A DNA stretch of 64,000 nt, taken from NCBI GenBank assembly GCA_043228905.1, contig JBHGNT010000013.1, positions 2,604,001-2,668,000 on the forward strand, in the 5' to 3' direction. Each line of letters opens with the position of its first letter. The stretch's first letter is position 1. The notes under the pieces are model-generated. The model was not told the DNA's origin and did not search any database. It was given only the letters and a program-made list of their open reading frames with translations. Source of the stretch: Azolla caroliniana. Its lineage: Eukaryota; Plantae; Polypodiophyta. The position numbers and the translations under genes were made by a program. This document shows, one piece after another, positions 1-64,000 of the stretch.

Positions 1-1
1 A

Positions 2-748
2 CATGTAGTTGAATTTTTAAGAGCTAATATGTCAACGACTGCAACTAGTGTTTATTCCTCACAGGTCAGAGATATCAAACGTGAATTTTGGGAAGTGAAG
101 ATAGTTGAAGTAAATAGGGAGAAGATATGGGAGTGCCAAGGAATTCCCGAATTGTGATCTCTCCATGTTGTTCGTGGTTATTCTAGGTTAGATGGTCATT
201 GTATTGCGGCTAGAGAATTAACTTGTTTTTGCTTCCATTGTGTGAAGGGAAATTGGAGGTATTGTTTAAACAAAGCATATATTCAAAATTGGGAGTATCA
301 TACATTGAACGATAAGGAAGTAGTTGATGGAGAAACAGAAAAGAATGTTGACTTCACATATCAAGGGCGTGGAGATACTTTGAGTGATGTCTTAAATTTT
401 GGGGATAATTTCGTTGTAAATGTAGAAGAAGGCAATTCAGAGGGTGTTGATTTCTATATATCGAAGTGCACGGTTAGTAAACAGTGTGCAACGCAGAATA
501 TGTTAGATGCTTGGGGAAATGTTGTATCTACCGGCACATTCTACACCGAATGTATTTTTTATGCAAGACTAGATGATTATGATTATGTGTATAGGCTATT
601 AGAAGACAAACCAATGGTGTACATGTACTCACATTTGGTCAGGTGCATCAATGTCCCAATGTCGCAATACAATAGTTGCTCAAGTTTATACATAGTTAAT
701 GCTAATGTGTATGAATGTATTTACAAAAGTATGCCATGGAATTTGTAG
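2..748 (+). pseudogene. C-terminal part of a putative CMC (EnSpm/Chapaev-like) transposase with one in-frame stop
   Basis: Frame from nt 2 reads HVVEFL...REFWEV...GIPEL*SLHVV...ARELTCFCFHCVKGNWRYCLN, continuous with ORF 242-748; the H...RxLxCFCxxC motif resembles the post-catalytic region of CMC-type transposases (recalled similarity). Confidence 0.45.
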
Positions 749-1134
749 CTACAAGTAGCAATTACTAGTTTTCTTGTAAAACAAACAAAGCACATGTATT
801 GCAAATAAACAGTTTAATGGACCTGTTTGGGAGTTTCTTTTTTTCATATACAGTCTACTTTTTGTGCTTCTTTCTCAACAAAATCGTGTGTCATTTTTAT
901 ATACAATCTTCTTTCTTATATACAGTTTAATAATATTGTTTAGGGTTCTTCTTTCTGAGATACAGATTTACTCAAGTGAACCATGTACAAGTTAAAATAG
1001 TTTGAATAATTTTAAGAAAAAGCACTATCATGAAATCAGCAATCCTGAACATACTCTTAAAATTACACAGTAGATAAGTTACTCAAAACAAGCAATTTAA
1101 TTCTTCATTGATTGAGTGGTAGCAAATTACATAT

Positions 1135-2173
1135 TTATAACATCCCATTACCAATGTCTTGAAATCGTCTATAAACAGCTAAGCTCTTGTTGGTCACTGG
1201 AACTTCTCTACATATATGATCTACATATCGAGCTCGGTATGGAGTCCACAACCATGTAGCTAGTTGGCAGCTCAATGTTTTCACCAAATAGTGTTTAGGC
1301 ATTTCATCGGGTAGAATGAGACAACATCTGCGAATGTTGAAGTAATGTCGAAAATGTTCTGTATCCAAAATCAACGTATTGTCAGTATTATAATCTGGCA
1401 GTGTCCCAAAAATTAGAAAGTCTTTTGAATCTTGCAACATCATTCTACTCACAATTCTCTCATATTCATTGACCCTTGAAATGTTGTCACCACTTCAGGA
1501 AGAATCTTTCTACACACTTCCACACATCTGTATGTGGTTTTTCGCTCCAAATAAACAAATAAAAATATTGCACAACCCACTCCAGAAATTGATTTGTGTC
1601 CCTCCTTGGTGTCATATATCGCACACTCATCAAGACTTTATCAAGCTCCAAGATCAAGGCTCTTCTTTCGACTTCTAATAGTTTAGATTTCCATTCCTGT
1701 AATTGAGCCTCTGTTACACCAATTACTGATAGCACACGATCAATTTCAATCAACTCAGGTTCTATCGGCACAATTGGTGTCCTTTTCCTCTTCAAACCCC
1801 TGGTCAACTGTGTTAGGCCTAGCTTCACATTCTGGTGCTCTTGTGTTGTCGACTTAGTCATTGGCTCAATGCATGTATATACTGATCTGGACGATATCAG
1901 ACCACTGGTATCACATGTTGCATCTACCTGCAAAGTCAGATCATCTGTGCAACATGCTTGATCAATTTGCGTGACCAAATCATTTGTGTCAGTTGCTACA
2001 TCTACTTTCAAGATGTGGCCCTCTAAACATGCGGCAACATCAACAGTTTCCACACTGCCATTGGCCTTAGGAGCAATAGATTCAAACCCTTTAGACTCTG
2101 AAACATCAGAAAACACCAACATATTCACACTCACAAAGTAACTAACATTCTCACAAAACAACATAATGAACAT
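1135..2173 (-). pseudogene. FCP1/SCP (NIF) HAD-phosphatase-like cargo gene, split or degenerate, with altered catalytic motif
   Basis: RRALILELDKVL (cf. KLLVLDLDETL), PRRDTNQFLEW...FYLFIWS (cf. RP..DEFL...F.VGIWS), then SKDF...YNTDNTLILD (cf. KDL...NTLLIDD) in ORF 1135-1452. Confidence 0.55.
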
Positions 2174-2364
2174 GAAATATTTTCCATCATAGAAACATGA
2201 ACATAATTATCTTGGAGAAACATCATAGAGGTTCATTACATAATGTGGATCAAGCAACAACCAATCTGAGGTTTTACTTGTCTAAAAAGATCATAGTAAA
2301 ACTTCATAAAACCCTAGGAAAATCACTAACAATCATATCCCACTAATAAGTATTTCGCTCCAAT

Positions 2365-5229
2365 TCAAGAGCCCCTTGACCGAGTAACTGGTCTTGTCCC
2401 CGATCGTGGCCCCTTCTTCAACCTTTTTCTAGCCAGTTGCCCATTTAGCCTTGCTTCTTTGACCCATTGCGCAAGTGTGTCCTCCTCTAACAACCTTTCC
2501 ATCACCTCAGCAGCGGCTTGCAGGTCAGTCGCGTCTTGCACTAGCTTTTCCAGTACAGTGGGATCTGTTTGGCCATTATCAGTAGTTGGGCTCAGTGGGG
2601 TGGAATCAAGGTTTTGGGATTCGAAGAAATGTTGCATCAAGTCTTCAAAAACACTATTGTTGTGAACCTCAGATTTACATGATGTTTCCAATATTTCATG
2701 GCTTTTCACATCGTTGCCTAATTCATTACCATCTTCCAAACGAATAGGGTGGAGCTGATCTGACGGAGATGTGATAGCAGGACTCTTACTTTCAACCACG
2801 TTGGCAACTATCTCCTCATCGGTTGCAGCGTCATCAGCACCAAACAGCTCATATGCCCTCCTTAATCCACAAGATTCTACAACAACATGGTTGCTAATTA
2901 GCTACATCTTAGCTAACTAGCTATTCTTCTAGACTATGACAGTAGCTAATTAGCTACCACTAAGCTAATTAGCTACTTCGCTTAGGTATGGTACTACCTA
3001 ATTAGTTTCTCAACTAAAGTATGGTACTAGCTAGTTAGCCACTATAACTAAAGTATGGTAATAGCTAATTAGCTACTACTTACATAATTAGCTACTCTAC
3101 TAAAGTATGGTAGTAGCTAATTAGCTAAGTGGTGGCTAATTAGCTAACTGTTAGCTAATTAGCTACTATACTAAACTATGGTAGTAGCTAATTATCTACC
3201 ACTTAGCTAATTAGCTATTGTACTAAACTATGGCAGTACCTAATTAGCTATTGTATTAAACTATGGTAATAGCTAATTAGCTACTCAGCTAACGTATGTT
3301 AGTAGCTAATTAGCTACCACTTAGCTAATTAGCTATTGTACTAAACTATGGTAGTAGCTAATTAACTACCACTTAGCTAATCAGCTACTGCACTAAACTA
3401 TAGTAGTAGCTAATTAGCTACCACTTAGCTAATTAGCTATTGTACTAAACTATGGTAGTAGCTAATTAGGTACTGTACTAAACTATAGTAGTAGCTAATT
3501 AGCTAATGTATTAAACTATGGTAGTAGCTTATTAGCTACCACTTAGCTAATTAGCTACTCATCTAACGTATGGTAGTAGCTTATTAGCTACCACTTAGCT
3601 AATTAGCTATTGTACTAAACTATGGTAGTAGCTAATTAGCTTCCACTTAGTTAATTAGCTACTCATCTGAAGTATGGTAGTAGCTAATTAGCTACTGTAG
3701 TAAACTATGATAGTAGCTAATTAGCTACCACTTAGCTAATTAGCTACTCAGCTAAAGTATGGTAGTAGCTAATTAGCTACCACTTAGCTAATTAACTACA
3801 TGTTAAGTAATTAGCTACTACACTACAACCATAATAGCTAAATAGTTTCCACACTTGATACAGCTTACCTAATTAGCAAAGATGGAACTAATTAACTACA
3901 CTATGGTCGCAAGCAACAATTTTACCTGTGTGTTTTCTCCACTCATCTGGGAGAGTTGTACTACAATCCCCCAAACAAAATGCAGCAATGCGACAGGCAT
4001 ATTGAAAACAAACGATATGGTATGTGTGTTGGCATGGTTGTAGATGAACCAACAAAGTAGCAGATTTGTCCTCTACACGTAGTAATCCACAAGCGATGCA
4101 ACGTGCTTGAACAGTCAATATATTGTTTCCTAGTTCTCCTTCATTTGGTAAGGGGGCAAGAATGTTCAGGTCCAATTCTTGTCTGCTCCTTACAATCCCC
4201 TCTACAAAATGTAGCTGCTTCTTAATGCAGCTAACTACCTGTTCTTGACGGGAGTATTGTTCCTTCAACGCAACCGAGAAATTCACCGATTAATTATACC
4301 TTAATGAGGAAGATACAACAACAAGAAACAAGAATCATTAACTTACTTGTAGCTTTTCCAAATTATAATCAGCGACAATATTTACACCTAGAAGGTCTAG
4401 GTTCATTGAAAGAACCTGGATCTCTGTCTGCAATTGAATTTTCCGTTGGGGATCCAATGACCCCTCAATTTCAAGTTCATGTTGAGCAACCTGTTCCAGA
4501 TAATGCCTTAGTAGCACATTTTCATGTACAAGTTATTTATAACATATTACATACTAGCAAAACAATAGGTACCTGAATCTTATTTCTGATTGTTGTAACT
4601 GCCAAAGTGACTTTGCTCTCCATCGCAGCAACCAATGTTGCTTTCTCTAAATCAGTCTTAAAAAACTCCAATGTCTCATAGGCTTCATGGACATTTTTTA
4701 GAATATAGCTAATCAATGTCTCACCTGTATCATCGACATTGGCTTTCATTGTGTGTCGGTGTGGCGTATACTTGCGGGTTTGTTGGGAGTCGGCAGTTGC
4801 ATCAACTGCCATGCTCCAAAATCTTGCCATTTTTTGTTGCAAGCTCCCCATCTTCCGACATCTTTCTACCGATGCCTCACCATAAATTGCCCAAGCTACC
4901 CTGTACATTTCAAGGTCACGAGATTCCTTCGTTGTTTTGCAATACTCGTATGCAAAAGCTCTGGCAAATGAAACGGACAACTCATTGTTGATCGGGATCT
5001 CTTGATGTACTTTTTGGTGCAGTCTCATGCCATCGTCGTACACCGGTCGTACATGCTCATGCTTGAGCTTGACCTTGCCTTTCACTCTAGGCACTTTATA
5101 TACTGACATCCAGTCTACATCACTAATCAATCTATCTGTTAGAACAGTAGGGTCAATACCCTCAAGCGACAGACCATATATGTTGTGAAAGTCCTCCTTT
5201 GTCTCGCAAAATTTTGCGAAGTTCAGCAC
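2365..5229 (-). CDS. Multi-exon cargo gene with RING-H2-like finger (exons ~4573-5229, ~4387-4525, 3926-~4286, 2365-2876); partly degenerate
   Basis: CxxC...CxHxxHxxC...CxxxC in ORF 3888-4286; phase-1 GT-AG intron 3925-2877 joins it in frame to ORF 2365-2799; upstream junctions are imperfect. Confidence 0.5.
2890..3875. repeat. ~1 kb irregular tandem array of palindromic TAGCTAATTAGCTA with ACTATGGTAG/CCACT spacers
   Basis: Dozens of visible copies of the self-complementary 14-mer. Confidence 0.95.
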
Positions 5230-6166
5230 TCTAGGATAGGGAGGAACGAGCCACCTTAAATAGAAAATCAGTAATCAGAATTGGTGCAAAATTAGAATTT
5301 TTAATGTGAATTTGGTACAAAATTTCAACACTTTGAGACAGTAATCTAAAATTTGTAATCTGTCCTTTTCAACATGTATAAAAAATGAACCACTTAAAAA
5401 ATCAAAAACCTTAATCAAATTTTGTCATGAGAATTGGTGAAAAATTACAACAGATTGCGACAGTAATCTGAAATTTGTAATTAGAAATTTGTAATTAGAC
5501 ATTTGTAACCAAAAACTTGTAATCTGAAATTTGTAATCAGAAACCCTAAACCACTTAAGGGAAACACAAACCCTAATCATCACTAAAGGCAGAAATCAAC
5601 CGTACTATGAAATTCTGTCAATCAGAAACACACCTGCTGCTACACCTCGATCTTCGAGACAGCCTTGTTTGGGACTCCAACAACTTCGCCCTATTCAATT
5701 TTTGGGAAAGATGAACAGGCACCAAAATTACAGACAGTTATCAGAAAGGAAAAAAAAGTCTTTTTTAATATGTAACTAATACATACTTGGACGAGGATCG
5801 ACTAGCTCCTGTGTTGTAGCTCTGAAGGTGCAATGTCGATCTCAGAGTTTTTGTGCTGTTACGGGGCCTTCGTCTGCATTCCTGCTCGGAGTACTCCATC
5901 TGTTTGGAGTTCGAACTCGAACTCAGGATTATCAAGAATTTGATGACATTCAAGTTGACCTTAGATGATGGTATTATTCCCCATGTTCCACTATGTCAGA
6001 AACCAAAGTTCAAATATTTGAGTATTCTCATCAATTAAATGACATGTATTTAACTAATAAAACATAAAATTTCGTAAACCATCCTTATGATTTTCCCAGA
6101 AAAAACTAGCTAAACAAATAGCTAATTAGTTGTGGCCATTTTAGTAGCTAATTAGCTATAATAGTG

Positions 6167-6396
6167 TTTCCACTTGCATGCTTCTACCCATTTCCTCTCA
6201 TATAGTGATAGTCCGGAGTCCGTGGGCTCCCGTGGTTTTTCCCGATTAGGGTTTTCCACGCAAACATCCTATGTACTCTCTATTGTCTATGTGTGTACGT
6301 GTGCTCTCTCCCCATTTCCCATTTCTGTGTTTGATTGTTATTGAAGTGATTGAAGACTCGGTTGTGGCCGAGCAATATTCCGCACTATTTCGTAGA
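6167..6396 (+). repeat. 3' part of a copia (Tnt1-like family) LTR
   Basis: CCGTGGTTTTTCCC...TAGGGTTTTCCACG and CTCGGTTGTGGCCGAG motifs shared with LTRs at 20304-20938 and 61238-61997. Confidence 0.75.
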
Positions 6397-7296
6397 TTTT
6401 AGTAGCAATAAATCTGGTCATTTTAGTTAGTCTATCAACCACAACCCAGATGGCATCATGGCCTTTTTGGGTGTGGGGAAGGCTAACAATAAAATCCATG
6501 GATATACTTTCCCACTTATTTTTGGGAATGTCCAAGGGATGTAAAATTCTTGCGGCTTTAAGTCACTCGGCTTTGTTAACCTGACATTGGTGACATTTAG
6601 TCACATAGCTATGTATGTCAAGAAGCATCTTAGGCCAATAGAATTGAGTGGAGATGAGAATGAGTGTACGATGTATTCTAGGGTGCCCTTCTGAGGGTGC
6701 ATCATGGCATTCAAAAAGAATTCTCTTTTTTACCTTAGGCAAATCTGGAAGACAAACCTTCCCATTACGGTAGAGCAGACCGTTAGCAATGTGGAAGGAT
6801 TCCTTCGAGGATGTGGTAGTGTCTGTTCTAGACTCAACTCTTGCCCAATATTTCGCAAAATAATTGTCATCAGGATACTTTCCTTGAAGGTGATCATAAA
6901 GATCTGATGTTATTTCAGTAAAACTAAGCATGTTAACTTCACGGATACGACTTAGTGCATCAGCGAAAGTGTTCATGCAACCTTTACGATATTGTATGAA
7001 AAAATCAAAGTCCTGGATGAGATCATCCCATCATGCCTTACGACCTTTCAGGTCTTGTTGGTCACATAATATTTCAAGGACTCGTGATCCGTAGTTACCA
7101 CAAAACGATTTCCATAAAGATAATGGCGCCATGTTTTGAGCGCATGTATAACTACAAATAATTCCTTTTCTTGAACCATATATCGACATTGAGCAGAATC
7201 AAGTTTCTTACTCTCGAATGTTATTTGTTTGCCATCTTGATATAAGACAACACCTATAGCATAATCGCTTGCATCAGTTTCAACTTCAAAAGGTTT
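6397..7296 (-). pseudogene. pol: Gypsy pol fragment: RNase H, integrase zinc finger and start of integrase core
   Basis: KPFEVETDASDYAIG, EKELF..ALKTWRHYL, ECHDAP..GHP...CHQCQ, WESISMDFIVSLP; frameshifts present. Confidence 0.9.
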
Positions 7297-7301
7297 TGAA
7301 G

Positions 7302-8987
7302 TGTTGATCCTTGGCCAGACTAGCCACAACACAAGGTGTCCTCTACCGGAACACTTCTCCAAAGGTGTGGTAAGGTTAGGATGCCTCCGTAATTAACACG
7401 TTGTCGTGAAGATTTCGGGCCATGGTGAGAAACTGGGGAATATCGGAGGAATCGGCGGGGTGGAGCATGTGCCCTCACCCTTGTACAAATCGTGTAAATG
7501 ATAGGGGTGCCATCATGGCGCCGGACAGTAGTTAATTCGGGACAGAGGATCCCATGTAATAAGGGATTTATCCCACATTGTTACGCATCCCTCTCCTTGT
7601 TCTATAAAAGGAAGGGAGCGCCCTTTGTAAAGGGGTTGCCCATTTTGAGTCATAGGGGTGTACCATTTTGGTCGAGGGTCGTTCTGTTAAAGAATTTTCT
7701 AGGGTTAGTAACTTCTTGGTAGTCTTCTTCGTCTTCTCCCTCTTGAGAACTGGGGAGACGCAACCATGGCGGCAAAGCTCTGTTAGGGTTAAGTTCTTCT
7801 TCTTCTTTTCCTGGGTGATGCCCGGCTCGAAGCCGGGGTTGTATCTTCCCCTTTATATATATATACCTTTGTCTTCTCTCCATCTTGGTGTGTGGGTGCG
7901 TTGTCTCTGTTTTCTGTTAGGAATTCGGTGTCTTCTGTGTGCGTGCGTAAGCGATGTGTTCGGTTGTGGTAGGCGGCGTGCAGACCGTCTGTGCTTTCCC
8001 CGAGTTCCTGCTCGTTGGCTCTCAGCACTCCGCTGTCTGGCACGTCTGCGAGTGTGTGTGTAGGTGTCGCCTTCTGTCGCTTATGTAGAGCCCGCGCGCT
8101 AGGTGGTTCGTTGGCAGGTCTCCCTCCTTGGCGCGCAAGACCCCACTCGGTTCAACGAGCTCGTGCGCTCCCTAAAGGCGGCTTGGCACAAGAGGTGGTC
8201 GTTTGGAGGAGGTGTACCCTGCACGAGGGTCCCGTTGCGCGGACGAGCCCGAGAGCTCCCCGACCGGCCCTAGGATGCAGGCTCCCTCTTCCTCGCCGTG
8301 TGGAACTGGCATCGCAGCGAGCGTTGTGTGTATAGGTGTGTGTGTGTGTGTCTCCGATTAGTGTAGGCTCCGAGAGCAAGTGCATGTGTGGTCTCCGGTG
8401 TAGAGGTGCCGGTTGTAACCGGGTGTGTATATGTGTGTGTGTGTGTGTGTGCGGGCGCGGTTAAACGGGCCGTGTCCCGTGCCTCTTTTGGGCCCCTTGT
8501 ACATACGGGCGAAAGGGGTGGCAAGGAAAAGGGCACGCTCTCTCGCTTCCCGTGCGGTTACCGGTCGCGTCCGGAGAGTATCTGGGATTGAACTGGTCGG
8601 CAACGTGGCTAGCCCCGGAGGATTTGGGTCCTCGGCAACTCCTCCCCTCCTGGTCCATGACCCTAGTGGTCCCGCCCGGATCCGACATGAAAGCGCGGAA
8701 TACCGCAACAACACGTAAGATCTTAATATTAACCACAAACGGCAAGTATACAAGACGCAATCATCAATTACTCGATATATAATCTTGTATTACTTCCGTA
8801 AACATTACATCGGGTCGGATCCTTTTATAGGAATCCAGTGTCATTACAAAATGGTGCCCTATCGGCAACCGGCTACGAATCGGTTCGGATCTGTCCCTCC
8901 GAATAATAATTCTATTTAATTCTAAATATATACATTTCTCCGACTCACCCTTTTCCCACTTGTCCTTTGGCCCTTAACCGGCCAACA
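7302..8987. mobile_element. Solo LTR (1686 bp, GC-rich core) inserted in gypsy RNase H
   Basis: TGTTG...CAACA termini; TSD TGAAG at 7297-7301 and 8988-8992; host reads LLLPDP|SKPFEVETDAS across it. Confidence 0.85.
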
Positions 8988-9173
8988 TGAAGGATCGGGT
9001 AAAAGAAGTGAAGGAGCCTTGAACACCAGGTCCTTGAGTTCCTTAAACGCCAGGTTTAGTGTAGCATTCCACACAATAGGTTTTGTAGACTAACACATTT
9101 GATCGTTTAGAAGATCACTAAACGGTGTCGTTGATTGGGAGTAATTACGAAGGGATTTTCGCAAAAACCCGAC

Positions 9174-9306
9174 TGTCAGGAACTCTATTAAGGCAGAGAA
9201 GGAATTAGTACTAAAGGAAGGATTAGTACTATTGTTGGGGAATAGTACTAAGACAGAGAAGGATTAGTACTATGAGAGGTGTCGAACTTTGAGAGAAGGA
9301 ATGAGT

Positions 9307-9354
<48 letters not shown>

Positions 9355-9644
9355 TGATGCGAAAGATATATGTATTATATGACGGAAGATATACAACAGT
9401 AGTTAGAAGGCTTAAGACTGGCGTTGAACCGATTTGGTTCGAACTAATGCCTTGCGCCTCCTTTTATAGTGTCTTCAGGAATACTCCTGAAGTTTCTAGA
9501 ATGTTCCAGAGAAATCTGGAATATACATCAATTTCCTAATAAAACCTAAATGAAAATAATATCCTTCAAATTACAACTCATAACCTAATGGTAAAGTCTC
9601 GACCCGTGTAACAAAAGGTTATGGGTTCGAGTCTAGTTATGACA
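9174..9644 (-). repeat. 3' LTR of chromovirus (471 bp)
   Basis: Direct repeat of 14481-14953; preceded on the minus strand by PPT TTTAAAGGGGGGATAG. Confidence 0.97.
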
Positions 9645-11223
9645 CTATCCCCCCTTTAAAACGACGAGTTTCACGAGTCGTTTTGGATTGAGGACCCGGT
9701 TTCTCGGGATATCGTCGATGGAAGTCTTCTAGAAGAGCACGAGCATTGGTCACATTCTCGATCGGTTCCCAAGTACGCTCGCTGGGACTATATCCTAGCC
9801 AATCGACTAGATAGTAGAGCTTGTTGCGAACAATCTTGGAATCGAGGATGGCAGCGACCTCATACTCAGGTCCATCTTCGAGCTCGATAGGAGGTGGAGG
9901 TTGTATAGTACGTCCTGGGATAGTGCTCTCGTGATAGGGTTCGAGGAGAGAACTATGAAACACCGGGTGTATCCGAAGTTGCGGAGGTAGCTCGAGACGA
10001 AAAGCGACATCATTAATCTTCCCGATAATACGGAAAGGACCTAATCGTCGATAATCCAACTTCTCACATGGGCGAGTAGTCTTGATGTGTCGTCGTAGCA
10101 GCCACACCCGATCTCCAATGTTAAAACTGGATGGAAGTCGATGACGATCTGCGTAGTCCTTGTGTGATTGTTGAGCTTGCTGGAGTTGAGTAGATAAATC
10201 CGCTTGTATCTTGCGTAACCGCTCCAAACGATCCTCCGCGTAAGGATTTGTGGACACTTCTGGGGTTTCAAGGACACACCACCGGGGATGATATCCCGTA
10301 TAAGCGTAGAATGGCGTGACTTTAGTCGATGCGTGGATAGCGTTATTATAGGCAAATTCGGCGAACGGAAGAATATCTGCCCAGTCATTCTGATGATAGT
10401 TGAGAAAGCACCGCAGATACTGCTCCAGTGTTTGATTTGTTCGTTCGGCTTGACCGTCGGTTTGTGGGTGGTAGCCGGAGGAGAGGTTACAAGTGACCTT
10501 CAGCATTTTAAAAAGGTGCTTCCAGAATTTTGACACAAACTGGGGTCCACGATCGCTGATGATATTATCAGGGAGTCCATGATGCCGACATACTTCCCGC
10601 ATGACAATTTCGGCGGTGTCTTCACTAGATATTTCTTTAGTACATGGTAAGAAATGAGCCATCTTCGTATATCGATCCACCACTGTGAGAATCGCACTGA
10701 ATCCCTTAGAGACTGGAAGATCTGTAATGAAGTCAAGAGCAATGGATTGCCATGGCTTGCTTGGAATTGGTAATGGTTCTAATAAACCATATGGATGATG
10801 TCTTGGCATTTTCGCTCTGCAGCATGTATCGCAAGTCCGAACAAAATCTTCGACAAATTGTCGCATACGGGGCCACCAGAATGATCGTTGTACTAAATCT
10901 AATGTTTTAGTACTACCAAAATGTCCTGCTGTATATGTGTCATGGCAGTTTTGTACTACTCGAAGGCGGCAAGAACCATTAGGAACATACAAAAGTTCTT
11001 TAAAGAAGAGTAATCCATCACAGTATTTGAATTGCCGATAATCCGTACCTGGTGATTGTGATTGTGAACATGACGCTCGAGAGGGGTCAATTTGTGCTAG
11101 TATAGCTTGGGCGAAAGCGTCAGTCTTCAAGTCCTCACGTATAGTATTGGTAATGTCGGAATCCACGGGCATGTCAAAGATCTGTGCTGCTTGCAGTCGT
11201 GCTGGACCCAAGATTACTTGCTT
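9637..11223 (-). CDS. pol: Integrase (HHCC, DDE, GPF) plus chromodomain; in frame with upstream pol beyond a single TAG
   Basis: HDTYTAGH...CDTC, WQSIALDFITDLP, ISDRG, HPQTDGQAERTN, LGPFRI, EYEVAAILD...YLVDWLGY...TWEP. Confidence 0.93.
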   Translation of the reverse strand, partial: KQVILGPARLQAAQIFDMPVDSDITNTIREDLKTDAFAQAILAQIDPSRASCSQSQSPGTDYRQFKYCDGLLFFKELLYVPNGSCRLRVVQNCHDTYTAGHFGSTKTLDLVQRSFWWPRMRQFVEDFVRTCDTCCRAKMPRHHPYGLLEPLPIPSKPWQSIALDFITDLPVSKGFSAILTVVDRYTKMAHFLPCTKEISSEDTAEIVMREVCRHHGLPDNIISDRGPQFVSKFWKHLFKMLKVTCNLSSGYHPQTDGQAERTNQTLEQYLRCFLNYHQNDWADILPFAEFAYNNAIHASTKVTPFYAYTGYHPRWCVLETPEVSTNPYAEDRLERLRKIQADLSTQLQQAQQSHKDYADRHRLPSSFNIGDRVWLLRRHIKTTRPCEKLDYRRLGPFRIIGKINDVAFRLELPPQLRIHPVFHSSLLEPYHESTIPGRTIQPPPPIELEDGPEYEVAAILDSKIVRNKLYYLVDWLGYSPSERTWEPIENVTNARALLEDFHRRYPEKPGPQSKTTRETRRFKGGIVS

Positions 11224-13233
11224 CTAGTTATCGAAAGCTGGCTCACCGGGACGTGGTGTTAGATACGAACGCCGTGATAATGCATCTGCCTTCCCTTGGT
11301 GCTTCCCCGGACGATATGTAATTTTGAAGTCGAAGCGTGTGAGGAAATGGGCCCACCGAGCTTGACGTCGATTCAGTACACGAGCATCTTGAAAGTAGGC
11401 AAGGTTCTTGTGGTCACTGAATACAGTGACTTGATGAGGAGATCCCTCCAGGAAATGCCTCCATTGCATAAAAGAATCAACTATTGCTAATAGCTCTTTA
11501 TCATGAATTTCGTAGTTGATTTCGGCGGCGTCAAACTTACGGGAGTGGAAAGCCACAGGATGTAGCTTCTCGTCGTTACCCTGTTGTGACAGAATGCTCC
11601 CCAATGCAAAATCCGATGCATCAGCTTCGATAATGAATGGTTTTTCCGGATCCACATGACCTAAAATTGGAGCTGATGTAAACGCCTTCTTAAGACTCTC
11701 GAAAGCCATGTCCGTCTCTTTAGACCAAATGAATGATTGTCCCTTCCTGGTGAGCTGTGTGAGAGGCAGCACAATTTTTGAGTAATTTTGTATGAACTTC
11801 CGGTAGAAATTTGCAAAGCCTAGGAAGCATTGCACATCCCGCACCGAACGCGGAGTGTGCCATTCTATCACCGTTTTGACCTTGGCTGGGTCCATAGATA
11901 TGCCTTCTGAGGAGATGACATAGCCGAGAAACTCCACTTGGTTGCACCCGAAACTACATTTCTCTAACTTTGCATACAGACCATGTTCTCGAAGTCGTTT
12001 TAGTACTAATAGTACATGAGAATCATGTTCTTCTTGGGTCTTTGAATAAACCAGTAGATCATCCAAATAGATGATCAAAAAATCATCCAAGAGGTCTCGA
12101 AATATATCATTCGCCATGTGCTGGAAGACTGCCGGCGCATTAGTGAGTCCGAACGGCATGACCGTATACTCGAAGTGCCCATATCTGGTGCGAAACGCGG
12201 TCTTCCATTCATCTCCTGGTCGGATCCGTACGAGGTTATAGGCTCCTCGTAAGTCGATCTTCGTGAAGAACCTGGCACCGTTGATCCGTTCTAAAAGACT
12301 TGAGATAAGGGGAAGAGCATACCTATTTCTTACGGTGACCTTATTCAAGCCACGGTAATCTACAACGAGTCGAAGCGAGCCATCTTTTTTCTTGACGAAG
12401 AAAATGGGTGCGCCGGCTGGAGATTTCGAATGCCGAATGAAACCGTTCTCCAAATTCTCCTCTATATAGGCTCGAAGGACTTCTAGCTCGGTTGGTGACA
12501 AATTGTAGATCGGCCCCCATGGCGGCTCTTTTCCCGGTTGTAAGTCGATGGCGCAGTCGTACGGCCGATGATGAGGAAGTGTGTTGGCTTGTACTTTATC
12601 GAACACAGCAGCATACTGACGATACTTCTCGGGAAGTTGAACGGTGGACTCCTCTTTGGTGGTGCTGGAGGGTTGTACTGATATTGCAAAGAGAAACATT
12701 TCCTCCTTGCGCCCTTCCTCACGCAACTGACGTAGCGAAATGGTTGCAACCTTCTGGGTAGATCCTTGGGTTTGTCGCAACCGGATTTCCCTTGTCCTCC
12801 AATCTATGTCTGGGTCATGTAACTCGAACCATGGTAATCCTAAAACTATGGGATGTTCTGGAATACTAATAATATTAAATGATACTACACATGTTAAGTT
12901 ATCTAGGACAATATTAACGGGTTCCGACTCTTCTATGATATTACCAGAAGCAATGGGACGACCATCAATGACTACTACTGAGGCTGGACATGGGAGCTTT
13001 CTTAGAGATATCTGATGAGCTCGGGCAAAATTCCTATCCATGAAGCAAGAATTAGCTCCGGAATCTAGAAGGGCTAAGGTATGTACTGGAGGGGTACTTT
13101 TAGTACTAACTGCTACTTGGACTACGAACACATCACTAACTTGCTTAGAGGGAATGGAACCACTAATGGGCTGCACAGATCTAGGGCTGTCCAACCAAAC
13201 GGCTCCTATTTTGGCTGGACTTAGTCGTTTAAC
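11224..13233 (-). CDS. pol: Pol: aspartic protease, reverse transcriptase and RNase H (-1 frame relative to gag)
   Basis: [57 protein letters not shown]. Confidence 0.95.
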   Translation of the reverse strand, partial: VKRLSPAKIGAVWLDSPRSVQPISGSIPSKQVSDVFVVQVAVSTKSTPPVHTLALLDSGANSCFMDRNFARAHQISLRKLPCPASVVVIDGRPIASGNIIEESEPVNIVLDNLTCVVSFNIISIPEHPIVLGLPWFELHDPDIDWRTREIRLRQTQGSTQKVATISLRQLREEGRKEEMFLFAISVQPSSTTKEESTVQLPEKYRQYAAVFDKVQANTLPHHRPYDCAIDLQPGKEPPWGPIYNLSPTELEVLRAYIEENLENGFIRHSKSPAGAPIFFVKKKDGSLRLVVDYRGLNKVTVRNRYALPLISSLLERINGARFFTKIDLRGAYNLVRIRPGDEWKTAFRTRYGHFEYTVMPFGLTNAPAVFQHMANDIFRDLLDDFLIIYLDDLLVYSKTQEEHDSHVLLVLKRLREHGLYAKLEKCSFGCNQVEFLGYVISSEGISMDPAKVKTVIEWHTPRSVRDVQCFLGFANFYRKFIQNYSKIVLPLTQLTRKGQSFIWSKETDMAFESLKKAFTSAPILGHVDPEKPFIIEADASDFALGSILSQQGNDEKLHPVAFHSRKFDAAEINYEIHDKELLAIVDSFMQWRHFLEGSPHQVTVFSDHKNLAYFQDARVLNRRQARWAHFLTRFDFKITYRPGKHQGKADALSRRSYLTPRPGEPAFDN

Positions 13234-14390
13234 TCTTCTTCTAATTGGCTAAGGACATCAAATTTGTTTGCGAGATTCGGACTATTAGTACTATTAGGAC
13301 TATTATGACTATGAGGATTATCAGAGATTCCTACTGACATAGACTCGGGTTTAGTATAGTCAGAACTAACAATGACTTGGTTTACCTGCCTTCTTGGTCT
13401 ATGGGGACAGTTTATCGCGATATGCCCTGGTCCACCGCAATAAAGGCATAATCGGTTTGTTCGGCGTCGTTGCTTTTCCTCCTCCGATAGCGGCCCACGA
13501 CGACGTGTAGTGTCAATTTCCATTGGAGTTGGAGTACTTACTGGAGGCGCATTATGTGACTCCCTTTGAAAAGGTTTCGCTACCATTGAGGCATAGGTAG
13601 GCTCGGATCTTGCCCTCGGCATCTGGAATTGTCGTTCCGAACGTCGCTCGAAGAGGCGGTTGTCACATCTGACCGCTCGACTGATTGCTTCTGTTAATGA
13701 TTTTGGCTCTTCAGGGAAAGTCAAGAGTAAATCCTTGACATCGTTGCGTAGACCATAGCGGAACTGCTCCATCAATGCTTGATCATCCCAGGGGATATCG
13801 GCGGCGAGTAGGCGGAAATCTGCAGCATATGCGGAGGCTGGACGGTCACCTTGGCGTAATCGCCGGATTTTGTTGATTGCAGTCCTTATGCTGTCAGTAT
13901 CTCCAAAACATGCTTTAAACTCACTTATGAATTCTTCAAAATTATTTAGTACTGGAGATTCCTTTTCTAGTAGCGGTGCGAACCATGCTAATGCTGAGCC
14001 AGTTAACAACGTGCCTACTAAACCCACTCGTGATGCATCGGTGGGATATCGGGACGGATGCATTTGAATAACTAACCGTACCTGGTTAAGAAACCCTCTA
14101 AACTGCGATCGCGTTCCATCGAACTTCGTGGGAAGGCCAATCTTGGGTTCTTTATGAATCCCTTGTGCTCCGTGCCCTTGTTGCTGCATTGCTACGATGG
14201 TTGCTTCGAGTTGTTGCACGCGTAACGCAAGTTCCCCATGCTGTTGTTGCGTTTGCTGCTTTTCTAAGGAAATTTGCTGAAGATCCCCCAACAAGCGTTG
14301 ATTTTCTTGTTCCAAAGCATGAAACTTCTCTTTCAAGCATTGAAATTCCGAGAAAACGGATTGATACTCTTCAGCGCTAACGGTGGCCAT
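13221..14390 (-). CDS. gag: Gag (PEG10/RTL1-like capsid, coiled-coil N-terminus, CCHC knuckle)
   Basis: KEPKIGLPTKFDG, LRQG..A..YA..FR, PMEID, CLYCGGPGHIAINC. Confidence 0.95.
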   Translation of the reverse strand: MATVSAEEYQSVFSEFQCLKEKFHALEQENQRLLGDLQQISLEKQQTQQQHGELALRVQQLEATIVAMQQQGHGAQGIHKEPKIGLPTKFDGTRSQFRGFLNQVRLVIQMHPSRYPTDASRVGLVGTLLTGSALAWFAPLLEKESPVLNNFEEFISEFKACFGDTDSIRTAINKIRRLRQGDRPASAYAADFRLLAADIPWDDQALMEQFRYGLRNDVKDLLLTFPEEPKSLTEAISRAVRCDNRLFERRSERQFQMPRARSEPTYASMVAKPFQRESHNAPPVSTPTPMEIDTTRRRGPLSEEEKQRRRTNRLCLYCGGPGHIAINCPHRPRRQVNQVIVSSDYTKPESMSVGISDNPHSHNSPNSTNSPNLANKFDVLSQLEEELND

Positions 14391-14480
14391 GGGATGAAGG
14401 AAAAGGGAAATAAGAGACTAGTAGGAAAGGAGAGAGACAGAAGGAAGAGGGAGACTAGTAGGAGGGAAATCGGTTCAAAC

Positions 14481-14613
14481 TGTCAGGAACTCTATTAAGG
14501 CAGAGAAGGAATTAGTACTAAAGGAAGGATTAGTACTATTGTTGGGGAATAGTACTAAGACAGAGAAGGATTAGTACTATGAGAGGTGTCGAACTTTGAG
14601 AGAAGGAATGAGT

Positions 14614-14663
<50 letters not shown>

Positions 14664-14953
14664 TGATGCGAAAGATATATGTATTATATGACGGAAGATA
14701 TACAACAGTAGTTAGAAGGCTTAAGACTGGCGTTGAACCGATTTGGTTCGAACTAATGCCTTGCGCCTCCTTTTATAGTGTCTTCAGGAATACTCCTGAA
14801 GTTTCTAGAATGTTCCAGAGAAATCTGGAATATACATCAATTTCCTAATAAAACCTAAATGAAAATAATATCCTTCAAATTACAACTCATAACCTAATGG
14901 TAAAGTCTCGACCCGTGTAACAAAAGGTTATGGGTTCGAGTCTAGTTATGACA
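14481..14953 (-). repeat. 5' LTR of chromovirus (473 bp), TATAAAA at 14777-14771
   Basis: Direct repeat of 9174-9644. Confidence 0.97.
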
Positions 14954-14958
14954 CCGAC

Positions 14959-15574
14959 AAAACCAAGGAATGATCAAACTTCTCGAATATTGCTTGTCGT
15001 GCAATGTTTGTAAAACAAATCGGACATGTTTAGCATGTTCTTCTAATGTATGACTATAAACTAGAATATCATCCAAGAAAATAACGACAACTTTTCCAAG
15101 TTGTTCTCGGAAAATGTCATTCATTTCTTGTTTAAATGTGGCCGGAGCATTGGTCAAACCAAAAGGCATAACCAAAAACTCATAATGGCCATAGCGCGTA
15201 CGAAATGTCGTTTTAGGAACATCGTCCTCACTAATACGAATTTGACGAGAGCCCATACGAAGATCAAGTTTCGTAAAATACCAAGCTCCCTCGAGACGGT
15301 CAATTAGATCGTCAGCCTAAGGAAATGGATATGAATTCTTGATCGTCATTTTATTCAGGCGTTGGTAATTAATACACATATGCCATGTGCCCTCTTTCTT
15401 TTTTACCAAGAGAACAGGTGCACCCCATGGAGATTTCCTATAACGTATACAGTAACCCATTCATAAATAGTCCTTGCGTTGCTTAGATACCTCATCCTCT
15501 TCGGATCGACTTAAATGATAAGGAGATATACGGTGCAACGTGGTACAATATCTATATGACGGTCTATATTATGT
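14959..15574 (-). pseudogene. pol: Gypsy RT fragment of the decayed host element
   Basis: [37 protein letters not shown]...FLDDILVYS. Confidence 0.9.
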
Positions 15575-16666
15575 TGTCGTAAAGATTTTTGCCAACGGTG
15601 TGAAAATTGAATGGAATGTACGAAATCAAGTGAGGTTCTTCACACACAACATAAAACAATAATAGTGAAGATACTATTTTATACTAGTTTAATATCTTGG
15701 CACAAAAAAATGGAGGTCTTCACGAGCTTTCGAATACACTTTACCACATAAGAAACGGACAACTAAATGGCAAGTTATGTGGGTATAAAGTTTGCAAAGA
15801 AGAAGAGAAAAAACAAAACTACGAGATATCCCACATAGACAGGACAAATAAGGATCCCAAAGTATATAAGCAAGGCCAAAATGTATTGCTTTGTGTTTAT
15901 GAGTGGATCATAGAATATTCAAGGTGACTTGAGCTAAACTAATCGGATAAATGGGTGTGCCCTAACTACTTGTAAAGTTTTTGGTTGACCAGAACCGGAC
16001 GGAGTCGGCGAGGCGGCGGCTTCGCGATCAAGACCGGGATTGGATGGCGATGGACAGGATCAAATCGAGATCGGATTGAACCGATCGGGACAGACAGATC
16101 GGTCGGTTGAACACGGTGTATGGTGTTTTGAAGATTTTTGGTGTAAATACAAGACCAAAAGCCTAGTAGTATTTTGTGTTTTAAAAGGGATATGAGCAAG
16201 GCTTGAACCTTGCACCTCCAAGATAGGAAGCAATATACTTACCACTAAGCCAAGTCATTTCCTTAGAAATTATATTTTTATCATTATACTTTTACATGTA
16301 AATTCTCATACATGAGAGCTTAGATCAAGCATGCATTTCATGCATTACGTGCATGTCTTGCACCCTCACATGCACCATATGCATGGGGGCATCTATAAAA
16401 GAGTGGAGGAATCAAGTAAATGAAACTAATGAAAAATTTGGGAAAAATAAGAAACTTGTAATCCTATTGTTGATGTATCTTCTCTCTTAAATCTAAAAGT
16501 TAAAAGTTCAATCTTCATCTCAATATCTCTCTTTCGTCATATCAATATCTCTCCATCTATCTTAAATACTTTCTCACTAAAGTTAGTGCAAACTTCGAAT
16601 GCTTCCGGTCCAGGACCCCGGTGATTCTGCCTCACGATCCGCACGTGGTGACGGATATTCACGACA
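15575..16666. mobile_element. Probable solo LTR (1092 bp)
   Basis: TGTCGT...ACGACA termini; 4-bp TSD ATGT/ACGT; host reads LPPKR|NIDRHIDI across it; TATAAAA near 16394. Confidence 0.7.
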
Positions 16667-17290
16667 ACGTTTAGGAGGTAACCCATGTGGTAGTTCACTC
16701 GGAAAAACATCACGAAAATCATTTAAGATTTCATCGAGTTGTTGTTGTTCAAAATATGATAATTGAACTGAGACATTATCGATATTGTAAACGTGAATGT
16801 TCGGATCAAGTACACAATAAAATAAAGTAGAACAAGACAACTCGGATATTGATGGCGAGGAAACAATCGAAAGAGATTGTTTTTTAACACATTGAATAAA
16901 ATGAGTACAATTGTTCAATACAAAAGTAATTGAATGATGAACCCAATCAATAGATAAAAAAGAGTTTTTATTAAAAAACCAGGGATAACCTAGTATTACA
17001 TCAGTGGTACAAAGATTCATTACATGGAAGTCTACTTCCTCTATATAAGTATCAATAGAAATTCCTAATGAATGAATCACCTCGTTGATGCATTGTACTC
17101 TTCCATCAACCAAGTGCACCCTATAGGTGTGATCACTTACGGTGAGTTGGATTCCCCATATCTGAACCAAACGATCATTCACAAAATTGTGTGAGCTTCC
17201 CGAATCAAATAAAAATTGTACCGGAGATCCATTGATATACGTGTTTGCACGTAGTAAATCATTGGGTCCCAATACATAGTGAGGGAAAGA
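16667..17290 (-). pseudogene. Gypsy aspartic protease region of the decayed host element
   Basis: INGSPVQFLFDSGSSHNFV...DVILGYPWF...FRDVFPSELPHGLPPKR. Confidence 0.88.
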
Positions 17291-17756
17291 ACATTGACAA
17301 TTACTTAAATGACGTGTATAGACCTCAAGGACATTAGGAATCTGACCTTTATGGTCTGCAACTTTTGCTTTGTCATCGTGCTCTTTTTGTTGGAGCTTTC
17401 GACATTGTTCTTTTGTATGACCCTTCTTTTTGCAGAATACGCAAAAAGGATGTTGTCACTTACAATCGTGTTCCATGAATTCGTTGGGTGTCTTGCATTT
17501 CCCAAGGAATTGCGACTACTTAGTCCTGGGTGCTTTGTTGGGTTTGTTATGGTCCTTCTTCGAAGTGCGTTGATAGCGAAGAACTATTTCAACTGCCTCT
17601 TCGAAGGATTTTGGATCCTTATTGTGCACTATCCAATGATAGTCTGAATTGGAGATGCCATTGACAAAACAAGTTATCAACCAATTGTCCCCTTCTAGAC
17701 CCGATTTTTGGATTTGGGTTCTAATATGGTGAACATAGTCTTCTAGCGAGGAAAAC

Positions 17757-18458
17757 TATTGGGAATATGTCCCTCCAGTGGGAGGAAGAACCGAATGATT
17801 GGAAAGCCAACAGTCAATGATAGGGAAGATCCGACTGTTCGGAAAGCCGACAGTCAAAGAGTCGAACACAATGAGTCGATTGTTTCAAGATTCGATTATT
17901 ATTATTATAGTAATAATAATGATGATGATGTGTGGAAACAAGTCCCTCTAGATGGGAAAGAGAGAGGACCCGAGTTGATGAGTGACTCGGCTGAGGCCGA
18001 AACCAGAAACGTGTATATAGCCAACTCGAGAGACTATAATTGTAAATAGTTTTAAGTGTGCGCCCCATGAGGGCTACGTATTTAAATAACCAGAAAGTTG
18101 CGTAAGTATATATGCAACTAGGGCAAACTTTTAGTCTAAGAACAGTGTAAGAACAGAAGTTGTAGAGACACATAGAGTGTGAGAGAAGGAAGAGCCACGC
18201 CATAGCTATGTGTGTAACAGCAGACACGAAGAGCCCTGTGCGGCTGATGCACTCGTGAGAGAGTGTTGTAATCTTCTCGCTATTGTATATCAACTATTTG
18301 TATAGTGAAGAATCTGTTCCGTGGTTTTCCCCATTTTAGGGTTTCCACGTAAATCTCTGTGTATATCTATTTATCTTGTCTTTCTGGTGTATTCTTGTGA
18401 TTCGTATTTCAGCGCGTAGTTCGTTTATTGTGATCTATTCCGCATCGGTTTCTCGACA
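17757..18458 (+). mobile_element. Copia solo LTR (702 bp) inserted in gypsy gag
   Basis: TATTGGG (mutated TG)...GACA; TSD AAAAC; start resembles the LTR at 29984; GTGGTTTTCCCC..TAGGGTTTCCACG motif. Confidence 0.85.
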
Positions 18459-18463
18459 AAAAC

Positions 18464-19000
18464 TTCTTGCTAGAGAGGTTCATTAAAGCTTGTGCTGCCT
18501 CGGTTCGAGATGGGGATTGTAGAAATTGGCCCTTGAAAACTATGACAAAATCTATCCAGGTATTGGGCAATTTCCCCAAAGTTCGGAGCGCACACCACCA
18601 GGCGACGGCCTTACCCCCTACTTCTCGGCCGACATATGCAATCTTCGTACTATCTAGCATGGGATAGAGCTCAATATGAGACTCCCATCGGCCCAGCCAT
18701 GTGCAGATTGCTTCTTCGGTTCTTTCGTTTTTTTCTCCTATAAATGGCTTTACGACAAATGATGGTTCACCCTAACGCTCATCAGGCGGGTCTATTAGTC
18801 TCACGTTGTAAACTAATGACACGTGCCTTGAGAGCACTTTGAGATTGCCGAAGTTCGGACATCTGATGCGCGGTTGAACTAAGGAAATGTTGTATTTGTA
18901 AAAAATACGACTCAATAGACATTGGTCCAGGAGGATTTCCTTGAGTTCCTTCCGCTTGAGCGAATGACATCGGGTCATTATTCTGAGCCATTGAATGATT
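18464..19000 (-). pseudogene. gag: Gypsy gag N-terminal fragment
   Basis: KIAYVGREVGGKAVAWW...PNTWIDFVIVFKGQF retrotransposon gag motif. Confidence 0.75.
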
Positions 19001-20941
19001 ATTTCTGGCAAAGAAATAGGATAAGGTCAGACAAATAGTCATAACATCAAGTCGTGATGTAAACATATCATGGGCCAACATTAATCGATATCATGATCTC
19101 AAGTCAATACCCCTCTAGACATATGAGATGAGGTTCAAGATCAGGTTACTATGGTAACACAAAGGTGTTTTAAAAACCATGGGGGTGACAAATGAATGTC
19201 TTTCCCTAATCTCTATATCAATTTTTTCATGGCAACTCCCCGAGGCTCAACCATGTATGTTCGCGTCATGAATAGTTTATACACGAAAAAATGTTAACAA
19301 TAAAGTATGTTTCGGTGCCCACGCATGTGGTTTCAGCCCTTTAAGTCCTATTACAAGGACCCCAAAGTGCACTTAGACCTAAAGTCTAAACATGTATTAT
19401 AGTCATATGTATCAACAATATCAACAATGTCTTATGGTCTTGGTCATATTTGAACACGAGACCTCAAAAACAAATGCATTAAACACTTGAGCTAACCAAA
19501 TAGGTTGCTCGTGTTGAATGTTTAATATTTTATGCATATAAGTGATATGCGAGGCATTTGCCCATATATGTTTTTTTAAAAGAAACATATATGTCAAGAG
19601 TCCTTATTTCCCTCTCGTTTACCACAAACTATGTTGGTACGTTACCGAACCTCAAGTATCATAATTACAATGGCATACGCCAAAGTGCAACCTAATGGTC
19701 AAGCCAAATGAGCCCTCTTTTTCGTAGTAGACCCACATGGTCCATCACATGGTTATGTCATTACGAATGCCTTTCATAAGAATGATGTCATGGTGGCATC
19801 GTATCCATGTAATGAGGGAGGGATGTTGGATATGTGTGTCCTAGGAGCGACCTCACATGAAGTGGGTCAAGCCCTACGTTCTCACCATCATTGTGGCTAT
19901 GATCGTTTCGTTACGTAACGAAATTGAAGTGACCAACGGAGATGTCAACAAAAAATATTGTTGAAAAAATGATGGTGACTACGCCATTCTCACAAAAATG
20001 TGAGGACGGCCACCAAGATCCTTTCCCCAAAAAGGACAACATTTGATATAGAAATTACCTTATAACTAACTTACATATATGTATATTTATCACACATATA
20101 CGATCAAATACGTATACCTGTGACCACATATGCGTATATTAAGAAAAATCGTAACATGAAATAGCCAACAAATGATGAAATTGAGACCCCAGTTTCAATG
20201 TATAGCCTCTACGCACACGAAACATCCAAAAATAAGGATTAATCGTAATACACAATTTAGGTATTGACCTCTTACGCATACGACACAAATCGCATATTAT
20301 TTATGTTGGGATTTCGGTCCCTTCGGATGGGATGGTCGGATGTCGGAGACGAATGTCGACAAGCCCGGTTGCGGTTTCGGAACCGGATGATGAAGACCCC
20401 GGTTTCGGAACCGGATGATGAAGACCCCGGTTTCGGAGCCGGATGACGAATGTACCCGGAGAGAGATCCGGATGCGGGGACATATCTGAGAATATGTTTG
20501 CCAAGGGCCCTTGAGGCTATAGTTGTAAATAGCCCCAAAGTCATATGAGTATAAATATGACTTAGGGCAAACAGTTTTACTGTCGCTACTCATTTTTCTG
20601 TTTTTCCACTCAACAGGAGTGAAGAGAGAGCAGCCGTGAGAGAGAGAGATAGAGCGTGAGAGAGGAAGAGGTCGAAGCCTCTGTGTAATACCGCCGCCTG
20701 TGGCGAGGACAGCGAGCTCAAGGTCGTCGCCTTGCAGCTCGCCATTTGTATACTTCTCTGTGCATAGTTTTGGTTTGGAGTCTTGTACTCCCGTGGTTTT
20801 TCCCGTCTAGGGTTTTCCACGTTAATCCCTGTGTAATCGTGTCCTTTCTCTGTGGTTCCTATTTTCTGCTACATTGATTCGCGCTTACTCGGTTGTGGCC
20901 GAGTGGTGAAGGTTAATCGGAGCATCGATTGCTTTACAAAC

Positions 20942-20953
20942 TGGTATCAGAGC
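20942..20953 (+). promoter_or_regulatory. Primer binding site (tRNA-iMet)
   Basis: TGGTATCAGAGC 3 nt after the 5' LTR. Confidence 0.95.
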
Positions 20954-20967
20954 GACTCTTGCAGAAA

Positions 20968-23900
20968 ATGGAAGGCGGCGGCAGCGGGCAGCCGGGGATG
21001 ATGGTGCTGAATGCACAGAACTACGCCGACTGGAAGATCAAGATGGAAGATCTTCTGATTGTTCGGGACCTGTACGAACCGATTGACAGGTCGGAAATAC
21101 CGAAGGGAGTACTTGAGTCGGAATGGAGGCTTCTGAACCGGAAAGCCGTTGCAACCATTCGGCAATACGTAGATGTGAGCGTTCTACAACATGTGGCGAA
21201 CGACACCAACGCATATGAGATGTGGAAGAAGCTGTCGGGCCTCTACGAGAGGAAGAATGCGTTGAACCGGACCTCCCTGATGAGGAAGATAGTGAACCTC
21301 AAGTACCGGGACGGCGAGAGTATGGTGGAACACGTAAGCACGTTCATGGGATTCGTGAACCAACTTGCGGCGATCAAGTTCCCGCTGGAGGATGCAATGC
21401 AAGCCATCATTCTGATGTGTACATTGCCGGAAAGCTGGGAGAACTTGGTGGTGACTCTCAGCACCTCCTGCACGGAAGATAACTTGTCCCTACAAACGGT
21501 AAAGACAAGTATTTTGAACGAAGAAGCGCGTCGGAGAGATAAAGAACCGGCCTCCGACTCGAAGGCGCTGCTTACCGAATCGGAACGGGGAAGACAATGG
21601 AACCGGAGTCCGCAAAGACGGGAGAAGTCGGGGACCCGGTCGCAGTCAAGAGGAAGACCCACATGCTTCCACTGTGGGAAGCCGGGGCACTTCCGAAAGA
21701 ATTGTCGGCATTACCGAAAAGACAACGGAGCCGACGACACCGATTCGAAGAGGTCACCGGAGAGAAACGGTGCATACCGGGGAGCCACGGACCGGAGAGG
21801 TTCGGATCGGCGAGGGCAGGACCGGAAAGGAACGACGGCACTCGCGGCAAGTGAGGAAGAAATCATGCTCATCACCGAAGAAGGTGAACTAAACATTGCC
21901 GACGATGAGACGACCTGGGTGGTCGATTCCGGAGCATCGTTCCACCTGACCCCGGAGAGAAGATACTTCTCATCCTACACAGCCGGTGAGCATGGCTGTG
22001 TTCGGATGGGAAATGAAGGTACGTGCCGGATTGCCGGCGTAGGAGACGTGTGGTTGACAACCCCGACCGGATGCAAAATGCTGCTGAAGGATGTCCGACA
22101 CGTTCCGGAGGTTCGATTGAACCTGATTTCGGCCGGGAGGCTAGACGATGAAGGCTACACAAGTAGCATCCGGAACGGCGTAATGAAGTTCAACAAGGGG
22201 AGCCTGATAGTGGCTCGAGCCCGGAAAGTCAACACACTGTACCTTATGAATGCCTGGTTGTGTCCGGAAGAGTTGAACGTGGCAGCCGACACTGCCGGTG
22301 AGCTGTGGCACAAGAGACTGTGCCACATGAGTGAGAAGGGGATGAAGAGGCTTGCAGAAGACAACCTTATTCCAGTGAAGCATGTGCACCTGGAGAAGTG
22401 CACCGATTGCCTGGCCGGTAAGCAGAACCGAACCTCCTTCCATTCAAGGCCACCGACGAGACGTAGCGCACCATTGGAGTTGGTGCACACTGATGTGTGT
22501 CAGGTAGAAACGAAGTCACATGGCGGAGCCCAGTACTTCGTAACATTCATTGATGATCACAGCCGGAAGCTGTGGTCGGCACCATTAAAGACAAAGGACC
22601 AAGTGTTGTGCGTCTTCAAAGAACTCCACGCGAGAGTGGAAAGGGAATCCGGCAAGAAGCTGAAAGCGATACGAGCGGATAACGGAGGGGAATACCGGGG
22701 GCAGTTCGCGGAGTACTGTCGCTCGAAGGGAATCCGGCTCGAGTTTACTGTGCCGAAGACGCCGGAACTGAACGGGCTGGCCGAGAGGATGAACCGGACC
22801 ATAATGGAGAGGGTCCGGAGTATGCTGGCGCATGCGAAATTACCCAAGGGGTTTTGGGCTGAGGCAATGTCGACGGTGACATATGTGATAAACCGATCAC
22901 CCTCAGTACCTTTGGACGGAGACACGCCGCAGAGAGTGTGGACCGGTAGGGAAGTATCTTACCGGCATCTGAAGGTGTTCGGGTGTCTCGCATACGTGCA
23001 CGTGGCAAAGGACCGGAGAGGAAAGCTAGATCCAAAGACCCGGCCATGCATATTCCTCGGTTACGGCGACGACGAGTTCGGCTACCGAGTATGGGACCTG
23101 GTCGACAAGAAGATATTCAGGAGTCGAGACATCATCTTCATGGAGGACAAGACACTCGCCGACTGGGAGTCGGAGAAGAAGATGAAGAGCTCCAAGTCGA
23201 CCGGTGAGGATCAACTCTACAAGGAGCAGTCCCGACCGGCAAGGGACCGGTTAGCACTCGAGGATCCGGCCGAAGACGGTGAAGAAACAGAACCGGCCGA
23301 AGAAGATGAAAATGATACCGGAACCGGCCCCGATCCCGAAATGGATTCGGATGAAGAAGAATCGGAAGAACCGGTTACCGAAGCCCCGGAACGGAGATAT
23401 CCTCTAAGAGAGAGAAGGGCCCCCCGGAGATTTCCGGAACCAGAGCACGTGCTGCTAACCGACGAGGGGGAGCCGGAGAGCTTTGAAGAAGCAAAGCATG
23501 ACACCCAGAGCCGCAGGTGGTTGAGTGCCATGCAGGACGAGATGGATTCCCTGCATGAGAACCACACATATGAACTTGTGGAGTTGCCGAAAGGAAAGCG
23601 GGCACTTCGAAACAAGTGGGTGTTCAAGCTGAAACCGGGAGATGCCGGAAACCCCCCGAGATACAAAGCCAGGATCGTGGTGAAGGGGTTTCAGCAGAAG
23701 AAGGGCGTCGACTTCGACGAAATATTTGCCCCGGTAGTGAAGATGACCTCCATCCGGACGGTGCTGAGCATAGCGGCAAGCATGGACCTCGAGGTAGAAC
23801 AGATGGACGTGAAGACGGCATTCCTTCACGGCGACCTCGAAGAAGAGATCTACATGCAGCAACCGGAAGGATTCGAGAAGAAAGGGAAGGAGCACCTGGT

Positions 23901-25041
23901 ATGCCGGTTGAAGAAGAGCCTTTACGGACTGAAGCAGGCCCCCCGGCAATGGTACCGGAAGTTCGACTCCTTCATGACCGACGAAGGGTACCTCAAAACG
24001 CAGTCCGACCACTGCATGTTTGTGAAGAAGTTCGAAGGAGGAGACTCTCTAATACTCCTCCTGTACGTGGACGACATGTTGATCGTCGAACGGGACCAGG
24101 TCAAGATACGGATGCTGAAGAAGGCTCTTCACCGAACCTTCTCAATGAATGACTTGGGTCCGGCGAGACAAATACTAGGGATGCACATCATTCGGGACCG
24201 GAGCAAGAAGCAGTTGTGGCTGTCACAGGAGAAGTACGTGACAAAGGTGCTTAAACGGTTCAACATGTCGGAAGCAAGACCGGTCGGATCGACCCTCCCG
24301 GCAAACTGCAAGCTGTCCAGCAAGCAAAGCCCCAAGACAAAGGCTGAGAAGGAGGACATGATGAAAGTGCCATATGTCTCTGCCGTCGGAAGCTTGATGT
24401 ACGCAATGGTGTGTACAAGACCGGACATTGGATACGCAGCCGGAGTGGTGAGTCGGTACATGAGCAATCCCGGCAAAGAGCACTGGAACGCGGTCAAGTG
24501 GATACTCCGATACCTGAAGGGCACGGCAAACGTGTGCCTCCGATTCGGCTCCGGTAAGCCCGAACTCGACGGCTTCACCGATTCGGATATGTCGGCTGAT
24601 GCAGATACCAGCCGGTCCACATCAGGGTATGTGATGACGTATGCAGGAGGAGCTGTTTCATGGCAGTCGAGGCTGCAGAAGACGGTTGCGTTGTCAACCA
24701 CGGAGGCGGAGTACATGGCGGCTGTTGAAGCCGGCAAGGAAATAATATGGATGAAGGACTTCATTAGAGAGCTCGGTATCCGGCAGGAGGAGTACCGACT
24801 CTACTGCGACAGTCAGAGTGCAATCCACCTTGCGAAGAACGCGGCCTATCACTCCAGGACGAAGCACATCCAGCGAAGATATCACTGGATCCGGGAAAGG
24901 ATAGAAGACAAGGAGTTCGTGCTGACGAAGATCCACACGGACGAGAACGGGTCGGATATGCTGACCAAGGTGCTCACACCCGACAAGCTGGAAGCATGCC
25001 GGAAGAGGATCGGATTGGAGAGACATCCCATGCCGAAGTGA
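20968..25041 (+). CDS. Copia Gag-Pol polyprotein (gag, CCHC, PR, GAG-pre-integrase, IN, RT, RNase H)
   Basis: CFHCGKPGHFRKNC, WVVDSGASFH, LWHKRLCH, ADNGGEY, MDVKTAFLHG, LLYVDDML, CDSQSAIHLA, RTKHI. Confidence 0.97.
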   Translation: MEGGGSGQPGMMVLNAQNYADWKIKMEDLLIVRDLYEPIDRSEIPKGVLESEWRLLNRKAVATIRQYVDVSVLQHVANDTNAYEMWKKLSGLYERKNALNRTSLMRKIVNLKYRDGESMVEHVSTFMGFVNQLAAIKFPLEDAMQAIILMCTLPESWENLVVTLSTSCTEDNLSLQTVKTSILNEEARRRDKEPASDSKALLTESERGRQWNRSPQRREKSGTRSQSRGRPTCFHCGKPGHFRKNCRHYRKDNGADDTDSKRSPERNGAYRGATDRRGSDRRGQDRKGTTALAASEEEIMLITEEGELNIADDETTWVVDSGASFHLTPERRYFSSYTAGEHGCVRMGNEGTCRIAGVGDVWLTTPTGCKMLLKDVRHVPEVRLNLISAGRLDDEGYTSSIRNGVMKFNKGSLIVARARKVNTLYLMNAWLCPEELNVAADTAGELWHKRLCHMSEKGMKRLAEDNLIPVKHVHLEKCTDCLAGKQNRTSFHSRPPTRRSAPLELVHTDVCQVETKSHGGAQYFVTFIDDHSRKLWSAPLKTKDQVLCVFKELHARVERESGKKLKAIRADNGGEYRGQFAEYCRSKGIRLEFTVPKTPELNGLAERMNRTIMERVRSMLAHAKLPKGFWAEAMSTVTYVINRSPSVPLDGDTPQRVWTGREVSYRHLKVFGCLAYVHVAKDRRGKLDPKTRPCIFLGYGDDEFGYRVWDLVDKKIFRSRDIIFMEDKTLADWESEKKMKSSKSTGEDQLYKEQSRPARDRLALEDPAEDGEETEPAEEDENDTGTGPDPEMDSDEEESEEPVTEAPERRYPLRERRAPRRFPEPEHVLLTDEGEPESFEEAKHDTQSRRWLSAMQDEMDSLHENHTYELVELPKGKRALRNKWVFKLKPGDAGNPPRYKARIVVKGFQQKKGVDFDEIFAPVVKMTSIRTVLSIAASMDLEVEQMDVKTAFLHGDLEEEIYMQQPEGFEKKGKEHLVCRLKKSLYGLKQAPRQWYRKFDSFMTDEGYLKTQSDHCMFVKKFEGGDSLILLLYVDDMLIVERDQVKIRMLKKALHRTFSMNDLGPARQILGMHIIRDRSKKQLWLSQEKYVTKVLKRFNMSEARPVGSTLPANCKLSSKQSPKTKAEKEDMMKVPYVSAVGSLMYAMVCTRPDIGYAAGVVSRYMSNPGKEHWNAVKWILRYLKGTANVCLRFGSGKPELDGFTDSDMSADADTSRSTSGYVMTYAGGAVSWQSRLQKTVALSTTEAEYMAAVEAGKEIIWMKDFIRELGIRQEEYRLYCDSQSAIHLAKNAAYHSRTKHIQRRYHWIRERIEDKEFVLTKIHTDENGSDMLTKVLTPDKLEACRKRIGLERHPMPK

Positions 25042-26475
25042 AGGGGGAGTTTGTTGGGATTTCGGTCCCTTCGGATGGGATGGTCGGATGTTGGAGACGA
25101 ATGCCGACAAGCCCGGTTGCGGTTTCGGAACCGGATGATGAAGACCCCGGTTTCGGAACCGGATGATGAAGACCCCGGTTTCGGAGCCGGATGACGAATG
25201 TACTCGGAGAGAGATCCGGATGCGGGGACATATCTGAGAATATGTTTGCCAAGGGCCCTTGAGGCTATAGTTGTAAATAGCCCCAAAGTCATATGAGTAT
25301 AAATATGACTTAGGGCAAACAGTTTTACTGTCGCTACTCATTTTTCTGTTTTTCCACTCAAGAGGAGTGAAGAGAGAGCAGCCGTGAGAGAGAGAGATAG
25401 AGCATGAGAGAGGAAGAGATCGAAGCCTCTGTGTAATACCACCGCCTGTGGCGAGGACAGCGAGCTCAAGGTCGTCGCCTTGCAGCTCGCCATTTGTATA
25501 CTTCTCTGTGCATAGTTTTGGTTTGGAGTCTTGTACTCCCGTGGTTTTTCCCGTCTAGGGTTTTCCACGTTAATCCCTGTGTAATCGTGTCCTTTCTCTG
25601 TGGTTCCTATTTTCTGCTGCATTGATTCGCGCTTACTCGGTTGTGGCCGAGTGGTGAAGGTTAATCGGAGCATCGATTGCTTTACAATTTACATAGAAAT
25701 CGAGCTATTGACCTCATACGCAAACATAACATATGTATGTGAACGTAATACGCAATTGAGGTATTGATCTCGTACGCATACGACACAAATCACATTATCA
25801 CATATAAAATATATGTCAAATAAGGTATTGACCTCATACACATATGTAAATGTTTTATACAACCAACTAATTATCACTACAACATCATTGAATCAATGAA
25901 AAACAACACATATTGACTATACATGATTAGATTGGGAGAAGAAAAAATAAGGGGAAAAAATAAGGAAAAATTACCGAAGTTCTTTTGTTGATTGTTATCT
26001 AGATCAAGGTTGACCACACATCAATCAATCACCATCAATCAAGAAGAAAACAAAAACCAGCAAAAGAAACATTACAAGAAAGGTGAGAGAGAAAGAAGGT
26101 TGTCAATCCACCCGACCACCCCCGAGCGAAGGGATCGAGATGGACTCGAGCCTCAATCGGCGTCCCATACCACCATCGTGGCGTAGAGTCATACCTAGTG
26201 TTGGCGCACTCGCTACAAGAGTTGACCCACCACAACGTTAGAGTCTCGACGTAGTCAAAAGATCATGAAATGAGGGTAGCTAGGCCTCATATTTATAGCG
26301 ATACCCAAGGCCCCTAGGCAAGTTCACACTTGGCCTAATGGGTTGTCTTAATCCCGAGGATTAAAAGTAATCCTCCCCTTCTTTACACTCTCGTTTAACC
26401 CTCACACTTATCCACGTGTATAGAATACTATGGTAAATTCTCACCACAGGATATTATATGGTCATGCCCGTAACA

Positions 26476-29400
26476 AACACCCAGTGACCGGCCTGCGTTT
26501 TTTGGTACCCATTGTCGGTCATGAAGGAGTCGAACTTCTGGTACCATTGTCGGGGAGCTTGGTTCAGTCTGTATAAGCTCTTCTTTAACCGGCATACCAG
26601 GTGCTCCTTCCCTTTTCTGACGAATCCTTCCGTTTGTTGCATGTAGATCTCTTCTTTGAGGTCGCCATGTAGGAACATCGTCTTGACGTTTACTTGCTCT
26701 ACCTCAAGGTCATGTTTGCCATTATGCTCAACACCGTCTGGATGGATGTTATCTTCACTACTGGGGCAAAGATCTCATCAAAATCCACTCCTTTCTTCTA
26801 CTGGAAGCCCTTCACCAGAATGTGGGCCTTATACCCTAGTGGATTTCCGGAGTCCCCCGGTTTCAACTTGTACACCCACTTGTTCCGGAGTGCCCTCCTT
26901 CCTTTCAACAATTCCGTCAACTCATATGTATGGTTCTCATGCAGGGAATCCATCTCATCCTACATGGCACTCAACCACTTGCAGTTGTGGGTGTCTTTCT
27001 TTGCTTCGTCGAAACTTTCCGGCTCCCCCTCATCGGTCAGCAACACATGCTCTACATCCAGAAATCTCCGGGGGGCTCTTCTCTCTCTGAGAAGATATCT
27101 TCTTCCTTGGTTCTCGGCTACCGGTTCCTCTGTTTGTTCTTCATCATAATCCAATTTGGGGTCTTTTCCGGTTCCAGTATCCAGATCTTCTTCTTCGATT
27201 GGTTTGGTCTCTTGTTCGACTCCGGCCGGTTCTTCAAGTGTTATCTGGCTTCCGGCCAAATGGGTCCCATCGGTTGATCCGGAGTCTACAATCTTCTTCT
27301 TCGACTCCCATTCGGCATTACTCTTGTCTTCCATGAAGATTATGTCTCGACTCCGGAACACCTTCTTGTCGACCAAATCCCACACTCGATATCCAAACTC
27401 ATCATCACCATATCCAAGGAATATGCATGGCCAGGACTTCGGGTCCAGTTTCACTCTCTTGTCCTTTGCTACATGCACGTAGGCGAGACAGTCGAACGCC
27501 ATTAGATGCCGATAAGACACATCTTTACCAGTCCATATCTTTTGTGGTGAGTCTCCTTCCAAGGGTGTTGAGGGTGATCTGTTTATGACATAGGTCACTG
27601 TCATCAGCGCCTCATCCCAGAACGTGTTGGGTAACTTTGCATGTGCTAGCATACTCCAGACTCTCTCCATTACAATCTGATTCATCCTCTCAGCCAATCC
27701 GTTTAGCTTCGGTGTCTTTGGCACAGTAAATTCGAGTTGGATTCCCTTCGACCGGTAGTACTCCTCGAACTACCCCCAGTATTCTCCTCCGTTGTCTGCC
27801 TGAACCGCCTTCAGCTTCTAGTCGGTTTCCCTTTCCACTCTCGTGTGGAAGTCCTTGAAGAGGGACAACACCTGATCCTTCGTCTTCAGTGGTGAGACCC
27901 ACAGTTTCCGACTATGGTCGTCTATGAACATCACGAAGTACTGCAATCCAGCATGTGACTTCGTGTACACTTGGCATACATCAGTATGCACAAGTTCTAC
28001 CAGTGCATTCCGTTTCAACGGTGGTCTTGTCCGGAAAGAGGTTTGGTTTTGCTTGCCGGCCAAGCAATCACTGCACTTCTCAAGATGCATGTCTTTCACC
28101 TCCGGAATGAGGTTGTCCTCGGCAAGCTTTTGCATCCCCATCTGGCTCATATGGCACAACCTCTTGTGCCACAGTTCTCCGACAGTGTCTGCTGCCATAT
28201 TTGTTTCCCCCTGGCATAATCGAGCATGCATCACATATAGTGTGTTGGTTTTCCGTGTGCGAGCCACAATCAGGCTCCCCTTGTAGAACTTCATGACACC
28301 GTTCCAAATGCTACCCATGTAGCCTTCATCATCCAGTCGACCGGCTGATATCAGGTTCAATTGAACCTCCGGAACATGTCAAACATCTCTCAACACAAAT
28401 CTGTAGCTAGTTGACGTCACCAAACACACGTTTCCAATGCTCACGATTCGGCATGCTCCTTCATTTCCCATCTTTACAGATCCGAGATCTCCGGCTCTGT
28501 AAGATGAGAAGCATTTCCGATCGGGAGTTAGGTGAAACGACGCACCCGAATCGACCACCCATGCCGATTCATCTCCGACAAGGTTTGCTTCATTTTGCTC
28601 GCTAATGAGCAGCAACTCCTCTTCACTTGTCGCGATCACCAAGGTGTTCTTGCTTTCCGAAATCCTTTTCGGTTGCACACCTTTGGCTTCCCCTTTTTCC
28701 TTTCAGAAATGGCGGCAATTCTTCTGGAAGTGCCCCGGCTTCCCACAATAGAAGCATGTGGGCCTCCCTCTCAACTTCAACCTGGTCCCCGACTTATCTC
28801 GGTTCTGGGGACTTCGATTTCAGCCTCTTCCCCGAATCGTGCCACCTTCCGTGACTAAGGCCTTTTGGTCAATATTGAACTCTCGGTCCTTCCGACGAGC
28901 TTCTTCATTCAGCAAGCTCGACTTCACCTGCTCTAGGGATAGGTGTTTCCCTTCCGGTCCCGCATTGCCCAATGTGACAACCAGCATTTCCCAACTGTCA
29001 GGAAGGGATCCCAAGAACAATAGTGTTAATACCTCATCGGCCAGAGGTACTTCTAGAGAGGTGGTTTGGTTCATTAGTCCTTGGAAGGCTTTGATGTGCT
29101 CCATCATGCTGGAGCCATCCTGATACCGAAGTCTCACGATTTCCAAAATACTGAGACTCTATTCACGATGTTCTTGTTTTCCAACATCACGTCAATCTTC
29201 TTCCAGAGGGCATCGGCTTCTGTTTCTTCACCAAAATTATTGTATAGACTCATGTCTATAAAACACCTTATATATCCGGCCGCCTTCAGATGCAATACTT
29301 CCCAAGTCACTAAATCAATCTTGTCTGGTATTTTATCTCCGAACTGCATCGGCAACTAGAGATCTTTGCACAAGAGCACGTCTCTCATCTTCAACTTCCA

Positions 29401-29984
29401 CATTGAGTAGTTGGAGCCGGTTAGCTTAAACATGCCACCGAACGAGCCTTCCATCGCTCTGATACCACTTGTTGCGCTCGTGACCGGCCACAGCCGGTTA
29501 CCGTTCGTATATTCGTGTGCAAAAAATAATGCTCAGACAGAAAACTGAAAAACAGAATAGCTAAAAACAGAAACACACAAATTTTACCGTGGAAACCCGA
29601 ACTGGGAAAAAACCACGTGGAGTCCACTTGCTCCGAAAACAAATCACTATGATGATGAGGGGGTACAACAAGAAACTCAGAGGAAACGACCTCAAGTTCT
29701 TCTTCGTCAACAAACGGCTATGGAGTTGCACTTACTCACACTCTCTCTCTCACACATGTTCTCTCAGTTACGGAGACCACAACCCCATTCTAACTATCTC
29801 ACGATAATGATACATATAATGATTGCCCTAGATGTTTATATACTAGTACAACTTTCAGACTATTTGCAAATATAGCCCACAGAGGCTTATTTTGACTATT
29901 TACATATCTAGTCTCCCGAGTTGGTTGTCTACACGATTTCGGTTTCGGTATCTCTTCCCATCCGGAGGGACCTATTTCCCAACA
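26476..29984 (-). mobile_element. Degenerate Tnt1-like copia, 5' part (5' LTR 29470-29984, PBS 29456-29467, gag ATG 29454), truncated in RT by the insertion ending at 26475
   Basis: Fragmented gag/PR/IN/RT ORFs highly similar to 20968-25041; PBS GCTCTGATACCA on the plus strand. Confidence 0.92.
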
Positions 29985-31728
29985 TACACCATAGAATATT
30001 TCTAGAATACACTAAAGGCTCTAGAATATTTTGGAATGTATATATGATAGAATATACGATACTCTATTATAAATACATGCTCGTATCCAGATGGTTGAGT
30101 ATGAAGTCTTGTAGATGTGAAGATGCAGGTTCAATCATCACTAACTACATATTTGACGTCAATGTGTCGTGACATTATCCTCCTCTTTACGGTCGTCGCT
30201 TCAAAAGCGTGGTGTAGGGGTGGACGGGAATTGGAGCACTAACAGGCGTGAGGAACCATATGTTCTCCTCACCAGAGACTAGAACACCAACGGACGTGAG
30301 CGTGGTGTAGGGAGGGACGGGAATTGGAGCACTCACAGGCGTGAGGAACCATATGTTCTCCTCACCAGAGACTAGAACACCAACGGACGTGAGCGTGGTG
30401 TAGGGAGGGACGGGAATTGGAGCACTCACAGGCATGAGGAACCATATGTTCTCCTCACTAGAGACTAGAACACCAACGGACGTGAGTGTGGTGTAGGGGT
30501 GGACGGGAATTGGAGCACTGAAGGGCGTGAGAGACCATATGTTCTCCTCACCTCCAAGACAAGAACACCATGTACGGTCCTCGTCGAAGATTAGAACCCC
30601 GGCAGGTGTGAGCAACCATGCATGGACCTTCATTGGAAACTAGAACATCGAAAGACGTTTAGAATGGGAGTGTGAGTGGCCATGTGGTTCACACCAGGAA
30701 TTGGAATACGAACATGAGTGAGTGACCATCTTGTCCTCACCGAAAACTAGAACACAAATGGGAGTGAGCGACCATTCGGTCCTTATCGAGAATTGGAACA
30801 CGAACATGTGTGAGCGACCATGCGGCCCTCACTGGGAACTGGAACATGAACGGGCGTGAGCGACCATGTGTGGCCCTCACCAGGAATTGGAACGTGAACG
30901 TGGGTGAGGGCCGCATGGTCGCTCACCCCCGTTTGTGTTCCTGTTCCAGGTGAGGGCCGCACATGGTCGTTCACGTCGTTTGGTGTTCCACTTCCCAGTG
31001 AGGATTGTACATGGTTGCTCACGTCCATTGGTGTTCTTGTCTACGGTGAGGACTGCACATGGTAGCTCACCCTCATTCACGTTCTAATTCTCAGTGAGGG
31101 CCACACATGGTCGCTCATGCCCGTTCGTGTTCTAGTTCCCAGTGAGCGACCATGTTCTAGTCTCCGGTGAGGAGAATATATGGTTCCTCACGCCCGTCAG
31201 TGCTCCAATTCCCGTCCACCCCTACACCACGCTTTCGAAACGATGGTCGTAAAGGGGAGGATAATGTCACAACACAATGACGTCAAATACTTAATTAGTG
31301 AGGATTGAACTCGCAACCTCACATCTACAAGACGTCATGCTCAACCATCTAGATATGAGCATGTATATGTACATGATAGAGTATTGTATATTCTAGCATA
31401 TATACATTCCAAAATATTCTAGAGCTTTTAGTGTATTCTAGAAATATTCTATGTTGTATTCTAAACGGGTATATTCTAGAGATATTTGTTAGGTATATTC
31501 TAGAGATACTAAATCTCAGAACTTGTATAAATACTTGTAACCTCCTTGGTCTCTTTCCAGGGATTCAACACTAGTCATTGACACATCAATCTAGTATTCT
31601 CGTTTCATTCCATCTTTGCTCCTTCATCTCTGTCTTCATGTTTATGTGTCATTCCAAGCTTCGTAAGTTCCACTCGTAGCCCCATCAGTCGTGTTCCATC
31701 TGAGCCTGCAGTTGGTGTGTCCGTGACA
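29985..31728. mobile_element. Non-autonomous chromovirus-type LTR structure with inverted arms: LTR fragment (-) 29985-30174, internal repeats, LTR (+) 31265-31728
   Basis: 29985-30290 is the reverse complement of ~31155-31460; each arm has PPT AAAG(G/A)GGAGGATAA then TGTCAC; right LTR ends GTGACA. Confidence 0.8.
30207..31160. repeat. 93-bp tandem repeat (~3.7 copies) followed by ~60-bp repeats that reverse orientation near 30915
   Basis: Repeats appear as LTPVSAPIPVPPYTTLTSVGVLVSGEENIWF in ORF 30187-30633; units contain GTGAG..CCATG..CTCAC. Confidence 0.85.
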
Positions 31729-33012
31729 GGATTGGCCAATCAAACCGAAGTCAAAGGCTACACCGACTCTGACTATGTTGGTAATGTAGACAATCGGAAG
31801 TCAACATTAGACTACATATTCACCTATGGCGGCAGCGCCATATCATGGAGGTCAAAATTGCAAGAGTTCACGGCCTTGTCAACCATTGAGGCCAAGTACA
31901 TTGCTGCATCAGAAGTAGCTAAGGAAGCGACCTGGCTGCACCGACTATCAACTAAATCAACCATCCAGCACCGACCATCTATTGCGACTCACAAAGCGCA
32001 ATACACCTTATTAGGAATCCTATCTACCATGCGAAGCCAAAACATATTGAGGTGCGGTTTCATCACATCCGGGAGCTCGTAATGGAGAAGAAGCTTGAAG
32101 TCCGGAATATCAACACCAAGGTGAACATCGTCGATTGCCTAACGAAGCCACTCCCAGATCAACACTTCGGAGCACTGAGGACAATGATAGGACTACGAAA
32201 CGTGATCGAGCAGAAGACAGCCAAACAAATAGTAGCAGATGGAAAGTTGAAGACCGATCCAATAAGACAAACTGAAAATACTAAATCTAGAGAATCAAAA
32301 AACTGAGAGGCTAAAGATGCAGCACTGAGCGAGGATACCGACTAGAGAGGAGACGATAGAGGGATGAACGAACCTCAAGACAGATCAAAGATCCAACGAG
32401 GAGCACAGGAGCAAGCACAAGCAAGAAGTAAACGATCGACCAAAGGCCGAGAGTCGAAATCAGATACGAGTCGATCCAAACAAACAAGCCAATTTAGACG
32501 AAATTCGATCTAAACCAATCGATCCGACCGACTCAAACAAGCCGACCCGAACAACATATGATCCAGATAACTAGCCTAATTAGGCTAGAGCCTTACTTTA
32601 CCTCCACAAATTCGGTCGAATGCCGACAGACTTGTATGTATACACTTGTAACTATAGATTAGATTCATAATCTAAGTTCATGGGGGAGATAACCCCAATT
32701 ACTTGTATACGTAGGAAGAGTAGCCCTTTTATGGGGGAGTTTGTTGGCATAAAAGACTGACTCCTTCCACTTTGTATCCTTAGTCTAATGTGTGAACACG
32801 TTCACGAGTTAGGGCTTGAGTATATAAGCCCAATTGTATCATTGAAAAGAAAAGAGAGTTACAAAAGAGATTAATAGAGCATTCATTAGAGCTTAACCTT
32901 GTCTACCTAACTTCTTGTCTTCTTACATATTCATATTGTCTATGTTGTTTGCTTGACACTACCTTGCATGTCCTCATATCCCTTCACATATCATATTGCC
33001 ACATATTCAACA
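31729..33012 (+). mobile_element. 3' end of a decayed copia: RNase H, long 3' region, PPT, 3' LTR 32742-33012
   Basis: KGYTDSDY...RKST, ISWRSKLQ..TALST.EA.Y, IVDCLTKPL; ATGGGGGAG then TGTTG...CAACA. Confidence 0.85.
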
Positions 33013-36000
33013 GAGGGTCAGTTGTGTAAATTACAAAAAATTGTAACATTGTAAATATTAATATGAATTTTCATAGGCTACAAATTAAGATAACGAGAAA
33101 GCACATGGACACACATGCTTTTTAGAGTACCACATGGAAACCATAACGCTTATCATCTTGTAATAGTTAGCTTAACATAAATTTCGAAAGCTAATTAGGA
33201 CTAATATGAAGCAATGCAAGGAAAAACATATCAAGCTAGTATTTACACTTGGAGAGAGATTGGTGTGTTGATTTTCTTTGAACTGTATGTTCAAAGCACC
33301 ACTTTATAAAGTGAGAGATAGAACTCTTGTTTATGAAATTTTGTCTACTATATAGGGAATAGTAAATTTGTTTCCTTCGGTGCTAAGGATTGAATTTATC
33401 TACTATTTCATTGTATTTTTTTTGGCGTAGTGTTAGTTATAATTATCTTGCCAATGTTTGCATTTGTTTTTGTAGTTGTGGTATAGAATCTTTTCGGTAT
33501 TACAAGATTAGGTCATCATTGGGTTGTCTTGAATCTAAGAGTAACCTTGTATGCTTTACTTTTGTAAATGATTCATCTCCTAATAAAAGTTTCTTTAACA
33601 TTTTGTTGTTACCATTATTGTATGGAAAAACAATCATTGTGGATGCAAATTTTATCCAACGTCCTACATCCGTATTTAGCATTTAATTTGTCATTTTATG
33701 TGCAACATTATTGTCTTTCAGTTTCTTTGCTATGAAATACATCCAATGCCTCTTTGGGATTTGTCCAATTGTCTCTCATCTTTGCTAGCATTTAGGTTGC
33801 CTTAAAAAAGGACAATATCATAGTTATCGCTCATTGTCTTGTGAAAAAAATTTTAATTTCAATGCAAGATTTGTGTGTTAGCTTTATCCTTTCATTCCTC
33901 ACCTTGCAAACAAATCAACCTTAGTGTTGCATAGCTACACCATTTAGTTTATATATGTAAATTTTAAAAATTCAATAAGACACAAAGGGAACTAACAACG
34001 TTGGACCACCTAAATTATGGTTCACTATCTTCTCTTTCAATGCCATCCTTCTCCCTTTGTGTGTCCACTCACATTCTCAAGCTTCGTAGGGTAGAACTCT
34101 AGTTGCCCATTGTTCTCTTTGTCTCTTTGTGCCAATGTATCATTGTGTTCACATTCTTCCTTCCTAACCACTACAACTCTCATTTCCATAGCCCATCGGG
34201 GACTTTCCTACTTCCAAGCATAAGTATTAATGTGAACCTTACAAAATAACCCCCCTCATATGTACTTATCAAGAGGGGGGCTAATGTGGAATATGTATTT
34301 TAGCTCTCCAATGTAAAGTACATTATGGTATTAAATATTTTCACACCCGTTAGGGTCTAGATGCGTTAACATTAACCTCCTGATTCTATAACCAATAATG
34401 CGTGATGGCTTTGAAGTCTCTTCTTATGTGATACATAAAGGCAATGCCTTTCCTACCGAAGTTCAAGATCTTGAATAATTAGAAGCATTTGGTGGCGTCT
34501 TTCTATTTAGCATATCAAGTGTGGTTCTATCACAAATTTACTAGTGACACATTTTCCTTGGAAGAAGATCAACAATAATAAATGCAACAACATGTCCATC
34601 TTATCATTACGAGAACATTTATATTCAAGATGTACAGATTTTACTTGATTGTACACAAGAAGTGAGATTAGGCTAGAATTCAAGCACATATGTGCAGTGT
34701 AAGTATAAATACAAGGAAAATGTAAGATTGAATTTAAAAGTAAAGTGGTTTAATATAGCAAGTGTTGATTGTCCACATTCATATATGATATCTCCATCAT
34801 GAATCGGTACTCAAATGCTTAAAGGAGTTAAGGTCTTTCTAAATACAAGCATGTTTTTAGTAAATAATACACAATCTTCCGAAAACGTCCTTAAAAGTTC
34901 GTAACCATATTAGTGGTACAAGGATAGCACATGTTGGCTGTAAAATAGTTTAATGATGTACTATTATATTCATAAATTCAGTGGAGAAGAAACATCCGAA
35001 GTATTGGAACGATTGAGCCAACTAAATTCATTGCATAAAAATAAAATCGCATTGAAAATTAGAAGAATTACAAGAAAGCCCATGATAAGTATTAAGGCAC
35101 AAAGAACACAAGAATGGTGGTAAATGACCTACGATAGGATATGTTTTGGAACTCCCCTAGTTCTCAATCAACAAAATTGAGCAAGGTGAAAGGATGTCTC
35201 ACAAATAGAAGATGCAATCAAACCACCATACTCTTGAATCAAACCACCGAAGTATGGAAACAATAGAAACTGGGTGACAAACTAAGTGGGAAATGAATGA
35301 TTTGAGCAAAGAAAAATAAGGAACCAAAAGCATTACTTCATATAAAATACCCTAGACATCCCCAAACGATTTGACATCTCTTTCGGTTGATGTCGAGGAT
35401 GACATGAGGATTGAGTAAGTGGTTCATTTTGATTCTTGTAATAAAACCTAGAAATTCTATCAATTTGCCGATGACAACAATGTATTAGAAACTTTGGTGT
35501 TTTGAAATAGTAAAAGGTTCCTTAAGATAATGAGTAAATTATTGGAACATTTCGAAGAAATGTATTTGAATAAAGATGATCTTAAGGTAGACGGAATTTC
35601 CTTAATGCTTGAACACCAATTTATAAGAACTATTGGAATGTCGTTTAATGCTTTAACACCAATATATGAGAACTATTGAATTATTAAAAAGAAAAAAAAA
35701 TTCTTATTGCTTTAACACCAATTAACCCAAGAGAACAATTACTTAATGTAAATATCTTTTGCCAAACTTAAATGGCAAGTAGTAAGTGTTGGTAAAACAT
35801 TTTGCCTAAGGCGTTTTCTAACACCAACCACCATTGCCATGATTTCTTATTTCTCACTTTGGGCTAATTGTCATGGTTAACTACTTGATAGAAAATAATT
35901 GAGTAGTTGGCACCTCTGATGTGAACCGCCTTCAATTAAAAAGTGTGATAATTCATCAGTTGTGATGGTAGAAGGCATATCCACAAACATAAAAAAGAAC

Positions 36001-36613
36001 ATTCATAATATATAATATTTCTAACCATACCATGTATATAACTAGATTTTCAAACAAGGGGATTATTTATGTATCCTCATAAACTCTCAAGGAACACAAA
36101 AAAATACAATATGATAAAATAACAACAAGAGGAAAGGTGTTGAGGACAAGGGGTGATGGGCCACGGCCATGTAATATTGTAAACAAGATTAAGTAGATCG
36201 AGAAGGTCAAGTGACCATAAGGGAGCTAAGCAAGAGATACATGAGAAAATCAAATAGGGGGATCATGCTCTTCATAATCCTTTCACCTAAGAATCTAAGT
36301 TATATCCCCTCATTGCCAACCAATACGTTTACATAAATCACAAACCCTCCACACAATGTCATTGATGAGGGTGTGGTCGATTGATACCAATGGCAAGAAA
36401 AGGTGTCGCATAAATGGGCTCCTTATGCTACCCCACATGTAGGCATTATGACATGTTTGATATAAAGCAAATAAAAAGGTATGAGCATATTATAAACATA
36501 AAATTGATACATGACATGTGAAGTATGCCAAGGAAAGTCATGAATGCATCCCATGTCCCATAACATGGGATAGAAGCACCATGCTCATGCCTTAGGATTT
36601 GGGTTTTGCCTTG

Positions 36614-36679
<66 letters not shown>

Positions 36680-37330
36680 AAGGTAGGTTGGTGTTCTCAA
36701 TTGATGCAACAAACTAAGATATTTATTGGGAGAGTTATGGTTGGAGCTTTACCATTGGGGGATGCATTAAAAAAAAGAAACATTACTAAAGGATCGTGTT
36801 TCTTTTGTCCAGTGGAAATGGAACATAGTAAGCATCGATTTCTTTCATGCTCGATGGCAAGGATGGTTTGGAGGTGTGGATGTCTCTAACTAGAGTAAGC
36901 CTATCTTCCTTCAGTTAGGTTTTTGCACATATGGAGAACAATGAACCAATGCCTCATTTCCATATTATTTTTGAGTTCTTGAGGTATTGGGGGGCTATGG
37001 TTCAATTGGAATATGCGGAATACCTTCACTTTTGATTCACAAGTTGGGGTGAGAAAATATGTTCTAAAGTTAAATGACTTCTTTTGTGGCAATTGACAGT
37101 GCTAGAGAAGTCATGAAATCTAAACCATGAAGAGAGAGAACTTTGCAATGTCACATATTATCATATTTGCCATTTGAATTGGTGTGTAGGGTGGCAATGA
37201 GTTTGGAGTCATAATAGTCTTTAGATCCCTAGATAGAAGGGTTCTATACTTTGTAGTAAGTTAATCATGGTGATATTTTTTCTTTTGTAATAAAAGCCAT
37301 TATTTACAAGATATATATATATATATAAAG
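36680..37330 (+). mobile_element. L1-type LINE 3' fragment (zf-RVT domain) next to a (GA)n tract
   Basis: KIFIGRVMVGALP...SCFFC...EHSKHRFLSCSMARMVW and W..WNMRN motifs; AATAAA then simple-repeat tail. Confidence 0.7.
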
Positions 37331-37583
37331 CATTTGGTAAGCTTACCCAATGGAGACCAAGCAGTCATGGGTTCAACCCCTACATTCCACAATGGCATCT
37401 AGTGAATATAGTCTTTAGATCCCTAGATAGAAGGCTTTTAGTCATGGTGATATTTTTTCTTTTGTAATAAAAGCCATTATTTACAAGAGAGAGAGAGATA
37501 TATAAAGCATTTGGTAAGGTTGCCCAATGGAGACCAAGCAGTCATGGGTTCAACCCCTACATTCCACAATGGCATCTAGTGAA
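37213..37583. repeat. Local ~180-190-bp tandem duplication containing a SINE-like B box
   Basis: ATAGTCTTTAGATCCC...GGGTTCAACCCC...TCTAGTGAAT occurs twice. Confidence 0.8.
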
Positions 37584-38975
37584 TTAAGAGATATATATGA
37601 CTTAATAGAGAGGTGAAGAAATTGAGTTTTGAACCCACTACACAATGCTTGTAGTGTTAACAACTTACCACTAGGGTAAAGTAACTACAATAAATCAATA
37701 AAAGAGAAAGAGAGAGAACCACATTGTCATTTTAGATGTCAACAACAAGAAAGTGTGCATACTAGGTCTTGAAATGTTTATCGAGAAACAAACTTAGGTA
37801 AATGCATGGACCATAACAATCAAAGCTATAGTTGACCAAACAAATAATTGCGGCAAGTTCTAGCCTAATTTAATTCATGAACGAATGATTAGGCATGTGC
37901 TTATAACAGCTGAATGCAAGAGATAATAACCTTGTACGGGTGTAAATCACTTGTTCCACTAGTTTATTATGCAGTTTTAAGTGGCTATAAGGAACATTTT
38001 TCCAAATCCCAATATTTTTTTCTCTTTGCTCATCATTAGACGAGGATGCCACTAGATTGATAATGGTCCATCCTTTTCCTATTGCTAGATAAAATGGCAG
38101 ACATCTCGAATCCTTACTTTGATGCTTCCTCTTGTTTTTCGATGTTTGTTGATATTTGTGAAATATATTGAGATAAACAATAAACATGTTGTTCATTAAA
38201 AGTTGGCTTTAATATCAGCAGAAGGAGAATTCATCACCATCGAAATTTCTTTTTGATTCCTCTTTTATTCTATAAAAAAAGCAACAGAGAAAACATTATT
38301 GAAACATTGACAGTGGAAGCAACATACCCACTTCTTGTTCTTTTGTATGTGAGTAGTTTGATTATTTCCTGACCTTTGGAATTGTAGAAAACTTTTGTCA
38401 CAAAGGCACAACTTAGAAGGATCAAATCCACGTGGATGGATTTTAGTAAAGAAATAACCCCATTTCGAGGTTTATTTTCAAAAGTGAGAACAAATCCCAA
38501 TCAGGTAGGAAATGCAAAAGGGCCTTTGCCAACTTGATAATATTGTAGTTATATAGTATAGATGAAACTCGACCTTTCTCTCTTTCCTATATTCTTTAAG
38601 GCATATATCCTTAAATCCTCCTAGCTTAATGTAAAACAAGAATTTTCAACAAAACGTTTCATACACATTATTGACTTTCGTAGTCTATTCTATTCAACGC
38701 TTATAACTCGAATGTTTTTATCGTACAAGCACATGTAAATGTTTGAATAACGAGGTTGTGGAGTGTCGATCGAGATAAATAATTTCTGGTGGTGTAAGGA
38801 TAAAAGAGGGTCAAAGTATGTTTTAATTGGATCTAAGTTACACGATTGGGTCATTGATTTGGGTGACTTGTCATGTCATGAATTGGGAAATGTTGAGAGA
38901 ACTACATGCACTTGGCCATCAATATCCATCCCCGATTATATATATGTAGCCACTAGCCACAGCCATCCAATCCCA

Positions 38976-39245
38976 AGCTATGTGTGGCTCCCTTCGCCTA
39001 CCACCTAAGACAAACAACCTATCATACATGTACAATCAAGCCACCTAGGACCACTAGCTAATGCTGGAACTCGGTTTCTTAACGTTGTTTGTTATGTGGT
39101 TCATAGATAGGTCACAACCCTCCAATGCTAAGCTATATGTGGGTCTCTTCACCTAGCACCTAAGACAAAAAACCTACCGTACATGTATGATCAAGCCACC
39201 TAGCACCACTAGCCCAATGCTAGAAGTAGTTTCTTGACATTGTTA
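38976..39245. repeat. Two diverged ~115-bp direct repeats
   Basis: AGCTAT.TGTGG...CACCTAAGACAAA...TCAAGCCACCTAG.ACCACTAGC at ~38976 and ~39131. Confidence 0.7.
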
Positions 39246-39963
39246 CTGACATCATCGGTAGACAAATGTTGTAGATTTACAGTTAGACATGTCATTGAGA
39301 TCAATCGCGGTTCATCAACGGGGAGGGGGAGGGGGGTTATTACATGGTTGGTTGTCATTGTCATCAGAGCCATATCGGCTAGTTGTCAAGTGACAAAGGC
39401 TCCTCATTGCCAATCTGAGCGAGATGTGTGGCTGGTGTTCTACACCAACTGAGTTTGGATGAGTTTTCAGGTATGGGTGGTGGTGGGTACACTGTTCTTT
39501 CTTGCCGGCACCGTCCGGCTGGAGAGAAGGGTTGTTGTTACTTAACTTCTTGCGGGAGACAGTCGAGTGGCGTTAACGATTGGTGGCCAGGCGAGTGGGT
39601 GGGTAGGGGAGGTGGGTTAGGGTTTAGGGTTTGGACAGTCAGGCAACATGATGCCAGGATTACAAGCTGGGGAGCAGGGCGAGAAGGATTATCGTGGATC
39701 GGAAATCACCGGAATCAAGGAATCGAGAATCGGAATCAGGAATCGAGAATCGGAATCGGAATCGGTGGACTCGTGTCTTGTCTCTGCCTGGGAAACTTGT
39801 GGTTCCATTAGGACCATTACCAGTACCACACATACACTCTCTCTCTCTTTCTCTGTCTTTCTCTGTCTCTCTCTTCTTCTTCTCTGAAATCTGTTTTGCA
39901 TGTCTGCTTATCTGTTTGGAATCTATGGCCCGTTTTAGTAAAGGAAAGCAGAGACAGAGAGAC

Positions 39964-40030
<67 letters not shown>

Positions 40031-41045
40031 AAGAGTTCAGCTCCCTAAAAAGCTTCCTCCATCACTGCTTTTTTTCCCCCTTCGATTTGCTGCTGCTTCT
40101 TCTTCTTCTTAATCTTTCGTTCTCGCCATCGCTGGCTTCTTCTTCCTTTTTCCCTGTCCTTGCTTTCTCTGATCTTACCCACATTCCCCGATTGTATCCT
40201 GTTAGTGTGATAGATTTTTATTTATTCTCGCCATCGCTGGTGCCTTCTTTCTCCTTTTCCTTCCTTCCTTCTTTGCTCTCTTCTACCCACATTCCGATTT
40301 ATATTCTAAAATCTGTGTGCCAGATTTATATCCAGGCCATCGCCGCTTCAATCATCGCCCATCAGAGACTCAGCTTCTGCTGGTGCCATCTCATTTCTCC
40401 ATCTGCCTGCACAGAGGTAGATAACCCTTACCACTCATCTCAACAGACCCTTTTCTCCGGCTAGATAACCAAAACCCTAACCCTAACCCTAACCTAGCAC
40501 GCACCCGAATTCCGCAGCCAAACCTAACCATAATGCGACAAAAAACCATAGCAGCACTAATCTGGAAACAAAATCTAGCCCTGACAAGCCCATGGCCTAA
40601 TCTAACGGCAAACATAAATTCAGAAGAAAACCCATTACTCTAATCCAGCAGGAAAAAACCTAAACCTTAATTCAGAAAGAAATCCATTTTCCCTGATTTG
40701 AAGAAAATCCGTTATCTACATTCCGGAAGAATGCTTCCTAACCCATCCTGAAAACCCAAACCCTAGCATCCGTTCCAATTCAGAATAAAGCTCGTCATCC
40801 TAATCCGTGGTAAAACCCAAATCCTAGTTCAGAAAGGAGAGAATCCAAACCCTCATTCAGAAAAACTTATTACCTTAATTAAGAAGAAGGCCCATCGCCC
40901 TAATTGAAACTCCAATTTAGGTGTTTTTATAACCCTGAACTAATCTTTAGCATCAAAAGAAGAAGAAGAAAGAGACAGCCATTTTTTTTTTTTTCCTAAG
41001 GGAAAAATTGGAACAAAAACATACAAATTTTCTTTCCCCAGCTCC

Positions 41046-43831
41046 ATGTCTGTAGTAACACAGGATGTGTTCACACTACGGCGTCCCCAGGCCAAGATAT
41101 CCGACCTCCTAGTCTTCTTCAGCCTGCCGAAAGACTACTTGACTATGATCAGGACACATTTTCTATACAAGAAGGATCCATGGTGGCCTTTAAGGTTCTT
41201 CAAGTCAATAGCTCTCTTGGTATCCATGGTTATACTAATAAGCTCGTCTCTGCTGTATGGCTCAGGTGTTCTCCTAGAGAGAGCTAATTACTTAGGGCGG
41301 CAATGCTTCGATGTAAAAGGAAACACAGGGATCGGTGGACACAACCCGAGTGCCAAACGCTACAAATTTGCGATGGTTACATGCCAAGATGGAGGAAATG
41401 GTGTTCCAGGAAGGTCTTTCGAGGGCCTGTCGGAGTTAGTTACACCTAATAAGGTTAGCTATGCTAAGAGACATGGTTATGAATTCATTGATGCCAGTCA
41501 TCTTCTCGATCGGAACCGGCCCCCTAGTTGGAGTAAGATCTTGGCCGTCCGTAAATATCTTGCTGATTATGATTGGGTGTTCTGGAATGATGCGGTAAAA
41601 TCGCATCTCTTATTGATCTCCCACTGTTCTTTTTTTTTCTGGGATTTGTTTTTCGATATCTTTCATTAGAGTTTCAAAAAAGAAAATCTCAAAGTTCCCT
41701 TCATATTGGGTATGATATGGAACTGCCCTTCAAGGTTTTTGGAAGTTATCAAATTATGCCTCTTGGTTAATGCCGTTGGTGTTTTTTCTGGGCATTAAAT
41801 TCCCTTCATTTTATAAATTGGAAGGTTTTGGAAAAATACTATACCCTTAGTATGTTTGATAAAGATTGAGTGCCAGTTTCATCATCTTTAATGAAAGGGA
41901 AAATTTTGGGTGTAAATATAATGAAGAGAGTATACCCTTGGAAGGTTTTGGAAATACCAAATTGGTAAACATGATGAATATTTAGCGCCAGTCAGCATAT
42001 ATCTTTAAAGGGCTCTAAAAAACCTTTTTCTGTGCTGCCATGGTTACATAGTTATGACGGAACTGCCTCCAATTTTTGCATCACATTTATTTTTATGTGG
42101 TTGGTGGTTGCATTGCCTGATTTTATCTATTATATAGACATACATAGTGTGCATTTATGAGCTAGTTAAGACATACATAACACATACATAGTGAATTACC
42201 TCAAAATATGTGCGTGTCTGTGCATGTACATACATATGTACATATAGATGTCTGTAATTGTGTTTGCCTGATTTTATCTATTATATAGACATACATAGTA
42301 TGCATTTATGATCTAGTTAAGACATGCATTTATGATCTAGTTAAGACATACATAACACACACATAGTGAATTACCTCAAAATATGTGTGTGTCTGTGCAT
42401 GTGCATACATATGTATAGATGTCTGTAATTGTGTTGTGATACATTGTATCGTACACATTGAATTGGAATCCTATATCCTATATTCTTTTTATTCCATATT
42501 TTATCTCCGAATGGCCCCCAGGGTCCCAAATCAGAAGATGAAAACAATGCAGAAAAAGAATCCAATAATACAAAACTGCAAAGTTTAACTTTGCTTTTCA
42601 AAAAAAAAATCTTATTTTTACTGTTTCTGTTTAGAAACGAATGTCTTCAACAATAATCCCTTTGTTATCTTCTTTGCTTATGGTTGTGTACTTGTTTTTT
42701 ATTTGGGTTTTTGCAGGATTCACTTGTGACAAATCCAACAATTGCACTGGTATGTTTTTGACAATCCGAGATTTCTTTAGTTTCCTCTGTAGAATGAGAT
42801 TATCGAGTTATTAAGATCTTTGGTCTTTAATATCACCTCATTCTATTCGAAAAATAGGAGGACATTATCAAATCAGTGGTTGGAAATAAGAAATTCAATG
42901 AGATGCCCGATTCCATAGTTACAGAGGATGTCACGGGTGTAAATGCAGGTATATAGACTGCATGTTAACGTGTGTATATATGTACAATGTGTATGTAAGC
43001 ACATGTATGTGTGGTGTGTGTGTGTGTGTGTGTATCCATGTGGATATATGAATGTGTTTGTGCACCATTATACTGTTATTGTTTGTGTATGTAGTCTATA
43101 TAGACTCCATGTCTTGTATGTATGTATATATGTGTGCGTGTGTTTCTATGTATCTTATACAGGGTCCTTGTCTATATCGGCCACTTGGGTGCCGCTCAAA
43201 CTCTTATGTAGCTTCCATTTTTTCTGTTTCTAGTGCACATAATACATGCATGCACTCCTGACACCTTGCAGGGATGTTTTTCTTCCGGAACTCTTCATGG
43301 AGCATGCAGTTTCTAGACCTTTGGTGGAACCAAACATCATTCATCAGGCCCTTTGGTCAGAAGAAGAGTGGTGACAACGATGCCCTCAAGTTCCTGATAA
43401 GAAACATGCCTGATGAAGAACGCAAGCGACATGTCAGAATTCCCAAAATGCAGTGTGTCTTCAATTCCAATCTTTGGCAGCCTTCATTAAAGAGTGGTCA
43501 CAGACTGGTTACTTTAACAAGGACTGTATGGCAAGGTTGATCTAATTGTTATGTCTGTGTTTATTGTATGCGAAACATATACGTGTAATATGTATGTATA
43601 ATGTATTCTATAAATATGTGTGTGCATTGTGTAAATATGGGGGAAGGACCTTTTCATGTTCTCAAAAATGTGATGCCAGGTGTTTATTCTAAAGGCGATT
43701 TCATGGTGCATCTGGCTGGGTTGAATGACAAGAAGACATGGATAAAGAAGATCCTTCGGGACATCCAAGAGGAAGAGAAAATGAGCGAAAAACGGAAACA
43801 AGCAAAGAATGTAGACTCCCATCGCCACTGA
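41046..43831 (+). CDS. Glycosyltransferase family 34 (GMA12/MNN10-like); exons 41046-41594, 42717-42749, 42858-42948, 43272-43535, 43680-43831
   Basis: N-terminal TM anchor, NKVSYAKRHGY, RPPSWSKILAV, YDWVFWNDA|DS (DxD), EDVTGVNAG.FF.RNS.WS, GDFMVHLAG; all introns GT-AG with matching phase; probable 5' UTR intron from ~40417 to 41041. Confidence 0.92.
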
Positions 43832-46800
43832 CAATGTACACGATACATACGTAAATCTATATATACAATCTTTACAAAAGTTGTTTTTAATGAAGATCCA
43901 TCGACTGCTGGAAGTGAATTCTTTCATTCTTTTGGGGTGGGGGAGAGGACATGTACATTTGTTCAGAGAACCATTTTTATCATTGGATTATATACCTTCG
44001 AGAGACGAGAGGTCTTTGTGAATACTCAAAATGCTTGATAGAGGATATAGCAACAAACTAATAGACAATGCTTGTTGATGTCGATCTCTGTCAAAGCAAC
44101 AAACTAACAATTTTGGTTACGATTATGGGATTATACAGTTTCTTGAACCTTCCCCCCCCTTTGGTTCAGCAAATCCATTGTATTTTAGCTCCTCTTTTCT
44201 ATTGAAACCCATGTACTATACAACTTTTGTTTAATATAGTAAAAGAAGTTACCGACATTCACCTTGGCAGTGTGTATTTGAGTCTAATAATGTGATCCAA
44301 CTCATCACTGTGTGTGTATATATGCTGGATCAATTTACCTTTCATATATTGATAGGTACTACCCAATTGAGTGCTTTTTCTGTTATATGGATTGTTGATT
44401 GCTAGGAATTGAACAGGTGTATCGATATAATAGAATTGTCTGTATAAATTACATGAACAAAAGTTGGTTTAATGTGGTGTTTATGTACTTAAAGTCAATG
44501 CTTTACTGTGAGATGTTATCGATCCTTATCTAGGCTTTGAAAGTTATGCATATGGATCCCTTTTCCTTTTATCTTTTTCGTACATCTTGCATTATATGCA
44601 ACCCTCTGTATCTGTCATTTCCCTTGATAAAAATCGCAATTTAACGCTCACCTACAAAACTGAGAACAAATCAGGTCTCCCATACAATAAGAGACTTGAA
44701 TTCCATGAAAATGGTCACAAAACTACAAAACAATGATAATGTGTATGATGTGTCATGCTATATGCTTTGCAGACTACCTAAAAATCAAAGCAAAGGATTG
44801 CATACGCTGATAGAACTTAGTATTTTCCCCAAACATGAAATTACCACAATAAAAATGGCTACAATAGTATATTCTCAATGTTGGATTAAACGATGGTGTC
44901 TTTTGCTACAATAATTTATAGATCATGAAACTTCACATTTGCTTCTATTTCTTATTGCCTATCATCCTCCCAACAAAGTCTTACATGTTATTTTTGTATT
45001 ATTTCCTTATATATGAAGGTTTGCCAAACACCATCTCTGCTAAGTACTGTATAAGATTCCTAATTGAAATTGATCTCTCTTGGTTCAAAGTCTCTGTTTC
45101 TCCTTCATTTTTTGACGCTTATAAAAAAATAGGTGTACTTTCACTTGTAATTCCTAGCATAATGCGATCGATTTAGCCCCACCTAATCTAATCACCTAAT
45201 CTAATCGATCCATTTATACATATACTCTCACTAAAAATGCTAATGCTAACATTGATGTAATACATATTTAGCCCCATCTAATGGGGCAGTTTTCGGATGG
45301 TAGAATGAATGGGGTCATGATTAGATGGGCGCTAAATTGGGGTTCTTCTGGGTCGAAGGCTCAAAGAATGCCTGATGAATTTCCATCCAAGAATGTTTGC
45401 ACAGCAAGGGTACCGGTAAGGACTCCCAAAAGGATTGAAAAGTTTTATGACCAAGCAAAAGCAGGACTATGATATTCTCAGCTCTTGGAAGCATGTGACA
45501 AAATCTATGAAGTAATGAAACACATGCTTGGATGATCCAACAACAAGGAACACCTGAAAACCATCGCATTGTACTGCACGTAACTCTGCCCAATCGACTC
45601 ATAGCATTAGGTCTAAAAAGTGTTTGATACCCTTCCATCAAGGATCTAGTCTCTTGGATGTACACATACTATTGAGTCCAAGCAGTGTTTGATACCCTTC
45701 TCATCAAGGATCTACCCTCTTGGCTGTACAGATGGACCATTCTCGGTATATGTGAATCCATGCCATTGCATTCAATTCATTTGATAAATGATCCAAGCCA
45801 TTGTTTTCAATTCATTTGATTAAATGATCCAAGCCACTGTTTCCAATTCATTTGATAGAATGATCAGAGAAGACATCTCCGTCGTCGCATCATCTCGATA
45901 AGGCAATGACCAACAATTCAATTGAGAGGACATGCCTTCTTCTCCTTGGCCTGGTATGATTTTGTTTCTCTTTTTGAGTGCCTGATCTGAAAGCGCGGCC
46001 TCAAATGAAGCTTCAAATGAAGCTTGTGTCAACGCTCCCACGCCTTCATCATGAATAATTATGTATGCAAAGAGCCTTGGGGATGTATGGGAATAGAGGT
46101 TTTAAAACATATGTTTTCTATTGCAGTCTTGATACTTGTAGCCTGTTGCACAAATCTTGCTCTATCTAATGGGCTTTTGAAGAGCCATTGGCACCATTCT
46201 AATTTTAGAATAAGTTTGTCTTGAGAAAAACTTCACGCCATTAATGATCCTGACCTTCAAGCTATGGCATCACTTGATGCCACACACTTCTCATATGATC
46301 CCACATCATGCCTAACAAATACGAGTTAAACCTGCCTGTCTTCATCGGCAACGATAGATATGATCATCAATAGGCTACTCAATCAATATAGATAGAAGTA
46401 TGGAAGATTCATCAATGACAAAATGTTGGATAAACATATTCATACAGAAGTAATGAAGAATCATCAATGACCAAATGTCTAGAGATGTTATGTACAACCC
46501 TATTACTTTTTTGAGTATATATATATATATAGAGAGAGGGATTAGGAAAGAGAAAGAAAAAATGAGTTACAATGGGGAGGGGGTGTTAAAAATCAACATG
46601 TTTTTGTGGTTAAAATGGGACTGTTAGCCTGCGGTGCGAATCATCGAACAGAGTTGTTGTATCGAATACCCCTTAGGTGTATCATACTGTTGCGCCCGGC
46701 ATGGTATGATCCACTACCGGATCAATACATAAAAAGAGAGGGATGAGACCCAAGAAGAGTTGATCGAAATTTTGACACAATCTTCGATCCATCGATAAAA

Positions 46801-46897
46801 GAAGAGGGATTAGTGAGACCCAAGGAGAGATCGAAATCTCCGACAAATCTATCTTCGATCCATAGATACAAGGGAGGGATGAGACCTACGGAGAGTA

Positions 46898-47662
46898 TCA
46901 AATCTTGACAATCTTGGCAGCCTTCACCAGCGGATTGCCTTTGGCGATGGCTACCCTACCTGCGGCTTTGTAGTCGTAAGAGCAGTCGTGCCGATCCGAG
47001 TACCTATGTGTGGCGCAGAAGACGTCGCCACACTTGCACCTGAAGCCGAGGAGCCCGATACGCTTCCGGCATGAGTGGCATCTGTTGGCAGATTTGGGGG
47101 GGGCGGGGTCCGAGAGAGAGGGATCTGCAATGGCGGGATCTGTAATGGCGGGTTCGCAGGATGTGGACAGGATGTAGGGATTGGTGTTCTTTGTGAGATT
47201 GGGATTAGGCTCTGCTGAAGTAGAGGTAGTGGTAGTAGTAGTAGTAGTAGTGGATGATGATGATGATGATGCAGAGATGGAGAGAAGAGGCAGGGGTTCT
47301 GCTGAATTCGAGGGCGAGAGGGTGAGAGGCGAGGGAGGGATTTGAAGGAGGAGGAGGCCATCGCTGTTCGGACCTGATGAACCTGACGACGAAGAAGATG
47401 AAGAAGAAGAAGAAGACGACGACGATGATGAAACCACAGATGCCATGCTACATGGCAAGGAGGATGAGATCATCATTTCAGGGGAAGAAGCAGAACCAGA
47501 AGCAGAAGATTCAGCAGAAGCAGCAGAAGCAGGAGGAGGAGAAATCGAAGGGGACGAAGGAGGAAGAGGAGGATCGATGACAACCACAACAGGATTTGGC
47601 TTCTCTGAGAAGCATGAGGAAGCATCGGGGGAGGTATCAGAGGACTCGGAGCGTTGGGCCAT
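46898..47662 (-). CDS. AN1 zinc-finger stress-associated protein (SAP family), intronless CDS, no recognisable A20 domain
   Basis: C-terminal [57 protein letters not shown] is the canonical plant AN1; TTGCAG acceptor just upstream of the ATG. Confidence 0.93.
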
Positions 47663-47686
47663 GGAGAAGGCTGCAAATTAGGGTTA

Positions 47687-47848
47687 TTTTTAGGGATTAG
47701 GGGATTGAATCGACAAGCAAAAAGGGTATTATGATTCCAGAAGATAATATGAGAAGAGGCAAAGATCTATTTTAGGGATTAGGGGATTGAATCAACAAGC
47801 AAAAAGGGTATTATGATTCCAGAAGATAATATGAGAAGAGGCAGAGAT
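47687..47848. repeat. ~80-bp tandem duplication in the 5' leader/intron of the SAP gene
   Basis: TTTTAGGGATTAGGGGATTGAATC...GAGAAGAGGCA.AGATCT occurs twice. Confidence 0.85.
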
Positions 47849-48099
47849 CTGAAGAAGACGAAGACGAAGACGAAGACGAAGAAGAAGAAGAAGAAGAAGA
47901 AGAAAGACAGAGGATTGAAGGGGGGAGGAGAAGACAGAGGATTGAAGAAGGAAGAAGAAGAAAGAAGAAGATTCTTCCTTCCTTTCTTCTTTCTTCTTTC
48001 TTCTTCCTTTTTTACGCGTATTCTTGTCCACCACAGAATTGGGGGCCTCAATTCACGTGTACACAAGAAGAAAGAAGAAGAAGAAGAAGAAGAAGAAGA

Positions 48100-48145
<46 letters not shown>

Positions 48146-48696
48146 CTAGAGAGAGAGGACCCACATACAAGAATCTGTCACGTGTACCTCATTCACACTT
48201 CCCCTGCATCTCCATCTCCATCTCCATGTCTACTAAGAAATGGATGAATGAATCAATAGGGTCATGGGTATGGGCATGGGCATGGATATGGGCATGGGCA
48301 TGGGCATGGGCATGGGGCATGGGCATGGCATGTTATTCCCATCTTTTGATGTGCTCACGGTTATTGTAAGGAGAAGGATAGGATTGGCCGGCCCTGAGTG
48401 TTGCCTGCCTAAGCTCGACATTTGCGTGGGGGCAGGACATGACACATGTAGCTTTCAATGGGGCACCCGAATTATATACATGTCCATGGACCTTCGTGCG
48501 AGTTGCGTATGCCTGCCTACACACATTTGGCATCAGAAAGCTCCCCGCCCCGCCCCCCCCATTGGCTATACATCCCCACCCCATGTCCATGCCCATGCAC
48601 CCATGGGCCTTGACCAATCAATCACCTTTCCAAACTACTTGACATGCATCCCGTTGCCCCCAAACTGCTCACATCGCAAAAGTCACATTCTCTTAC

Positions 48697-48843
48697 TATT
48701 ACGGGCAATGACCATATAATATCCCGTGGTAAGTTTTACTGTAGTATTTTATACACTTGGATAAAGTGTGAGGGTTAAAGGAGAGTGTAAAGAATACTAC
48801 GGTAAAACTTACCACGGGATATTATATGGTCATGCCCGTAACA
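48697..48843. mobile_element. 147-bp miniature inverted-repeat element with ~55-bp TIRs and 5-bp TSD CTTAC
   Basis: TATTACGGGCAATGACCATATAATATCCCGTGGTAAG...CTTACCACGGGATATTATATGGTCATGCCCGTAACA; CTTAC at 48692-48696 and 48844-48848. Confidence 0.85.
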
Positions 48844-49026
48844 CTTACCATTGCGAAATCATTCTGACAATGTATATGCATATAGAGTATGTGTGTGTGT
48901 GTATTCAAAAAGAGTGGTTAGGAATACTTTGGCTTTTTGAGAACAAGTGCGTGTGTAAAAAATTGTAAAAAAGTCGTTCCAACGACGCCCTTCTCTAGTG
49001 GAAGTCTACTCGTAAGAGCAACATTG

Positions 49027-49073
<47 letters not shown>

Positions 49074-52000
49074 AGAATTTCACTTCTTGTCCTCACGAGA
49101 CTCCACCGCCAGCATTGCAAGAATTTAAGATTACATGTACTACGTTTGCGTCTAGAAGTGAACTATTATGGAACTATGACCTTGGAAGTAGGCAACAAAT
49201 AGTCACCTGCCACGAAAAAAGGTCTCAACTTGTGAATGAACGATTGTGAGTAAGATATTTAGATATAATAGAAATAATCATATAGAATATCAGAAATGTA
49301 TGTTTATTAGGAGACATGCATCGAATGATTCGTGTTTATCTTGATTACTCCGCAATATGAGCCTTTAACATAATAACAAACCTTGATCACAAAACATGGA
49401 GAAAATGCAACCATCATATTAACTTGGTCTTTATCTCATCAAATGTCTACATTCTTGATTAGGGTAAGCAAAAAGAAAGATCACAAGGTCCCCAGTCTAC
49501 ATCATCAATTGGTCTTCATCAAAGTGGAGCATTTGGTCTTACAACTTGTTTAAATTAATGGAATATCACTTATCCAAGGAATATAATAGTCAATTTGTGT
49601 TCCCGAAAAGATGTCAACATTGTTAACACATCAATGACCACATTATAAGAGCATGTCAATGACTATGGAAACCACGAGGAAAGAAAAAAGTACTGTTGGG
49701 TGACTACCAATGCAATGTGTGGCGAAACGAGATAAAATAATGTGTCCCATGTTCCATATTTAATAACCATAGATCAAGGGTACGTACACAAGCACAAATG
49801 TAGAATCCGAGTAGCATTTGAGAAATGACCATTGTGTTAAATGGTTTGTAGTCCGTGTAGAACGAAACTTGATATGCAAATAAAGTAAAATTATACATTT
49901 CCTCCCAAAGATAAGATTCTAAATCATAGGGTTTCCTACATCAAATTAGGCGGCCTTGTTAACAAACTAGACATATAATCTAATCTCACTCATGTAAAAT
50001 CCATATACATATATGCTTTGGACGAAACATCTATCTTTCCCCTCTTACAACCTTCCTAATTTTCAGTCCTTTACATTTCGGCGAGTGAAAGACAAGACAT
50101 GATACCATATGAGGAAAGAGGAACACGATAAGAATGAAAAGTAGAGATGTCCAAAAATTATTGTTTCAAGATGAGACTTTGGGGTTCAACATACATTCAC
50201 AAGGGTAATGTTTAAGAAGAGCTTGCCTAACCTGGCAACGTTTGCAAATAGTGTTTACAACATCCCCCCGAATATTTAAGAAGTATGATTACAAGGGTAA
50301 ACCATATCAAGGGTTATACCATCCTCCCAAAAATGTTATGAGACAAACATTGAGTTATCATACTAGTTTGTGAGAAAAACTGAGACAACTCTTCCAAAGA
50401 TGAAAAATATGCATTATGAGAATGCCAAAAAGGGCACATTCACATGTTTCAATCAATATGTTTACTCACGGATGTGTATATGACAAGGGGTTTCCTATCA
50501 TAAAAAAGAAATAGCGAAATTTGAGCTTGTGTTGCATTTGGGGATTGTGGTAAGGCCTTTTTTTAATTATTACAAATGACACGCTCGTTCCCATGTTATT
50601 AGTTATCATACAACTATGTATTGTTGAAAGCATTAGGATCCACAAATGTATATGTATATAGGTAGAATATTGAATTCATGTAAACATGGTAGGACCCTAG
50701 CCTTCTTCAAATTGAGTGGCAAATAGTGAGGAGAAAAATCAACGATTATCTCGAAAGACAAATATATTCAAAGGTTTTGACAACAATGCATTTGTGTGGG
50801 TTAAAAACTAATGGAAAATCTACTAAAACCGAGTACTCCTTGCGAGGAAGGTACAAGAATGATTGAAAAACTCTCTCCCTCTCTCGAGTTTTAAATCATG
50901 ATATAGACAAATTGCCAAACTAGATATAGGATGTAGGTTAAGATTAAGAATAAGATAATGAAAATCATGATAGTGATAAATGGTCTTGAAGATGAGATTT
51001 ACTTAATTTTATGAATTCCTTCATACAAACATTTGCTAAATTGTCCTGTAAAAACAGAATGAAACAAACAAAAATATCACTACTAATTAGCGATGCAAAT
51101 ACCTTTCCGATATTAAAACAAAATCCCAGAAACAATACGCCACAAAATGAATTTCAATTTCACAACCTTATGTAAACTATTTGCAAATGAGCATTGATTT
51201 GTCAAGGATACATAGTATGAAATTTTAAAATTCGTCAATGATAGATAACGACAATAATGCTATCAAACAAAAGAGATTAAAAGTTATCCATGTGATGGAT
51301 GATGTTTTCATGCCATGTCTCCCAATAACGTGGTTGTATGTATGCCCACGAGAGCCCATCTGTGCTCTTCCATAATGTTTCTCTTAAATTCTCCAATCAA
51401 ACAAAATGGCAACAAGTTTATAATATTTAGTTTATCTATGTACACTTTCAAAGTTTTTAGAAGATTTCAGTTGTAAATATCTATTTGGCATAAATAGTAT
51501 TCAAATATATATGTTTGAAATCCATATTTAACCATACATCAAATTCGTGCACATGCTTTGGGTAGAAACACAAAAAATGAGAATGCAAAATTTGTAAATG
51601 TTACTCAGTGAAGATGAAGATTAGCATGAATAACATGATCATATTAAAAAATGAGTGATATATATTAGTGTTGGGATTCGCAAAACAACATGCTGACATG
51701 CTTTTTCATCAAGAAAGCATACCTAGTCATTGGTTTGTGACTTATTATCTAGATAGGATTTAGATCCCTATCAAGAAAAAAAACTTCATATTTCATCAAA
51801 AGTTTGTGTGTATTGAGGTACATAAATGATATATTCTCATGCAAAGAAAACATATCTAGGTGAATGACCTCAATCTCCTTGTGGGAAGTTATCATGGGTG
51901 TCAAATGAGCAAATAGAATCAAAGAGTGGTTGGAGTAAAGGCAAGCAAATTTACAAGAAAAGACAGATCAAGCAATGGATGTTGACGCATTTGATGGCGT

Positions 52001-52546
52001 CAAGATGTAAAGAAAAAAGCGAAGAAGAGAGATAGATTTTATTATCGTCTTTAGAGGTCACACATGTCCTATGAGACCAAACATATTACATTTCATGCAA
52101 TACATATGCAATTGAGGAGCGATTCTTGATGTTCAAGAACTTTGCCAATATATGTTGCATGAGTGCACATTGTGATTATGATAGAAATTCATGCAATGAT
52201 TGGGTTTGGACAAAGATGTGTGTAAAGGATAGCCAAATGTGATCAAAGGTAGAGCATTGTATCAAAGTGTGATACTCTCCCGAATGTGTGTCGAGCAAAG
52301 TGTGCATAGTTGACTACGCTCATCACTTGTGCCCCAATGCCCCATCTCACATTGTAGTGAGTGTGAGCACACGTGAGACACACACAGACACATATGACGC
52401 GAACAAGATAAATACTTACTTAATACCTCGTGGATGAGATCAATCTACTTTAGATTCGTCATGCAAGGAGAATCCCCTTTTATACATTATAGGTTGCAAT
52501 GCACAAACCATGCATGCAACCTCTTAGGACTTCACAATTAGAGAAA

Positions 52547-54400
52547 TGTTAGAACTCTACAACTTCACAAGACTTAGCACTATGTTAACAATCACTTTTC
52601 CTAGTAGGCAAGCCATTAGGATTGATATTCTTGGAAGGAATAATTTTGGGAGTCAGTGTCAGATGCTCATTTAATGAGCATTCAAGTACATGTCAGTACT
52701 TGTCAACCCACTCGACATGGCTTGTATAAAAAGTGCTCTGTGAGCACTTGTAAGTAGAAGAGTACAGAGAATATTTTCCAATAGAAATTTTTGTTGTCTG
52801 CTCTCTCTCTCTCTCTCTCTCATCTCATCTCTATGTATACCTAACTGTTGTATCTTCGAATAACCGATTGCATACTCTATGTACTTCTACGTAACGCTTC
52901 CACACTCTCCCTTTATACATGGTATTAGAGTGCGAGGGTTGAGAATCCTCTGCAACTGACCGAAAAGCAAAAGACAACACAGAGACATTATTTTCTTTTG
53001 GAACAACAGGAACATGGATAAAGGCATGGGAAACTCACTTCCGATAGAGAAGCTCGACAGAAGAAACTACGCATCTTGGTCATAGAAGATGCATCAGTAC
53101 CTCCTCAGGCACGAATATTAGAGTTATGTTGAAGGAGGTAATGATGCAGCACTAGATTCGACACACAGAGATTTCCTGGCCTGGGAACAGGCGGCAAGCA
53201 GAGTTCTGTATTGCTTTGCATCTTGTGTGAGCGATCAACTATTGAGCTACATCTGGGACATTTAGGGTTGAAAAGATGTGTGGGCAAATCTGAAACTGAT
53301 TTTCGTTGCTAGCACGATGGCCAAGAAGCTGCAACTCAAACATGAGTTGAGGAATGTCTGACAAAAGGATCAGTCGGTGGCCGATTACACAACCCAGATC
53401 AAGGAGATCTACGACTCCCTCGCCTCCATCAAGGTGACCATCAAGGAGGATGAAATGGTGCATTTCTGCCTCGGAGGGTTGGCGTCAAAGTTCGGAGCGT
53501 TCCGAACGGCGGTCAGCACGAGGGAGAATATGCCTTCGTTTCTGGAGCTACAATCGATGTTGCTCGTAGAAGAGAACCATGTGGGTGGTCGACAAGTGCA
53601 CACATTGATAGTAAGATGTTGTACACGGAGTCAGAGAGGCCCCGTGCTCGTGGCAGATGAGGTGGGTCGGCACGCAATCGAGGCGGCTATTAGGAGTAGG
53701 ACCAAAGGCATAGAGGTGGTTCCGACAACGGTTTCGGACCCTACACGAATAGGGGGAGTCAAGACGCCACTGGAAGTCAGCAAGGGAAGGCCACAATGGG
53801 ATGTTGGTATTGTGGTCGGAAGGGCCACAAAGAGAGCGAGTGTTGGAAGAAGCGTATCGATTGAGATAGAGCCGGATCGAGTTGGGGTGATGTAGATAGG
53901 CGTCACCGATCCCACTTCACCGAGAAAGAAGATCGAGCTGAAATGGGCCCAACACTTGGGATGAAGCACAAGGCAAACCAGATGGGAGTATGTAACACAA
54001 AACCAGAAGAGGTCTGATATGTCAATCCCAGAGCATCGAATCACATGACGAGCCACGAAGAGTGGTTCTCATATCCGGAGAAGCCAAAACAGCCGGGGGT
54101 TGTCGAAACCGGTGACGATTCCTCACATCTTATCGCGCATGTTGGTGATATTTCCTTGAGCCATGTCGGCCAAGAAGGGAGATTGATGAACATCCTGCAC
54201 ATTTCGACCATCACCAAGAATTTGGTGTCCGTTGGACAAATTGTCGAACAAGGAATCCAAGTTTGGTTCACCCACCTTGGCTGCTTCATTAAAAACGAAG
54301 GACAAATCTTCGCACAAGGGCGACGAGAAAGGAGGATTTTCATCCTCGACACGAACGACGTCAGGACTACAATGTTCACCAAAGGACAAAAAGTCGAAAC
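52547..54400 (+). mobile_element. Decayed copia 5' part: LTR ~52547-52919, PBS TGGTATTAGAG, gag and protease remnants
   Basis: MDKGMGNSLPIEKLDRRNYASWS, YDSLASI...CLGGL, CWYCGRKGH..SEC, GASNHMT-like, KNLVSVGQI. Confidence 0.8.
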
Positions 54401-55300
54401 AAATTGCTTATTTCAAGTCCAAAGGGGAAGTTATTGTCTTTGGTGACATGAATGCTTGTACAAGAAGTTTCCAACTTGATGCACAACAATCTTTCATGCC
54501 ACATATCTGAAGGATGCAAGAGGGTATACAAATGTAGCCGCTCTTCTAGCGATGAAAAAGATCCAGACCAATTTGGGAAGTTACTCCTACAAATGTGCAA
54601 TAGTACAGAATTGCTTATTGCAAATGTTGTCTCCTTATGGCCCAAACACTAATAGTTTTACATGTAGAAAACACTATCATAATGGAAATAGTGTGTGAAG
54701 GATTATGTGTGGAAGCGTCAGACAAACCGTCCTAGCCGTGTGGCAACAGAAAGAGAGAGATAGATTAATACGCAAGAGAGACAGAGAAAGAGCAGAACGT
54801 TTAAAAATTCTATTACAAACAATAATAGTTCTCTGTACATAAAGCGTGCTCAACCGCACTATTTATACAAGTCCTAAGAGGACTGACAGAAGTACAGTGT
54901 ACTTCAATGCTCACTCGAGCGTTTGACGCAAACTACGAGACTATTAATTACCTAGTAGTCTAGGCTACTTAGGAATTTATGTATTGACCTCAAATGTATG
55001 CATAGGTTTGATTGTGAGAAGACCATTGAAGATAATAAACAACCCACTTGAGGATGAACCTTAAGTGAGCGCCCATGTACTCCAAGATGGTTGAGGAAAT
55101 GTTACAAATGACAAAGATACAACATGGTGCCACACTAGAATGAAAATGGGAAGCTTTTAAGAAAGTCATTCTCTTATGTGCAAATGAATGCTTTTCGACT
55201 AAGCACACATCTTGGAAACGCATCAAGAAATGTAGTTCAAAGAAAAAATGGTTTGATAAAGAATGTCATGAAGCTTGAAAGCGCATTATGATTTTGGATG
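54400..55300 (+). pseudogene. LINE endonuclease/linker remnant interrupted by an LTR fragment (~54692-54970, minus)
   Basis: VIVFGDMNA, GKLLLQMC...LLIAN, KWFDKEC motifs; the LTR piece matches 60054-60320. Confidence 0.6.
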
Positions 55301-55545
55301 TGGGTAAAAGCATGGGAATGGGAACAATTAGATGTGTCCTTGACATAGCTAATTAGCTGTGCAAAAAGCTACCAGTGATTTAGTCATTTTGCAATTATAG
55401 GATATTAGTAAAACGTGATCTCAAATAAAGATATTCTATTAAATGTGCACCATAAATAAAGACACTAGAATGTTTTAATTATATAAATGAGCACCATAAA
55501 TGAAAAATTAGAATGTTTTAATTATATAAATGAAATATTAATTAT

Positions 55546-56045
55546 ACACCAAATTCCTAGGTGGATTCAATGCTCCATTATGCATGATCAATTGCCACAT
55601 CACGTTGGCCAACACTTTGTGACTATTGAGGCTTTCATTCCTCTGTTGGCTACCATGAAACCTTCCTCGCAACATCCCTCACATTCTAGTCATCCATGAG
55701 CTATCATTGTACGCCAAATTCTTAGGTGGATTCAATGCTCCATTATGCATGATCAATTGCCACATCACGTTGGCCAACACTTTGTGACTATTGAGGCTTT
55801 CATTCCTCTGTTGGCTACCATGAAACCTTCCTCGCAACATCCCTCACATTCTAGTCATCCATGAGCTATCATTGTACGCCAAATTCTTAGGTGGATTCAA
55901 TGCTCCATTATGCATGATCAATTGCCACATCACGTTGGCCAACACTTTGTGACTATTGAGGCTTTCATTCCTCTGTTGGCTACCATGAAAACTTCCTCGC
56001 AACATCCCTCACATTCTAGTCATCCATGAGCTACCATCGTACGCT
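55546..56045. repeat. Three near-identical 165-bp tandem units
   Basis: AGGTGGATTCAATGCTCC at 55559, 55724 and 55889. Confidence 0.95.
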
Positions 56046-56166
56046 CCTCGATTGCAGCCACTATTCGCTCCAATTGAATTCGCTCCTCTATTGTCAAAAT
56101 TATACGCTCAGTTGCCGCCACTGTTTAGTCCTAGATTGTTGTCGCTGATCACTCCTCGATTGCTGT

Positions 56167-59100
56167 TGTCATGAATACATAAACATCATGTCTTCACTTG
56201 GGCTTGAACCCAAGATCTTGTAATACATAATCAACAACCCCACCATTAAGATAGCCCATGATCATATGAGATGATAAAAGCTACTTCTTGTAATACGTTG
56301 ATTATTGTAAATACTCTGGAACATTCTAGAACATCCTAGAACATCTTAGAATATTCTAGGTGAAGAACATTCTAGAACATTATAGAAATCTCTAGGCTAT
56401 TCTATGGGAACCTATAAATAAGGGCATACATGAACTCCCAAATCAATTCAAATCAAACTATCAGAACCAAGACAGAAGATAGAGTGACAGAAGAAAGATA
56501 TATCGAAATCACAAGAAGAGGAATGAAATGATAAGAGAAGAATGAATGTATTAAAGTAGAATGAGAATGGATACAAGATAGGCGATGAGAGCAGGATAAA
56601 GGAGAGAGAACAGGATAAAGGAGAGAGAGAAATTCGAATCAAACTCCATAATTTCGTGATGTTTATACAACAGTATAAAGGAGAGAGAGAAATTCGAATC
56701 AAACTCCATAATTTCGAGGAATTTGTCAAAGAATTTAAAGCTTGCTCTGGAGATATAGATGGGGCAAGAACAACGATCAACAAGATTCGTACACTACGTC
56801 AAGGTGATCAGCCAACATCGACATATGCCTCCAATTTTCGTCTCATTGCAAACGATATTCCTTGGGACGAACAAGCCCTAATGGAGCAGTTTCGTTCTGG
56901 TCTTCGTAGCGATGTAAAAGACTTACTTCTTACATTCCCCGAGGATCCAAAATCTCTTACAGAAACTATTAGTCGAGCAATACGATGTGATAACCGTCCT
57001 TTTGAGCGTCGATGTGAACGACAACAACAAATAACAAGGTCAAGATTCACACCAACTTATGCATCAGTAATGACGCAATCATCTCCAAGGCAAACATATA
57101 GCCTTGCACCAACTCCGAGGCAACCATGTAGTCTAACCCCAATGGATAGGCCTACACCCATGGAGATCGATATGCCGCAACGATGTCGAGCAAACCGTCT
57201 ATGCTTATATTGTGGAGGTCAAGGCCACGACGTTAGGTAAATCAAATTCACTATGACAATAAAACTGAGTCCAACATTTTAGAAACACTTAGTGATCCGA
57301 ATGTTATGAATAATCCACCCTTGTCCAATAAGTTTGAAGTCCTAAGCCAATTAGAAGAGGAGTCAAACGAATAAGTCCGGCCAAAATAGGAGCCATTTGG
57401 TTGGACAACTCTAGATCTATACAACCTAGTGTAGGTTCCATTTCTTCCAAGCATGTTAGTAGAGTCTTCTGAGCCCAAGTACAAGTTAGGACACCAAGTT
57501 GTCAACTTCAGGTCCAAGCCCTCTTAGATACCGGTGCCAATTCTTGTTTCATGAATAGAGATTTTGCCCAAAAACATCAAATATCCTTGCATACCCTTCC
57601 TTGTCCGGTTTCTGTAGTAGTAATTGATGGACGTCCTATAGCTTCTGGGAAGATATTCAAAGAGTCTGAGCCAATCCACATACTCTTAGGTGATTTAGGA
57701 TGTGTAGTTTCCTTTAACATAATACGCAACCCCGAGCATCCAATTGTCCTTGGTTTGAGCTACATAACCCAAGAATCGATTGGAGGAGCCGAGAAATTTG
57801 GTGCTCTTCATCAAACAACATCATTGCTAAGGATTGAACCCAAGACTCTTCCCTTAAAGAAGGTTCTACCACTGCACCATCTCCTTTTCATCAAATCTCA
57901 ACCATTACATTGCAACAATTGTCCTTTGTGGGAGGAAAGGAGGAACTTTTCTTATTTGCAGTATCAGTGACACCTTCTAGTGCCACTCAAGGGAATTCAT
58001 ACATCCAAATTCCCAAAAAATATCAAGAATATGCTGATGTCTTTGATAAAGTCAAAGCTAGTGCACTTCCAAATCATCGACCGTACGACTGTCCCATTGA
58101 TTTTCAACTAGGAAAAGAGCCACCATGGGGTCCGATCTACAATTTATCACCAACTAGGCTTGAGTTTCTTCGAAAATACATCGAGGAGAATCTTGCACAT
58201 GGGTTCATTGGACATTCGAAGTCTCCAGCCGGTGCTGCCATATTTTTTGTGAAGAAAAAGGACGGTTCGATTTGTTTGGTCATGGACTATCGGGGATTAA
58301 ATAAAGTCACCATAAGAAATAGGTATGCTCTACCTTTAATCTCCAATCTTTTAGAGTGCATTGGTGGGGCAAAGAATTTTACAAAAATCGATTTAAGGGG
58401 TGCATATAATCTAGTTCGAATTCGATCGGGAGATGAGTGGAAAACTACATTTCACACTCAGTATGGTCATTTTGAGTATACAGTCATGCCTTTTGGGCTC
58501 ACAAATGCACATGTAGTTTTCCAACATATGGCAAACAACATTTTCCAAGATTTTCTGGATATCTTTCTTATCATCTATTTAGATGATCTGCTGATTTGCT
58601 CGAAAACACAGGAGGAGCATGATATACATGTTTGGAAAGTACTTGAACGCTTAAGAAAGTATGGTTTGTATGCCAAACTTGAGAAGTGCAGTTTTGACAA
58701 CGAACAAGTCGAATTGTTGGGTTATACTATTTCATCCAAGGGTATCTTCATGGATCCAGCAAAAGTCAAAACAATATTGGAATGGCAACCCCCACGTTCT
58801 ATTCGAGATGTCCAATGTTTCCTTGGCTTTGCTAACTTCTATTGCAAATTCATATGGAATTATTCAAAGATAATGTTGCCTCTCACCCAACTCACCAAGA
58901 AAGATCAAGCATTTGTTTGGACTAATGAAGTGGACATGGCCTTTACTCAGCTCAAAAAGGCATCCACATCAACTCCTATCTTAGCGTATATTGATCCCGA
59001 AAAGCCATTTACTATTGAGGTGGATGTGTCAGATTTTGCATTGGGGATGTTGAGATACAAGCTCAACATTGGCCGGATCGGCTGTGCAAGCCGAGAACCG

Positions 59101-60053
59101 GATCGGTTGGGATCGATTGGTTAGGCCGGACCGGTGCGTAAACCAGTGCGCAGACCGGTACGCAATGAGAAGCCGTAGCGGTGCGTAAACCGCGAGGCCG
59201 TTGGAAAGATATTCCGCGTAGGAATATATTTTGGGAGTTAGTGTAGAGCTCATTTATGAGCATTGAAGTACGTGACAGTACTTCTGTCAGTCCGTATGAA
59301 CTTGTATAAAAGTGCTCACTGAGTACATCCTATGTACAGATTGAGTATTATTTTTTGAATTGATTTTCTGTGTGTTCTCTCTCTTTGTCTCTCCCGTGTA
59401 CTATGTAGCTCTCCATTAAACCTATGTATTTTCTATGTTCGGTTTTCTATTGCTTCCGCACTCTATTCTTTACAGGGAGTATCCTATCACAACTAGGCAA
59501 GGACGGGCAGTCCCATCTAGTTGCGTTTCACTCGCGAAAATTTACTGTTGCGGATATAAACTACGAGGTGCATGACAAGGAGTTATTAGCTGTGGTTGAC
59601 TCTTTTGAGCAATGGCGACATTTCTTGGAAGGATCGCCTCATCAAATCACCATTTATAGTGATCATAAAAATCTTACATATTTTCAAACAACTCGAGTGT
59701 TAAATAGGAGACAGGCTCGGTGGGCACAATTTCTAACTCGTTTTGATTTCAAGATCATTTTCCGCCCAAGGAAACAACAAGGGAAAGCAAATGCTCTATC
59801 TCGACGATCATATCTCGCACTTCGTCCTGGAGACTCGGCCTTCGACAATCAAAAGAAAATTCTCCTAGGACCATCAAAGCTACAAGCAACAACAATTTAT
59901 GCCATGCCACTTGAATCAAGCCTTGTGGATACTATTCGGCAACGACTTCACTTTGATGATTTCGCTAAGGATGTCTTAGCCCACATTAGTCCAAGCACTG
60001 CATCTTGCTCCACATTGCAAGGGTCATCTCAACACTATTAGGAATTCAAATAG
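56167..60053 (+). mobile_element. Degenerate Tcn1-type chromovirus related to 9174-14953 (5' LTR from 56167, PBS/gag start deleted, gag-PR-RT-RH pseudogenes)
   Basis: Peptides closely match the young element (AINKIR.LRQGD, PMEID, KEPPWGPIYNLSP, YLDDLL, PG..AFDNQ); frameshifts; interrupted at 59048 and 60054. Confidence 0.9.
59048..59474 (+). mobile_element. Copia-type solo LTR (427 bp)
   Basis: TGTTG...TTACA; 4-bp TSD GGGA; host reads DFALG|SILSQ; similar to LTRs at 52547 and 60054. Confidence 0.85.
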
Positions 60054-62985
60054 TGTAAAACAATAGCGTGCAGAAGCAATAGAAAACCAAACACAGAAAC
60101 ATAGGTTTAATGGAGAGCTTGAATATACACAGTACGCGGGAGAGACAGAGAAAGAGCAGAACAACTTAAATCTGTTATCAACAACTCTGTAAAATTCTTT
60201 GTACATACAACGTGCTCAACAACACTATTTATACAAGTCCTGAGAGGACTGACAGAAGTACAATGTACTTCAATGCTCACATGAGCATCTGACACTAACT
60301 ACCTAGTAGTCTAGGCTGCTACTAGGCTTCCGGTTACTACTTGATCTGGCTAACCGGCTCCCCAACTCACCGGCTCACCGATCTGGTTCATCCTTCCGGA
60401 TGCCGATCCGGCTTAGGCTTATTCAGCCAATCTGGATCCGGTTGAGGTTGCCGCTCAACACTCCCCCTCAAGCTCAACTTGAGGTCGGATCGTAGTGTCA
60501 ATCTCCATGGCAGCCGGTCCTTCCACCCGGCTCCTTTTGGCGTCACTTCGCCTCGCTCGCACTCCTCATCCGGTCCTGTCCCGTTTGCCGCGACCCTTCT
60601 GATTTTGCGCACCTCGACCTCCTTGGTTGGCTTGTCTGCTCAACAGGCCCAATTCAGCTCCCTTGCTGCTGTGACTTCGGCGCTTGCCGATTCACCGATT
60701 CCTCCGTGTTGGCGTCGACTTTCGCTGCCTTCTCGCCCTCTTGGCCTTGAATTGATCCGGTTCTTCCAAATCCGTCTGTTGAACAGAATCGGATGTCTCC
60801 AATTCCTTCCAGCTCTTGTCCGAATCAGTCGCTCTCGATTCGTCTTCTGGTTCCAGGCCCTTCACCACATCGGACCATGTTCGAGTCTTGGCCTTCTTCT
60901 TCCGGTCGGCTTTGTCCTTCTTGACTCTGCCATCGCTACCGCTTGTTCCGACTTGTTTGGATGTGTCAACTTCCTTTGTCGACTCAGCTCCTTTATTCTT
61001 CTTGTTTCTCCCTTTGTCGGTTCTTCCCTCACCGGTGCAATCAGTAGTTTCTTTGCCTTTGCCAGTTTCGGTGTCTTTGCCCATTCTCCCCCTCAAGTGT
61101 GGCACGTCGAGATGCTGAACACCAAGCATTTCGGTGAAGTGCTGCAACTTGTCCGACCCAAGCGGTTTGGTGAAGATGTTGGCAACTTGCCGATCCGTAT
61201 GAACATACCGACGTTAGACTTCACCGCTTAGGACACGTGTTGGGATATCGGTCCCTCCGGATGGGATGTCCGGAGATGAATGACGGCAAGCCCGGTTGCG
61301 GTTACGGAACCGGAGGATGAAGAGTACCCGGCATGAAGCCGGATGAAGAGTACCCGGCTACGGAGCCGGATGATGTAGACCCCGGCTACGGAGCCGGATG
61401 ATGAAGACCCGGCTACGGAGCCGGATGATGAAGACCCGGCTACGGAGCCGGATGACGAAGACCCGGCTACGGAGCCAGATGATGAAGACCCGGCTACAGA
61501 GCCGGATGATGTATGTACCCGGAGAGAGATCCGGATGCGGGGACATATTTGTGAATATGTTTGCCAAGGGCCCTTGAGGCTATATTTGTAAATAGCCCGA
61601 AAGTCATATGTGTATAAATATGACTTAGGGCAAACTGTTTGTTGTTGCTGAAAAGTTGCTGCTCATATTTTTCTGTTTTTTCCACTTAGAGGGAGTGAGG
61701 TGAGCAGCCGAGAGAGAGAGAGAGAGAGAGAGACGAAGAGGTCGTGGCCTCTGTGTATTACCGCCGCCTGTGGCGAAGATAGTGAGCTCAAGGTTGTTGC
61801 CTTGTAGCTTCACCATTGTACATCTCTGTTTATAGTGACAGTTGGAGTTTGAGGACTCCCGTGGTTTTTCCCATTTAGGGTTTTCCACGTAAAACATCCT
61901 GTGTACCTCTCTCTCTATTGTCTTCGTGCATTTTGCATTTCCCGTTTTCTGAGAGTTGATCCTTTTCCTCGGTTGTGGCCGAGCGGGTTTTTCAACAACA
62001 CGCTCACGCACGAAGTGGTAGTGCACTTCAATGTGCTTTGTGCAAGCATGGAGGATGGAATACGGGGTTCTTGGCGAGCTGCATGTTGCTCATGTTGTCG
62101 CAGTAGATCAGGATTGGGGATGGCACCTTGATCCGCAGGTCTTGCAGCAGTCGCCGAAACCAAATGGCTTCATAGGTGGCAATGGTAGCGCCCCGGTATT
62201 CAGCCTCAGTGCTCGAAAGGGCCACCGTTGGCTGCTTTTTGCTGCTCCACGCAATCGCCATGCTACCCAAGGAAAACATATAGCCGGAGGTGGATTGATG
62301 ATCCGATGCATTGACAACCCAGTCGACATCGGTGTAGCCAACTAGCTCTTAAGTTATACCATGCTGGTAGAACAGTCCCCGGTCCTTCGTGCCGCTCACA
62401 TATCGCAAAATTCGATGTGCGCACAAAAGGTGCTCCACAATCAGCTTTTGCATATATTGGCTGATTATGCCGACCGGATAACTGATGTCGGGTCAGGTGA
62501 TTGTCAAATATATAAGGTTTCCGACGATTTATTGGAACCGCTTCTCATCACAGGCCGATTCGGTGTGGGGACAGAGCTTTTGGTTCCGGTCTAGGGGTGA
62601 GGAGATCGGTCGGCATTCCGTCATGCCGAACTTGCAAAACATATTCAACACATAGTGTCTTTGTGAGAGCAGTATGCCATCGGGGGTTCGGATCACCTCG
62701 ATCCCAAGGAAATAGTGAAGGTCCCCCAGGTCCTTCATCTCAAATGCGTCCGACAGTTAGGACTTGACGCGGTTGATTTCATCGAGTCCGGGTTTGGTGA
62801 TGACTAGATCATCAACATACAACAAGATGCAAACCGAAACGTCTGGACCTTGCCGGATGAACAACGAAGAGTTGGACTTGGAGACCGCAAACCCCATCTT
62901 ACGCAACCGGTGCGTGATCTTCGCATTCGAAGCTCGGGGGGCTTGTTTCAGACCGTAAAGTGACTTCTTGAGCCGGCACACTTCT
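60054..62985 (-). mobile_element. Decayed copia 3' part: RT/RNase H (61085-62985), 3' extension, PPT 60461-60470, 3' LTR 60054-60460
   Basis: CRLKKSLYGLKQAPR, LLYVDDL, MKDLG.LHYFLGIEV, SSKKQPTVALSSTEAEY, HYHFVRERV, IFTKPL. Confidence 0.85.
61238..61997 (+). mobile_element. Tnt1-like copia solo LTR (760 bp) with expanded 27-bp U3 repeats
   Basis: TGTTGGG...TCAACA; TSD ACACG; homologous to LTR 20304-20938. Confidence 0.92.
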
Positions 62986-62989
62986 CCCT

Positions 62990-64000
62990 TTGCTGAACTT
63001 CATGACTCCGTTCCGGATGCTACCAGTGTAGCCTTCATCGTCTAGCCGATCGGCTGATATTAGGTTTAGTCGAACCTCTGGAACGTGTCAGACATCCTTC
63101 AACAGCAACTTGCATCCGGTTGGTGTTGCCAACCACACGTCTCCTATGCCGACAATTTGGCATGTACCTTCATTCCCTATCCGGACACAATCGTGCTCAC
63201 CGGCTGTGTAGGATGAGAAGCATTTCCGGTCCAGGGTTAGGTGGAACGAAACTCCGGAATCAACAACCCACGTTGTCTCGTCACCGGCAAGGTTCAACTC
63301 ACTCTGCTCAGTGATGAGCATCAACTTCTCTTCACTTGCTGTGATTGCCGTTGTTCCCTTTCGGTCTGGTCCTCGCCGATCCGAACCGTTTCGGTCCGGT
63401 GACTTCTTTGAATCGGTACTGTCGGTTCCCTTGTCCTTCCAGAAATGCTGACAGTTCTTCTAGAAGTGCCCCGGTTTGCCGCAATAGAAGCAAGTGGGCC
63501 TCCCCCTTGACTTTGACCGTGTCCCTAACTTTTCCCGGTTTTGGGGACTGCGGTTCCTTTGTCTTCCGCGTTCTGATTCGGTAAGGAGCACTTTGGGGTC
63601 GGAGATCACCTCTTTGTCTTTCCGACACGCCTCCTCATCTAGCAAGCTCGACTTGACTCTAGCTAGGGACAATTGTTTTCCTTTCGGCCCGGCGTTGCCC
63701 AAAATGACAACTAATGTCTCCCAGCTATCCGGGAGGGAACCGAGCAGGAGCAATGCTAGTACCTCATCAGCGAGGGGTACTTCCAACGATGTTGCCTGGT
63801 GTATCAGCCCCTGGAAGGCATTCATGTGTTTTGCCATACTGGAGCCATCTTGGTATCAGAGTCTTACTAGCTTCTGGAATATCGAAACCCGATTAACAAC
63901 ATTTTTATTCTGAAACATAATGCCGATCTTCTCTCAGAGCTCATGAGCCTTGCTCTCTTCATTGAAGTTGTTGTACAGGCTCATTCGATGAAGCACCATA
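62990..64000 (-). pseudogene. Tnt1-like copia gag-protease remnant (continues beyond window)
   Basis: LLGSLPDSWETLVV, CFYCGKPGHF, WVVDSGVSFH, LLLKDVRH; stops and frameshifts. Confidence 0.88.

Follow-up and report, generated by a model that had tools for sequence, protein, structure and literature searches.

An antisense tRNA-derived A/B-box module at the U3 tip of Tcn1-type chromoviruses in a fern

Retrotransposons of the Helenus/TRIMp3 type carry a tRNA-derived sequence in their long terminal repeats (LTRs), in which boxes A and B are the best-conserved parts and no functional tRNA is left (PMC10886601). Their origin has been proposed to lie in the insertion of a SINE into an LTR, and the available text of that study gives one plant case, from Selaginella (PMC10886601). 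Helenus elements are short, non-autonomous, and tRNA primed, and, going by the supplement sequences, their tRNA part lies on the sense strand and transcribes the element. The survey (Kojima 2024) screened TRIMs only, noted that "not a few LTRs" in Repbase have similarity to tRNAs, and expected autonomous elements to rely on Pol II (PMC10886601). Cassandra, found in plants, and Ajax also hold a Pol III promoter inside their LTRs; these elements are non-autonomous, and their promoters are 5S derived and drive the elements' own transcript (PMC10886601). The foamy virus LTR miRNA cassettes are A/B-box Pol III units in an autonomous Pol II retroelement; they form hairpins, end at T-run terminators at the stem base, and are transcribed and processed (PMC3993851). 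The Pol III promoter of the B2 SINE acts as a chromatin boundary linked to CTCF and, in the available text, is neither described as a built-in part of an LTR nor shown in plants (PMC8136502). Tcn1 chromoviruses, in the available parts of three accounts, are reported from mosses and Selaginella and not from ferns (PMC2864245, PMC6317226, PMC7466625).

We analyzed a window of 64,000 nucleotides (nt) from the fern Azolla caroliniana (the window being the whole stretch of DNA analyzed, to which all positions refer unless a contig is named), in which Tcn1-type elements were observed. One of them, element A, has in each of its LTRs a tRNA-like stretch that includes boxes A and B, as Helenus does, but it is 5.8 kb long, coding, and self-priming and has its own TATA box, and its module lies antisense at the U3 tip in all copies. 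It differs from Cassandra and Ajax, which are 5S derived and non-autonomous, and from the foamy virus cassettes in that the module is tRNA derived and antisense, forms a hairpin in one family, and has a variable terminator. With SM-Tcn1 and RLG1, element A shares the gag-pol-chromodomain layout, the aromatic cage, self-priming, a 5-bp target site duplication (TSD), an LTR of ∼450 bp, and, by eye, the R-start motif (PMC2864245, PMC6317226, PMC7466625), whereas the U3 of both, inspected by eye and for RLG1 over the first 400 nt, is without an A/B module. The antisense orientation, the place at the U3 tip, and the autonomous, coding, self-priming host appear to be what is new here; in a search of mostly open-access literature, which did not extend to Repbase, we came across no autonomous Tcn1 element or fern LTR described with an antisense A/B module at its U3 tip. 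A preceding sequence-only reading had proposed an undescribed system; since tRNA-derived LTR promoters have already been described for Helenus, the module is better seen as a variant than as an undescribed kind of system.

Element A (9174..14953, minus strand) is full length, flanked on both sides by the 5-bp TSD CCGAC, and its LTRs (3′ LTR, 9174..9644; 5′ LTR, 14481..14953; both minus) differ by 0 mismatches over 471 aligned positions and one 2-nt indel. Between them, all on the minus strand, lie gag (13221..14390; PF03732, PF19259, and zf-CCHC), protease-RT-RNase H (11224..13248), and the integrase with chromodomain (9637..11223; PF00665 and PF00385), separated from protease-RT-RNase H by an in-frame stop in this copy; the domain search thus gives the Ty3/gypsy order PR-RT-RH-IN with a C-terminal chromodomain. 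The integrase frame crosses the polypurine tract (PPT; 9645..9660, minus) and stops inside the LTR. The primer binding site (PBS; 14467..14478, minus) can pair over 12 nt with the predicted R start (14733-14744), as in self-priming. Inspection of the chromodomain revealed the residues of the aromatic cage (criterion from PMC6317226), a chromodomain type tied to methylated H3K9 (PMC5006619), and the combination of cage and self-priming sets Tcn1 apart from other plant chromoviruses (PMC6317226). By eye, element A resembles SM-Tcn1 in gag, pol, and the R-start motif; the integrase tree, built without named Tcn1 references, was largely unresolved. Going by layout, cage, PBS, and by-eye likeness, we class element A as a young, recently active, self-priming Tcn1-type chromovirus. 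SM-Tcn1 has been reported to lack evidence of self-priming, yet in its sequence (PMC2864245, supplement S3) a 15-nt complement between the stretch after the 5′ LTR and the R region is visible by eye. Upstream of the PPT of element A (9655-9690), a doubled short motif, whose silent positions are kept across relatives, forms a small hairpin ending in T4; it probably reflects an older cis signal with no connection to the module.

The module of the 3′ LTR lies on the plus strand at 9581..9633 (A box, 9581-9591; B box, 9624-9633; spacer TGTA at 9607-9610) and ends 11 nt from the U3 tip, and that of the 5′ LTR (14890..14942, plus) points outwards into the flanking host DNA. From the tip, the order is B box, A box, AT-rich stretch, heat-shock-element-like array, TATA box, and R, a divergent layout in which the Pol II TATA box of the 3′ LTR (9462..9469, minus) faces the opposite way, 112 nt from the A box; the same distance is 171 nt in copy 2 of LTR family C (C2) and 160 nt in family D. 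The AT-rich stretch with a CAA upstream of the A box (9547..9580, plus) is a putative TFIIIB loading position; it is kept within family A and not across families (z 1.1). Between module and TATA box lies an nGAAn array (9489..9511, with perfect 3-unit arrays at 9489 and 9494), which we take to be heat-shock-element-like. Such TTCTAGAA arrays are common to LTR families A, C, and D (9489-9511, 56314-56388, 30000, and 31436), suggesting that all three have heat-responsive promoters. The LTR of the moss element RLG1 also shows a motif of this kind.

A pattern search recovered the five A/B pairs that the sequence-only reading had listed, at the same coordinates and strands, with offsets of 43-44 nt and antisense to the LTR direction. 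Four further A/B-like modules (16252, minus; 37678, minus; 37326, plus; and 37503, plus) had been missed. That reading's own pattern gave 5 matches versus 0 in shuffles but was fitted to these very sites. A relaxed general A/B pattern matched 5 times in the window (A twice, D, 16252, and 37678, family C not being among them), against a shuffle mean of 0.275 and maximum of 2 (40 shuffles). With a weight matrix built from 179 real tRNAs, the B box of which was partly fixed by the search pattern, A scored 24.8, D 23.2, the related contig locus L007 23.0, and the site at 16252 26.2, compared to a best shuffled score of 20.5 (10 shuffled windows); C2 scored 14.4, no better than shuffles, and copy 1 (C1) fell outside the top 16. 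Fungal-like and copia LTR controls were without a module by the weight matrix (best score, 11.9 in 15 control stretches). The shuffled controls thus place the A and D modules beyond chance, and not those of family C. A Thr-tRNA profile matched C2 at E 5e-4, a partly circular result. The sequence features of a type 2 Pol III promoter, A and B boxes at tRNA spacing with fixed positions intact, are present in A, D, and L007, with C borderline.

None of the modules was called as a tRNA by the Rfam tRNA models or ARAGORN, although the true tRNA of contig L037 (1046-1117) was detected by Rfam at 39.6 bits. The acceptor stem is lost, leaving about tRNA positions 8-61, the span of the internal promoter, so that the proposed tRNA mimicry is not supported. 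A functional tRNA gene, considered as a candidate, was rejected for the same lack of calls and of a cloverleaf with acceptor stem. Nor is there a free-standing tRNA-derived SINE, as no TSD, body, or tail of its own surrounds the module inside the LTR. The donor isotype is tentatively Thr: 118 of the 120 matches of the module skeleton in viral loci are tRNA-Thr(TGT), but the search pattern forces a TGT anticodon by its geometry, and mean spacer identity to Thr(TGT), at 0.55 to 0.66, is not clearly above that to other isotypes. Further tRNA-like units occur in host contigs (L025:4985-5062 and 570-646, L037:1046-1117, and L003:2930-3000) and comprise a strong hairpin-forming unit, a SINE-like one, the Rfam-true tRNA, and an LTR tip with the B-box half only. 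In the window, the site at 16252-16199 (minus), which has the best A/B score of all and is followed by a T4, lies in a 1.1-kb insert with short inverted ends in a gypsy pol (15576-16660), 142 nt from a TATA box facing the opposite way, the divergent layout again in an unrelated repeat, a putative LTR. Degenerate tRNA-like relics stand outside recognized LTRs at 37326-37383 (plus), 37503-37560 (plus), and 37678-37625 (minus); the first two may derive from the donor SINE.

The boxes had been attributed to three chromovirus families, an assignment demonstrated for A only: C has no coding sequence in the window, and D adjoins a gag fragment without a PBS. Family C is represented by a Tcn1-like PPT and R motif only, in C2 (31265..31727, plus; TG...CA, preceded by a PPT; module on the minus strand at 31355-31302, weak by weight matrix) and C1 (29987..30174, minus, interrupted by a copia LTR; module on the plus strand at 30084-30137). 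These appear to be two 3′ ends (tandem-repeat 3′ UTR, PPT, and LTR) meeting in an inverted junction at 29987-31727, 89% identical and without coding sequence. In family D, for which the coordinates 56167..56460 (plus) cover U3 and the R start, the module is on the minus strand (56253-56200) and homologous to that of A; D pol is 70 to 72% identical to A. D-type LTRs (56440-56700; L035:143-367) are purine rich after the R start in a way that looks like an inverted U5/PBS, possibly a family-fixed inversion between self-primer and PBS, seen in two independent copies. Other LTR elements have inserted 97 and 111 nt upstream of a module A box (window 29987, in C1; L035:368-694), a copia in C1 and an A-type solo LTR with TSD in the D-type LTR of L035, and these two cases could hint at an insertion preference upstream of Pol III sites.

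The intervening sequences had been described as not alignable between families. A sequence model trained on 15 family-A tips, however, matches L007 (E 3e-8) and D (E 9e-4), and on sequence comparison the modules of A, D, and L007 are homologous and alignable, with an anticodon arm one base shorter than in real Thr tRNAs, which that of C is not. These three would go back to a single capture. The family-A model missed family C, the module of which may be a separate capture. TGTA stands 13 to 14 nt before the B box, at the place of the anticodon, in 8 of 9 spacers examined, and A and D have an exact 18-mer in common inside the heat-shock-element-like array.

Relatives were fetched from metagenome contigs by the integrase end, giving 52 loci, 28 of host type, 20 of which reach the LTR as judged by eye. 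The family-A model matches 19 of these 20 LTR-bearing host-type loci (14 used in training), always antisense; it finds nothing in L008, where no module was seen within 62 nt of LTR, or in any fungal-like locus. Among old low-coverage copies, L015 and L018 are without an A box and the D-type LTR of L035 is without a spacer. Searches of viral contigs returned no relative, and genome contigs gave 3 distant loci. DNA contigs point to a large, diverse family (786 to 4,277 pieces per run; with 40 of 129 variant sites listed, they did not enter the conservation counts below). By eye, no A/B module is present in the whole LTR of the lycophyte SM-Tcn1 or in the first 400 nt of the LTR of the moss RLG1, which we take to be a Tcn1 element. 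The module therefore looks like a gain in a fern sub-lineage.

Whether selection has acted on the module can be judged best from A and L007, since C and D were picked for their boxes and only this comparison is free of circularity; L007 was fetched by integrase rather than boxes and was not in the training set. At four-fold sites, A and L007 are 0.34 identical (random, 0.28; ∼1.8 changes per site), and A and D pol give 0.39 and 0.31. The A-L007 boxes are nevertheless 82% and 91% identical and the spacer 64%, compared with 53% for the 40 nt upstream, which do not rise above shuffles (z 0.4). Among A, L001, L003, L004, and L007, none of the 10 consensus-fixed box positions, which we take from the tRNA box consensus, is variable, compared to 6 of 11 degenerate box positions (p 0.009 for fixed versus degenerate) and 43 of 83 positions in other U3; without L007, the four closest lineages give 0/10, 4/11, and 38/149 (p 0.055 and 0.045), all p values being guides only, as the fixed positions follow a general box consensus and the rows (the window copy and four high-coverage contigs) are related lineages. 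The spared fixed positions include a CpG, A-box position 10 varies freely, and the box-to-box offset stays at 43-44 nt while the B box lies anywhere between 10 and 36 nt from the LTR tip.

The objection that the boxes might be no more conserved than the neighboring U3 holds within family A (16 rows, many of them old copies), where they reach 0.81 and 0.87 and other U3 0.80 to 0.87. Across A, L007, C2, and D it does not: the boxes stand out at 0.80 and 0.71 (6 of 6 pairs above shuffles), compared to 0.59 for the spacer (2 of 6) and 0.58 for the 40 nt upstream (3 of 6). Conservation extends, too, to the stretch that holds the heat-shock-like array (5 of 6 pairs). Because the boxes are kept while silent sites are near chance, the module has likely been maintained by selection, as the sequence-only reading had supposed, support coming from the distant lineages (A-L007 boxes and fixed positions). 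Exchange of U3 between families could mimic such conservation.

An antisense RNA of ∼100 nt over the PPT, which had also been proposed, was rejected as a conserved product. The first T4 past the B box of the 3′ LTR is indeed at 9681, but among 16 relatives it follows the B-box start by 7 to 11 nt in 8 (before the PPT), by 35 to 62 nt in 7, and by 909 nt in 1, and in C2 by 565 nt. Poly(A) reads of a related species (three runs and one contig set, mostly chimeric; sparse, at 107 to 142 reads per run) fall on both strands without a start pile, poly(A) reads being of a kind that cannot test Pol III transcription. The family-A module folds into a single extended hairpin (z −2.9 to −6.3 in A, L001, L003, and L004); the fold is weak or absent in L007 (z −1.1), C1 (0.4), and D (0.0), and a conserved cross-family hairpin was accordingly rejected.

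From the sequence, we consider it about an even call that the module is the head of a captured tRNA or SINE that has been retained for TFIIIC/TFIIIB binding, on the side of the Pol II promoter that faces outwards. A tRNA gene or tRNA-type SINE would have been the source, in a single capture within the fern lineage. At the U3 tip, facing away from the element, the module would offer TFIIIC and TFIIIB a place to dock on the DNA, the retained boxes and spacing letting TFIIIB load towards the Pol II promoter. The chromodomain integrase would insert the element into heterochromatin, against which the docked factors are predicted to hold the outer promoter flank open. Some Pol III RNA is probably made, which would be a by-product, as its length is not conserved; the retention of boxes and spacing with a variable T4 position favors a role at the DNA level. 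Yeast tDNAs act as chromatin barriers. By extension from these and from SINE boundaries (PMC8136502), a barrier role is plausible, and we infer more broadly factor binding with a barrier or nucleosome-excluding role. A docking site sits less well with a spacer that is conserved beyond silent sites and keeps TGTA, which factor binding alone does not explain, and with SM-Tcn1 and RLG1, which thrive without the module. The unexplained spacer keeps two RNA-level alternatives alive.

One of these, in our estimate unlikely, is that U3 is read by Pol III into a short antisense hairpin RNA, which would tune the element or act as a decoy for RNA silencing. It would explain the spacer conservation and has a precedent in the A/B-box Pol III miRNA cassettes of simian foamy virus (SFV) LTRs (PMC3993851), and the long hairpin of family A does pair 86.7% of cells, a level that 7 of 500 shuffles also reach. 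The stem runs straight into T4 in the L006/L011 subfamily, which predicts an RNA of pre-miRNA size; the foamy-type geometry, with the terminator at the hairpin base, is seen in this one subfamily only. Against it, neighboring U3 windows fold comparably (z −3 to −4), consensus fold energies of −9.76 and −9.62 for the opposite strands give no strand preference, the double-sided changes, mostly in one pair, are matched by 74 of 500 shuffles, so that covariation is not above shuffles, the terminator is not conserved, and the fold fails outside family A. The other, which we regard as distinctly improbable, places the function in the genomic RNA or cDNA at reverse transcription, either as an anti-tRNA site by the PPT that anneals to the D and T arms of a tRNA or as a hairpin governing plus-strand priming or the processing of ends. 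HIV-1 U3-R holds a tRNA-Lys3-like sequence and the Ty3 primer site is bipartite, which are analogies for the anti-tRNA form. The place right after the PPT, the antisense orientation, and the spacer conservation would all fit, and A, L001, L004, and L007 have exact runs of 15 to 18 nt in common with fetched tRNAs, 13 letters of which are built into the search pattern. The self-priming of element A (12-nt PBS/R match), however, leaves no tRNA on minus-strand DNA to bridge; moreover, nothing complementary to the tRNA 3′ end is present, runs in C and D are only 9 to 10 nt, the family-A self-hairpin would compete, and a normal PPT is present.

The module might instead be carried along as a passenger, having arrived in U3 as a SINE or tRNA relic and spread by U3 exchange or repeated insertion, a reading to which we assign a similarly small likelihood. 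Because tRNA-like relics are common in the genome (four more in the window and two in L025), this has to be weighed; two that lie outside recognized LTRs, at 37335 and 37512, reach E ∼0.01 with the A model, the boxes decay like the rest of U3 within family A, and the outgroup Tcn1 elements lack the module. It is at odds with a module 64 to 91% identical between A and L007 with silent sites near saturation, with the sparing of fixed positions, CpG included, in five young lineages, and with an offset kept though flanking lengths change. Beyond the preferred docking-site reading, a fuller version appears rather doubtful, in which a heterochromatin-seeking lineage would use TFIIIC and TFIIIB on an outward Pol III unit at the LTR edge to wall off a heat-inducible Pol II promoter, the unit of the youngest family having turned into a gene for a hairpin RNA.

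Chromoviruses whose chromodomain reads methyl-lysine enter silent chromatin yet need transcription, and a portable Pol III boundary would be a testable answer. If the module does act against silencing, each insertion would endow the fern genome with two more Pol III boundary sites, which may attract other elements, a large repeat family would scatter TFIIIC sites, and tRNA-derived LTR promoters would extend from short parasites such as Helenus to autonomous elements, with another job. If it is only a relic, it would still mark out a fern-specific Tcn1 sub-lineage and would give rise to false tRNA-like annotations. Elsewhere in the window, we observed a palindromic 52/118-bp tandem array (2887-3852), a 145-bp near-perfect inverted repeat (48698-48842), and a fragment of a host gene for a glycosyltransferase of family 34 (∼41145-41594), the best named match of which is from Ceratopteris (70%), ahead of lycophytes, liverworts, and mosses.
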